Of a DNA stretch of 64,000 nucleotides, positions 1 to 64,000 are shown in pieces. Origin of the DNA: Eledone cirrhosa (taxonomy: Eukaryota); the NCBI GenBank assembly GCA_964016885.1, contig OZ024743.1:284332001-284396000 (forward strand). The letters are read 5' to 3'. The notes below the pieces were generated by a model. The model made no database searches and had not been told where the DNA came from. It saw only the letters and a program-made list of their open reading frames with translations. How positions within the stretch are numbered: position 1 is the first letter of the stretch; each line of letters opens with the position of its first letter. The translations under genes were made by a program, and so were the position numbers.

Positions 1-1080
1 AGTAAGTGGTCAGGCAAGAAATTCCAGTTATCATCTATGTCATACAACTCTAAATCGTCTTCTTTTTCATTTATATTTATATTTTAATGAAAGGTCTTTT
101 AGCTTCCCAGGCCTTTCTTTTCCACACCTTCCTGTATGTCTCATTCTTTCTCTTGCTTACTGAGATGCCACTAACGACTAACCTATGCTGTGGGGTACAT
201 TCATCCCCAGGGTATGCCTTAGTATTTGACACCATTTGTCTGTCTCGCTGTCAAACTAGCAGGAAGTCAATCTGGCTTACGTGCTCACCTGATTTGTAGG
301 TTATTAGGTGGTTGGTAGGCTTCTGGAAGTTAGTGTTGCAAAATTCAAGAAGCCTCACTCCTTCTTCATTTCTTGAGCTGTAACTGTGCCCACCATGCAC
401 CCCAGTGTATCCATCCTGGAGCTGTCCAACATGACCATTGAAGTCCCCTGCTAGCATAACAATGTCTCTGTCCTCTGTCATTGACGCTGTTTGTAAAAGT
501 TGTTCATAAAAGCAGTCTTTCTCTTCTTTACGTAGGCCTGCCTGGGGAGCATAGGCAGAGATGATTGTCAGTAGTCCCCTGCCTACACCTAACCTAAGCT
601 TAATTATTCTATTATTAACTCAAACTACCTCTATTGTCTTATTGATCCACCTCTCAGCCAGTAATATGCCTACTCCACCTAACCCATCATCATTACCCAC
701 CCAGAAAAGCTTATAACTACGATGTTTGCTTGCGATTAGTCTTGCAGAGGCACCTCTTGCACACAGCACACATCCACATGCCTTCTCTCCAGCATCTCCG
801 CTATCTCACCAGATCTACCTGTTAGAGTTCCAACATTAAGTGTGGCAACTCTGAGATGCAACATCTCGTTCTTTTTCCTGTTGTGCGATTGCTTTATAAC
901 GGTTGTAGTGTTCTCACACATGGCCTCACTAACCACCCCACTATCATACGCAGTTGTTGTGCGATTGCTTGATGACGGTCGGGAGGTTCTCGCACATGGC
1001 CGCACCAGCCACCCCACTACTGTGCGCAGCCCTAACATGGTTAGTGTTATTGCTGTTTACGCAGTTGTTGCAAATTTCAT
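1..1080 (-). mobile_element. RTE-clade LINE, 5' part with APE endonuclease (disrupted); runs off the window start
   Basis: ORFs 736-1038 and 251-481 give LRVATLNVGTL...DVCCVQEV, AGDFNGHVG and SQIDFLLV, which are APE endonuclease motifs. Stops and frameshifts are present. A ~77-bp tandem duplication lies at 880-1030. Confidence 0.9.
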
Positions 1081-1357
1081 TCGTTGTGCTCATAGTTTTT
1101 GGCAGTAGTATATATACTGGTTGGATGCCCTTCCTAACACCAGCACCACTTTACAGCATGGACTGGGTGCTTTTATTCATGCCACCAGCACTAGAGAGGT
1201 CATCTTACCGGACTCAGGAGGCCTATACTGGGTGCTTTTATTTGTGCCACCAGCACTAGAGAAGTCGTCTTACTGGACTCAGGGGCCCTATCCACCCCTC
1301 CTTTTTACAGCATAGACTGGACGTTTTTATTCGTGCCACCAGCACTTGGGAAGTTAT

Positions 1358-1587
1358 CATCATCATCATCATCATCATCATCATTTTACGACCGCTTTTC
1401 CCTGCTTGCAAGGGTGGGACGGGAACTGATTCTGGCTTGATTTCTACAGCTGGATGCCCTTCCTAACACCAACCTCATTTACAGTAAGTGCTGGGTGCTT
1501 TTTTGCTGTGGCACCTCCACAACCACTTTGCAGTGGAATGATAGGGATCCCAGTCCCTATCATCTCATTTCTACAGCTGAGTAAACT
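1358..1587 (-). mobile_element. 5'-truncated SINE (family A) with RTE-derived tail and (GAT)n end
   Basis: Near-identical to the 3' part of the full copies at 36705-37048 and 35929-36274; (CAT)n on the plus strand. Confidence 0.85.
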
Positions 1588-1748
1588 ATATTATATATAT
1601 ATATATATGCATGTAATATATATATATATATATATTAATAAGAGGAATTCCAACTGTCTGATTTACTCGTTTTATTTACAATCCTTTAAAATTTATAATG
1701 GTATTATAATGAAATAGTATGATAGAATATTAAATGTTAAGTGTTAAT

Positions 1749-1787
1749 TGAACAAGTACTTTCATGCTTTCGCAATCTTCAGGTTCA
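1749..1787 (-). ncRNA. Minimal type I hammerhead ribozyme motif (Penelope pLTR type)
   Basis: Minus strand: TGAAC-CTGAAGA-TTGCGAAAGCAT-GAAA-GTAC-TT-GTTCA. It has a 5-bp stem I, a GAAA-capped stem II, a palindromic stem III and triplet CUU. Confidence 0.7.
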
Positions 1788-2132
1788 TAATGTGTGGTGA
1801 CAGTCAAGTTTGCAATTTTCAACTGTAATGAGATGGGTAAATTTTGTACCTTATATACAGTGAAAAGTGGCTCCAGAATGCTGTATTTTGACCAATCGGT
1901 GTGTAGTTTCACTGAATTACTAAAGCTGATTGGTTTAGGCGTCACGGTTGGTTGAGCATGTCTAACGACCACTAATTGATCCTATCCAAAGCATCAATTG
2001 TTTTGCTATTTTTAGAAATGATGAAAATAGCATTTTCTAGTAATCATCACCATCAACATCACTTTTATTATTATTATTATTATTGTTGCTGTAATAACAA
2101 CAACAACAATAATATATATATATATATGTATG

Positions 2133-2168
<36 letters not shown>

Positions 2169-2483
2169 CATCATGTAGAGCTAATTTTAATGTCTTGTTA
2201 ACCAGGCTGCTATTTTTAGCGGCATGGGATTTCGAGTGAAGCTGGGTTCCGAAGACACGTGGTTTAAATCTTATAGCACGATTTTCAGTCGTCTAATATG
2301 TTTAGAAGAGAAAGGATCGCTAATTTCTCAACAACTACTGTGTAGCAGGGAAAAGCGTGGACTTCACTTAATAAGATGTTGCGAAACAGTTCCCAAAACT
2401 GTCTAGTTGTTACCAGGCATTTTGCCCAATATAGGTGTTATTTTTCTTAATTTACTACTTAAAATTATATATATATATACATG

Positions 2484-2528
<45 letters not shown>

Positions 2529-3246
2529 ATCTGTGTGCGTGTAAGCGGGTCAATGTCCGTGAATATGTTTGTGTGTATGTGTGTGCGTGTAAGCGGGTCA
2601 ATGTCCGTGAATATGTTTGTGTGTATGTGTGTATATATGTATTGTATGTATGGATGTGTATGTGTGCGTGTATATATATATACAGTCGCGTACGTACGTG
2701 TGATTAGATATACATGGGACGATATGTATGTATATGTATACGTGCATCCTGTGTAAGTATGTACGCATGCATACGCTTTTGTCTGTACGTATTGCGTGTA
2801 TATATATATTTATTTATAGATATATGTGTATGTACGCGTGTATCTTCTTTTCTTTTCTCTAGTGTTAATTGACTACTTTCTTTTTCATTTAAATATTTTT
2901 TCTTTCTCACATATTGTTTAATTTTTATACATATATCGAGAATGACACTTTCTTTTAACTATTACACTCCCTTCCCCCTTTATCTTCCGCATATAAGTAT
3001 CTAATACCTGCGTCTGGATTTGTGTCAACTAGATTGTATCCGTATTTGTGGTTACATATACACAAATATACTTGCCCTCATATATGTACTTACGCACACA
3101 TTTTCACCATACACACGCATTTGTACAGACATACATATGTACATTTGTGAGTGTATATACATACATATACACACACCAAACTATATTTCCTTATATTTTT
3201 TGCATTTCTTGAGGAGACTTTCCAAAAATTTTTCACTATGTTTTAT

Positions 3247-3324
3247 ATTGCCTTGTCCGACGAACAAATGAGGACGTTTCTTTCGTATTCGTCTTATTCA
3301 GGAAACCTCTGGTAATGAGGTAAT
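3247..3324 (+). ncRNA. Type I hammerhead ribozyme-like motif (variant core)
   Basis: attgccttgt-CCGACGA-(stem II aatgaggacg/cgtcttatt)-GAAA-cctctgg-TA-atgaggtaat. Stem I is 10 bp including G-U pairs, the triplet is GUA and the core has U4>C. Confidence 0.6.
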
Positions 3325-3421
3325 TATATTGTATTGTTTATTATACATTAAATTTTGCTCTGGTACTTACATAGAGCACTCTTCACTCCTATGACTTTTT
3401 CGATTCCAACGGAAACTTCAA

Positions 3422-3542
3422 TACCTATATATATATATATATATATACATGTTATATATATATATATAACATGTATATATATATTTATATATTACATGTA
3501 TATATATATATATATATAATATGTATATATATATTTATATAT

Positions 3543-3599
<57 letters not shown>
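3422..3599. repeat. (TA)n microsatellite / AT minisatellite
   Basis: Direct inspection. Confidence 0.95.
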
Positions 3600-3602
<3 letters not shown>

Positions 3603-4920
3603 GGGTCACTCTTGAGTCCTACTGGTAACATGTAACCCAGTACAACCTGTCACATGGTCGAGTCGTCGGCGACTAAACCGGCAACCCCACCAAATTTACT
3701 TGGTGACGAGGGTGATTTTGGACACCCTGCAGGACAAAAAACAAAACCTGACAAAGGGCGGAAGAACTCATAAGAGTCAACGGCTATCCAAAAGTGTGTA
3801 AATATGTATATATACACACACACATACATATATACCTATTCCTGATGATTTCCATTTCTGATCATTTCCATCGAATGAAACAGTTCTAGTCCTGTGGAAG
3901 CTATTTCTATATTAAATTTGTTGTATACACTCTACTAATGTATTGATTACCTTACTTACTGTGGTTAACCCTGATTGAACCTGGGACACACATATATAAT
4001 ATATATATATAAACACATACACATAAAAGACTATTTAATGGTCACGGCTGGAATATCATTAATCAAAGCTCTGCTCAATCAGATCTAGAGTTAAATCACA
4101 AAACTACTATTACAGCATTCTGAAAAAGTATCTTTCCTAAGTGATCCAGACAGATACAAACACATACCCCTACTAATAGTTCTCCTGACTGATTGTTATG
4201 AAATTGTTTACTTACACATTCCCACTTCTAACCCACAGATGTGCTGTTGTTCATTCTCTGCATTTATTACCACTACTATGAGGGCTTCTGATTAGAGTTG
4301 GTTGCTTTTATGTTACATCTAAGGTACTCCCAACTTATTCATCTCTCATCACCTATACTTCTGGCTCTTGGATTTCTCTACTTGCTGATGTTTTCTGTAG
4401 CTGATGACTTTCGATTTTTCTCACACAACATGCTTCTGCAAAGTGTTTGTCTACTAAAATCAAACACCAAGGTATTAGTCAACCTAAGGCTTTGGTGGAA
4501 GAAACTTGGCCATAATATCAACATATAACCCAAATGTAGCATCAAGGAAAAGTGGATGATAATGATGATTTTTCTTGTTCTCTGTGAGCCATGTGTGATA
4601 AGAACAAAATAGACAGAATTATAATAATATAATAACAAATTGTTAGAAACAGAAATTAACTCTGTTGAACAGCAGAGATAAAAGGGTGATGAAATTATTA
4701 TTACAAGCAGAAACACTGTTCTCTGTGAGGCTTTCTGTTAGTACATATACTGTGTGATTGTGTGTATGAGTTTCAATGTATACAAAAGTGAAAACTACAT
4801 TTTTGGTGTGCAAGTGCTACAAACTTGTACCAACATATTTGATCTTGTGGTCTATTTAATTTAATATTTAAGTATCAAATATACTTAAATATATTTACCA
4901 CCATTATTGATGGTGCAGAT

Positions 4921-5113
4921 CGGTGCAAGGTCGGTGAATTGGCAGTATCAGTAGAGGGTTGGACGCCATGCTTTCTAGCATAGTTACGTCCCTTTACAGT
5001 CTGAGTTCAAATCCCGCCGAGGTTAACTTTGCCTTTCATCCTTACGGGGTCGATAAAATAAAGTACCAGTAATGTACTGGGTAATTTCTGGCCTTGTGCC
5101 TAAAGTAGAAACA
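4921..5113 (+). mobile_element. tRNA-derived SINE family B (Meta-domain-like) with 18-bp target-site duplication
   Basis: A box tggcagtatcag, B box gagttcaaatcc, central gcctttcatccttacggggtcgataaaataaagtacc. TSD attattgatggtgcagat at 4903-4920 and 5114-5131. Confidence 0.85.
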
Positions 5114-5379
5114 ATTATTGATGGTGCAGATACACAATATTCCTCTCTGTCTCTGTGTCTGTGTCTGTGTGTGTGTGTGTGTGTGTAGTAATATTGCCAG
5201 GCAACGTCTTCATGAACCAAAGTATCGTCTTCCTGTTTTCCTTCGGTTGCAATGTTTTTCGAAATATTTACTTCTGCGTTCACAGATTGATTTTTTTAGT
5301 TTCAGAAGATCCCGTTAAGGGTGAAAGCAGCGATTCTTTGCTTAAACTTTAATCTGTTATTTTAATACACACACACATA

Positions 5380-5550
5380 TATTAGGATAATAACAGACTG
5401 GAAGAAGTTCAAATATCTATTACCATTGCTAACAAAATGATTTTCTCTCAGAGTGAAGGGTAGACTGTATGATGCTTGTGTGTGAACTGCAATACTACAA
5501 GGCAGTGAAACATGGGCCTTGACTGCAGAAGACCTGCAGAGACTAGAAAG
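5380..5550 (+). mobile_element. RTE LINE RT C-terminal fragment
   Basis: Homologous to 7445-7610 (KGRLYDAC...GSETWAL). Confidence 0.75.
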
Positions 5551-6334
5551 CACCATTTTCCGTTCATCTTAGAAAGCCAAATGGCTCAAAATATGCATGT
5601 AAACAACACTGTATTATCATTCTTAATTCTCCATGTTATTTCTCCATATCAATTTTTATGCTCTATCACTCTCATTCCCTCTTTTCTTCTCTCTCTCTTA
5701 CTTCTTTTCTGACCATTCTTCCGTTCATAAGAGGTTATATTTTAACAAAACTCCTTGCTATTCATTGTAGCAGCTGGCTGTTTTACAGCTATTTCAGCAT
5801 TTGAGGTTCCTACAATTTTACGGGATAATTCTGGCCAGATATGGCCAGTTTAAATGCTAAAGGATTAAACCCATATTAGATGGCAAAATCAGAAGAGCAT
5901 TGAACAACATTTCTTGTTCTATTTCATTATATGCCTCTACATTCAGTTAAAAAAACTGACTATATCCACTTTGCTTTTCCTTTGCCGAATAATATATTTT
6001 TATATAAGTTCTGGGTTCAATCTAGTTGTCTATACCCTAGGAGATGGTGCCCCAGTATAGCCACAATTCAACAACTGTAACCAGCAAAAGAATAAAAGAT
6101 TTGTTATTTCTATCATTATAATTAAGGCAGTGGATGGCAGAATTTGCAGACCCCTGTTCAAATACGTTTGTGGATTTTAATTAGGATCCTTTATGTTTTG
6201 AGTTAAAATTCTGCTTTCTACCAGAATTTATAAAATATGATGAGCCAAGCACCTCAGTTCATTTAATCAACTATGCCTGCTATGAGAATTCATGTCAGTT
6301 AGGTATCTTATTAGAATATTATAATGATAATTAT

Positions 6335-8243
6335 AGATATGAAGATGGGGAAGGCAATCGATCCATCGGGTATAGCTGCCGAGATGCTGAAGGCATCTGG
6401 GTCTGTAGGTCACACTATAACCACACGTATTGTTAACCAGGTAATACTAGAAGGTGTCATACCAAAAGATTGGTGCAGTAGCATCATTGTCATCTGCTAC
6501 AAAGGTAAAGGTGATGCACTAGATAGAGGAAACTATAGAGGTATAAAGCTGATGGACCAGGTCATGAAAGTAACAGAAAGAGTTATAGCACAGTTGATTA
6601 GGGACCGGGTGAATATAGAGGAGATGCAATTTGGGTTTGTGCCAGGAAGAGGCACCACTGATGCCCTCTTCCTTGTGAGGCAGTAACAGGAAAAGTACCT
6701 AGCTAAAAGTAAGCCACTCTACCTGGCATTCGTCGATCTCGAGAAAGCCTTTGACAGATTTCCACGTGCTATAATCTGGTGGGCTCTTAGAAAACTAGGA
6801 GTAGATGAATGGCTTGTGAAAGCTGTACAAGCCATGTATAGGGAGCAGTCAGCAAAGTTAGGATTAGCAATGAGTATAGCGAGGAATTTAGCGTACAGGT
6901 CGGTGTCCACCAGTGCTCTGTTCTTAGCTCTCTCCTATTCACCATAGTCCTGCAGGCAATAACGGAGGAGTTTAAGACCGGATACCCATGGGAACTCCTG
7001 TATGCAGATGACCTCGCACTTATAGCTGAATCTATGGTAGAACTAGAGAATAAATTTCAAACTTGGAAGCAGGGACTAGAAAGAAAGGGTCTCAAAGTCA
7101 ACATGATAAAGACTAAGGTCCTTGTAAGTAGACGAGAAAACAGAACCCAGATCCCCTCAGGGAAATGGCCTTGCTCAGTATGTAGGAAAGGTGTAGGTAG
7201 GAACTCCATTCTCTGCCCCAAATGCAAACAATGGGTACACAAGAGATGTAGCGGGATCTCAGGAAGCTTAATTAAGAATGTAGGCTTCACATGTAGCAGC
7301 TGTGTTGGGACAACAAGCAGCAAACAGCCACAGGAAACAAGGACCACCAAACTCTGGGAGGGCTCTGTAGAAACAGTAGACAGCTTCTGCTACCTAGGTG
7401 ACCGAATTAGCAGTGGAGGTGGGTGTTCAGAAAGTACAATAACTAGGGTAAGAACGGGAGGGAAGAAGTTCAGGGAACTACTGCCACTGCTAGCTGCAAA
7501 AGGCTTTTCCCTCAAAATGAAAGGCAGACTGTATGATGCATGTACGAACAGCAATGTTACATGGTAGTGAGACCTGGGCGCTGAAGGTGAAAGACTTACA
7601 AAGATTAGAAGAAACGAAGCCTGCATGCTCCGATGCATGTGTAATAGTAATATGTGCGAACGACAAATCATAAAAGAATTGAGAGAGAGACTGAGCATAA
7701 GAGGAATCAAATGGTGTGTGCAGGAGAGGCGGTTGCATTGGTATGGACATGTGATGCGTATGAAAGATGACAGCTGCATAAAAAGGTGCAGAGCACTAGA
7801 AGTCAATGGAAACCGCGGAGTGGGGAGACCCAAGAAGACCTGGGATGAGGTGATAAAAGCCGACCTTACCCAATTACACCTCTCAAAGGCGTCACGCAGT
7901 AATACAGAGTACCCGACCTCCCATGAGTACAAGCTGAAGCATATAGACAATATGCCCTCACACCCTCCCACTGCAAAGTGGTCATGGAGGTGCCACGGCA
8001 AAAAAGCACCCAGCCCACACTGTAAAGTGGACGTGTAGGCGCCACGGGAAAAGCACCCAGCACTCACTGTAAATGAGGTTGGTGTTAGGAAGGGCATCCA
8101 GCTGTAGAAATCAAGCCAAAATCAGTTCCTGTATGAGCAAGGCATGGTCAGCCAACCAGACACTGTCCACAACAGGACAACCCATCTAACCCATGCTAGC
8201 ATGGAAGAACGGACGTAAAACGGTGATGATGATGATGATGATA
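6335..8243 (+). mobile_element. 5'-truncated RTE LINE (RT, C-terminus, 3' UTR, (GAT)n tail); disrupted
   Basis: ORF pieces KGKGDALDRGNYRGIKL, QFGFVPGRGTTDA, LYADDL and RRLHWYGHVMR. In-frame stop at 6684-6686 and frameshifts. The 3' UTR contains ggtgttaggaagggcatccagc and ends in (GAT)n. Confidence 0.93.
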
Positions 8244-9647
8244 TTATAAACATTGTGAACACTGTATCACAGTTGGTACATTCCTAGTCAACTGACTCTG
8301 AAACCTTTATTGATTCCTTTTTATAGATTTTACATACATAGCTATTGGCTTCAAAGAAAGCACAAATATTAAAACATGCTTTGCAGCATGTAGTTATGGC
8401 CCTTTACGTTTTGAATTTAAATCCTGCTGAGGTTAGCTTAGCCTTTCATCCTTAAGGGGTCATTAAAATAAAGTACGAGTAATGAACCGGGGTCGATTTA
8501 ATAGACTTTCTCCTCCTCATCCTTTGCCTTTTATATATCTCTACTGCATTGTAACAGCCTTTGGAAACTTAGTAATTTATTATATATCTCACAATACTTC
8601 ATATTAACTGTACAACTTTATTATTAGTTTTCTTTTGTCAAGCAGCATAAGAATAATATCTTAAATGTGAGAAGTGTTTCAACAATTTAAACAATCAATA
8701 AAGTCCCAACAGATGAGGCATAACCAGTTTTACAATCTACTGTATGATTGGGTTTATAAAAATAAAATGTAGACATTTCCAACAATTCATATAAATTGCA
8801 TAACCATAGTTGCCTTCTAGGGTTCAAGTTGACTAATTTCTTGGTGTTAAATCGATGAGGGATATATCTCGTTCCAGGTAAAATGCATGTTTATCACAAA
8901 CAACATTGCCACACTTGTTATCTATTTCAGACGTTTAGGTGAACTGAGTTGAAGTGGAAAGAGTTAACCATAACCAGAGATAAGTTGAAAGACGTGTAAG
9001 AAGTTTCAACTTATTGCCAATTTAAGCCCAACAACCTATTGCAAATGGCAGCAACTAAAATGTGAGCAGACAGCATTCTTCTAACAAGGCTGTTTTAACA
9101 GTGAAAGAAAGATCAGAAACAAAAAGCTTTCTCTTTTTAAATTTAATGATAATCATTAGATAACAAATTTTATCTAATTCATATTATACTATAAATAGTT
9201 TCATGTCCATGAGCATAAGAGCTAAAATCCAAATTTTTAGAGCTTCATTTACAAAAATATTATTTAGGTATAATGTTGAATCCGTCCTGCTTTACGGCAG
9301 TGAAACGTGGATTATTGACAAAGTGCTATGCAAGAGACTTGACGGATGTTACACGAGGATGCTGAGGTCATCATCTATTAAACATGCTAATGAATGAGGT
9401 CTCTATGTATTCACCCGACCTACCAGAAATAACAGCCAAAACCTTTTCAAATTATACCTAGTGTCTTAAAAATAAAGACATTGGATAGTGTCATCCTATG
9501 ACTACTGCAGATAATTTTTTTTACAGAATTTTAAATAATGTTTTTATTATTTCTATATTTTGTAGAAATTATTTGCAGAGTAGATGCACCAGCTTCGTAT
9601 CCAAAGGGTTAATGCTACAAGGTTTGGTGAATGCCAGCAAAAGATCT

Positions 9648-10003
9648 TTTAGGCGGGGAGTGGTTGTCAGTCATCCCGTCTAAATGGTTATGGTTTACTG
9701 TCACATTTCAAACAAGGAATAAAGACATACCTCAATTTATGTTACAAAAAACATTTTTTATATGTAGGAGCAATTACAAAATATATACGAATACATTAAT
9801 GCTCCTAGGTTGGGAATATGTTTAAAACGTCAAATACTGCCAATTGGTGTTGGTGTCATCTCTTGAGCCGCTGCGTGATTATCACACGTCTATTGTCTTC
9901 AAATGTTATTGTCCAAGTCTGTTGTCTCAGCCACTGACGTCAGAACTAAGGGCAGTTAATCGACTGTGTAGGCAGTTGACGCTAGATGGCGTGATCTTCT
10001 ACA
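9648..10003 (-). repeat. 3' LTR of the Gypsy element
   Basis: Direct repeat of 14553-14908 with about 12 mismatches by hand count. In element orientation it reads TGTAGAAG...CGCCTAAA. A purine-rich PPT (ctggtgggaggcca) is adjacent at 10004-10017. Confidence 0.95.
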
Positions 10004-10186
10004 TGGCCTCCCACCAGATTTTTAGAAAATTAAATAAAAATCGGTTCATAAAAATCATGCATGTAGAAAAACCGATTAGCAATCAGCAAAAATCCCAAAC
10101 CAAGGAGCAATCAGCCCAACCGAGCATGAAGGGCACAAAAAATGTCATAAAATTTAAATACAATTTCCTAAAAGTTCCAAAAGTCA

Positions 10187-13100
10187 CTACAGGATTAAAG
10201 CACCGCAAAATAGCAGTTTAATAATATATTGTGCTACACAGTTTTTTTGGCCAATGAACCCTCCGACCGGAATGAATCGTAGTCTTATATCTTGGTGATG
10301 GGGTGGGGTGGGGTGGGGGGACGAAGAAGCAGGTGTGTGTGCGAAAGAAAAAGACGGGGGCACTTGTGGTTCAGGTGCGATAGCATCTGTATCCAAATGT
10401 GCTCGTTTGAGTCTATCAATAGAAACCGTCTCTCTGGAACCCTTAATGTCTACAGTGAAATGTTTCTCTGAACGAGCTAATACACGGTAGGGTCCAGAGT
10501 ATGGTTGTGTGAGAGGTGGTTTCACGGCATCGTTCCTCACTAACACATGGGTCCACGAGGCAATATCCTTTGGGACTGCAGATTTTACAGTTTGCTTCCT
10601 CGTATCCATCGGAGGCAGGTCCTGAAAATAAGAACACAGGCGGGATACGTAGGAAAGCGAATTTTGTTCAGCAAGATCGACTGGGGCAAGCATTTGCCCA
10701 GGTAACGCTAGAGGAGCACCATATAACAATTCGGCCGGGGAGAACCCAAGGTCCTCCTTTATTGTTGACCGAATCGCCAACAACACAATAGGGAGGTACT
10801 TACTCCAGTGCGTAGAGCCAGGAGAAGTCCGGAGAGTGGCTTTCAGTTGTCGGTGGAAGCGCTCCACCATTCCATTAGAGGCAGGATGATATGCAGTAGT
10901 TCGTATGCGTTTAGCGCCGATGATCATCGTCAATTCATGGAAGAGGTTCGATTCAAACTGCCTTCCACGGTCCGTGGTAATTGATGTTGGCACTCCATAT
11001 CGGGCGATCCAACCAGACACAAGGGTACGCGCTGTGGTCTCAGCAGTGATATCCCTCAAGGGGATGGTTTCAGGCCATCGCAAAAAACGATCGATTACCG
11101 TCAATAAGTAATTGTAAGCACCGCTGATGGGCCAAGGTCCCACGATGTCCACATGAATGTGGCGAAACCGGGCGTCCGGGTTACTAAAAGTACCAAGAGG
11201 AGTCTTAATATGTCTATGAACTTTGGATTTCTGGCAAGCAACACAGGAACGGCACCAGACAGTAATTTCACGTCTCATATTTGGCCAGAAGAATCTAGCC
11301 GTTATGAGTTGTACTGTGGCAGAAGATCCAGGATGTGAAATGCTGTGCAAAACAAGAAACACAGTTCGACGATGGTTCAACGGAACAAAAGGGCGTGGCG
11401 TATCCAAAGAGACATCGCAGAGGATCCGTCCCTCTGCGGTCGGTAAAGGTAGGTATTTCATCCTGCAACTCACAAATTCAGGTGATGTAACATCCAATGA
11501 TTCGAGAGTAGGCTGATCGGCTGCCAAGTGATTCAAATCTATGTCATCGGGCGACGAGATTGAAGTAATCAGTAAATGAGACAGGGCGTCGGCCGCTGTA
11601 TTCATATGACCCGGAATATGTTGAATATCATTTGTAAACCGAGAGATGAGGTCAAGATGTCTAGTTTCTTTAGGCGAGTATTTGTCTGCCTTAACTTGCA
11701 AGGCGAATGTCAACGGCTTGTGGTCCGTGAAGATAGTAAACGTTCTTCCCTCAAGCATGTGCGAAAAATGTTTCACTGATAAATATATTGCTAGCAACTC
11801 CCGTCCAAAGGTGCTGTAGCGGGTTTCGGCGGGTTTCAGCTTCCTGGAGAAGAATTCCAACGGTTGCTGTTGATTGTTTCTACTTTGCTGCAAAACCGCG
11901 CCCACGGCAGTATCCGACGCATCAACACAAAGCGAAAGCTTAGCGTTGGACACTGGGTGAGCCAGCAAAGATGCATTGACTAGAACAATTTTCGCGCTCT
12001 CAGAATCCTGGAGCTGAGTTTCATTCAAAGAAATGTCTCTATTTTTCTTTCGACAATTTTTCAAAATTTCCGTCAAAGAGAAGAGTAGCTTAGCACAATT
12101 AGGCACAAACCGCCTATAAACATTAATCAGCCCCAAGAACTGGTGCAACTGACGAAGTGAAGTTGGTGGAGGCAAATCCTCTATAGCTTTAACTCTATCA
12201 GGAATAGGTCGAATACCGTCAGCATCAATGACGTGACCCAAAAAATCCAAAGATTCGGAACCAAAAACACATTTTGATGGATTAATCCGAACATTGTAAT
12301 TCTTCAATTGAGAAAATAGACGTTCCAGATGGCGCAAATGCTGCTCTGGAGAAGAGCTCACAACAAGGTCATCAATGTAGGTGTATTCAAAGTCGAGGCC
12401 ACGAGTGACCTCATCCATAAAATGCTGGAAGGTGCTAGCAGCATTCCTTAACCTGAAAGGCATGGTTAGAAATTCAAAAGATCCAAATGGCGTAGTTATA
12501 GCCGTTTTCGGGATGTCGTCTCTATTGACAGGAATATGGTTGTAGGCTCGTATCAAATCGAGCTTTGAAAAAATGTTGCAACCTTGCAACGAGGATGCAA
12601 AATCCTGCAAATGAGGGATAGGATACCGATCCGGTACGGTCATCGAGTTCAATCTTCTATAATCTCCAGAAGATTTTGGCACCATGTGTAATGGAGATGC
12701 CCACGGGCTCGTGGAAGGACGAATAATTCCAAGCTGTAGCATATGATCAAACTCGGACCGTGCTGCTTTCAATTTATCCGCTGGCAATCGACGATGACGC
12801 GAAAAAACCAGAGCGCCAGTTGTAATAATAAAATGCTCCATAACGTGACCTGGATCAGTGACTCTAAAAATTTCATGAGTCAATTGCGGGAACGATTTCA
12901 ACAGTCCATGATATAAGTTTCCAGAGTTAGCAATAAAGAAAGTCGGGCTAATTGTAGAAAATTCCGCCGTCCTGCCACAAAGAGAAAAACCAGTTATATC
13001 GTTAATCAGTCGTTGGTGACGAACGTCCACCGTCAAAGAAAAATGGTGCAGGAAGTCCGCGCCCAAAATCGGGTATGGCAGATCAGCAACAGTGAACACC

Positions 13101-13369
13101 CATTTGAAATCCCGACGAAGATTTCGGAACTTAAGAGGAAGCGAGATCTGTCCAAAAGTTCTGATTGCTGATTGGTTGACAGCTTGCAATTCAATCGACG
13201 ACTCAGGGGGAGTTACTGTCATAGTAGTAACAGGCCAAATACTGCACGAAGCTCCTGTGTCCACTAGGAAGGCTCTTCCAGACAGGAGGTCCTCAATGAA
13301 GAAATGGCGGTTCCGTTTTGTTTCGCAGAGTTCACTAGCCGCCTTTAGTGACTCTGGTCCACATTTCCC
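10187..13369 (-). CDS. pol: Gypsy Pol polyprotein (protease, RT, RNase H, integrase)
   Basis: Open frame of more than 1025 aa with FLVDTGA (PR), YIDD (RT), CVDASD (RH), HHCC zinc finger, DDE integrase core and GPY motif. The frame is open from the gag-pol slippery site. Small in-frame deletions are present in RT. Confidence 0.92.
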
Positions 13370-14132
13370 GCAGTCGAATAACTACACAGAGGCCGGCAAT
13401 TATTTGCCTTATCCGCATAGGTAGCATGATACCAGCACAATGATTGGTTGTTGGCGGGCGAAGTAGTACGTCGACGTGCAGTTGCGAAAGAACGCGAACG
13501 ACTCCTAAGCCGCCGGGAATACGGCCCATTCTCCCTGCATAATCGAGCGACTTGCTGCGTCAAAGTGTCAATAGCCTTCATCACGGCAACCTCGCGTGTC
13601 GAGACGGGCTGGTTTAAATGAGAGGAAGCGACACGTGAGTCCGAGGCCGTAGCCTTTTTAGAAAATTCCACGATTCGATCCGCGGAAGCAGCAATTTGCT
13701 CCAAAGAGCTGGTGTCCATTATATTTGCCAAAATAATTTGGACGTTGTTTGGCAGGCGAGAGGAAAATAATTTTTTATGAAAGAATTATCCTGTTCTGGC
13801 GATTCACTGAGGTCCCTAATGTGGCGTAAAAATTCGGAGGGCGACCTATCGCCTAGACACTCGTCCTCCAACAATGAACGAAATCTGCTCTCAGCAGAAC
13901 GACTGTTCCTTCGAAGAATTTCTTCCCGCAACGAGTCATAAGAAATACTGGCCGACAGGTTTGTAATTAAATCTTTCACTGTTATAGCGAGTGAAGAAGG
14001 AATTCCGCTTATCAAAAAGTTGAGCTTTTTCTCGGTTTTTACTTCGTTGGCATCAAAATAAGCGTCTAGCTGCGCAAACCAGAGTTTAGTATCGCCCGAG
14101 AACGCAGGCAAACCAGGATCACTCATCGTCAA
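13345..14132 (-). pseudogene. gag: Gypsy gag, split by one frameshift
   Basis: ORFs 13719-14132 and 13345-13731 join at the homopolymer near 13771-13777. Motifs LWFAQLDAYF, LGDRSPSEFL and CWYH-x9-C-x3-C. Confidence 0.85.
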
Positions 14133-14536
14133 TCTATTACCACATGGACGAATAAAATTAATTAATGTTTAAAACGACGGGAAAACAGTACAATTTTCAC
14201 CCAAATATCCATTAAGTTGCCGCAAGCAAAGGAAATTCAGTCATAGTACAAGAAATAGCAGCTAAAATCCAAAAGTTAGAATATGTGGAACAAGCTAACA
14301 GATATCAGACAAGATGGCGTTGCATTTCTTCTCCAAATTGAGAATATGGTTGCGTGATGAAGCTAAGCCAATCAGATGGCCGCATTTTAAGAAGAAAGAC
14401 AATGCACGGGAATGTTAGCTGGCCAGTCAGCCATGTTGGAAAAAAAAATTTCTTTTCTTTTTTTTTTTGTAAGATGAACAATTTTCAATTTAAAAACGAA
14501 TGGTGAAATTAAGAAGGTTGCGTTTACATATTTAAT

Positions 14537-14551
14537 CGTCGAGGGTCACCA
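14537..14551 (-). promoter_or_regulatory. Primer-binding site, tRNA-Trp-like
   Basis: TGGTGACCCTCGACG lies one base inside the 5' LTR and resembles the complement of the eukaryotic tRNA-Trp 3' end (...CGTCGGGGTCACCA). Confidence 0.8.
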
Positions 14552-14552
14552 C

Positions 14553-14908
14553 TTTAGGCGGGAAGTAGTCATCAGTCATCCCGTCTAATTGGTTATGGTT
14601 TACTGGCACATTTCAAACAAGGAATAAAGACATACCTCAATTTATGTTAGAAAAAACATTTTTTATATGTAGGAGCAATTACAAAATATATACGAATACA
14701 TTAATGCTCCTAGGTTGGGAATATGTTTAAAACGTCAAATACTGCCAATTGGTGTTGGTGTCATCTCTTGAGCCGCTGCGTGATTATCGTACATCTATTG
14801 TCTTCAAGTGTTATTGTCCAAGTCTGTTGTCTCAGCCACTGACGTCAGAACTAAGGGCAGTTAATCGACTGTGTAGGCAGTCGACGCTAGATGGCGTGAT
14901 CTTCTACA
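14553..14908 (-). repeat. 5' LTR of the Gypsy element
   Basis: Direct repeat of 9648-10003, followed on the minus strand by the PBS. Confidence 0.95.
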
Positions 14909-15779
14909 ATCTTATTCATTCGCATGAATATCACAAGTTATAAATCTAAGATTTTATACAAATAGGGGAAAAAATTAATGCTTGAAGGTAGATAAAGAAT
15001 TACAGCATGATATGCTATATGTGTAGTAGTTGTGGAAATGTCACGTTAAATAAGTATTACAAAGAAGATTTACAAATGAAAAACTACTTTCACAAACAAG
15101 GAGTCCATATAAATAAAAAGAAAAATCTGTTTGATTACCCTCAAGATATTTACAATGTACCATTGTTGATCAAAACTATTATCTTACTAAGAGGTTAAAC
15201 TTCTGAAATAAAAACATATCTCACTTTTGCAAATGACAAATTAAAAGAAATAGTTTATTTGTCATTTGATTATGATGAACGTCTTCTGTTTGGTTGTATG
15301 GCTACAGAAAAGAAATGTGTAATTGATCTCTTTGATGATCCCTTCTGATATTATTTTAAAGGTTTACACTATGTATATTGGAGACATAATGGTAGATACA
15401 AATCATAAGAAAGCTAATACAGAAATTGGCACCATTTTAATTGATATTTATATTACTACACACATACAAAAAAAATTGTATGCTTCTATAAGAAGTCTAT
15501 AGAATTTTATATATGTTTATTCAGATGTAAGGAAAAACAGGATGAATTGGTTATTGATTGACAGTGCACATCACCAAATTCAGAAGAAATGACTAATAAT
15601 AATGCTTTAAAATGCATTTATTGTGGTTTCAAGTAGTAACCAGCAGTCACCTTAAAATACAAGGAGTAAAATGTTGAACAGTATAATTCACCATATAACA
15701 TTGATATAAAAATTATTGCTGCAAAACGTTTTTCTTCCTGATCAAAACATATTTTCTGATGAGAGGCCACAAATTCCCC

Positions 15780-16140
15780 AAGTTATTCAAGAACAACAGC
15801 AAAAATGAGCTGCGGTTGCATGATCAATACCAACATATTGCAAATAAGCAAGGAACAAAAGGAACCAATATGTAATTGTCAAAATGTAGAACTCATTCTC
15901 TTTGAAGGATAACTTCCTAGAAATGGTATTGTATACCATGCTGTTGGTTCAGCTAATAATACACCAACAATCTATATAATATGTTTAGTGCAGTCATTCA
16001 AACATCACTCTAACCAGCATAGCTTATTCTGTCACCAATACCAAGAGAACACCATAACACCTTCAGCATATATTTGGAGATAAAGAGAAGAAAGAGAAAT
16101 CAAAAACATCATAATATTACAAACAAAAGAAATTAACTTA
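15780..16140 (+). mobile_element. Highly decayed Penelope-like GIY-YIG fragment
   Basis: Traces of CNC...IY...H..S...T.SAYIW.K with many stops. A decayed CTGATGAG core lies at ~15757. Confidence 0.4.
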
Positions 16141-18769
16141 CTTCCCCTTCATAACACATATCTGAATACTTTTTCAGAATGCCATTTAAATCATTATTAA
16201 TTATTTCTTCTAAATCTGCTGATGTGTACAGGTGATCAAAAGAGTGACTGAACGAATGCAGCTATCATTGTCAACTAGATAATATTTCCAAGAATGACAG
16301 GTGTAATCTTAATTAATATTTCTTGGTTTACTACATTAATGTTAGCACTAACCTTACCATTTCATTTTTACGTAGAGTAATTGTCCCTATTTTTTAAAAA
16401 TGCAAATCAGTTATTATTCACAAAAAAACAACAACAAAAATCTATGTATCTTTTAAGCCATCCTTTCCTGATAATATTGGTAAAGGTTGCTTTGCAGAAG
16501 ATATTTAAAAAACACAAAATATACCTGGAGTTGTCACTATGTTGCTAAGATCTCTCACTGTATTATGCACCATTTATATTTTTTATTAGTTTTAATCACT
16601 TGAAATTTCAGAGTTGTCTCTTCTGCCTTTCTTGACAATTAAGCTAATGATTCTTTCTCCTCACAATAAGTGTAAGTTAATTAATTAAATATGTTATCAC
16701 TGACCTTACCTTTTAGTTTCATAGTATTATACAAATAAAAGGCAATTATTTCTTTGGATAATATACATACTACTCTATCTGAAATAACATTCCAAGTTTC
16801 AAGAAGACATGCTATTTATTTATGTCAACAATATGAAGGGAAGTCAACAAAATCAAATGTCTTAAACAAATATACAATAAAATGTTAACAACAAATCTGA
16901 ACTCAAAATCTATAAGCTGTGAGTCAAATTAATTATTTTCTTTCAAACAGAAATGCACAGGCTACTGCTAGATGTTGACTAAATATACACAATCTATATT
17001 TAGATATTGACTGAAGGGTTAGGGTTAGGGAACAGATTCAACCAGTAGCTTTTGAGTAGTTAGTCAAAGTCTGATGATAGATATTGCTTAGATAGACAAA
17101 CTCTTAAATATATGAGTAAAAATGAAATTTTAGATAGATGTTGAGTAGACATGCATTCTCTCTTTACAGTGAATAAAAACATTAAATAAAATTGTGTCTA
17201 TTCAATTTCATATATTGTCACAATTTCCCCAGAGTTGCTGCGTTTGATTAACTTCTCAATGCTATCAATTTAGCACTATTGCAGTTAAATTTATCGACTT
17301 TCTATTGTTTTAATATCAAAAGGATCATGGGTAGCAACAATGTCCTTTTCAAAGTCTCCAAGGGTAGTGGGAGGAAATAAAGATGTTATCATCAGACATG
17401 GCTCAAACTTATGATTGGACTCCATTACAGGCACCCAAGGATTAAACTTGTATGATAATATATAATATTTATAGATGCTGTATCTTCTGAATTTTTAAAT
17501 CTAAATAAAAGGTAAGTGCCTATGTGTGTCATTTAATGGATAATGGTTCTATTTAACTATAACACTTAATTTTAAGAAACAAAATCATGAAATTATGTTT
17601 ATGTCCTTTTCTAAGAGCATTGGTAGCATAATTAGCACCTTTAAGGTAATGATTTCTCACATATGGAGTTAGAATGATTAGAAAGGAAATTGTCTAATAT
17701 TTACGAATTGATTTATCAACATGAGTGGAATGAAATAGCTGCAATTACAAATTGACACTTGGTTGTAAGCTTGGTGAAGAAAGCTTAGCTTTTTCTATTT
17801 GATCAGCCTTGGTTGTTTCAAAATATTAAGATTATTTTCATTAATAGTAAAACATAAATTTCCCATAACCTACAGGCACTACCGAGGACTTTCTTTTCAG
17901 GTCAGTCTGGCAGAGCCCATCACCATTGACATCAGAACTCACATGCTCAAAGTATAAGTGAAGCATATTGGCACCCTCAGCAATCAAAGATTGCAATCTC
18001 AGTTATGATGCTTTTCTACATAATTGACAATGTGGAAAAAAGAGAAAAAGAAAAGAAAAAAAAGAGACATTGATAAATGCACTTCCACACTAAATAGGTA
18101 GTTTATTTAAGCAACATATATATTGTCTTTAGATTTTATAGTTTCCAACTTGGATTCAATTCACTTCAGCCTCTTCTGACTTAATGTGTCATCTACTTAA
18201 AGAAACTAATTTCTGGAAGCTACCACTGGCGATTTTAGCAACATACTTGACAGAAGCTATAATTGGATTTTTCCTTAAATTCAGATCTGTTATAACCCTC
18301 AGCTTAAATGTAAACTAACATTGCCATTTTATTACCTACTAGAAGACTGGTTGTTTTCCCTGACACCATCTCTAAATAAACTTAATAGTCTCTAATATAA
18401 CAGCTTGGATACTCACCTAACAAATTTCTTATATGAAAGGTATGTAGTTATCAATTCTTTTGAAGAATTTGCCCTTTCCTCTCCTTCCTTAATATCTCTC
18501 ATCTATTCTATTTATTGAAAAACATTTAATTCAATGCTGAAGATCACTGAAACTGTTCACTCTCTCTCTTTCTCCCAGAGAGAGATAGAGGCATGCAAAC
18601 TGATATAAAAAACATTGGTACACAAGCACTCAGTCACACATGCATCAACAGGTATTCAGTTACATGTGTACATTCACAATTACATATATACATGTATAAA
18701 CAGGTATATATATACACACACACACGTGTATATATATATATATACATATATATATAAACACACACGTGT

Positions 18770-18909
18770 GTGTGTGGATACCCAATGTATAAGTAACCAC
18801 AGTTAAAAAAGATACTCAATACATTAGTAGAGTATAGGCATCTTTATTTTATATAAAAATGATTTCCTGATGATTTCTTATGAATGAAATAGTCTTGTAG
18901 AAGTCATTT
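18770..18909 (+). mobile_element. Penelope-pLTR-like repeat with hammerhead-like core
   Basis: CTGATGA-tttcttatgaat-GAAA-ta-GTC at 18867-18894. It shares sequence with 3832-3990 and 55915-55990, and 18770-18835 is an inverted copy of that family's tail. Confidence 0.5.
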
Positions 18910-19874
18910 CTATAATATATATGTGGTTTCATACTGTAAAACGTGGTTGGTGTTAGGAAGGGCATCCAGCAGTAAAAATGCCAGCCATAATACAGTTCCA
19001 TTTGAGTAAGGTATGGCATGGTCAACTGGCCAAACTAACCTATGCAAGCATGGAAAATAGATGTTAAATGATGATGATGATGTATATATATATATATATA
19101 TATACACATGTAATTTTAAGTATCATATTGAAGCTGAAATAAGGCATGTAATCAAAGAGGGAGTGAGGAAGCAACAGCAACAGAAAGTCTAACAGGTAAA
19201 TAAGATCAATGACAGAAAGAGGGATGGAAGGAGAGAGAGAGAGGGAGAGAATGCCCTTACTATTACGAACCACTTTACAATAGTGTACTGGATGATTGTT
19301 TATTGTGTAGATGACAAACACTAGAGAGGTTATCATTACCTTGGCAGAACTATAGGCTCCTTACTACTCTTTTTCGCACAGTTTCTACAGCATGGTGCCT
19401 TTCCTAATGCCAATGACCTTACTAAGTGCACTGGGTGCATCTAGCATGACACCAGCACTACAGAGGTTGTCATCAATGACTTAACTGAAGAGCCCTCATA
19501 CTGAAGTTGGATATATGTCATGGGTAGGTGGAGGGATTTGATGGGGTGAAGGGGGACCACTGGCAGAGTGGAAGGTATTAACAAGTACTAGTGCATGAAG
19601 TGATTGTGAATATAGGTACTAATGGGCGATATTGGGTCGGGGGGGGGGGGGTATATATAGATGGGTCAGATCAAATAAAGTTTTAAGCTAAATGAGTTTT
19701 TACCAGCACAGAATAACATTAGCACTCACAGCCCTTTATCCTCTCCATTGTAAAGTTCAGCTTAAGGTCAGCCCTCACTACCTCATCCCGTGTAACACTG
19801 CAGTTCACATGCAGGTGACATAGAGCCTACACTTCATTCTGAGAAAGAAGATATGTTGTCAGTATATGTATCAG

Positions 19875-21514
19875 CTCCTTAAACTTCTTCCAGCCTGTTG
19901 ATACTCTGGTTATCACACTTACAGAGCATCCTTCCCCTATGCTGATAAAGTTCCTTAGGTAACAACATTCTGCACCAGCTATCACGCTTCTTCCAATTCT
20001 GTCTGAACAACGGTGCTACTCCAGAACAGTGGAAAACTGCCAGTGTCATTCCTCTGTTCAAAAAGGGTGACCGCACATCACCTGTGAACTATCGTCCAGT
20101 CAGTCTTACTAGTTGCATTGCCAAACTGATGGAATCCTGTGTCAGAGAAATACTTTGGAACTTCTGGAACTCTCACAGCCTTATTTGGCCCTCACAATTT
20201 GGATTTATCCCCAATTCCAGCTGCTGTGATCAACTTATCGAGTTTCTTGAAGACATCACCCAGATGACTGATGGCAGCTCATGGGTGGATGTTGTTACCT
20301 TGACTTTGCGAAAGCTTTCAATTCTGTGCCACACAAAAGGCTTATGGCAAAATTCTCTGCAATGGGTGTGAAGGATGATCTTTTTAACTGGTTGATGTCC
20401 TTCATTCTCAGTCAAAGAGAGGTAGTCACGGTTCTGGGACAGCATTCCTCACCATATGAGATGTCATCTGGTGTACCACAGGGATCTGTTCTTGGCCCCC
20501 TTTTGTTTGTGGCATATATTAATGACATAGATGCCAACTTAAAGAATGCCACAGTACTGAAATATACAGATGACATCAAGCTGTACCTTGAGATAAAAAG
20601 GACAGATCCTGAACACTATAGATCTTACTTGCAGTCTGACCTGGACACAATGCAACAATGGATCTCAGACTGGCAACTCAAGGTAGCTGTGGACAAGTGC
20701 ACCACCATGCATTTTGGGAGTAAAAACCCAGCGTCCACATACTCCCTCCACAACACTAATATCAAGAAGTCTTCTTGTGAACGTGACCTGAGCATTACGG
20801 TCAGCAGCGATTTGCGTTGGATGAAGCACATCTCTAAAATTGTCAAGAGGGCTGAGGGTGTCTTAGCATCACTCAGCAAGACCTTTGTCAGCCGCTCTCG
20901 AGGTATCTATTTAAGGGGTACATGGCTATGGTGCGGCCACACTTAGAATTTGCATCACCAGTCTGGAACCCCTATCTTGCTCAGAACATTGACCGCCTGG
21001 GAACTGTTCAGAGACGTACAACCAAGCGAATACCCTCCATCAGGCATCTACCATACTCTGAACGCCTTGCTTCCCTGGGCATGGATACATTGAAGCTCCG
21101 ACGCCTGGCAACTGACTTGGTAAACACCCACAAAATTGTTAACCATCTTGCCAACAACAACCCTGAGTACCTTTTTGATTTCCATGTGTCTAACACGCGT
21201 GGACATGCCCACAAAGTCAGAAAACAGCACAGTTCCCATGACTTTCGGAAACATTTTTTCACGCTCAGAGTTGCTGAAGCATGGAACAAACTACCTGCAT
21301 CAGTTGTTAGCTGTCGAGACACTGCATCCTTTAAAACCTCCATGCTTCCCGAGATTCGCCAACACTCCACCTAATGTTCCCCCTCCATACACATACACAC
21401 ATGTATATCATGACTCATACACTATTCGCTTCCCTGACATTTGTATATTATTCTATGTACTATACATACACCTTTGATGAGTTGTAGTGCACCTGAGCAC
21501 TTTACACAATAATT

Positions 21515-21549
<35 letters not shown>
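19875..21549 (+). mobile_element. 5'-truncated CR1-clade LINE (RT, 3' UTR, (ATT)n tail)
   Basis: NYRPVSLTS, YLDFAKAFNSVPH, SGVPQGSVLGPLLF, YTDDIKL, VRPHLEFASPVWNP and FFTLRVAEAWNKLP. Two frameshifts; ends in (ATT)n. Confidence 0.92.
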
Positions 21550-21734
21550 TAGTGAGCCCCCTGCAATTGAGGGAATGAATTTCATGCAATATATATATAT
21601 TTGTTCAATGAAAAAGAGTTAGTTGATTTAGAATCAGCTGACTTTTATATAACAAATGTCAAGCACTCAACGGTATAGTTTATCCAAGCTCGTCTGACTG
21701 CCTGCATATCAAATGATTTCTACATCTCCTGTGG

Positions 21735-21809
21735 ATTTTATCTGAAGAGAACATGGTTTGGCCTATGTTATACATAAGTCTTTAATCTTCGAAATACGTA
21801 TAATAAAAT
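21735..21809 (+). ncRNA. Type I hammerhead ribozyme motif (Penelope type)
   Basis: attttat-CTGAAGA-gaa...ttc-GAAA-tacgta-TA-ataaaat. It has a 7-bp stem I, a palindromic stem III and triplet AUA. Confidence 0.65.
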
Positions 21810-21843
21810 AAATTGGGATGGACTAAAGTAATTGTCTTTTGTT

Positions 21844-22030
21844 TTGGCAGTATTGGTAGAGGTTCAGACGCCATGCTTTGCAGCATAGAGTTACGGTCCT
21901 TTACGGTCTGAGTTCAAATACCGCCGAGGTTCACTTTGCCTTTCATCCTTACGGGGTCGATAAAAGAAAGTACCAGTAATGCACTGGGATAATTGCTGAC
22001 CTTATGCCAAAAGTAGAAACAATTATTATT
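21844..22030 (+). mobile_element. SINE family B (Meta-domain-like)
   Basis: Same sequence as 4921-5113; ends in (ATT)n. Confidence 0.85.
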
Positions 22031-22083
22031 GTTATATATATACACACATACACATATACATACATACATATATATATATATGA

Positions 22084-22385
22084 CAGCATGGCTTAGTGGT
22101 TAAAGCTTTTGGCTTACAATAATGAAGTTGTGAGTTTGATTTATGGACTGGGTTGTTTATTGTGTTCTTCAGCAAGACACTTTATTTCATGTTGCTCAAC
22201 TTCACTCAGCTGTAGAAATGAGATGTTATGTCACTTACAACAAGCTGTACCAGCCTTTGCCCTTCCCTTTGAAAACATCAGCAGCACGGTGAGGGGAGAC
22301 TGATAGGCATGGGCAACTTGTTTTCCACAAACAACCTTGCCCGGACTCGTGCCGGACTTGCCTGGACTTGTGTCTATGAAAGGAA
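22084..22385 (+). mobile_element. Older tRNA-derived SINE related to family A, with a different tail
   Basis: tggcttagtggtt A box and agcaagacactttatttca...cactcagctgtagaaatgag core; the 3' part diverges. Confidence 0.65.
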
Positions 22386-22478
22386 ATGCTATATAATGCG
22401 CATGTTTTCCTCTCTCTACATCATGTGCATTATTTTAGTTATCTGATATATTTTAGAAGTGTGGACCATATTGTAGTC

Positions 22479-22558
22479 CACCTGTTGATAAGCCCTCTGC
22501 AATATGGAATCTTCACTTTTTATGGCGAAACATACCCTAATTAGGGTATGTCCAGGTG
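22479..22558 (+). ncRNA. Type I hammerhead ribozyme with U3-A8 core variant
   Basis: cacctg-TTGATAA-gcc...ggc-GAAA-cataccctaattagggtatg-TC-caggtg. All three stems are intact and the triplet is GUC. Confidence 0.75.
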
Positions 22559-25500
22559 TAATAGTTATTATTGGATGGTTAGTACACTTTAATTTATTCT
22601 TTTAATTGATCTGTATAAGCCTTTCCTTTTGTAGACAATATATTGAACACTCTGGTGGTTTTCTATCCCCTATGATTAAACACATACCTCTTTGTGTACT
22701 TCTCTCTCTATACTGATTTATAAAGAGCCTGGAATATATTCCTTGAGCTCATTAAATTATAGGGGATTAAAGTGATTCTTTAACTCTGTTTTTTAATTTA
22801 ATATATATATAAAAATGATGGAAAAGAGTGGACAGAGGTGCTTGCAAGGAATCAAATCCTGCACCTCTTGGATGCTAGTCAAATGTATTATTCACCATGT
22901 AAAGAGCTGCTAGCCAGCAGTTCTGTCTTTTATAGCACTTAATGCCTGTAGATAGAAGTGTAAACAAAGCAACTGACTTAAAAAGCATTGGGAACATTTT
23001 TAATATTTACATCCCAATGCAAATGACCATAATAATCGTCAATCACTATAAATAATAGTTGAGAAAAATCGGGTAAAGTACTATCATTTACGGTGATTGA
23101 TTGTTATTAGTTGCAGTCTAGTGACTGAAACCACTACAAGGATAAAATATACACACACAGACACATACAGAAATCTAAGATAGATAATCACTAACAATAT
23201 AAGGAAGATCTTTTATGTTCTATCATTCTAACATACTTTAAAGACAAGAGATATCAGTATCAATCGACATAGTCATTACCAATCATCTGACTAAAATTCC
23301 AGATCAGTGCACATTTCTACCAATTACAAAGAGCTATGTACTAAATTTCATTAACTAATCAAATCACTAAAGAGATGAATAGAGGATATGCTTCATCACT
23401 TCCTAACTTAATGCCAACAACTAGTTACTGCACTGGTGAGTGAAATGGAATGCACTGAAGAAGCTGAGTCCAGCTCAATACTTAGACATCACCAGAACAA
23501 AGATAACCACAACTGTAGACTTGACAGTCAGTTTTGCCCAGTTTAATTATAGATCAACATCACTGTTTCTGCATTGCTAAATCTTTCATGTAATAATATA
23601 TGAAATTTTGGACAGTATGTCACTTTATCATACACATAATGATTCTTATTATATAGTTAAGATGATGCACTATTAACCCAAACTAAGGGTTCATGTATTT
23701 CTGTTACTGATAATATTTGATGTTTTTACTTTATTTGTTGACATCTACTCTGATATAAATACAGAGGTAGCATCATAACTACTCAACTAATTCAACTGAA
23801 ACATAAGTAGGCTAGTTCTGCAAAGTCAAATATTTTATTGAAGTTAATACATCCAATGCGTCTCCTATAAACCCATTTCATATCAAACAACTTGAAACTG
23901 CCTTAGTTTTATGACACCAAACTTCCAATTCATATTAAAATCTTCTACAAAAATTTTTAAAAAGAAATTCTAGATAACCCTTTATCATTTACATTACTCT
24001 ACATATACTACTATATTTTCATGATAAAGGCTTTATCTCACATAATATTGAATCTATGAGAATTTGATATTATTTATTTTGAGAACAATACCTAAACATC
24101 AGTATGAGTAGCCAGTTGCAGCTGGTTCGAACAGAAAAAGGTGAGAGAATTCTGGCCAGATACAGCCAGTTTAAATGCTAAAGGGTTAAGTAATGTTTTA
24201 AACATCAGCTTCACGATAGAAAGGTTAATTATTTTATTAAATTCCTCCCAACTTTCAATGATTTTCAAAATTCAATGAAACACATAGGTAGTTTATTTGA
24301 TTAGAGATAAAGTAACAAATGGATTAATGAAAGAAAATGACAACTGAAAATCGAAAATAGGTTGAGACTTAGGATACTTTACAACATTTGTCTCACTAGA
24401 AGATATTTCATTAGAGTAAAAGCAAAATGGCTGATTGGATATGATATTGGCTATCAGCTTGAGTTTAAAATCCCTGCCAGCAATTTGTTTTAAGTATTTG
24501 ATCTGGATCTTTTATTCTACACAATTTAGTTTTCTTAGCTGTCAGCAATATCTTCAAAATCCACAGAGTGTGTTACCTAGGGAAGATTTATATCTCATCT
24601 GCTTCATGCCATGAACCAAAGCTAAGAACGAGGCCATGGAAGGAAAGGTTTCACCATGTATGAATGAAAGAGAGCATATAAGTAAGTCATTGATTTCTTC
24701 TAATCAAGTGGAAACAACATAACTATATCTAATTGGACAACGTAACTACATCAAATAACAATTGATAATTATAACCTTTGGTAATTACGCTATTTCACTC
24801 TAACCACAGCACATATGACTATTAATTACAAAGTATCTAACGATGTATAGCTAAACAATCCCAATAACTACATAATTTCTTCAAACCTATAATCTACTTT
24901 TAATTACTGGTATATGTCATCATAAAAAATACAGTCAACCTTTGATAATAAGCTAATACACTAGAAACTAACAAGCAAGACTAATTGGCTGCAGCCAAAT
25001 CTCCCTCAAATCATACCCTACCATCTTAAGAAAAGGGAAGTAGAATATAGATAATGAAGACCTAGATAGAATAGTCATAACTGAAATTTATTTGATGAGT
25101 CTGCTTGACCAGAGGTGATTTGGATATTTTAGGGCAACATTCTTTGTGTATCTGGCAGCTATTCGCGATAGTGGTTTTAAACACAAGACCTATGAACTAA
25201 TAGCCCAATATCTTATCTGTTCAGTCATTCTACTTGTACTTTACTGAAATATCTTAAAATGGGATGTAAAGTTGGTTAAGTCTGCAACCCATTTTTAATT
25301 TTCATTTGGTGCAACTTTTTTTTGTTTATGTTAAATATCAAATTATGGATACTATGCAGTGTCTAGTTTGATCAAAATATGTTTCTAACAATGAGAAATA
25401 TTAGAACTAAATAAGTAATTAGAAATAATTTAAGTAAAACCTAGCTTTGTTCTTAACATTTGTCATTTTTTTAAATTTATAATTAATTACCCAAACAATA

Positions 25501-25715
25501 CCTAACTCTGTAATTGTATGACCTGAGCGAAAAGTCGATAATTTCTATATAATGGCAAGTACCTTTGACCTAAACAATAACACTATAAATAGTTATTCTG
25601 GCCATTCAATGCTCACTGCTGCAAGGAAAGAGAGCAGATGATAAAAATCCTTTGTTTGCAGTGCTAATTTCAAATTCTCTTGTATCAACCAACTCTATTA
25701 CTACCAGTAAACTTA

Positions 25716-25909
25716 TGAGGGTAGGCTGAAAAGTTCATAGGCTGGTGATGAAGGAATGATGCAAGAGCTGTGAAATCTTGCATACATTAATTTCAACTCC
25801 TCTTAATAACTGCATTGTTTCTTTCCAGGGGATATGTTGAAAAATAAACCTCATTTGGCATTCCATGAGAGTATCTTGGTCAGACTATGAACTTTTCAAC
25901 TGACTTTTG
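25716..25909. mobile_element. Tc1/mariner-type MITE
   Basis: Imperfect TIRs tgagggtaggctgaaaagttcatag / ctatgaacttttcaactgacttttg, with TA on both sides. Confidence 0.65.
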
Positions 25910-28900
25910 TAATATGATTGCAATGTTGTAAAGTAGATCTCAATTTAATTGGAATGGATATCACTTAAAAAAAGAAAAAACAATTTTAAAAACTTTTATT
26001 TATGATAGCATATGTAGGAAGATATTTCTAAATTTATTCATCTATTGTTCAAGCAATTAATTAACGCAATGTTAAAGTGGGTAGTAAACTTAGTCCATCA
26101 CCAGCTGCAGCTTGCTCTTGAACATTTAGCAGTCCATTCAGATGCAAACATCGAAACCATATCTGTAGTCAGATACAGATTCCTACTACAACAGCACATA
26201 AGTCAATGTTTATTTCTCCTTTTCCACCAAGAGTTTTAGAAGTGCTGCAAAAGGTCATGGACACTGTCCCTCAACCCTTGACTGAGCCACTAAAGTTAAC
26301 AGAAGAATGTGATAGCTATTTTTGAGGTCACCTAAGTAAGTAATAAAACTTGGTTTAGAAGCACAATACTATGGCAGAAGCCAGTTTTGTGTACATATAT
26401 TCAGTAGTCTATCACCATTAACCTCACAGACATTACATCTTGTAGTCTGTCACCATTAACTTCACAGACAATATATCTTTATTCAAGTAAGAAAAATATT
26501 ACACAGTACCTTTTGTCTAATTCATAATAGAACTAAATATTTAAGATAACCTTTAAACTCCAACACCTTTTATATATTCTAAGTTCAGTAGCATACTGGA
26601 CTAAATACCCTAATAATGTTTAATTTTATTCTCTACAATTCTAAGTGCTTACCACCTTCCACAGCCAATACAATTCTAGTAATAAATATAAATTATAGTA
26701 AAAAAATAGGGAAAAAATAAGGACAATTCAGTTTCATATATACTTCTTCCTATAAATTTATAGCATGATTATTTAAGAAATCAATATCAAACATATTGGA
26801 AAGAATAACTTTTGATTTTATATTTATATATAACGATATATATATAAAAGAGGAAGATTTAATCAACAATCCCCTTAAAATGCAATAAATAAAGCTGTGA
26901 TGTATTTTATATCCATTCAAGCCATGCCATTTCTTAACAAAAAAAGCAAGTGTAAAAGAACTGATATTGATAAAAATGGAAATTAATATAATTGACAATA
27001 TTTAATTGAATTTCAATATTATCAAATACATCCTCAAAATATAAATTAATTTTAGAATTGTAATGTAATCAATTTAAAAATTAACAACAATAACTGCTGT
27101 TACTTCTGTATGCTTCAAGTTTCCAAAACTGATAAAATCAAATTACCTTTATTTTCCAATAGTCAAAGTGGCTCTCATTATTACACCAGATTGATACAGG
27201 GTAGGTGGGGATTCATTAGCTCAATCATTTGCTAAACCCTGGTACTGGTGATGTGATAGAAAATGTAACATTCTCCACAACTACTATGAAGTCAAGCAAG
27301 GAATATACTCAATTGTATGAAAGAATGAAAGAAGTGAATGGGGACAATGCAGGAAATGAGGGGAAATGGCTTTCTCATCTTCCTAGAGATGAGACCTTTC
27401 TGGTGCCAATGATGGAATGAAAAAAAGACAATGTACTCAGTTTTGACAACTTTTCTAGAGCTAGTGCCATGATAAAATTTCCTTATTAAATTCTGTAGAG
27501 TTGTAGTAATAGGAAGTATATTCAACCGTAGAAACCATGCCAGAAAAAGAAAAGAAAAGAAAAAGCTAAAAATAAAAGTAAAATAGAATGTATGAGTGAG
27601 ATATGGTTCATGTGTTCCCAACCAGTTTAGGAGGGCAGCAAATATGAAAAACAAGTAGTTTATATTAAGGTGACCAGTTTAACCCATAGCAGTATGGAAA
27701 AGTGAATGTCAAAATGATGATCATCATTATTATCTATCAAAATGAGATTAACACAGTTTTTATACTGTAACAGGTTGGATACATACAACATATCATTATG
27801 TGCTTCTCATGTGTGAGGCCTAAGATTCTCAAATCTTTTCTAAATACTATTTTTCAAGACTTCCATAGCCTACATGTACTATATGTAATTTACTCCACCA
27901 AATCATATAACCTACTGGCACAACTGGTCTTATGTATCCATACCAGCATAATCATCTCTCTAGCATAGGTCAGCTAATGTCTTTGATACCCAGCTGCTTT
28001 CTCAACCAACTCATTTATAAATTAAAGTTTTAATGCAAGTTAGCACTAGCCATTCAATAGGTTATGTTCAACACATTTTTTTTCTTTATTTGCTTGGTCA
28101 ATAGGAATAGGCTGTGATATTTCAAGGCCCTTCAAGACAGGTAAGATCAAAATGATTGATGTTTCTTTTGAATTGTTGCAAGTTGACAGCTGTAGAAGAA
28201 TAACATAGGTAAGGAAATATTCTAAGATAGTTAAAATTCTGAAGAAGGACTTAGTTTAGGGGTTAGTGTGACAGGAGGACAACACAAGTGACAAGAAGAG
28301 AGATAAGTGAGTTGGGGAGGCCTGAGTGGAGTGGCACTACACCAATCAGCTCTGAGGAGCTGAGTCCACTGTAGTAGTAGCAGTAAACACAAAGTGAGGA
28401 GACAACACTTCTGTGGGCTGGTAATTAGAGTGCTGGCAAGTGATTTCACACCAATGAATAGCTTCATTTGCCAACAATATCTGTAGAGATTCTACAGTTA
28501 TTGGAAATCCTCTACAGTTACTGTTGATCCACTAAAGTTTTGTAGAGGATCCACAATTATTGCTGAGGTTCTACAGTTACTTTAGATTATATAAGGTTAC
28601 TACCCAATTTTCAAATATTATACAGCATCATACTTTTTCTCCTGAAAGAGGGAAATTTGTTCCTTCAAAGGTAAGCAGAACTTCGCAAAAGTCACAGGGA
28701 TACGAAAAAGATGTGTACATAGAACAGTGAGTTGTTACAGATATTTATAAATCTTCTGGTCTGTCTTACTATTACTACCAAAACCATTCTCACTGCTTTG
28801 TTTTCTTTTTGTGATAGTTGCTGTAGGTTAACATAATATTACTGTAGTTATATTGAAAAAAATGGATTTTGTTTTGTTAGGTTTACGGCCATTTTGTACA

Positions 28901-30872
28901 AAGAATGATGGTGGGAATAGAGTCAATTGCTTCATTGAAGAATTAACTCCCTACAAAAATGAAAGTCAATGTCAACTTTGATAGGATTTAAATTTAGAAC
29001 TATGACACAGACATATAACAGAAAAAAACTGACTTTCTACTTTTACTACCATCTCTACATTTCTGGGTCCTGCAGGTGCAAATAGAAGTTTTTAAACCCC
29101 AAAGTTGTTTGGAATGTGTTTAGAAATCTTTAAAATATCACACATTTAAAAAAATTCCATATATATAATATGGTTAGATTTGTGAATTCAGAACGTTCTT
29201 TTAAAGAAAAAGAACAAACCAAAATCTGGTTTTATTTATGCCAATAAAAGGCTTCAAAACACCCTCTTGCTTTGTGCTTATTTTGATTTTTATTTCACCT
29301 CATATTTTAAAGATTTTAACCCAACTGACAAGATGATAAATGAATACTATGTGTATTTGGGCATTTTGTTTCTTGTTGGAAACAACCATACGATTTTGGA
29401 GAATGTAATCTGTAATTAAGCGGCATCCTATTCCAAGAGCATTAATATATTGTCTTCTAAATGCACCAATTTCCAGTTTTATGTATGCTTGCAGTTCATG
29501 GATAAATACAGACCAATGAGCATGAATGCATTTTCCTCAGTAAAAGCAAACATATATAAAATCGGTATATTATCTCCTTATAATAATTCCTTTAGCAATA
29601 TTCAAACAAAAGTAGGGAGATTGTTGACAGCAAAATTAGGTTTTGATGGCTACATACTAATTCACATGCAAGGAGGATTCCTTCACATTATCTATAACAG
29701 AACCATAAGTTGTGGTCCACATGTGAATTCAACTTTTCATTGATGGTGTCCATGTCAGTGTTTTCGTATACATTACACAAAAAAGTTATAGAAATCAATG
29801 AAAGAGAGAGAGAACAATAATTTACAAAAGTTTAAGTAAATAGAGCTAAAAGCAAAGTTACATAATTAGAAATGAATCACAGGAATCAAGCTACTGCTTC
29901 TGTTGCAGCTGATGATAATGGTGATGATGATAAAAATAGTAATAACAACAGTTATAATGAAAAATGAGTTAATGAGATGAGGATGGGGGTTAAAAAGAAT
30001 TTAATCAAATTGTTATGGTACCATATTGATTTTACTCTTTTGAAGATAATATTGATACAGAAAAAAAAATGATTGATTGATATGAGATTTATCTGATACT
30101 TAGTAAAACTTTCCTTAGACATCAACTTATTAATGATAGATTATTAATAGTACCAAAACAGCAACAATATTTCTAATGAAACATTTTTTTAAAGACATTA
30201 AAAATAAATTATTGATGCACAGTAGCTGTTAAGTTAAAGTGCTTGTACAATTCAATAAGTCATATAACGTTGCTTTCCTCAGCTTCACTGTGACAAAATA
30301 TAAAAGACCTCCAATAGCACCGAGACCTTTTAAAGACCAATATTTAGCTTTGGTTTTATAGCATTTAACATTAGAGAGATCTTCATAGGATGTCAGTCTA
30401 TCACCAATAACAATTCTAGACACTCTATTATCTATCTGTTCTTGACAGCAAAGACAAAACTAAGGTATATATCACCTATAGAAGTTTGAACACATGACCT
30501 ATAAATTGGTAGTTTAAATTAATCTTTACTCTGCCATTCTAGTCTTCCTTGGTCTAACTAGATAAAAACAAGTGAAGGATTGAATGGCTGCCAGCTACAG
30601 AAACTTAACTTATAAGTTAAAATTCAAAAAGTCCATTACTCTATTTCATCTCTACAAATCTTAAGAACCTTTTCTTTCAAATATCTTTCTGTGTTTTGTG
30701 TAGCAGTTAGTTTCCCCAGGCGATTTCTTCAAACCTACACCCACAACAAAACAGTACATTTCTATATCATCATCTAATGAGCCAGTGTTATTAAATTTTA
30801 TAAAATAAGCTAAGTTTAGATGGGATGGCTAAAATTTGAGATCACAGATTTCAGGCAGGACATATATTATAT

Positions 30873-31243
30873 ATCATCATTTTACGTCCACTTTTCCCTG
30901 CTTGCAAGGGTGGGACAGGAACTGATTTTTGGCTTGATTTTTACAACTGGATGCCCTTCCTAACACCAACCTCATTTACAGTGAGTGCTGGGTACTTTTT
31001 TGCCGTGGCACCTACACATCCACTTTACAGTGTGGGCTGGGTGCTTTTTTGCCGTGGCACCTCCATGACCACTTTGCAGTGGAATGATAGGGACCCCAGT
31101 CCCTATCATCTCATTTCTACAGCTGAGTAAACTGGAGCAATGTGAAATAAAGTGTCTTGCTCAAGGAAACAACACACCACCCGGTCTGAGAATTGAACTC
31201 ACAACCTTTCGATTGCAAGGCCAATGCTCTAACCACTAAGCCT
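30873..31243 (-). mobile_element. SINE family A (tRNA head, CORE-like middle, RTE tail)
   Basis: Reverse complement of 36705-37048 with one extra ~42-bp tail unit. Confidence 0.88.
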
Positions 31244-31277
31244 TCACATATATAATTGAATATAAAATAGAGATAAA

Positions 31278-31893
31278 CACAGATATAAACATACATGTGT
31301 TCAAATTGTAGGGAACCAAGTTCGCCAGGTTGAAGAAAATACTAACTATTAACTATATGGTTTGCCAGACTCAATTTAAAATAATAAATCAAGAAAAAGA
31401 AAAACAAACCTATATATGGTAACTGCCAAAACACCCAGACAGCTTTGGTGGCTGTTTCGCAATTATTAGCGAAGGAAATCACCAATTCTTTGCTCTTCAG
31501 TGGGTGTAAAATTAGTAATCCCTCCACTTCTAAGTATCTCAGAAGACTGAATAGTGTGCGAGTATAAAAAAATAAACGCACATGGCATCAGAACCTAGCC
31601 AGTCACATAAAGATACGCTATTAAAAATAGCAGCTAAGTTTACAGGACATTTAAATTAGCTCTACAAATTTGATGGAGCCGACTATATCAAAGGTATATA
31701 TTGAGTTAGAAACTCAAAGTAGTCTCTTACAATTAAATAGCTCAAAGAAAGAGATATAAACATACATGTGTTCAAATTGTAAGGGACCAAGTTTGCCAGG
31801 TTGAAAAAAATACTAACTATTAATTATATATATATGGTTTGGCAGACTCAATTTAAAATAATAAATCAAGATAAAGAAAAACAAACCTATATA
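31278..31893 (-). repeat. Partial tandem repeat (471-bp period) containing a hammerhead ribozyme; pLTR- or retrozyme-like
   Basis: A ~135-bp segment at 31278-31415 is repeated at ~31750-31893, and the hammerhead lies between the two copies. Confidence 0.8.
31431..31507 (-). ncRNA. Canonical type I hammerhead ribozyme
   Basis: Minus strand: acaccca-CTGAAGA-gcaa...ttgc-GAAA-cagc(caccaaa)gctg-TC-tgggtgt. It has a 7-bp stem I, G10.1-C11.1, a 5-bp stem III and triplet GUC. Confidence 0.88.
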
Positions 31894-33280
31894 TCATCAC
31901 CAGTTAACGTCCATTTTCCAAACTAGCATGGGTTAAATGAGTTGCCCCATTGTGAGACAGCCAGGTCAGGTGACCATATTTTGCTCATACAAGACTGGTT
32001 TTGGCTTGGTTTCTATGGCTGGATGCCCTTCCTAACACCAACAAACCTACAGTGTATGCTGGGTATTTTTTGTTGTGACACCTACATGACCACCTTACGG
32101 TGAGGGCTGGGCATTTTTTGTTGTGACACTGACATGACCACTTTACAGTGTGGGTTGGGCGCTTTTTATCATGTTACTCACACAACTACTTTACAGTGTG
32201 GACTGGGGGCTTTTTGTCATGCTACCTACACAACCACTTTACAGTGTGGGCTGGGGGCTTTTTGTTGTCACCTACACGACCATTTTATAGTGTGGGCTAG
32301 GGGGCTTTTTGTGGTAGCACCTATACAACCACATTATAGTGAGGGCTGGGCGCTTTTTGTTGTGTCACCATCACGAACACTTTATAGTGTGGGCTGGAGA
32401 TGCAAGAGAGGGAAGGTGGTTAAGGCACAGAGGTGTATGGAAGGGGGAGGTTTTCCCTCAAAACGAAAGGCAGATTGTATGATGTGTGCATACAGGACAC
32501 ATGGGAAGGCAGGTCTTCTGTATTGCTTCATAACACCAGAGATCTCGATCCTATGTCATCGCTTTTGAGAGGTGCAATTGTGCAAGGTCAGCTTTTATCA
32601 CTTCATCACAAGTCTTCTTACACCGTAGCTTCCAGCAATTTTGAGCCCTTGCACTTTTTTATGCAGCTGTCATCCTTCATACGGATCACGTCCATGTCAA
32701 TGCATTCTGCTCTCCTGCACATTGCATCTGACCCCTCTTATACCCAGTTTCTTGCTCAGTTCATTTATGCTTTGCTGTATATGTATATTACTATTACACA
32801 TCCATTGAAGCATGCCAGCTTCCTTTCTTTCCAATCTTCATAGGTCCTCATCACACAGTGCCCAGATCTCACTACCAAGCAACATTGCCGTTTGTATGCA
32901 CACATCATACAATCTGCCTTTCGTTTTGAGGGAAAACCATTTTGTGGCTAGCAGTGGTAGTAGCTCCCTGAACCTCTCTCCATCCTATTCTCACTGCTAA
33001 TTTAGTCGTCTGGGTAACAGAAACTATCAATTCCTTCTACTGAGCCTTCTGGGCATTTAAAGGAGTTAGTATCCGGTGGGCTATTGCTATTACTGCCAAT
33101 GTGCAACAGCCACATATTAAACCTTCATTCTTTGCTAGTCTACCTGAGATCCCACTACATCTCTTGTGTATCCATAGATTGCACCAGGGGCATAGAATGG
33201 AGTTTCTACCTATTCCTTCCCTGCACACTGAGCAAGGCCATTTCCCTGAGTGAATCTGGGCCCTGTTATCCTTTCTACAT
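31894..33280 (-). mobile_element. Decayed RTE LINE 3' half with expanded ~42-bp 3' UTR repeat
   Basis: GRNSILCPWCNLWIHKRCSGISG on the minus strand. About eight tandem UTR units at 32045-32397. Confidence 0.85.
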
Positions 33281-33547
33281 AATTGGATCTTTCCAGCCCA
33301 TGCAAGTGTGGAAAAATGGATGTAAAAATAATGAAGGGTTCATGCCAAGAAGAGTATCTGGCTGTAAAACAGTGTTTCAAAGCATTCTGTCCAACCTATG
33401 CCAGCATGGTGAAGTGGACGAAAAAAAAAATAATGATGATCATAGTGATGATATATATAAGTTAAAACAGAAAACAAAAACAATAACGAAGAGTGCAGTA
33501 CAAAGTGTTAGTATTAGTTTTACGCTTGATAGTGGGGAGTGGGGGAT

Positions 33548-33575
33548 GACGTTTCAGGCATAAGCCCTTCATCAG
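33548..33575 (-). ncRNA. Penelope-type hammerhead core (stem I not evident)
   Basis: CTGATGA-A-GGGC-TTAT-GCCT-GAAA-CG-TC on the minus strand. Confidence 0.5.
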
Positions 33576-34317
33576 GAGAAAAATGGGAAGGAAAAGAGTT
33601 CCGAGGGTGTGAAGGGGAGTGGTGGAAAGACATTAAACGGGAGGGAAATTAAAGGGAAGGAAAAAAATTAAAAAGAGGGTAAAAATCTTAAAATGAAATG
33701 AGTGGTCAAGGGGTGTGAGGCGTGTGGGGTGGGGGTGAATGGAGAGGGTGGAAGGTGGTGTGTGTGTGTATGTGTGTAGGTGTACGTGTGTGTGTGTGTG
33801 TGTGGATATGAGTGTGAGAGTTTGGGGAAGAATGAGGTTCGATGTTTGGGTAATAGGAAAACCAGTGTGTGGGGTGGGGTGTGGTGTAAGTCAGTGTGTA
33901 TATTTATTGACATTAATAAAATGTTTTGAAGTACCTTCTTTCGTTGTCAATAGATTTAAATTATTATGCTCTGTATTCTTCTATAAGTGATTAATACATT
34001 GAACGTTTTAGTCTTTATGTCAGTTTTTCCATATATATATATGTGTGTGTGTAAGGGCGAAAACTTCTTTAATGTGAACTGATAAAAATTTTGGGGAAAA
34101 TTTTTAGACAATGCAATACGTGTGGACTTTATGTTTATGCTAATTTGATGAAAGCAACAGGCATGTTTCAGTTTTATTAGATCTATTTTACAAAGCATAT
34201 TCATTTAGAAAGTTAGTGAAACAAGAATGGTGATCTATATATAGAGGAAAGGGGATTATTTGTGTTATATAGATTATTTGTGTTATATTTATTATATATA
34301 TATACACATATATATAA

Positions 34318-34651
34318 TCATCATTTCATTTTACGTCCGCTTTTCCCTGCTTGCAAGGGTGGGACGGGAACTGATTCTGGCTTGATTTCTACAGCTGGAT
34401 GCCCTTCCTAACACCAACCTCATTTACAGTGAGTGCTGGGTGCTTTTTTGCCGTGGCACCTCCATGACCACTTTGCAGTGGAATGATAGGGACCCTAGTT
34501 CCTATCATCTCACTTCTACAGCTGAGTAAACTGGAGCAATGTGAAATAAAGTGTCTTGCTCAAGGAAACAACACATCACCCAGTCTGAGAATTGAACTCA
34601 CAACCTTTCGATTGCAAGGCCAATGCCCTAACCACTAAACCATGTGCCTCC
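34318..34651 (-). mobile_element. SINE family A, full length
   Basis: Reverse complement of 36705-37048. Confidence 0.9.
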
Positions 34652-34832
34652 TATATAATATACATATATATATATAATATATATATATAATATACATATA
34701 TATATATAATATACATATATATAATATACATATATATATAATATATATGCAAAAGTTTTATTTAAAATTGTTGGGTTACAACAAGTAAATATTTTATAAC
34801 TGATATAAAGCACTCGACAAGTTTTGGAGTAG

Positions 34833-35217
34833 ATATACGATATTAAACAAATGGAAACTATATTTATAAAACCATATTTATTTCATTATACATATTTCGG
34901 GGATACCATATTAAAAAAATGTGGCATGCCTTCTTCAGATAAAATACAATATATAAACAGTTTTATAAATAATTTTGACGTACCATAAATATTGAGCAAC
35001 CGTTATGTAGGAAGCCGGTTTGACTACCAAACCGGCTTCCTACATAACGGTTGCTCAATATTTATGGTACGTCAAAATTATTTATAAAACTGTTTATATA
35101 TTGTATTTTATCTGAAGAAGGCATGCCACATTTTTTTAATATGGTATCCCCGAAATATGTATAATGAAATAAATATGGTTTTATAAATATAGTTTCCATT
35201 TGTTTAATATCGTATAT
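34833..35217. repeat. Perfect inverted repeat (190-bp arms, 5-nt spacer), with a hammerhead motif in each arm
   Basis: 34833-35022 is the reverse complement of 35028-35217, and the spacer is actac. Hammerhead motifs at 35104-35171 (+) and 34879-34946 (-). Confidence 0.92.
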
Positions 35218-35417
35218 ATATAATATACATATATATATATAATATACATATATATAATATACATATATATATAATATACATATATATATAATATACATAT
35301 ATATATGTAATATACATATATATATAATATACATATATATATGTAATATACATATATATATAATATACATATATATATATACATATATTTATATATAATA
35401 TACATATATATATATAC

Positions 35418-35448
<31 letters not shown>

Positions 35449-35928
35449 ATATACATATATATATATAATATACATATATATATATTATATACATATATAT
35501 AGATATAATATACATATATATATATAATATACATATATATATATAATATACATATATATATATAATATACATATATATATATAATATACATATATATAAT
35601 ATACATATATATATAATACATATATATATATAATATACATAATATACATATATATATATAATATACATATATATATATATAATATACATATATATATATA
35701 TAATATACATATATATATATAATATACATATATATATATTTAATCATCATCATCATCATCATCATCATTTTACGTCCGCTTTTCCCTGCTTGCAAGGGTG
35801 GGACGGGTCTTATTCTATACATATATATATAATATACATATATATATATAATATACATATATATATATATATAATATACATATATATATATAATATACAT
35901 ATATATATAATATACATATATATATAAT
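35218..35928. repeat. AT minisatellite (taatatacatatatata)n
   Basis: Direct inspection. Similar arrays occur at 34652-34748, 36382-36704, 37048-37256 and 38826-39028. Confidence 0.95.
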
Positions 35929-36274
35929 CATCATTCATCATGATCATTTCATTTTACGTCCACTTTTCCCTGCTTGCAAGGGTGGGACGGGAACTGATTC
36001 TGGCTTGATTTCTACAGCTGGATGCCCTTCCTAACACCAACCTCATTTACAGTGAGTGCTGGGTGCTTTTTTGCCGTGGCACCTCCACGACTACTTAACA
36101 GTGGAATGATAGGGACCCCAGTCCCTATCATCTCATTTATACAGCTGAGTAAACTGGAGCAATGTGAAATAAAGTGTCTTGCTCAAGGAAACAACACATC
36201 ACCCGGTCTGAGAATTGAACTCACAACCTTTCGATTGCAAGGCCAATGCTCTAACCACTAAGCCATGTGCCTCC
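35929..36274 (-). mobile_element. SINE family A, full length
   Basis: Reverse complement of 36705-37048, near-identical. Confidence 0.9.
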
Positions 36275-36440
36275 ATAATATACATATATATATAATACCA
36301 ACACCCCACTCTCCAGAGCGTGAAATTAATAAACATTCGTTGTACTGCCTCTCTGTTTTGTCCCTGTTCAAATTTTTCCATTATATATAATATACATATA
36401 TATATAATATACATATATATATTACATATATATATATATT

Positions 36441-36483
<43 letters not shown>

Positions 36484-36704
36484 TATTATATACATATATA
36501 TATAATATACATATATATATTATTTACATATATATATATAATGTACATATATATATTATATACATATATATATATAATATACATATATATATATATATTA
36601 TTTACATATATATATATAATGTACATATATATATATATTATATACATATATATATAATATACATATATATATATAATATACATATATATATATAATGTAC
36701 ATAT

Positions 36705-37048
36705 GGAGGCACATGGCTTAGTGGTTAGAGCATTGGCCTTGCAATCGAAAGGTTGTGAGTTCAATTCTCAGACCGGGTGATGTGTTGTTTCCTTGAGCAA
36801 GACACTTTATTTCACATTGCTCCAGTTTACTCAGCTGTAGAAATGAGATGATAGGGACTGGGGTCCCTATCATTCCACTGCAAAGTGGTCGTGGAGGTGC
36901 CACGGCAAAAAAGCACCCAGCACTCACTGTAAATGAGGTTGGTGTTAGGAAGGGCATCCAGCTGTAGAAATCAAGCCAGAATCAGTTCCCGTCCCACCCT
37001 TGCAAGCAGGGAAAAGTGGACGTAAAATGAAATGATGATGATGATGAT
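36705..37048 (+). mobile_element. SINE family A, full length (tRNA head, CORE-like domain, hairpin, RTE-derived tail, (GAT)n)
   Basis: A box tggcttagtgg, B box gagttcaattc, and ccttgagcaagacactt resembling CORE. The tail shares cactcactgtaaatgaggttggtgttaggaagggcatccagctgtagaaatcaagcc with the RTE 3' UTR. Confidence 0.9.
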
Positions 37049-37257
37049 ATATATATATATATATATAATATACATATATATATATAATATACATATATAT
37101 ATATAATATACATATATATATATAATATACATATGTATAATATATATATATATATATATATATTATATACATAATATACATATATATATATATATATTAT
37201 ATACATATATATATATATATATAATGTACATATATATATATACATATATATATATAG

Positions 37258-38822
37258 CTAATTCCATACACCAGAGTATAACTGTAACTATCGACTTCCC
37301 TTCCAAACACCCTAACAATAGACTACCTGTATTAGACACGGAACTCTGGATTAACACTATAGACGAGAGAGCCCAAATTCTCCACTCACACTATGCTAAA
37401 CCCATGGCCTCCAAATACCTGATACTCAAAAACTCAGCAATGTCCAGTAGTGCTAAGTTTAATATTCTGATCGCAGATTTGGTACGAATGATGAAGAATG
37501 TGTCCCGCATGTGCGACCCAACAGAAATGGAAAGACACATCCAACACTTCATCAACCGCATGCAGTTCTCTGGCTACAACCAAAGAGACAGAGTCAGAGT
37601 ATACGAAGGAGCCATGGAGAAGTATAAGACCCTCATAGAACTGGACATGAAAGGAATTTGCCCATTATACAGGAGCAAATCATGGAATAGCTTAGATAGG
37701 GCTAGACATAAGATAGCGAAAGCCACCTCATGGTACGACAACCAGAGATACCAGAGTGTCATGTTTGTGGACGCTACCCCTGGAGGGAAATTAGCTAACC
37801 AGTGTAGAAAGGCCCTGAGAAAGACCCACTTAAAGATTAAGGTGGTAGAAAAGCCAGGAACCACCATAAAATCCCTGATCAGCAAAACCTACCCTTTTAA
37901 GAAAACCCACTGTACTAATAGGAAATGTATCATATGTAAGGTAAACCCCCGAATAAACTGTAAAACTAGAAATGTAGTCTATAGCATAAGATGTACAGAG
38001 GGTACTTGCAGAAACATGACAACAACATACATAGGCGAGACAGCTCGTAGCATAGGTGAAAGGATAGACCAACACTGGGGGGAACTATAAGGACGAAAAA
38101 ACGGGTCAGTACTATACGAACATGCCAGACAACAACACGACGGTAACATAGACAACATAGAAATTAGAATAATATCTAAACATAGAAATGATCCAGCAGA
38201 TAGGCAAATCAGAGAGGCCAGTGAAATAGAACTTAGAAGGCCAAGACTAAACAGAAAGAATGAATGGAATAACAACAACACCCAAACAAACAACACTGAC
38301 CTAAGAGAAGTATAAATAAATAAATAAATAAATAAATAGATAAATAAATAAATAAATACATACACAAGCACAATAACAACAAACACATATAAACACACAC
38401 TAGTAAAGATAGAATACATAGAATACAATCACGAACACACATCAAACAAAACACTATACACACACACAAACTTAAAGAAGACCAAATAAAATAAACAAAC
38501 AAACAAATAAATAAATAAATATATAGACAGACTAAATAAAAATGGCGTAGACATACAATATAACAGGAGGAAACAATAGCACCACTGACGATGTTGCAGA
38601 TGTGCAACGAAAGAACTTTGATAAACTATATATGTGTTTGTGTCTATATTGTATCTGTATTATTTTTGACCGTCGGTCAGTCAATGGCAACATTGAGGAC
38701 CGAATAAATTAGATTACCGATATAAAAGACACAGAAGCGAAAAGCGAAAACCAACCAAACAGTGAGTGTGTTCTGTTATTAATTCTGGCAATATTACACA
38801 AATAAGACCCTCCCCAAGTATA
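37258..38822 (+). mobile_element. 5'-truncated Penelope-like retroelement (RT C-terminus, Cys-rich linker, GIY-YIG endonuclease, pLTR)
   Basis: LPVLDTELW, NVVYSIRC...YIGETARSIGERIDQH. An in-frame stop at 38088-38090 is followed by SVLYEHA...RQIREA...LNRKNEW. A hammerhead-like core CTGACGA-T-GTTGCA-gatg-TGCAAC-GAAA lies at 38585-38612. Confidence 0.9.
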
Positions 38823-39134
38823 ACAATATATATATAATATACATATATATATATAATATACATATATATATATAATATACATATATATATATAATATACA
38901 TATATATATATAATATACATATATATATATATAATATACATATATATATATATAATATACATATATATAAATAATATACATATATATAATATACATATAT
39001 ATATATATATATAATATACATATATATCATCATCATCATTTTACGTCCGCTTTTCCCTGCTTGCAAGGGTTGGACTGGTCTTATTAAGCACAGCATCTCT
39101 CCACCCGTCATATATATAGTATACATATATAGAT

Positions 39135-39416
39135 GGAGGCACATGGCTTAGTGGTTAGAGCATTGGCTTTGCAATCGAAAGGTTGTGTGTTAAATTCTAA
39201 GACCGGGTGATGTGTTGTTTCCTTGAGCAAGGCACTTTATTTCACATTGCTCCAGTTTACTCAGCTGTAGAAATGAGATGATAGGACTGGGGTCCCTATC
39301 ATTCCACTGCAAAGTGGTTGTGTAGGTGCCACAGCAAAAAAGCACCCAGCTCACACTGTAAAGTGGACATGTAAGAGACATGGAAAAAAAGCACCCAGCA
39401 CTCACTGTAAATGAGG
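39135..39416 (+). mobile_element. SINE family A 5' portion fused to an RTE LINE
   Basis: The SINE head, core and partial tail end at ctgtaaatgagg and join directly to RTE ORF sequence. Confidence 0.85.
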
Positions 39417-40692
39417 ATGCTCATGGGAACTCCTGTATGCAGATGACCTCGCACTTATAGTTGAATCTATGGTAGAACTAGAGAAGAAATTCCAAACTTG
39501 GAAGCAGGGACTAGAAAGAAAGGGTCTCAAAGTCAACATGACAAAGACTAAGGTCCTTGTAAGTAGACGAGAAAACAGAACCCAGATCCCCTCAGGCAAA
39601 TGGCCTTGCTCAGTATGTAGGAAAGGTGTAGGTAGGAACTCCATTCTCTGCCCCAAATGCAAACAATGGGTACACAAGAGATGTAGCGGGATCTCAGGAA
39701 GCTTAACTAAGAATGTAGGCTTCACATGTAGCAGCTGTGCTGTGACAGCAAGCAGCAAACAGCCACAGGAAACAAGTACCACCAAACTCTGGGAGGGCTC
39801 TGTAGAAATAGTAGACAGCTTCTGCTACCTAGGTGACCGAATTAGCAGCGGAGGTGGGTGTTCGGAAAGTACAATAACTAGAGTAAGGACGGGATGGAAG
39901 AAGTTCAGGGAACTACTGCCACTGCTAGTTGCAAAATGAAAGGCAGACTGTATAATGCGTGTATACTATCAGCAATGTTACATGGTAGTGAGACCTGGGC
40001 GCTCTCTGTGGAAGACTTGCGTAGATTAGAAAGAAACAAAGCCGGCATGCTCCGATGGATGTGTAATAGTAATATACGCGAACGGCAAAGCATAAATGAA
40101 TTGAGAGAGAGACTGAGCATAAGAGGAATCAAATGCTGTGTGCAGGAGAGGCGGTTGCGTTGGTATGGACATGTGATGCGTATGAAGGATGACAGCTGCA
40201 TAAAAAGGTGCAGAGCACTAGAAGTCGATGGAAACCGCCGAGTGTGGAGACCCAAGATGACCTGGGATGAGGTGATAAAAGTTGACCTTACCCAATTACA
40301 ACTCTCAAAGGCGATGACACATGACCGTGACCTCTGGCGTCACGCAATAATACAGAAGACCTGACCCCCTACGGGTACAAGCCGAAGCTGAAGCATATAG
40401 ACAATATGTCAACACACCCTCCCACTGCAAAGTGGTCATGGAGGTGCCATGGCAAAAAGCACCCAGCCCACACCGTAAAGTGGACGTGTAGGCGCCACAG
40501 AAAAAAAGCACCCAGCACTCACTGTAAATGAGGTTGGTGTTAGGAAGGGCATCCAGCTGTAGAAATCAAGCCAGAATCAGTTCCCGTATGAACAAGGCAA
40601 GGTTAACCAACCGGACACTTCCCACAACAGGACAACCCGTCTAACCCATGCTAGCATGGAAGAACGGATGTAAAATGGTGATGATGATGATG
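39415..40692 (+). mobile_element. 5'-truncated RTE LINE with 3' UTR and (GAT)n tail
   Basis: Near-identical to 6980-8243; ORFs 39469-39939 and 39894-40364. Confidence 0.92.
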
Positions 40693-41137
40693 TACATATA
40701 TATATAATATCTATTGACGTATTACCAAATTTTGCTTGTCCTTGTTTAGTCTTATGGAGGAAATATGTATATAATACCTATATATATATATATATATATA
40801 ATATGTACATCATCATCGGTTCGTATACCTTAATTCATCCTTTTAATTGAGTTCTGTGAACTGTACTATCATTAGTTAACATATTTTACACCTTGCCGGT
40901 TTTGTATCCCCTTGGATTTGAACACACATATATATACATACATACATACATATATATATACACATACATATATACATACACACATATGTAGACGCGAGTC
41001 TGCATGTGAACACATATCTGAGCAGCGTCCGATTCCAGAGTCAGGATCGATCATTAATCGAGCTGATTAACAGTGAAACATATGTAATATGTAATTAAAT
41101 ATGATGCAACACTGATTCTTTGTTCCCATATATATTA

Positions 41138-41845
41138 CTAGCTGAGGTACCCGGCTTCACCCGGGAGAACAGTTAAGAGAAGACTGAGAAAAGAGAAAAC
41201 GACTGTATTGAATGTGTTGTCTGGTATGAGGTGAGACCGTAATGTGTGTGTGTATGGGGGTGTGTGTGAGAGAGACATAAGAAAAGCAATCATAAAACTT
41301 CCTTATTAGGCTGGGGGAGTAAACTGCCGATTAAATGGTAGCATTGGCCTTGGATTTTAAATGTTCTGAAATAACCATAGTCAGTATGATCTTTTTCAGC
41401 TACAAAGGACACCATCTGAAACACATCAATATACTGCACAACATTGCTTCTGAAGTGTTTAGCTTCGTTAGTATGGTCCGTAAGTAGTATATGGATAAAA
41501 GCTGGAGGGTAAATTAATTTCAAATAGTATCCATTTTTCTTTGTTCTGTAAAATCAAAGACTGTAAAACGAATTTATAAAAGATAATGTAATATTGTTAA
41601 ACCTTCCTATAGATCACAGGATCTATAGTTTAAGCCGTTTCTAGATTTTCGTGGGACGTTACTCTCTCTGTGAATATCTAACATGTTAATTGTATCTCTC
41701 TCTGTATAACAGCCTATCACACTCTCTCTCTGTATAACAGCCTATCACTCTCTCTTTAGATGTGTAGGTATTTGTGTGTGTGGTTTTCGTGTGATTCAAC
41801 CAGTAAACCAACCAATAAACATCTTTCTTTTATATTATATATAGA
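41138..41845 (-). mobile_element. Non-autonomous Helitron carrying a Rep/helicase N-terminal fragment
   Basis: The minus strand starts TCTATATA and ends with a cccgg/ccggg hairpin followed by CTAG, inserted between A and T. The internal ORF FQMVSF...TFKIQGQCYHLIGSLLP resembles Helitron RepHel. Confidence 0.85.
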
Positions 41846-41938
41846 TTATTACTGATACTCTGCTCCCCATGAGCATCGAGTGCTCATCTTGGCATACTGC
41901 CTACGGACGCAATTAACTTGCATCTCCAATACCTAGAT

Positions 41939-42279
41939 ATCATCATCATTTCATTTTACGTCCGCTTTTCCCTGCTTGCAAGGGTGGGACGGGAAATGAT
42001 TCTGGCTTGATTTCTACAGCTGGATGCCCTTCATAACACCAACCTCAAATACAGTGAGTGCTGGGTGCTTTTTGCCTTGGCGCCTACACGTACACTTTGT
42101 AGTGGAATGATAGGGTTCCCTATCATTCCCTATCATCTCATTTCTACAGCTGAGTAAACTGGAGCAATGTGAAATAAAGTGTCTTGCTCAAGGAAACAAC
42201 ACATCACCCGGTCAGAGAATTGAACTCACAACCTTTCGATTGCAAGGCCAATGCTCTAACCACTAAGCCATGTGCCTCC
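41939..42279 (-). mobile_element. SINE family A, full length
   Basis: Reverse complement of 36705-37048. Confidence 0.88.
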
Positions 42280-42300
42280 ATATATATATATATACACACT

Positions 42301-42329
<29 letters not shown>

Positions 42330-42333
<4 letters not shown>

Positions 42334-43570
42334 TTAAAGCGAAACCAAGAGTCAGTAGGCACCTCTTAATCAAATATACACCCCCATCCCACTACCCCGC
42401 CCCCATCAACACCACCCCTTTCTCTGTAAAGTTATGTTGGTTGGTGTTAGGAAGGGCATCCAGCTGTAGAAAACCTGCCAGACAGTCCCATACGAGCGAG
42501 ACAACCAATCTTGCCTCAAATGGGACAATTCCCGTCTAAATCCATGCTAGCGTGGAAGATAGACGTTAAACAATGATGATGATGATTGCCCAGATGGCTT
42601 TATAGAAATAGTGGACACCTTCCGTTACCTGGGTGACAAAATCAGCAGTGGTGGAGGGTGCTCAGAAAGTACAGTAGCCAGAGTCAGAACGGGATGGAAA
42701 AAGTTCTGAGAGCTTATACCACTATTGGCCGCTCATACAGTCTGCCTTTCTCTCTAAAAATGAAAGGCAGACTGTATGATGCCTGCATACAAACAGCTAT
42801 GTTACATGGCAGTGAGACATGGGCATTGTGTGCAGACTGGAGAGGAACGAAGCATGCCTGCTCCGCTGAATGTGTAATAGTAATATACGTGAACAGCAAA
42901 GCATAAATGAACGAAGTGAGAAAATAGGTATTAGAGGGATCAGATGCTGTTTACTCGAGAGAAGACTACGTTGGTATGGTCACGTGATGCGCATGAAAGA
43001 CGACAGCTGTATAAAAAAGTGCAGGGCGATCAAAATTGATGGAAGTTACGGAGTAGGCAGACCCAGAAAAACCTGGGACAATTTAATAAATTCCGACCTT
43101 ACACACTTACACCTCTCCAAGACATTGTCACTGGACCGAGATCTTTAGCGCTACGCAGTAATAGAGAAGACCCGCCTTGCCTAAGTACAAACTGAAACCT
43201 ACAGTCAGTAGGCACCTCTTAATCAAATATACACCCCCATCCCACTACCCCAACACCCCCACCAACCCTTTCTCTGTAATGTTATGTTGGTACCACAACA
43301 TCCAGTCCTAAATAAATGAGGTCGTATAGGTATCACGACAAAAAAAACACACAGTCCACGCTGTAATGTGGCCTTGTAGGTAACACAGTAAAAACCTCCC
43401 GGTCCACACTGTAAACATGGTTGGTGTTAGGAAGGGCATCCAGCCATAGAAAACCTGCCAGACAGTCCCATATGAGCGAGACAACCAATCTTGCCTCAAG
43501 TGGGACAATTCCCGTCTAAACGCATGCTAGTGTGGAAGATAGACGTTAAACGATGATGATGATGATGATA
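42330..43570 (+). mobile_element. RTE LINE subfamily 3' ends in tandem (a UTR-only copy followed by RT C-terminus and UTR)
   Basis: 42350-42585 is repeated at 43205-43570; RRLRWYGHVMRMKDDSCIKKC; (GAT)n tails. Confidence 0.85.
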
Positions 43571-43669
43571 CACACACATACATATATGCATTCTTAAAGG
43601 GACCCCATTTGGTCACAAATAACCATGGGATATGTACCTAGAAAGTTTCCTTTGGCACAAGTCCAATAT

Positions 43670-43905
43670 ATCATCATCATCATCATCATCACCGTTTTAC
43701 GTCCATTCTTCCATGCTAGCATGGGTTAGACAAGTTGTCCTGTTGTGGGAAGTGCCTGGTCGGCTGACCTTGTCTTGCTCATATGCATGCAAGCTTCGTT
43801 TCTTTCTAATCTACGCAAGTCTTCTACACAACGCCCAGGTCTCATTACCATGTAACATTGTTGTTCGTATACACGCATCATACAGTCTGCCTTTCATTTT
43901 GAGGG
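43670..43905 (-). mobile_element. Internally deleted RTE 3' fragment
   Basis: Reverse complement of the RTE 3' terminus joined to KGRLYDAC-coding sequence. Confidence 0.75.
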
Positions 43906-44542
43906 AACTTCCAGTTCGAGATAGAAGTGTGATCAAATAAAACGTAAGAAAGAGTGATAGGTGAACAATGTTAGTTGCTAGCCAACTTGAAGCAGCTCTT
44001 TTGCTGCATTAGAATAACAAGCTGCATATTCAGATAACCCAATTTCAAATTTTAAATATTTTTATACTATCTAGCCACTGAACAAGCCTGAATTTCTAGA
44101 TGGAATTTCAACATCTAGATTCCACAATTCAAACACATCTTTGCAATGAATGAAAAAAATCTTTTTAAGCGACGGAAAAAAAGAAAAAATGAAGAAAAGA
44201 TAATAAAATAAAAACAGAAGTGTAAAGTAAAATTGCCAGCTTCATCCCTTCAACAGAAGGTAACCAAACATCAGACATTGAATGACTGATTTCTTTTTGT
44301 GTTGTTCAACATTGAGATGTTTGGTATTCTCTGTCAATAATAAGGCAAAGCACTACTATGTTTCATTCTCTACCCTTTGTGAGTAGAATGGAGAAAGTAA
44401 GCATGAGTGAGAAGGAAACACAAATAAATAATCTTGGGAGAGGGGTTGTACACACTGAAACAAAACAATTTCTAACAAGGACTGAACATAATAGAATCAA
44501 ATTCCCTTAGCCACTGCCTCCATCTCTCATTATTATAAACAA

Positions 44543-44731
44543 GGGCGGTGGATTGGCAGTATCGGTAGGCAGTCGGACGCTATGCTTTGCAGCATAGAGT
44601 TACACCCCTTTATGGTATGAGTTCAAATCCCGCTGAGGTTAACTTTGCCTTTCATCCTCACGGGGTCGATAAAACAAAGTACCAGTAATGCACTGGGTAA
44701 TTACTGGCCTTGTGCCAAAAGTAGAAACAAT
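44543..44731 (+). mobile_element. SINE family B, full length, with TSD
   Basis: TSD tattataaacaa at 44531-44542 and 44732-44743. Confidence 0.88.
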
Positions 44732-44745
44732 TATTATAAACAAAT

Positions 44746-45350
44746 GGGGGCTCACAAGCTGTCTGCCCTGCAGCCTTGGCAGACAGAATAGATAAGGCAT
44801 TTCCCTGGAGAATGACGAGGGAGACGCATTGGAAGAGCCATTCCAGCTTGTGAGGCTCACACATGCGGGTATCTAACTCCGTGTCAATGGTGGAGAGTAG
44901 GGAGGTGGTCCAAGGTCCAAGGACACCAGAAATCTCCACTGCTACGGGCTCAACCACAAACCTGTCAGAGAACTCCCAATAACTGGAGAGTTTGCCCTCC
45001 TTGGCCCGAAGTGCAGCAGAACCTAGATTAGTCGCAGACTGCACCAGGTTCCTGCTGGAGAAAGTGTTGCTGCATGTGGCATCCCAGATGAGGGGTTTAC
45101 CACTGTGGAACAGGAAGATGGTCATGCCGTCTGGTCTGTTGCCATTCCCTCGGCCCAGCCACACCAGCTCAAGCTGTGAGGGGAAGTCTACAGCATCCAA
45201 GTCATTCTTTATGATCTCATTGAAAGCAGCATGGCCTGGAAGGCAGCCGGCACTTTAGCGACAGGACAGCAGGTGGAGGCTGAGAGAGTCAACTGTAGAT
45301 CTGCAGCAACATTTGTGTGGCTCGCAGATCTGGAGACCGAGCCTCAGGGA
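44746..45350 (-). mobile_element. Non-LTR retrotransposon fragment with restriction-like endonuclease (CRE-like)
   Basis: RPDG...GKPLIWDATC...AA...K...Y...PVAVEISGVLG is a PD-(D/E)xK RLE domain, preceded by a Cys/His knuckle remnant. Confidence 0.8.
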
Positions 45351-45661
45351 TTATTCCATATTTTAAAAATAAATAATCTAAATTGTTAAAAATCCAATTT
45401 TGTCATTGATTCCTACACTAAACTCATCAGTAATATAAAAACTAGGATTAAGACTTTCTAAAGATGCTAAAAAATTAAGTCATAAAATTAATCATTAAGT
45501 AACTTTTTGCAGATTAGCAATGAGTTGGATTTTAGCTAACAGCAATTTATTCTACTCTTTAATACAGTTGATACAAAGAAATTCAGTTTATTAACAGCAG
45601 GACAAGAATCTCAACTTTCCTTTAATGAAAATTATAGAAATAAAGGGTAAAATTGACTTAC

Positions 45662-45801
45662 CCAATAACTACAATTATAAAATCTAGAATGTTCCATCCA
45701 TTGCGTAGATATGCACCCGGATGTAACACAAATCCATAGGCTATGATCTTCATGGCGCATTCTAGTGTGAAGATCACAAGGAATACATATTCCACATTTT
45801 C
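45662..45801 (-). CDS. CACNA1D: Internal coding exon of an L-type voltage-gated calcium channel alpha-1 subunit (Cav1; CACNA1C/D-like), domain I S2-S3
   Basis: Minus strand reads acceptor attgtattttctttttcAG, then 140 nt, then donor GTAAGT. It translates in phase 0 as [46 protein letters not shown](G), matching the Cav1 IS2-IS3 signature ([11 protein letters not shown]). The ORF track shows a different frame here. The symbol denotes the invertebrate Cav1 orthologue. Confidence 0.95.
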
Positions 45802-47379
45802 CTGAAAAAGAAAATACAATATTCAATGAATCACATGGTTTAACTGTAGAAAATTCAAGAATTATATTAATCTTAATTCTGTGTAACGCATGTCATGTTG
45901 ATTTAATAAATCCTTCATTGTACTGAAATGCCAAAATTTCATCATTAGAAAATTGATGAATGGAATAAAGACTTCACTTTTGACAATCTTTTAAGTATAA
46001 TAATTATAACTACCATGAAGGGAAATATATTTAAGCATAAATAAAAGAGTTTCATTTACATTTCAATACTTTTGTAAGAAGTTTTTATTGGAGTAGTTTA
46101 TATTGTAAAAAATATAGACACAGAAAATAGGATTAAGAGTTTCCATGCAAGCGTGAAAAACACGACATAAAAACGATAATGAACAATTTATAAAACAAAT
46201 GACAGTTTCACCTATTCTATCATCATCATCACATCATCACCATTTAATGTCAATCTTCTAAGCATGCATGCGTTAGACAATTTGACATGTTATACGTCTA
46301 ACTAGGTCAGGTGATCATCTTGCTCGTACAGATCTCGTACATTTGGCTTGGTTTTCTGTGGTTGGATGCCCTTCCTAATATACATATATTACTATAAATA
46401 TTCTACAATGATTTTAATTCTATATATATAAGATGTGGTTCATAAATGATTTGCACAATGTGAGATGCCACCTACTTACTCCATGGCTACTCCCATGAAT
46501 ATATACTTAGTATATGCTGTAAAATGGTTGGTGTTATGAAGGGCATCCAACTATAGAAACCATGCTGCAAAGTGGTTGGTGTTAGGAAGGCATCCATCCA
46601 TAGAAACTATGCTCCCAGTACATGCTGTAAAGTGGTTTGGCATGAGGAAGAATATTTGGCTAAAGAAACCAAGCCAAAACGAAGTGTACAAGCAGAATGA
46701 GGTGACCTGACTGGTCCAGCTTCAACACACGATAACCTGTCTAACTCATGTAAACATGGAAAATAGACATTAAATCGTGATGATGAACTAAAATTGTTCT
46801 AACAACAAATCACATTTGGTTTTCAATTTTAAACCAAAATAATTCTTAACAATTTCTTTATTTGCCAAAATATGCTTTCAAAATATACAAAGAAAAAGAA
46901 AACTATTATCCAGAAACAAAAAAAATATACAAAAAATATATTTAAGAAAAATAAATGTAATATAGAGATATTTGGAGCTAGATACAAGCTGAGTTTATAG
47001 TAGAGTGAGAGTAGACAGTTTAATTGATCCCAGTATCTTATAGGTGCTTGCTTTATTGGCCTCAGGACACAAAAAGAAAAGTCAACTCTGGTAAGATTTG
47101 AATTGTAAGATGAAAATTAATACTGAGGGGGATTTTGTCTAGCATTCTTTATTAGTCACCGTGAAATGAAATATAACTAAACATAAAAAAAGACCTAGAA
47201 AAGGTATTTTGTTGAAATTGTAGTTAGTTACCATCCTCTAGCATAATGAGAAGCTGAGTATCACTTGAGAATTAATCAGACAGACAATTAGCAATACACA
47301 CACATGTACATATCCAATAATTAGTATAGCAGCAACATCATCAAACTTTACAAGAGCAAGGAGGCATCAAGTTAATTGA

Positions 47380-48690
47380 CTACGTTATGAAAGCTACTGA
47401 AAAAATTATAGCATAACTAATTAGAAAGAGAATTATCCAAGATGAGATGCAATCCAGTTTTATGCCAGGAAAAGGTACTACCAATACCCTCTTCTTCATG
47501 AAACAACTGCAGGAGGAGTACTTAACTAAGAGTAAGCCTCTGAATCTAGCATTTGTTAACATGGAGAAGGCATTTGGTTGGTCTCTAAAGAAAATGGAGA
47601 TTGATGGTTTGTGAAGGGTGACCAAGCCATTTAATAGAATTTAAAGTGAAAGTAGAGATCCACCAGGGATCAGTTTTCAGCCCATTTCTGTTTACCATTG
47701 ACCTCTAACCCATAACAGAAATGTTTAAGGCTAGCAGTCCATGGATGACTTAGTGTATATAGCTGAATTTGTAGTAGATTTAGAGAAGAATTCCAGATTT
47801 GGAATCAAATGAGATCAAAGGAGACTTAGCAAAGATTAAAGTTTAATAGTTAGAAAAGAAGAGAAGACCTTGATGCCACCAAGGAATTGGCAATGTTTGA
47901 TATGTAGAAAAAGATTAGGTATAAATTCCATTCAGCTACTGAATAAGAAGGGACATAGTTGGATCACAGGCAGGCTAATGGAGAAGGTAGACTTCGAATG
48001 TGGCAAAAATTTGATAGCAGTAAACACTAAGAGCTCATAAGAGATAGTCTTTCTCATATGCTTGGATAGCTCCCTAGAAGTAATTGATAGTTTTTGTTAC
48101 CTAGTTGGCCTAATTAGCAGTGAAAGTTAGTGTTCTGAAAGTATAGTATGAACATGATAGTAAAAGTTCATGAAACTATTAATTTTGTTGCTAACAAAGG
48201 GGTTCTCTCTCAAAGTGAAAGGCATATTGTGTGATAATTATTTGTGAACTGTAATGCTGCATAGTAGTGACAATTGGATGTAGAAGATTTGCAAAGGCTA
48301 GATAGAAATGAAGCAAGCATACTCTGGTGATGCAGAAATGAGCTGTAGTAGTGTACAAGGGAAAATACAAGGGAAAATACTGCACTGGTATGAGCATATG
48401 CATGTGATGTATATGGAAGATGATAGCTGCATAAAGAAGTACAGGAAAAGGGTAAATGAATAGAGACAACATAGGTTTGCTGAAAGCATAGCAATCTCTC
48501 TCGTGTTGGTGCCATGATAAAATGCATTCAGTCCAGATTGTAAACAAATCATGCTGAAAATTGGATGCACTAGAAAAATGTGGTCTTCTGATCCAATTAA
48601 GAAGGTGGTAACTCTGAATAACAACTGGTTTAGACCATTACAAATTATCTAACCCATGCCAGCATGGAAAGTAAATATAAAATGATGATA
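47380..48690 (+). mobile_element. Old, heavily mutated RTE LINE 3' half
   Basis: Colinear similarity to 6570-8240 with many stops. Confidence 0.75.
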
Positions 48691-48694
48691 TATA

Positions 48695-49550
48695 TCATCA
48701 TCATCATCACCGTTTTACGTCCGTTCTTCCACGCTAGCATGGGTTAGACGGGTTGTCCTGTTGTGTGCAGTGTCTGGTCGGCTGACCATGCCTTGCTCAT
48801 ACAGGAACTGATCTGGCTTGATTTCTACAGCTGGATGCCCTTCCTAACACCAACCTCATTTACAGTAAGTGCTGGGTGCTTTTTCGTGGCGCCTACACGT
48901 CCACTTTACAGTGTGGGCTGGGTGCTTTTTTGCCGTGGCACCTCCACGACCACCTTGCGGTGGGGGTGTGGGGGCATATTGTTTATATGCTTCAGCATGT
49001 ACCCATGGGAGGTCGGGTACTCTGTATTACTGCGTGACACCAGTGGTCACGGTCGTGTGTCATTGTCTTTGAGAGGTGTAATTGGGTAAGGTCGGCTTTT
49101 ATCACCTCATCCCAGGTCATCTTGGGTCTCCCCACTCCGCGGTTTCCATCAACTTCTAGTGCTCTGCACCTTTTTATGCAGCTGTCATCCTTCATACGCA
49201 TCACATGTCCATACCAGCGCAACCGTCTCTCCTGCACACAGCATTTGATTCCTCTTATGCTCAGTCTCTCTCTCAATTCATTTATGCTTTGTTGTTCACG
49301 TATATTACTGTTACACATCCATCGGAGCATGCAGGCTTCGTTTCTCTCTAATCTACGTAAGTCTTTCACCTTCAGCGCCCAGGTCTCACTACCATGCAAC
49401 ATCGCTGTTCGGATACACGCATCATACAGTCTGCCTTTCATTCTGAGGGAGAAGCCTTTTGCAGCTAGCAGTGGTAGTAGTTCCCTAAACTTCTTCTATC
49501 CCGTTCTTACCCTAGTTATTGTACTTTCTGAACACCCACCTCCGTTGCTA
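48695..49550 (-). mobile_element. Young 5'-truncated RTE LINE 3' end
   Basis: ORF 48992-49441 MKGRLYDAC...RRLRWYGHVMR; 3' UTR and (GAT)n tail. Confidence 0.92.
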
Positions 49551-49790
49551 ATATATATATAATATATATAAGCCAAAATCTCTATTTGGGGTGATATAAG
49601 CTAAACTGACCAAAATAAGTTGGTTTTACTCATAGAATTCCCTGACCATCGTTTCTGGAATTCAAAAACAACATTGGAATTACCAATATTGGAAGAATTA
49701 CGATTCCGTCATTGGGAGAATTCTTTGGAATAAGAGGAGAAATTTATTACTTCTCTAAGTAGATAATTTATTAATATATCTTATATATAT

Positions 49791-50068
49791 ATATTATATT
49801 ATTTATTTGTGTTCATACATGGAACAAAAGCGCTACCTAAGGTTTGAAGGCCCAATAATGACTATATCTCCAGATTATAAGAGAGATCAAAATTGTGATC
49901 TAATCATCAGGTGCTTAGACAAGCTTTGCAGAAATTGTCTAAGTGCCTGAAGATTAGGTGACAATTTTGATCTCTCTTACTATCTGAAGATATGGTCAAT
50001 ATTGGGCCTTGAAACGTTATGTAGCGCTTTTGTTCCATGTATGAACATAAATAAATAATATAATGTAT
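49791..50068. repeat. Imperfect long inverted repeat (foldback/MITE-like)
   Basis: Arms of ~130 bp (gttcatacatggaacaaaagcgctac... / ...gtagcgcttttgttccatgtatgaac) around a short spacer near 49922-49935. Confidence 0.85.
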
Positions 50069-50659
50069 CAGATCTCTTCCCTGATTGATCACTGTTTTCC
50101 TTTTTCCTTTTTCTACACACACACGCACATATATAAGAGACCATCTCTCTTTTTTAATTGATACAAATAGGGTTTGACTGAATGATAAAAGAAAAGAAAA
50201 AATATATATGCGCTGGAAGATTGAATTAAATGAACTAAAATACAAATAAATAAAAAAACTAAAAATCTAATGTTTCTTGCCAGTAAACAATTGTGATTTT
50301 CCCTTTATCTTATTTTACATGCCAGTAAAATTAATTAGTTCTATGGTGACTATTTTTCTCAATGTGTAGAGTATATTTTGTAACATAATAGCAATAGTGT
50401 TATTGTTACCATATAATTGTTTATAAAATTGCTTAAGAATTGCCAGAGTTGAGTTTTTCTACTATTGATATTAAAAGGAAGAAGAGCTTACTGAAACTAT
50501 TACAATTGTAAACCACACATCATCATCATCATCTAACATCTGCGCTCCCTGCTAGCAAGAGTTGGGCAGGTCATCACAGACCAAGTTTGTACTCAAGTGG
50601 AACTACTGACCTCTGAGAAGGTCTGGAGCCCTGCATCTCACTTACATATGTTCCCATAC

Positions 50660-51240
50660 TCTATCCACTGCTGATTTGGATGGTCTGCCCTACAAGCTTT
50701 ATGCAAACATGTGAAACTTGTTTGGCGACATCTATGCTAACTGGCAGCATGACTAGAGAATTCCCAGTTCTGTGAACTGAGGGGTGGTGGCGCTGCTAAG
50801 AAAGGACACAAACAAGGGGGACTATACAGATAATTTCAGGCCTATAATTCTGCTAAATGTACAGTTTAAAATTTTAGCAAAGATGTTAATGATGAGGTTG
50901 CTGCTTATTACCGGTGGTCTAGTAGGGCAGGTGCAGGCATGTGCTATTCTGGACAGATCCATCCATGACAACCTCCACATGCAATACATCATAGAGAGGG
51001 TCGCTAAGGAACCTGGCATGGGTGGAGCTTTGTTGTATGTATTTAATCTTGAGTGATTACTACACAAATTGGAGATGTAGAGAGGCATCGCTTGCAAAGT
51101 AAGAAGTGGGAGATCATGTCAGCATATGCCAACAGCATTACCTCTTATTACAAACAAAACCCACACTGTATTGTCATGTGTCATCTCCTTTGTTTGCTTA
51201 ATATCAGCCCTGTGTGGCTAATAAAGAAATTATTATTATT
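50660..51240 (+). mobile_element. L1/Tx1-type LINE RT fragment with probable 3' tail
   Basis: DGLPY...GVVALLRKDTNKGDYTDNFRPIILLNVQFKILAK...RSIHDN; downstream aataaag followed by (ATT)n. Confidence 0.7.
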
Positions 51241-51876
51241 ATTGGCAGTATCGGTAGAGAGTCGGACACCATTCTTTGCAGCAAAGAGTTACAGCCCTTT
51301 ATGGTCTGAGTTCAAATCCCGCCGATGTTAATTTTGCCTTTCATCCTTACGGGGTCGATAAAATAAAGTACCAGTAATGTACTGGGTAATTGCTGGCCTT
51401 GTGCCTAAAGTAGAAACAATTATTATTATCAATGATATTTACAGTTGATCTTACATTATTTTTCCGTTTATACCTAAAATATATTTTAATCAGTAAATGA
51501 GATGTTAAAATGAACATTTAATCACACACTGTATTGTCATGTGTCATCTCCTTTGTTTTCTTAATATCAGCCCTGTGTGGCTAATAAAGAAATTATTATT
51601 ATCAATGATATTTACAGTTGATCTTCCATTATTTTCCTGTTTATACCTAAAATATATTTTAATCAGTAAATGAGATGTTAAAATGAACATTTAATCACAC
51701 ACTGTATTGTCATGTGTCATCTCCTTTGTTTTCTTAATATTAGCCCTGTGTGGCTAATAAAGAAATTATTATTATTATCAATATTTACAGTTGATCTTAC
51801 ATTATTTTCCTGTTTATACCTAAAATATATTTTAATCAGTAAATGAGATGTTAAAATGAACATTTAATCACACACA
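51162..51876 (+). repeat. Three tandem ~173-bp units, the first interrupted by a SINE
   Basis: Units start cacactgtattgtcatgtg at 51162, 51525 and 51698. Confidence 0.9.
51242..51428 (+). mobile_element. SINE family B inserted in an (ATT)n run
   Basis: Same consensus as 44543-44731. Confidence 0.85.
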
Positions 51877-53399
51877 TGCCTATATACATAACAATTGGGG
51901 AAGATGTGTCTCCCAGAAGAATTGATATATTGTTAATAACAGTTGAATTGAGAAAGAAGTGTAATTCTAATTTTTTTTTCATTTTCATATATGGTTAGTT
52001 AATTATATCAAATTTGATCATTTTACACTCAGTTACTTCAACCAATTAAGCTAGATACCTACTAAATTGATAATTATTCTCAATGACTATCAGAAGTCTT
52101 TTACTGTAAAAAGAAATACCAGTCTCATTCATCACCTTATACATCAATTCACAGATATATCTATATATTGTGGAATTAAATAAGTAGTAGATAAGAGAAT
52201 ACTCAGGGGTTTTCGCATACCTTTCTAACATCTTTGAATAACAGAATCTTACATGGTGTTTGTGTGCTTTCCTATAACTCTGGGAATATTCTCAACAATA
52301 CTTGTATTTCGCTAATAAAAAATTATTACACTTGATACTTTTCCTGATGTGCCAGTGTTTTTAGTAGTAGCAAGCTGCTTGCACATAAAATGCGACAAGC
52401 ATGATGCAGTTGACATTATTTCATTTGATGATAATTGATTTGGAAAGAAATATTTTGGTGCAGAATTCTTACTCTAATGATCTTTTCTTGAAGCCAAATA
52501 TGAATTTAATATTTGAATTAAGAAAAGTAAAATATAAAGCTCTGAAAAAGAAAATGAAACTACTCTAAGAAATTAATAAAAAAAAAAACGATTTCCACAA
52601 ATCTAAGATTTTAGTATGTCAACAAAGTCAACTATTATGCAAAAGATTAAACATAATTATGAATTGATGATAGATTATTTGTGTTTAGTTTTCACACTGA
52701 CAGTGCATTTCTGGCATCTATTGGTGCAAACACATAGATGAACGTCTACTCAGAGAAAGTAATGTTTAACCAATGCAAAAAGATGATTTCAACATTTTTG
52801 TCTACCAATAAATATATATTTTTAAAAACTGAATACATATATGCTAAGAAATACTCTTTTTCTCACACATACAGAATGTCCCATTGGGTATATAACAATA
52901 ACAAGTGTTTTAATGGCAATTTTCTCTGCTAAAGTAGAGGTTAGCTTTGTGGACATCATGATAAGCCTGTCCATTTTGCCCTAACAGTAGTATGCCTCAT
53001 CATCCAATCCCTTGGCTATTATTTCATCTACAATCACCCCCAGCCATATCTTTTCTGGTCATCCTCTTCCTGTACTTTCCACATTTATTTTCATCTCACA
53101 CTCAATCTTTTATCATCCTTTCTCAACACCTGATACAATCATCTTACATTTCTCTTCATGATATTCATCACTGGCTTTATTCCCATCATCCTCTGCATTT
53201 CATTGTTTGTATTCTCTCTAAGCAATATTCCACTTATGTACTGGACTATTCTTATTTCCGTTCTTTCTGGACTTCCCTGGGACTCTACATTCATCACTCA
53301 TGTGTTGCTCCCATAAATCACGGCACTTCTCACACATGCTCCATACATCTATCCCTTTACTGTAAGCAACATTCGCCTTCGTCTTAGCTAGTGACTTCA

Positions 53400-54300
53400 C
53401 TAGACATGTTGGGCAACACCAGGATTGTATGGGTGGCTATGGATATAGCTTAAAAAATGTAGAGGTAGCAAGGCTCCTAAAATTCTATGGGGAAAATGAA
53501 CCAACTATTTGGAACACACAAGCCAGATTGGCTTTTTACTTGTTAGAAAACGGAGTAGACAGATGGTACTAATTTTTTTCCCGAAGAAGAATACACTACA
53601 CAACATAAATTAATTATTAGTGAGATTAGAATAAGCACAAGATGGAACAAGAAACTCAGAAAATATGGTAGAGGACATTGTGGAATCAAACGATCTCTCT
53701 TAAATATGGTTTCAGAAAAGCCCTACATGATACATATGACAAGTCGGAGGAGGAGTTAGATATATATGACATAGAAGACAATTGGAAATTTCTATGAGAT
53801 AACCATTGTTAGATACTGATGAGACTTGTGGCTGGAGCAAAGCACCATGTAGACAGAGAAGGGCCTGGTGGTGGAACAGCTCAATGGATAGAGCTGTTAA
53901 AGGCAAGAGACAGGCATAGAAAGACTGGTAAAACGGGGGCAGCATAGATCAGTACCAGGTTGCTAAAGAGAAGCAAAATGACATTATACATAGCTCACAA
54001 AGAAAGTGAAAGCAAAGGGTTTGCCAATGTCTTGAGATGTGAGGTATTCTGCATCACTCATACTCAACAGTAAAAAGCCTGGAAATACTATTATGGGAGC
54101 TTGCTTGATGTGGAGAAAAAAGGAAAGACAGAGAGACTAACTGCAGCTGACTAAAAAGAGGGAGCAACTATCAAAATTGAAACTTATAGGGTAAAAAAAA
54201 AAACAATTAAGGAGATGGAACATGGTAAAGCTGTCGGTCTGTCAGCGATATCCACAGATATGCTGACCCACCCTTGCAAGCAGGGAAAAGTGGACGTAAA

Positions 54301-54336
<36 letters not shown>

Positions 54337-55440
54337 CTGAAATTTTCTTGGGAAGGAAAAGTTGAAATAGTCACCAACATAATCAATCAGGTAATTAATA
54401 CATGAAGGGGTCATACACAATGACTAGCATAGCAGTATATACATTAATTGTTATAAGGGAAAAAAGCAGCTACAGAAGCATAAACTAATAGACAAACTTT
54501 TGAAAATGATAGAAATAGTTCTAGCACAGTTAATTAGGGAAAAAGTCAAATTAGATGAGATGCAGTTTGGTTTTGTGCTACGCAAGAATACCACATATGC
54601 CCACTTCTTAGTAAGACAACTGCAGGAGAAGCTTTTAGCTAAGAGTAAGACTCTATATCTAGATTTTATTGATCTAGAGAAAGTCTTTGACAGAGTACTC
54701 TGTCATCTGGTGGTCTTTAAGAAAACTAGGTGTAGAAGAATGTCTTGTGAGGAATTGTCAGTAAAGTGAATGTCTCAGAGGAATTGTCAGTAAAGTGAGA
54801 ATAGAAAATGAATTTAATGAGGAATTTAATGTGCAAGTAGGTGTTCATCAAGGCTCAGTCTTTAGCCTACTCATGTTTATTATAGTTCTCTTGGCCACAC
54901 CAGAGGAATTTAAGACTTGCTATCTAGGGGAACTTCTGTAAACTGCCAACCTGTTTCTTATAGCTGAATCTGTTATATAACTAGTAAAAAAAATTCCAGC
55001 TTTGGAAACAGAAATTATGATTAAAAGTGCTTTGAGTAAAGTTGGGAAAACTAAGGGTTTTGTAAGTAGGAAAGAAGACATGGCCTTGATTCCATCTGGG
55101 CAGAGGTATTGCTTGATACATGGAAAAGGAATAGGTAAAAACTTTATATGATGTACACAATGTATGTCTTAGGTATAGAGGGAGTATTGTGGGACAGCAG
55201 GCAGACTAACAGAAAAAGAAGACTTTGCATGTAGCAGATATACTGGGCTAGTTACTAGTAAGAGCATCAGTAAAATAAACTTTTTCCAATCCCAGGAAAG
55301 ACCCACAGAAGTGTTTTTGATAGCTTCTGTTACCTAGTATTATAATTAGCAGTATAAGAGGGTGCTCTCAGAGTATAGTAGCTAGAAGAAGAATAGAAAG
55401 GAAAAAGTTCAGGAAGCTACAACTTCTGTCGATAACAAAA
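53400..55440 (+). mobile_element. Old decayed RTE LINE body, with a SINE-A tail inserted at ~54265-54336
   Basis: AQLIREKVKLDEMQFGFV...LVRQLQEK...FIDLEKVFDRV; many stops. Confidence 0.75.
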
Positions 55441-55860
55441 GGTAGACAACTGCTTTGGAAAGGTAAAGTCCTTTCAATGGACAGGTGATTTTATTTGAAA
55501 ATCTGTAGCTAAGTACTTGGGGTGAACCTTGAATATGCCTGTTTTTCTTTTTTCAGTTTTTATGCCAACTTGATGGCGTCAATGGACAAAGTTTACTCCT
55601 ATTGCATTATCTAAAAATTCTTTTCAAAATTTAGATCAGTTCACACTAGAAGGCTTTTCTCCTTTGCTTCCTTCTGAGGATTTGAACACCTCTAATAAGA
55701 TTAAAACATGTCATTGCTTTTACCAAGTTGACATAAAGACAGGGACTACTCCAACTGCAACATCTAAAATGTTCCCCAAAATTTGGATCCACTCAAACTA
55801 TAAGGGAATTTTGATCTTCAATTATGAGGATCATCTAAGTTGACTGAGAATACAAGACTA

Positions 55861-55898
<38 letters not shown>

Positions 55899-56225
55899 CA
55901 CACACACATATATGATGTTTACACTCTACTAATGTATTGAGTACCTTACTAACTGCGGTTACCTGTGACTGAACCTGGGACACACACACATATATATTTG
56001 TATATAGTTAAAGTGGAATAATCCACTAATATTTTGAATTTATATTTTGTATTACACATACACACATTTGTATACATACATTTCATGCAGAACGCCCCCT
56101 CAGGCATTCTGAAGAAAAAAACTGTGAAGACTTATCCAATGCATGCCAGCATGGAAAGTGGACATAAAATGAGGATTTGATATATATATTCATATACACA
56201 AACACATGTATATATAGTGTATATA

Positions 56226-56288
<63 letters not shown>

Positions 56289-57831
56289 TACTTGTATGTA
56301 TTATTTATACATCTACATATATACAAATAGAATATTAGTTATCAAATTTCAAAGATATATTTTGGCTGTGTCCAAATATGTATATATGTCTGTTGCCAAT
56401 CAATATTGCACACACATATATACAAAGTAATGATGCCGTTGTATTGGAGACTGAATAATGCTTGCACTTATACTACATCTTCCATTCTTGCTTTCGGTAT
56501 CATTTGAATAGTTGTGTTTACATGTGCATTCAATAGAAAACAGTTTTGATAATTGAGTGAGATACAGAGAAGTGAGTGCACACTACATACATGCATACAT
56601 ACACATATACATGCATACATACAAACACACATATATACATATATTATATACATACACACATATACATAATATATACATACATATATTACATACATTAAAC
56701 CAAGCATATATATGTCATCACCATCATCATTTCTATGTTGTTTTCTTTTTCATACTTGCATGGGTTGGATGAAACTTTGGCCAGATAGTGTTTCTGACAC
56801 CAACACATTATTTATGTGTGACATTAACAAAAAGCACTGGTCGCATTAAGCATTGTTGTATACACACACATGCATATATACATACATAAGAACCTCTCTT
56901 GTGTTGGTGTCCCAATAAAATGCACTCATTAGAGTGTGAGGTCATATGTAAATGAGATATAGGCTCCCATCTCATCTAAGATGTCAGCAGTATTGCTCGA
57001 GTACAGACTCAAGCATTGCTTGAGTACAACCCTTACTAGTGGGAAAAACGGATGTTAAATAATGATGATGATGATGATAGATATGTGTATTGATTTTTCT
57101 TATGAGATGAGTAAGGGAGAACTGCTTTACATGAATGCTCAATACAAAATAGTACAGAATGTATATTTATTTGACATAATTTATCCTTTAAAAATAATCA
57201 TCTTGTTTTACTCCAATGAGGTTCTCAAAGAATTAAGATTCCTTTCAAGGTGTCTGTTATCTTAGTAAATTTAAAAAAATAGCCAGTCCAGACTAATATT
57301 TCAAAGCCTAAATATCAGTAGTATAATATGTAATATAATATTATCAATGTATATTTTTTAAAGTTTATATATAGTAAAACGTATCCCTTATCGATGTTAG
57401 TTAATTGTTTTCACTGTCATAAAGTTTGAGTAAAGGTGAAACGTTATTTCCTTTAGGGTACATTTTTATTAAAGAGTATTCATTTCTAAAACACTGCTAT
57501 AGATCACTAATCTATTATGTTGTAAGACTAACTCACAGAATAGATAAATTGATAGCAATAGTTGTAGTAGTAACAACAATAATAATAATAATAATGGTTT
57601 CTGATTTTAGGTCAAGGCCAACAATTTTTTGGGAAGAGAAAGCTGATTAAATCAACACCAGTTTGTCACTGCTACTTATCAACCTTGTAAGGATGAAAGG
57701 CAAAGCTAATTTCTGTGGGATTTGAACTCAGAACGTAATGGGTCATAACTATATGCTGCAAAGCATGTTGTCCAATGCTCTACCAATACTGCCAATACAT
57801 TGCTCACTTATCAACAACAACAATAATAATA

Positions 57832-58050
57832 ATTTCTACTATAGGCACAAGGCCAACAATTTTTTTAGGGGGGGGGGGGAGTCGATTAAATCGACCCCAG
57901 TACATTACTGGTGCTTTATTTTATCAACCCCATAAGGACGAACGACAAAGTTAACCTTGGCGGGATTTGAACTCAGACCATAAAGGGGCGTAACTCTATG
58001 CTGCAAAGCATGGCGTCTGACCTTCCACTGATACTGTCAATCCACCGCCC
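57832..58050 (-). mobile_element. SINE family B, next to an older copy at ~57590-57810
   Basis: Reverse complement of the family B consensus, flanked on both sides by tcaacaacaacaataataataat. Confidence 0.82.
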
Positions 58051-60198
58051 TCAACAACAACAATAATAATAATAAATAACAGTAGTAATAAATGAAATAA
58101 AGATGAAAATTGTGCTAATATGAATTATAAGAAATAAAACAGAATATGTATAGTTGTATATTAACATTTCTCCTAAACTTTTTCTTCAAAATAAGTGTGT
58201 ATCATATTCACTGATGCATCTTATATTCTGAAAAAATACAGTTGACTTGAGAAGTATTGAGAAAATTTGAAATGTGTGACCCAACGCAATTGACAATAAT
58301 AATCGATCACTATAAATGATAGATGAGAAAATCTCATACACACATGAGTACAGGGACATCATCATCATTTAACATCCATTTTCCCTGCTAGCAAGATTTG
58401 GATATGTTAGCACAGATCAAGCCAGTACTCCATTATAATTATCGACGGTTAGGCAGGGTGGTAGTTCATTTCTCACTCACATATATTCTCAGATTCTACA
58501 GAGTGCACCAAGTGCATTTTATCATGGCACCAGCATTAGAAAGGTTGTGCCCTTGACACAACTGAATAGTCCTCTCGATCCTATTTTTGCACATGAGATT
58601 TTTTATTTCAAACAGCAAGATGAATATTGGGTGTCTTTTTAGTGACATCAGCACGAGAGAGGTTGCCATGTTGCGACTGGAGGGTTTTCTCAGCCCTTTT
58701 TGGTTTGGTTTCTATGGCTGGAAACCCTTCCTAACATCAACCATTTTACAGGGTGTACTGGGTACATTTTATTGTGGCACCAATAATAGGGAGTCTGCCA
58801 ATCATTGATTTGACTGAAGAACTTTCTCTACCTTATGGTTATGCTGTGTGCACCTTATGATCTTCATAAGAAGTGACTAAATAGGTTGGTGTCAGGAAGG
58901 GCACCCAGTTATAAAACATTGCCTCAAAAAGTCCCATCCAACCCATGCCAGCAGGAAAAGTTAACATGATGATGCATAAATATACATATTTACACAGAAA
59001 TGCATACACACACACACGTGTGTATATATGTATATATACATGTGTATGTATTTGTATCAGAGTGGGGGAGAAAGAGAAAGAAAGTGAGTAGAAGGAAAAA
59101 ATATAAGTGAATACATGTTTATGTATTAATGAGTTGGTAATATGTTAGCATATCAGAGACATATCAACATTAAAGTACTGCATGCATGTGTAAACGTTGA
59201 TGATGATAATGATGAGTACGATGCCACATTTATAGTGAGCAGCTATATAAAATTAGGAGCGGCGTCAGATTATTGCACTCTTACACATGTCTGAGACTTA
59301 GATTCAATAAAGAAAATTTTGAATTTTTTGCAGTCAACCATGGTTAAAGATCTAATATCTAGTGGCAGCTCAATCCATATTTTGGTGCTAAAATAAGTTG
59401 TATACATATATTTTCCCATGATTGTTGCTAATTGGTAACATTGGAGCCATTTCAGTAAGTAGATTGGAAGAGGTTAGTCAAATAAAAAGAAACCAATGAC
59501 TAATAATACTTTTATAAATGAATATTACAATGTTCAATTATATACATTTTCTTATTAATAAGTATAATGTGATCAGTGTAGAGGATGCATTATCTTAAAA
59601 GATAGTGCATGCAAAACTGATCATGACAGTATTGAAGAATTTCCCTCTTCAACTGTTGTGTCATGCATACAAAGAAAAGAAAGATTATTACTATAGTCAA
59701 CATTGGAACCACAATGGAGTTGACAAAAAAATTGGTCTGATGAATTGGTAAATTACTATTTCTTATATAGAGGATATAGAGAGAGGAATACAACTGACTG
59801 ATCAGTTGCTTGACAGTTATAACTTTGTCTAACTTAATACCAAGAACTTGAAAATCATTATTGGATCAGAAGAAAAATGCTGTGATATTTAGTTACAGAA
59901 TATTGAGTTCAAATCCCACCAAGCTCAACTTTGCTTTCCCTTTTTCAGAGCTTGATAGAATAAAGTATCAGCCAATTTAATATTCTTATAAAGCATCCAA
60001 GATGTGAATGGAATTAAAATAGAAGAACTCACTTTGCCTTTTGGGAGAGAAAGATATATGTGTTATCAAGATGAATGATTTCAATAATAAACTTGCCATG
60101 TTCATTTAGAAGGAAAACTACTATTTCTGGTTTACTAGTATTTAATTTGAAACAATGTATGTTTGTATGTGTACACTCACATGCACATAAACACATAT

Positions 60199-60245
<47 letters not shown>

Positions 60246-60831
60246 TTAGAAAGAAATGATTCTTTGTAACCATCTCACATTTATGCAGGTGTACAATTTA
60301 TCTTACAATTGTAATTCATTTCTATAAAGAGGAGAAACAAAGCCCATAGTCATATATGTGCTCTTATAGATAAGGGTTAGTATAAGTGGTTTATGTTCAA
60401 TATTAATTGATTGTTGAATTGATGTAGTTTGATGGTGGTGGTCAAGGGTAACAGTGGTATAGGCAGTGGCAGTAAAAAGAGTTCTAGAGAATATTATAGA
60501 TTCAGATAAGGATTGAGAAAGAGTTAGCTAGAGTGTGGTTTAGGGAGAGGAGGAGACTTGATCAACAACATTCCAGTCATAACCACTTTATCTTGCTTTC
60601 AGATTACATTATGAAAGGTGACCTTCAATTTTTAATAAGTTAAGGTTTGATTTGAAAAAAGTTTTACCTGCTATTTCTAACAGGTAGAGCAACTTCATAT
60701 AGGTTGATTCATTGATTTAGGAGGTGTGTTGTGGTAGAAAGGTGAATGATGGTTTATGACTCAGAAAAATGCATTATTCATGTCTGTATGTGTAATGATA
60801 ACTAACAGATGTGTGAGCCTTATTCTAATGT

Positions 60832-61086
60832 AAGGTGGTCGTGGAGGTGCCACGGCAAAAAAGCACCCAGCCCACACTGTAAAGTGGATGTGTAGGCGCC
60901 ACGAAAAAGCACCCAGCACTCACTGTAAATGAGGTTGGTGTTAGGAAGGGCATCCAGCTGTAGAAATCAAGCCAAATCAGTTCCTGTATGAGCAAGGCAT
61001 GGTCAGCCAACCAGACACTGCCCACAACAGGACAACCCGTCTAACCCATGCTAGCGTGGAAGAACGGACGTAAAACGGTGATGATG
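60832..61086 (+). mobile_element. RTE LINE 3' UTR fragment
   Basis: Near-identical to 7975-8230. Confidence 0.85.
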
Positions 61087-61505
61087 TCAGAGCAGATATG
61101 TTTGGTGATATTAGTGGTGATGATGAAAATGATTGTGGAAGAGGAGGAAGTGTTGGTGTAGGATAGGTGTTGATCAGTACTATTCTTTTGCTCACCACCA
61201 CCGCCACCACTTCTTGTTACACATCATCATTATCATAAAATATTCTAACTAGAAAACAACACTGCCCACATTCTGACCTCTATAGCAGAAACCTTATCTG
61301 GCAAGTGATGAAGGAGTGAAATTTGATTGATGCAAGATAGATAGGGAAGTTAGGTAGAGAAATCTTCTACTGGTATTTCCTTCCACTACTAGAGACACAA
61401 TTGCCAATAAAAATATTACCATTAACAATAATTATATACACACACACACACACACACATGTACACACACAAATATTCTTGTATTTTGTTAATGAAAACAA
61501 GGCTT

Positions 61506-61753
61506 ACAAATGAGGTTTCACATAAGCCTAATGAGAGTCTCCATTATATCAATGACTAGAACCACTGTAAATCTGTTCTGAGGTCAACTGTCAAAGGGGT
61601 ATCTGACAGGATATCAGCTCTGATTTAGCTGACAGAGCTGATATCCTATCAGATACTCCTTTAACAATGGACCTCAGAACAGATTTAAGGTGGTTTGAGT
61701 GGTTGTTGAATTAACAGAGACTCTCATTAAGCTTATGTGAAATCTCATTTTGT
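61506..61753. repeat. Imperfect long inverted repeat (foldback/MITE-like)
   Basis: aaatgaggtttcacataagcctaatgagagtctc...gatatcagctctg / cagagctgatatc...gagactctcattaagcttatgtgaaatctcattt; arms of ~117 bp. Confidence 0.85.
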
Positions 61754-62279
61754 TTCTCTTCATGTTGTTAGAGCATTGGATATTTGTTCTGGGTCCCCAC
61801 ATTCCGAGTTCAAATCCCACCGAGGTCCACTTTGTGTTTCATCCTTTCCGGGTTGATAAAGAAAGTACCAGCCCAGAGCTGGTGCAGCCCTTTTTCCTTC
61901 AAGCTATCACATCCTGTATGTTCCGCAGGATCAATGGATGGAGGAGAGAGAGTGTCTGTGTTTGCTTGCAATTGCCTGGGCACCTAAAACACTTAGTGAA
62001 AGCATCGTGCATACTGCAAAGTCATACTTGACTGTAGTTGTAGTACACATACACACACACTTATATTCATCATCATCATTTTACATATGCTTTGTTGTTA
62101 TTGGTTAGCTGGATTGTTAGTTCTTATTCAAAGTTACTGCCCTCAAAATATGTCAAAAGACCACTTTAACACATTTTCTATGACTAGGTGCCCGCCCTAA
62201 CACCAACCACTTTATAGTGTGCTACATTTTATTGTGACACCAGCACCAGATGACCTAATTAACATTGGAGAAAGGTGCA

Positions 62280-62820
62280 CTGAACCTATTATAGCTATAA
62301 GAAAAACAGAGTGAAAAAGTTCATGAAGTTATTACCTCTGCTTGCAAGAAAGGAATTTTCTCTTTGAATAAAAAGTAGATTGTATGATGCTTATGTATAT
62401 AGTGTAATGTTGCATGGTAGTGAGACATAGGTGTTGAATGCAGATGATATGCAAATGCTGGAAACAAATAAAGGGAGCATTCTAGATGTGTGATGTGAGT
62501 GAACATGAGCAACAAAGCACAGATGAGTTTAGAGAAAAACTGGGTAAAGAGGAATTGGATGTTGTGTGCAAAAGAGAAGATTGCACTGATAGACATATAA
62601 TACATGTGGATAATGACAGCTGGGTAAAGATATGGCAGGAGTTCCAATTGGAAGCCATGTAAATACCAAGGAGGATGTGGACAGAAGCAGTGAAAGCCGA
62701 TCACTGTTTGCAAAACCCCACAAAGGAGATAGTAAAAAAATTCAACCAGGTACTGTTTTAGAGGGGACCCATCCAACCCATGCAGGATGAGTAAAGTGGA
62801 CATAGAAATGATTATGATAA
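62280..62820 (+). mobile_element. Old RTE LINE 3' fragment
   Basis: Decayed RLYDA...LHGSET...KRRLH similarity and an RTE-like terminus. Confidence 0.7.
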
Positions 62821-63204
62821 ACACACATGCATGTGCAAACACAATTGTTTGCAAATACATACACACATATACAAAGACATAACCCTATATCTCATATTGT
62901 TGTATTCAATATTATTCATGATTTAATGCTAGTTTCTTCTTACTCTCCACTTCACTCACACACACACACCATGCTTTCTTGGGTTAATAACCAAATTACA
63001 AAGCAAAATCAATATTAGCTAATCACCAAATAAATACTGATCTTAATTAGTTAAGAATAAATGACTGAAAACTCCAACACTCGATAAAAGTTGATCACAA
63101 ATTATATAATCTGTTTATCAGCAAAGAAGAAGCTGTATAACTGCTTTAGTTTCCCAACATTAATGCCTTGAATTTGAGACACTGTTTATGAATTTAAATT
63201 AGTA

Positions 63205-63849
63205 TCAAGGGTGTTAGATTGGCAGAACTGTTAGAACATCAGAAAAATGCTTTCAGGTATTTGTTCTGGCTTTTTATGTTCTGAATTCAAAATCCATTAA
63301 GGTTCACTTAACCTTTTATCCTTAAAGAGTTGATAAAATAAAATACCAGTTGATGTAATTAACCCCTCCAAAATTGCTAGCCTTTAGCCTAAATTAGAAA
63401 CCATTATTATTGGAAAAACTGTTAGAGCATTGAAGAAAATGCCTTGTGCCATTTTTTCTGGCTTTCTAGATACTGATTTCTAATACTGCGCTGAGGTGCA
63501 CTTTGCCCTCTATCCTGCTGTGGTTAATAAAATAAAGTACCAGTCACCTACTTAGGTTAATATAATTGACTGTTTTCTCTCCCAAAATGTCTAGCCTTGT
63601 GCCAATGTAAGAAATTATTATCATTATTAATAAGATATATATAGGGCGGTGGATTGGCAGTATCGGTAGAGGGTCTGATGCCATGCTTTGCAGCCAAGAG
63701 TTACGGCCCTTTATGGTCTGAGTTCAAATCCCGCCGAGATTAACTTTGCCTTTCATCCTTACGGGGGGGGGGGGGGTCGATAAAATAAAGTACCAGTAAT
63801 ACACTGGGATAATTGCTGGCCTTGTGCCAAAAGTAGAAACAATTATTAA
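63205..63849 (+). mobile_element. Three tandem family B SINEs (two old copies and a young copy at 63644-63849 with TSD)
   Basis: The gataaaataaagtaccag core is repeated. TSD attattaataagatatat flanks the last copy. Confidence 0.8.
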
Positions 63850-64000
63850 TAAGATATATGATAGTAGAATGTCAGAATGGATGGTGTGCACAAGTATGTC
63901 TGTTTGGCTATGTGTGTGTATTTGTGTTTATGTTTGTGTGTTGCTTACACATTTGGAAATAATAAAATCTCTCTAAAAAGAAGCAGATACCCTATAAAAT

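Follow-up and report, generated by a model that had tools for sequence, protein, structure and literature searches.

A hammerhead-bearing repeat in a Cav1-type intron of Eledone cirrhosa is probably a decayed copy of a non-autonomous Penelope-like mini-element

Results

The host intron and its surroundings

We analyzed a 64,000-nt stretch of the Eledone cirrhosa genome, referred to here as the window, whose features are collected in Table 1. On its minus strand lies an exon whose best match is domain I of Cav1.2 (65 bits, versus 47 for Cav2.2), and further domain I exons were found on the same strand, both ~49 kb upstream of this exon and 18 to 35 kb beyond the window start, with the next exon, which begins ~18 kb past that start, joining in frame; this next exon, which differed from the search pattern (0 pattern matches), was found by reading the flanks. 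As in-frame exons flank it on the same strand, the hammerhead motif described below sits in a sense intron of 63.7 kb, with the 5' splice site (donor) 14.2 kb upstream and the acceptor 49.5 kb downstream, which confirms the co-orientation with a Cav1-type gene that had been proposed. GC content of the region is 0.34. The window also holds an LTR retrotransposon at 10187-14168 (-), with a 1064-aa open frame and RT, RNase H, and integrase domains.

Table 1. Features of the hammerhead-bearing insertion and of its surroundings, in window positions
Feature	Position	Strand	Basis or remark
Decayed family A relative, 71%	2166-2466	(+)	core broken; TA runs on both flanks
Family C, decayed copy	22480-22812	(+)	hammerhead core UUGAUAA, 10-bp stem III
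tRNA-derived SINE directly 3' of element	31085-31244	(-)	Rfam tRNA, 26 bits
Whole insertion, partial tandem of family A unit	31250..31893	(-)	consensus alignment, flanks
3'-terminal 28 nt, overlooked in the original prediction	31250..31277	(-)	first fixed 3' end, into short TA stretch
Downstream direct repeat (second repeat of the original prediction)	31278..31417	(-)	repeat alignment
Segment D, alternative partner of segment U, predicted release	31330..31346	(-)	-15.1 kcal/mol
Predicted cleavage site	between 31438 and 31437	(-)	GUC position
Stem III, 5 bp with 7-nt loop; then GUC		(-)	sequence reading
Core GAAA	31458-31455	(-)	sequence reading
Stem II, 4-bp base and 8-bp extension		(-)	sequence reading
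Core CUGAAGA	31500-31494	(-)	sequence reading
Stem I, 7 bp	31507-31501 / 31437-31431	(-)	sequence reading
Segment U, predicted lock, complementary to stem II arm	31508..31530	(-)	-22.9 kcal/mol
Tail module common to families A-D	31684..31752	(-)	far end is family A's second fixed 3' end
Upstream repeat, 5'-truncated, pLTR-like	31752..31893	(-)	starts 22 nt past the unit's cleavage site
48-nt tandem SINE-like repeat, 5' of element	31900-32400
5'-truncated RT-GIY-YIG Penelope copy	37107-38850	(+), antisense to Cav1	very young, very abundant family
Cav1-type exon, domain I S2-S3	45662..45801	(-)	protein match

The insertion is a partial tandem of a 517-nt unit

The insertion belongs to a repeat family, family A, whose unit is 517 nt long in the consensus of 42 near-full copies. 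Aligned to this consensus, the window copy consists of unit positions 364-497, followed by 30-517 and 1-11 (~1.25 units), and its main part is 92% identical to the consensus, i.e., 8% diverged. At the junction 51 nt are missing, with a 2-nt microhomology there. In three contig runs of one sample, 8 to 10 contigs per run finish in TA runs at 31684, contigs of other copies continue at 31757 into the segment missing from the window copy, and no contig spans the window locus itself. A small hairpin (31701-31715, minus strand) lies within the tail module. The direct repeats that had been predicted (~135 bp, spaced 471 bp apart) are present, at ~140 nt, 91% alike, with a spacing of 471 to 477 nt; the accompanying assumption of a 471-bp unit does not hold, as 471 is a spacing private to the window copy that results from the 51 nt missing at its junction. 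Nor does the element end at 31278, since it continues to ~31250. Protein-coding content is absent, as expected, and all three sense frames of the family A consensus are interrupted. The window copy has only one ribozyme, so that double cleavage at its locus could not yield a circle of 471 nt; the suggested circle of that size is unsupported, and a monomer would be ~517 nt. We found no inverted partner at the window locus and no discernible target-site duplication in its TA flanks.

A complete type I hammerhead

Sequence reading and folding of 31431-31507 (-) bore out the complete core and three helices claimed for this motif. The type I hammerhead, with its ends joined in stem I, is both the MFE and the centroid fold of positions 31425-31515 (91 nt; -24.8 kcal/mol; z -2.3; 3 of 200 shuffles equally good). 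A strict descriptor found 4 hammerheads in the 214 kb around the site, versus 1 in 10 shuffled replicates; 2 of the 4 are sense and 2 antisense to the Cav1 gene, too few for an orientation bias. The Rfam check that the original prediction had proposed gave 0 hammerhead matches at the gathering score and none up to E 10, perhaps because stems II and III are long.

Copy number and conservation of family A

A first look gave 3694 candidates for this repeat, of which the best 40 were scored and were all similar. A 17-base stem I/core pattern has 178 exact matches in the genome (control, 0) and is exact in 26 of 49 sampled family A ribozymes, from which we estimate a few hundred ribozyme-bearing copies. 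The tail pattern of families A and B together has 537 exact matches (control, 0); with ~31 A-type tails among the 100 listed of these 537, and family A tails exact in 30/90, there should be at least 500 family A tail segments. These copy-number figures are lower bounds from biased samples, the loci having been chosen as best matches and not at random. The element is accordingly no single-copy unit but one of several hundred dispersed copies, as befits the repeat family first suspected.

The ribozyme core is intact in 43 of 77 family A copies, and alignment columns have a mean conservation of 0.93 within the ribozyme versus 0.91 to 0.94 in other parts of the unit, which offers no argument for selection acting on individual copies. 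Folding of the unit indicates strong structure (z -4.6, 0/100 shuffles), and the unit closes on itself: past the tail the next ribozyme follows within 180 nt, and no ORF lies between them. Just 3' of the ribozyme, consensus positions 370-453 (window 31410-31326 region) form an 84-nt GT-AG candidate intron, whose pyrimidine tract is segment D and whose 3' site is altered in the window copy; no spliced version was found among the loci examined.

Insertion marks point to Penelope-type insertion

An adjacent inverted piece accompanies 49 of the 73 non-redundant family A loci. The 3' ends (n = 127) fall mostly at two fixed sites ~88 nt apart that flank an optional tail, 48 at unit positions 8-15 and 53 at 84-100 (101/127), and these fixed ends are followed by a TA run in 77 of 101 cases, versus 8 of 26 among the other 3' ends. 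The 5' ends are scattered, 2 of 127 lying within 5 nt of the cleavage site where 2.7 would be expected if they were even; the ribozyme does not set the 5' ends of family A insertions. The longest copy at the 73 loci is 872 nt, and the window copy and many others are partial tandems of 1 to 1.7 units. Endonuclease-bearing PLEs are described as forming partial tandems and inverted copies truncated at the 5' end, with a tail that is optional and a bias toward microsatellites (PMC8557442, PMC3846280), and an anole Penelope element was shown to start RT at two sites that flank its tail, to insert at AT-rich targets, and to use RNA that is uncleaved (PMC11167929). As the insertion marks of family A match both descriptions, a Penelope reading is favored; the idea of a ribozyme-bearing non-autonomous retroelement family of the retrozyme or pLTR kind thereby gains support and can be made more specific, as one of Penelope-type insertion.

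Among the loci read (~1 Mb), no copy of families A to D reached PLE coding sequence. No autonomous element with a family A-D tail or ribozyme was found in this ~1 Mb of loci either (genome, 3.0 Gb), and we therefore infer a Penelope mobilizer from the insertion marks only. GIY-YIG fragments beside family copies were considered as partners and rejected, since in the sequence examined they have no end in common with the family copies and are insertions of their own. The Penelope copy within the window belongs to a family with 97 to 99% protein identity among 137 scored of 30651 candidates, open frames that reach 1304 aa and contain an asparagine-rich insert, and the cysteine linker described for Neptune; Pfam gave no match on the 37107-38850 fragment. 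A minimal hammerhead lies near 38590 in this copy, and the family ends with a ribozyme and then a 3' end in TA, the same arrangement as in family A. It was likewise rejected as the partner of family A: its 3' region has only low-complexity similarity to the unit (30 loci), and its end is its own and unrelated.

Three sister families

Families B, C, and D, to which a tail-like match led, have a 3' module in common with family A. Family B (466 nt) is 67% identical to A across 160 nt of the tail region, and copies of family C vary in the core (C3-G8, U3-G8, or U3-A8). Family D (566 nt) is young, with copies 92 to 99% alike and very long stems II and III, and its core UUGAUAA, a fixed U3-A8 swap, is present in 14/14 segments and has 201 exact genome matches; this core swap has been described for a Schistosoma variant (PMC4209133). 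We regard family D as the one most likely to be active today and as the most promising for tracing the mobilizer. Stem III is stable in all four families, and their four stem I sequences are different, each of them paired. The different but paired stems, together with the fixed U3-A8 core, argue that the ribozyme is under selection in source elements.

Other hammerhead-like motifs were also seen. An additional type I hammerhead, whose stem III is short and palindromic, lies at 21732-21812 (+), and related motifs occur in many loci. At 5 loci there are small palindromic insertions around a further hammerhead-like motif, with a 3-bp stem III and ends in TA runs.

A predicted folding lock

Inclusion of 15 more upstream bases alters the predicted fold of the window ribozyme, with segment U now pairing to the arm of stem II (of 200 shuffled elements, 1 contained an equally good window). 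The predicted probability of stem I is 0.00 to 0.01 until ~120 nt past the cleavage site; with segment D present it is 0.87, with stems II and III at 0.6, and in a 1.3-kb context it is down to 0.06. Of 78 copies, 55 were predicted to fold alone; in a short context 40 of these 55 were predicted to be locked and 11 of the 40 to reopen. Of the 29 copies with an intact core and both segments, 27 were predicted to fold alone, and in a longer context 22 to lock and 7 of the 22 to reopen. The lock is not general, being absent from families B and D by the same kind of prediction, and in a circle of the family A consensus stem I is predicted to form and stems II and III to misfold. Complementary sequence has been described as blocking the ribozyme in plant retrozymes, in viroids, and in some of the circles from mussels (PMC7229834).

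Discussion

In our judgment, with a probability of roughly 0.8, the window copy is a decayed copy of a dispersed non-coding repeat, a non-autonomous Penelope-like mini-element, and its site in the Cav1 intron is likely accidental. Mini-elements of this kind are also called non-LTR retrozymes. The mobilized RNA would be longer than one unit, either through read-through of a partial tandem or as a circle ligated after two-ribozyme cleavage, and would be bound at the tail hairpins by a Penelope protein. The endonuclease would nick a TA run as target, reverse transcription would begin at either side of the tail and stop at random, and a second, inverted copy would often be made during insertion; the Penelope protein would thus copy the mini-element into (TA)n sites, with the ribozyme likely kept active in source elements.

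The lack of an Rfam hammerhead match and a fold z-score that is modest taken alone might suggest that the motif arose by chance in AT-rich repeat DNA, but the four families have an identical core with differing yet paired stems, and the descriptor control gave 1 match in 10 shuffles; family comparison and control together refute this reading, whose probability we consider negligible. It is also quite improbable that the copies are mere solo pLTRs, the truncated 3' ends that an autonomous Penelope element would leave. PLE copies are described as mostly 5'-truncated (PMC8557442) and many family A copies are shorter than one unit, as this would require, but the unit closes on itself without an ORF, 0/30 ribozyme-centered loci extend into PLE coding sequence, and where a same-strand ribozyme pair lies 3954 nt apart, the 440 nt sampled from the middle are non-coding; the closed units and the missing coding extension largely refute it. 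A less clear-cut matter is whether family A is a circle-forming non-LTR retrozyme, in which two-ribozyme loci release a 517-nt monomer that circularizes and then serves as the template from which new copies are made. This reading concerns the template and can be combined with the Penelope mini-element explanation. It would fit with copies that cross the unit junction and have 5' ends that ignore the cleavage site, with the strong structure of the unit, with the circles demonstrated for mollusc retrozymes (PMC7229834), and with the two ribozymes spaced 510 to 519 nt apart at 4 of 73 loci. Such pairs are, however, found at only those 4 loci, and the window locus has a single ribozyme; none of the best 40 matches to a 1.7-unit query was longer than 1.7 units, and the 100 listed of the 178 core matches included one tandem pair at unit spacing but no array of three. 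In addition, uncleaved RNA is described as the main substrate in PMC11167929, and 8 of 9 predicted dimers failed to cleave according to a preprint (bioRxiv 10.64898/2026.07.22.740005). We therefore hold a circular template to be a genuine possibility, albeit not the one we expect.

The original prediction went on to suggest that the ribozyme could cleave the channel pre-mRNA, and a copy co-opted in this way might tune channel expression or splicing. Cleavage is possible: the motif is in sense orientation with an intact core and stems, its stem III is monomer-competent, its active fold is predicted at 0.6 once segment D is present, and ~49.5 kb of intron still to be transcribed leaves time. It looks incidental, however, given the 8% divergence, the predicted lock, which holds stem I at near-zero probability for the first ~120 nt past the site, and a core that is intact widely in the family (43/77) in a ribozyme region whose conservation does not exceed that of other parts of the unit. 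An intron cleaved by a hammerhead is, moreover, described as still spliced efficiently, with splicing blocked only by a faster ribozyme (PMC2995048). In Cav1 pre-mRNA the ribozyme would probably start out locked and then cut slowly or not at all, with little predicted effect on splicing, and we consider co-option very unlikely. Residence in introns is in itself common for such elements, as 42 to 44% of retrozyme copies are reported in introns in Xenopus (bioRxiv 10.64898/2026.07.22.740005). There is no sign of selection for Cav1 control, the element being multi-copy and without excess conservation. Amniote intronic ribozymes and CPEB3 are conserved single loci. The window copy resembles them in placing a self-cleaving motif on the sense strand of a long intron in a neural gene (PMC6765202), but it is one neutrally diverged member of a repeat family.

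Among known elements, family A is like the metazoan non-LTR retrozymes (PMC7229834; bioRxiv 10.64898/2026.07.22.740005) in its short, non-coding, low-GC unit with a full type I hammerhead and in coexisting with autonomous PLEs. It differs from retrozymes in having no long tandem arrays among the copies examined (at most 1.7 units), although the preprint, which derives retrozymes from PLE pLTRs, describes some families that are mostly monomers; with its one ribozyme, the window locus would also not pass as active by the two-ribozyme test described there (bioRxiv 10.64898/2026.07.22.740005). Circles are reported for mollusc retrozymes (PMC7229834), whereas a circle of family A is putative. With endonuclease-bearing PLEs, as described in PMC8557442, PMC3846280, PMC11167929, and PMC4209133, family A shares the partial tandem, the inverted 5'-truncated partner, the optional tail, the microsatellite targets, and a type I hammerhead upstream of the 3' end. 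Unlike them, it has no ORF and no homology to an autonomous family in ~1 Mb of loci, and two further differences count against our preferred explanation: its tail is ~88 nt, versus the 30 to 40 nt described for PLEs, and its 5-bp stem III is stable, unlike that of most metazoan PLE ribozymes, for which a short palindrome that needs a dimer is described. Chlamys elements such as MRC1 are, similarly, non-autonomous PLE derivatives forming pLTRs, but they are green-algal, mostly without canonical hammerheads, and frequently multicopy in head-to-tail order (PMC8557442).

The origin of animal retrozymes as non-autonomous Penelope derivatives was proposed in 2020 by Cervera and de la Pena (PMC7229834), and the same origin was argued for vertebrates by Li, Clavereau and Pollet in 2026, with invertebrates left open (bioRxiv 10.64898/2026.07.22.740005). 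The kind of element is thus already known; families A to D have apparently not been described before, although they may be catalogued as repeats. We found no description of them among the articles found on octopus or cephalopod hammerheads and Penelope, and the word "ribozyme" is absent from the main text, as available, of two octopus repeat papers (PMC13282606, PMC8967140).

A more speculative reading of the folding predictions, which we put forward tentatively and think rather unlikely, is that family A carries a timing switch, with a 21-nt upstream lock and a release 100 nt downstream, and that the tail shared by B to D is a compact recognition signal for the Penelope protein. If so, only near-full-length transcripts would be cut and circularize and host introns would be largely spared, and families B to D would have kept the two-hairpin tail between the RT start sites with nearly all else changed.

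For the non-autonomous Penelope-like mini-elements that we favor, the clan of families A to D is a further case, from an invertebrate, in which insertion marks are clear, ribozymes are monomer-competent, and one young family has a natural U3-A8 variant of the core. It provides no evidence that a ribozyme controls a calcium channel; its members are small natural substrates with which to probe the roles of the ribozyme and the tail in Penelope mobility.
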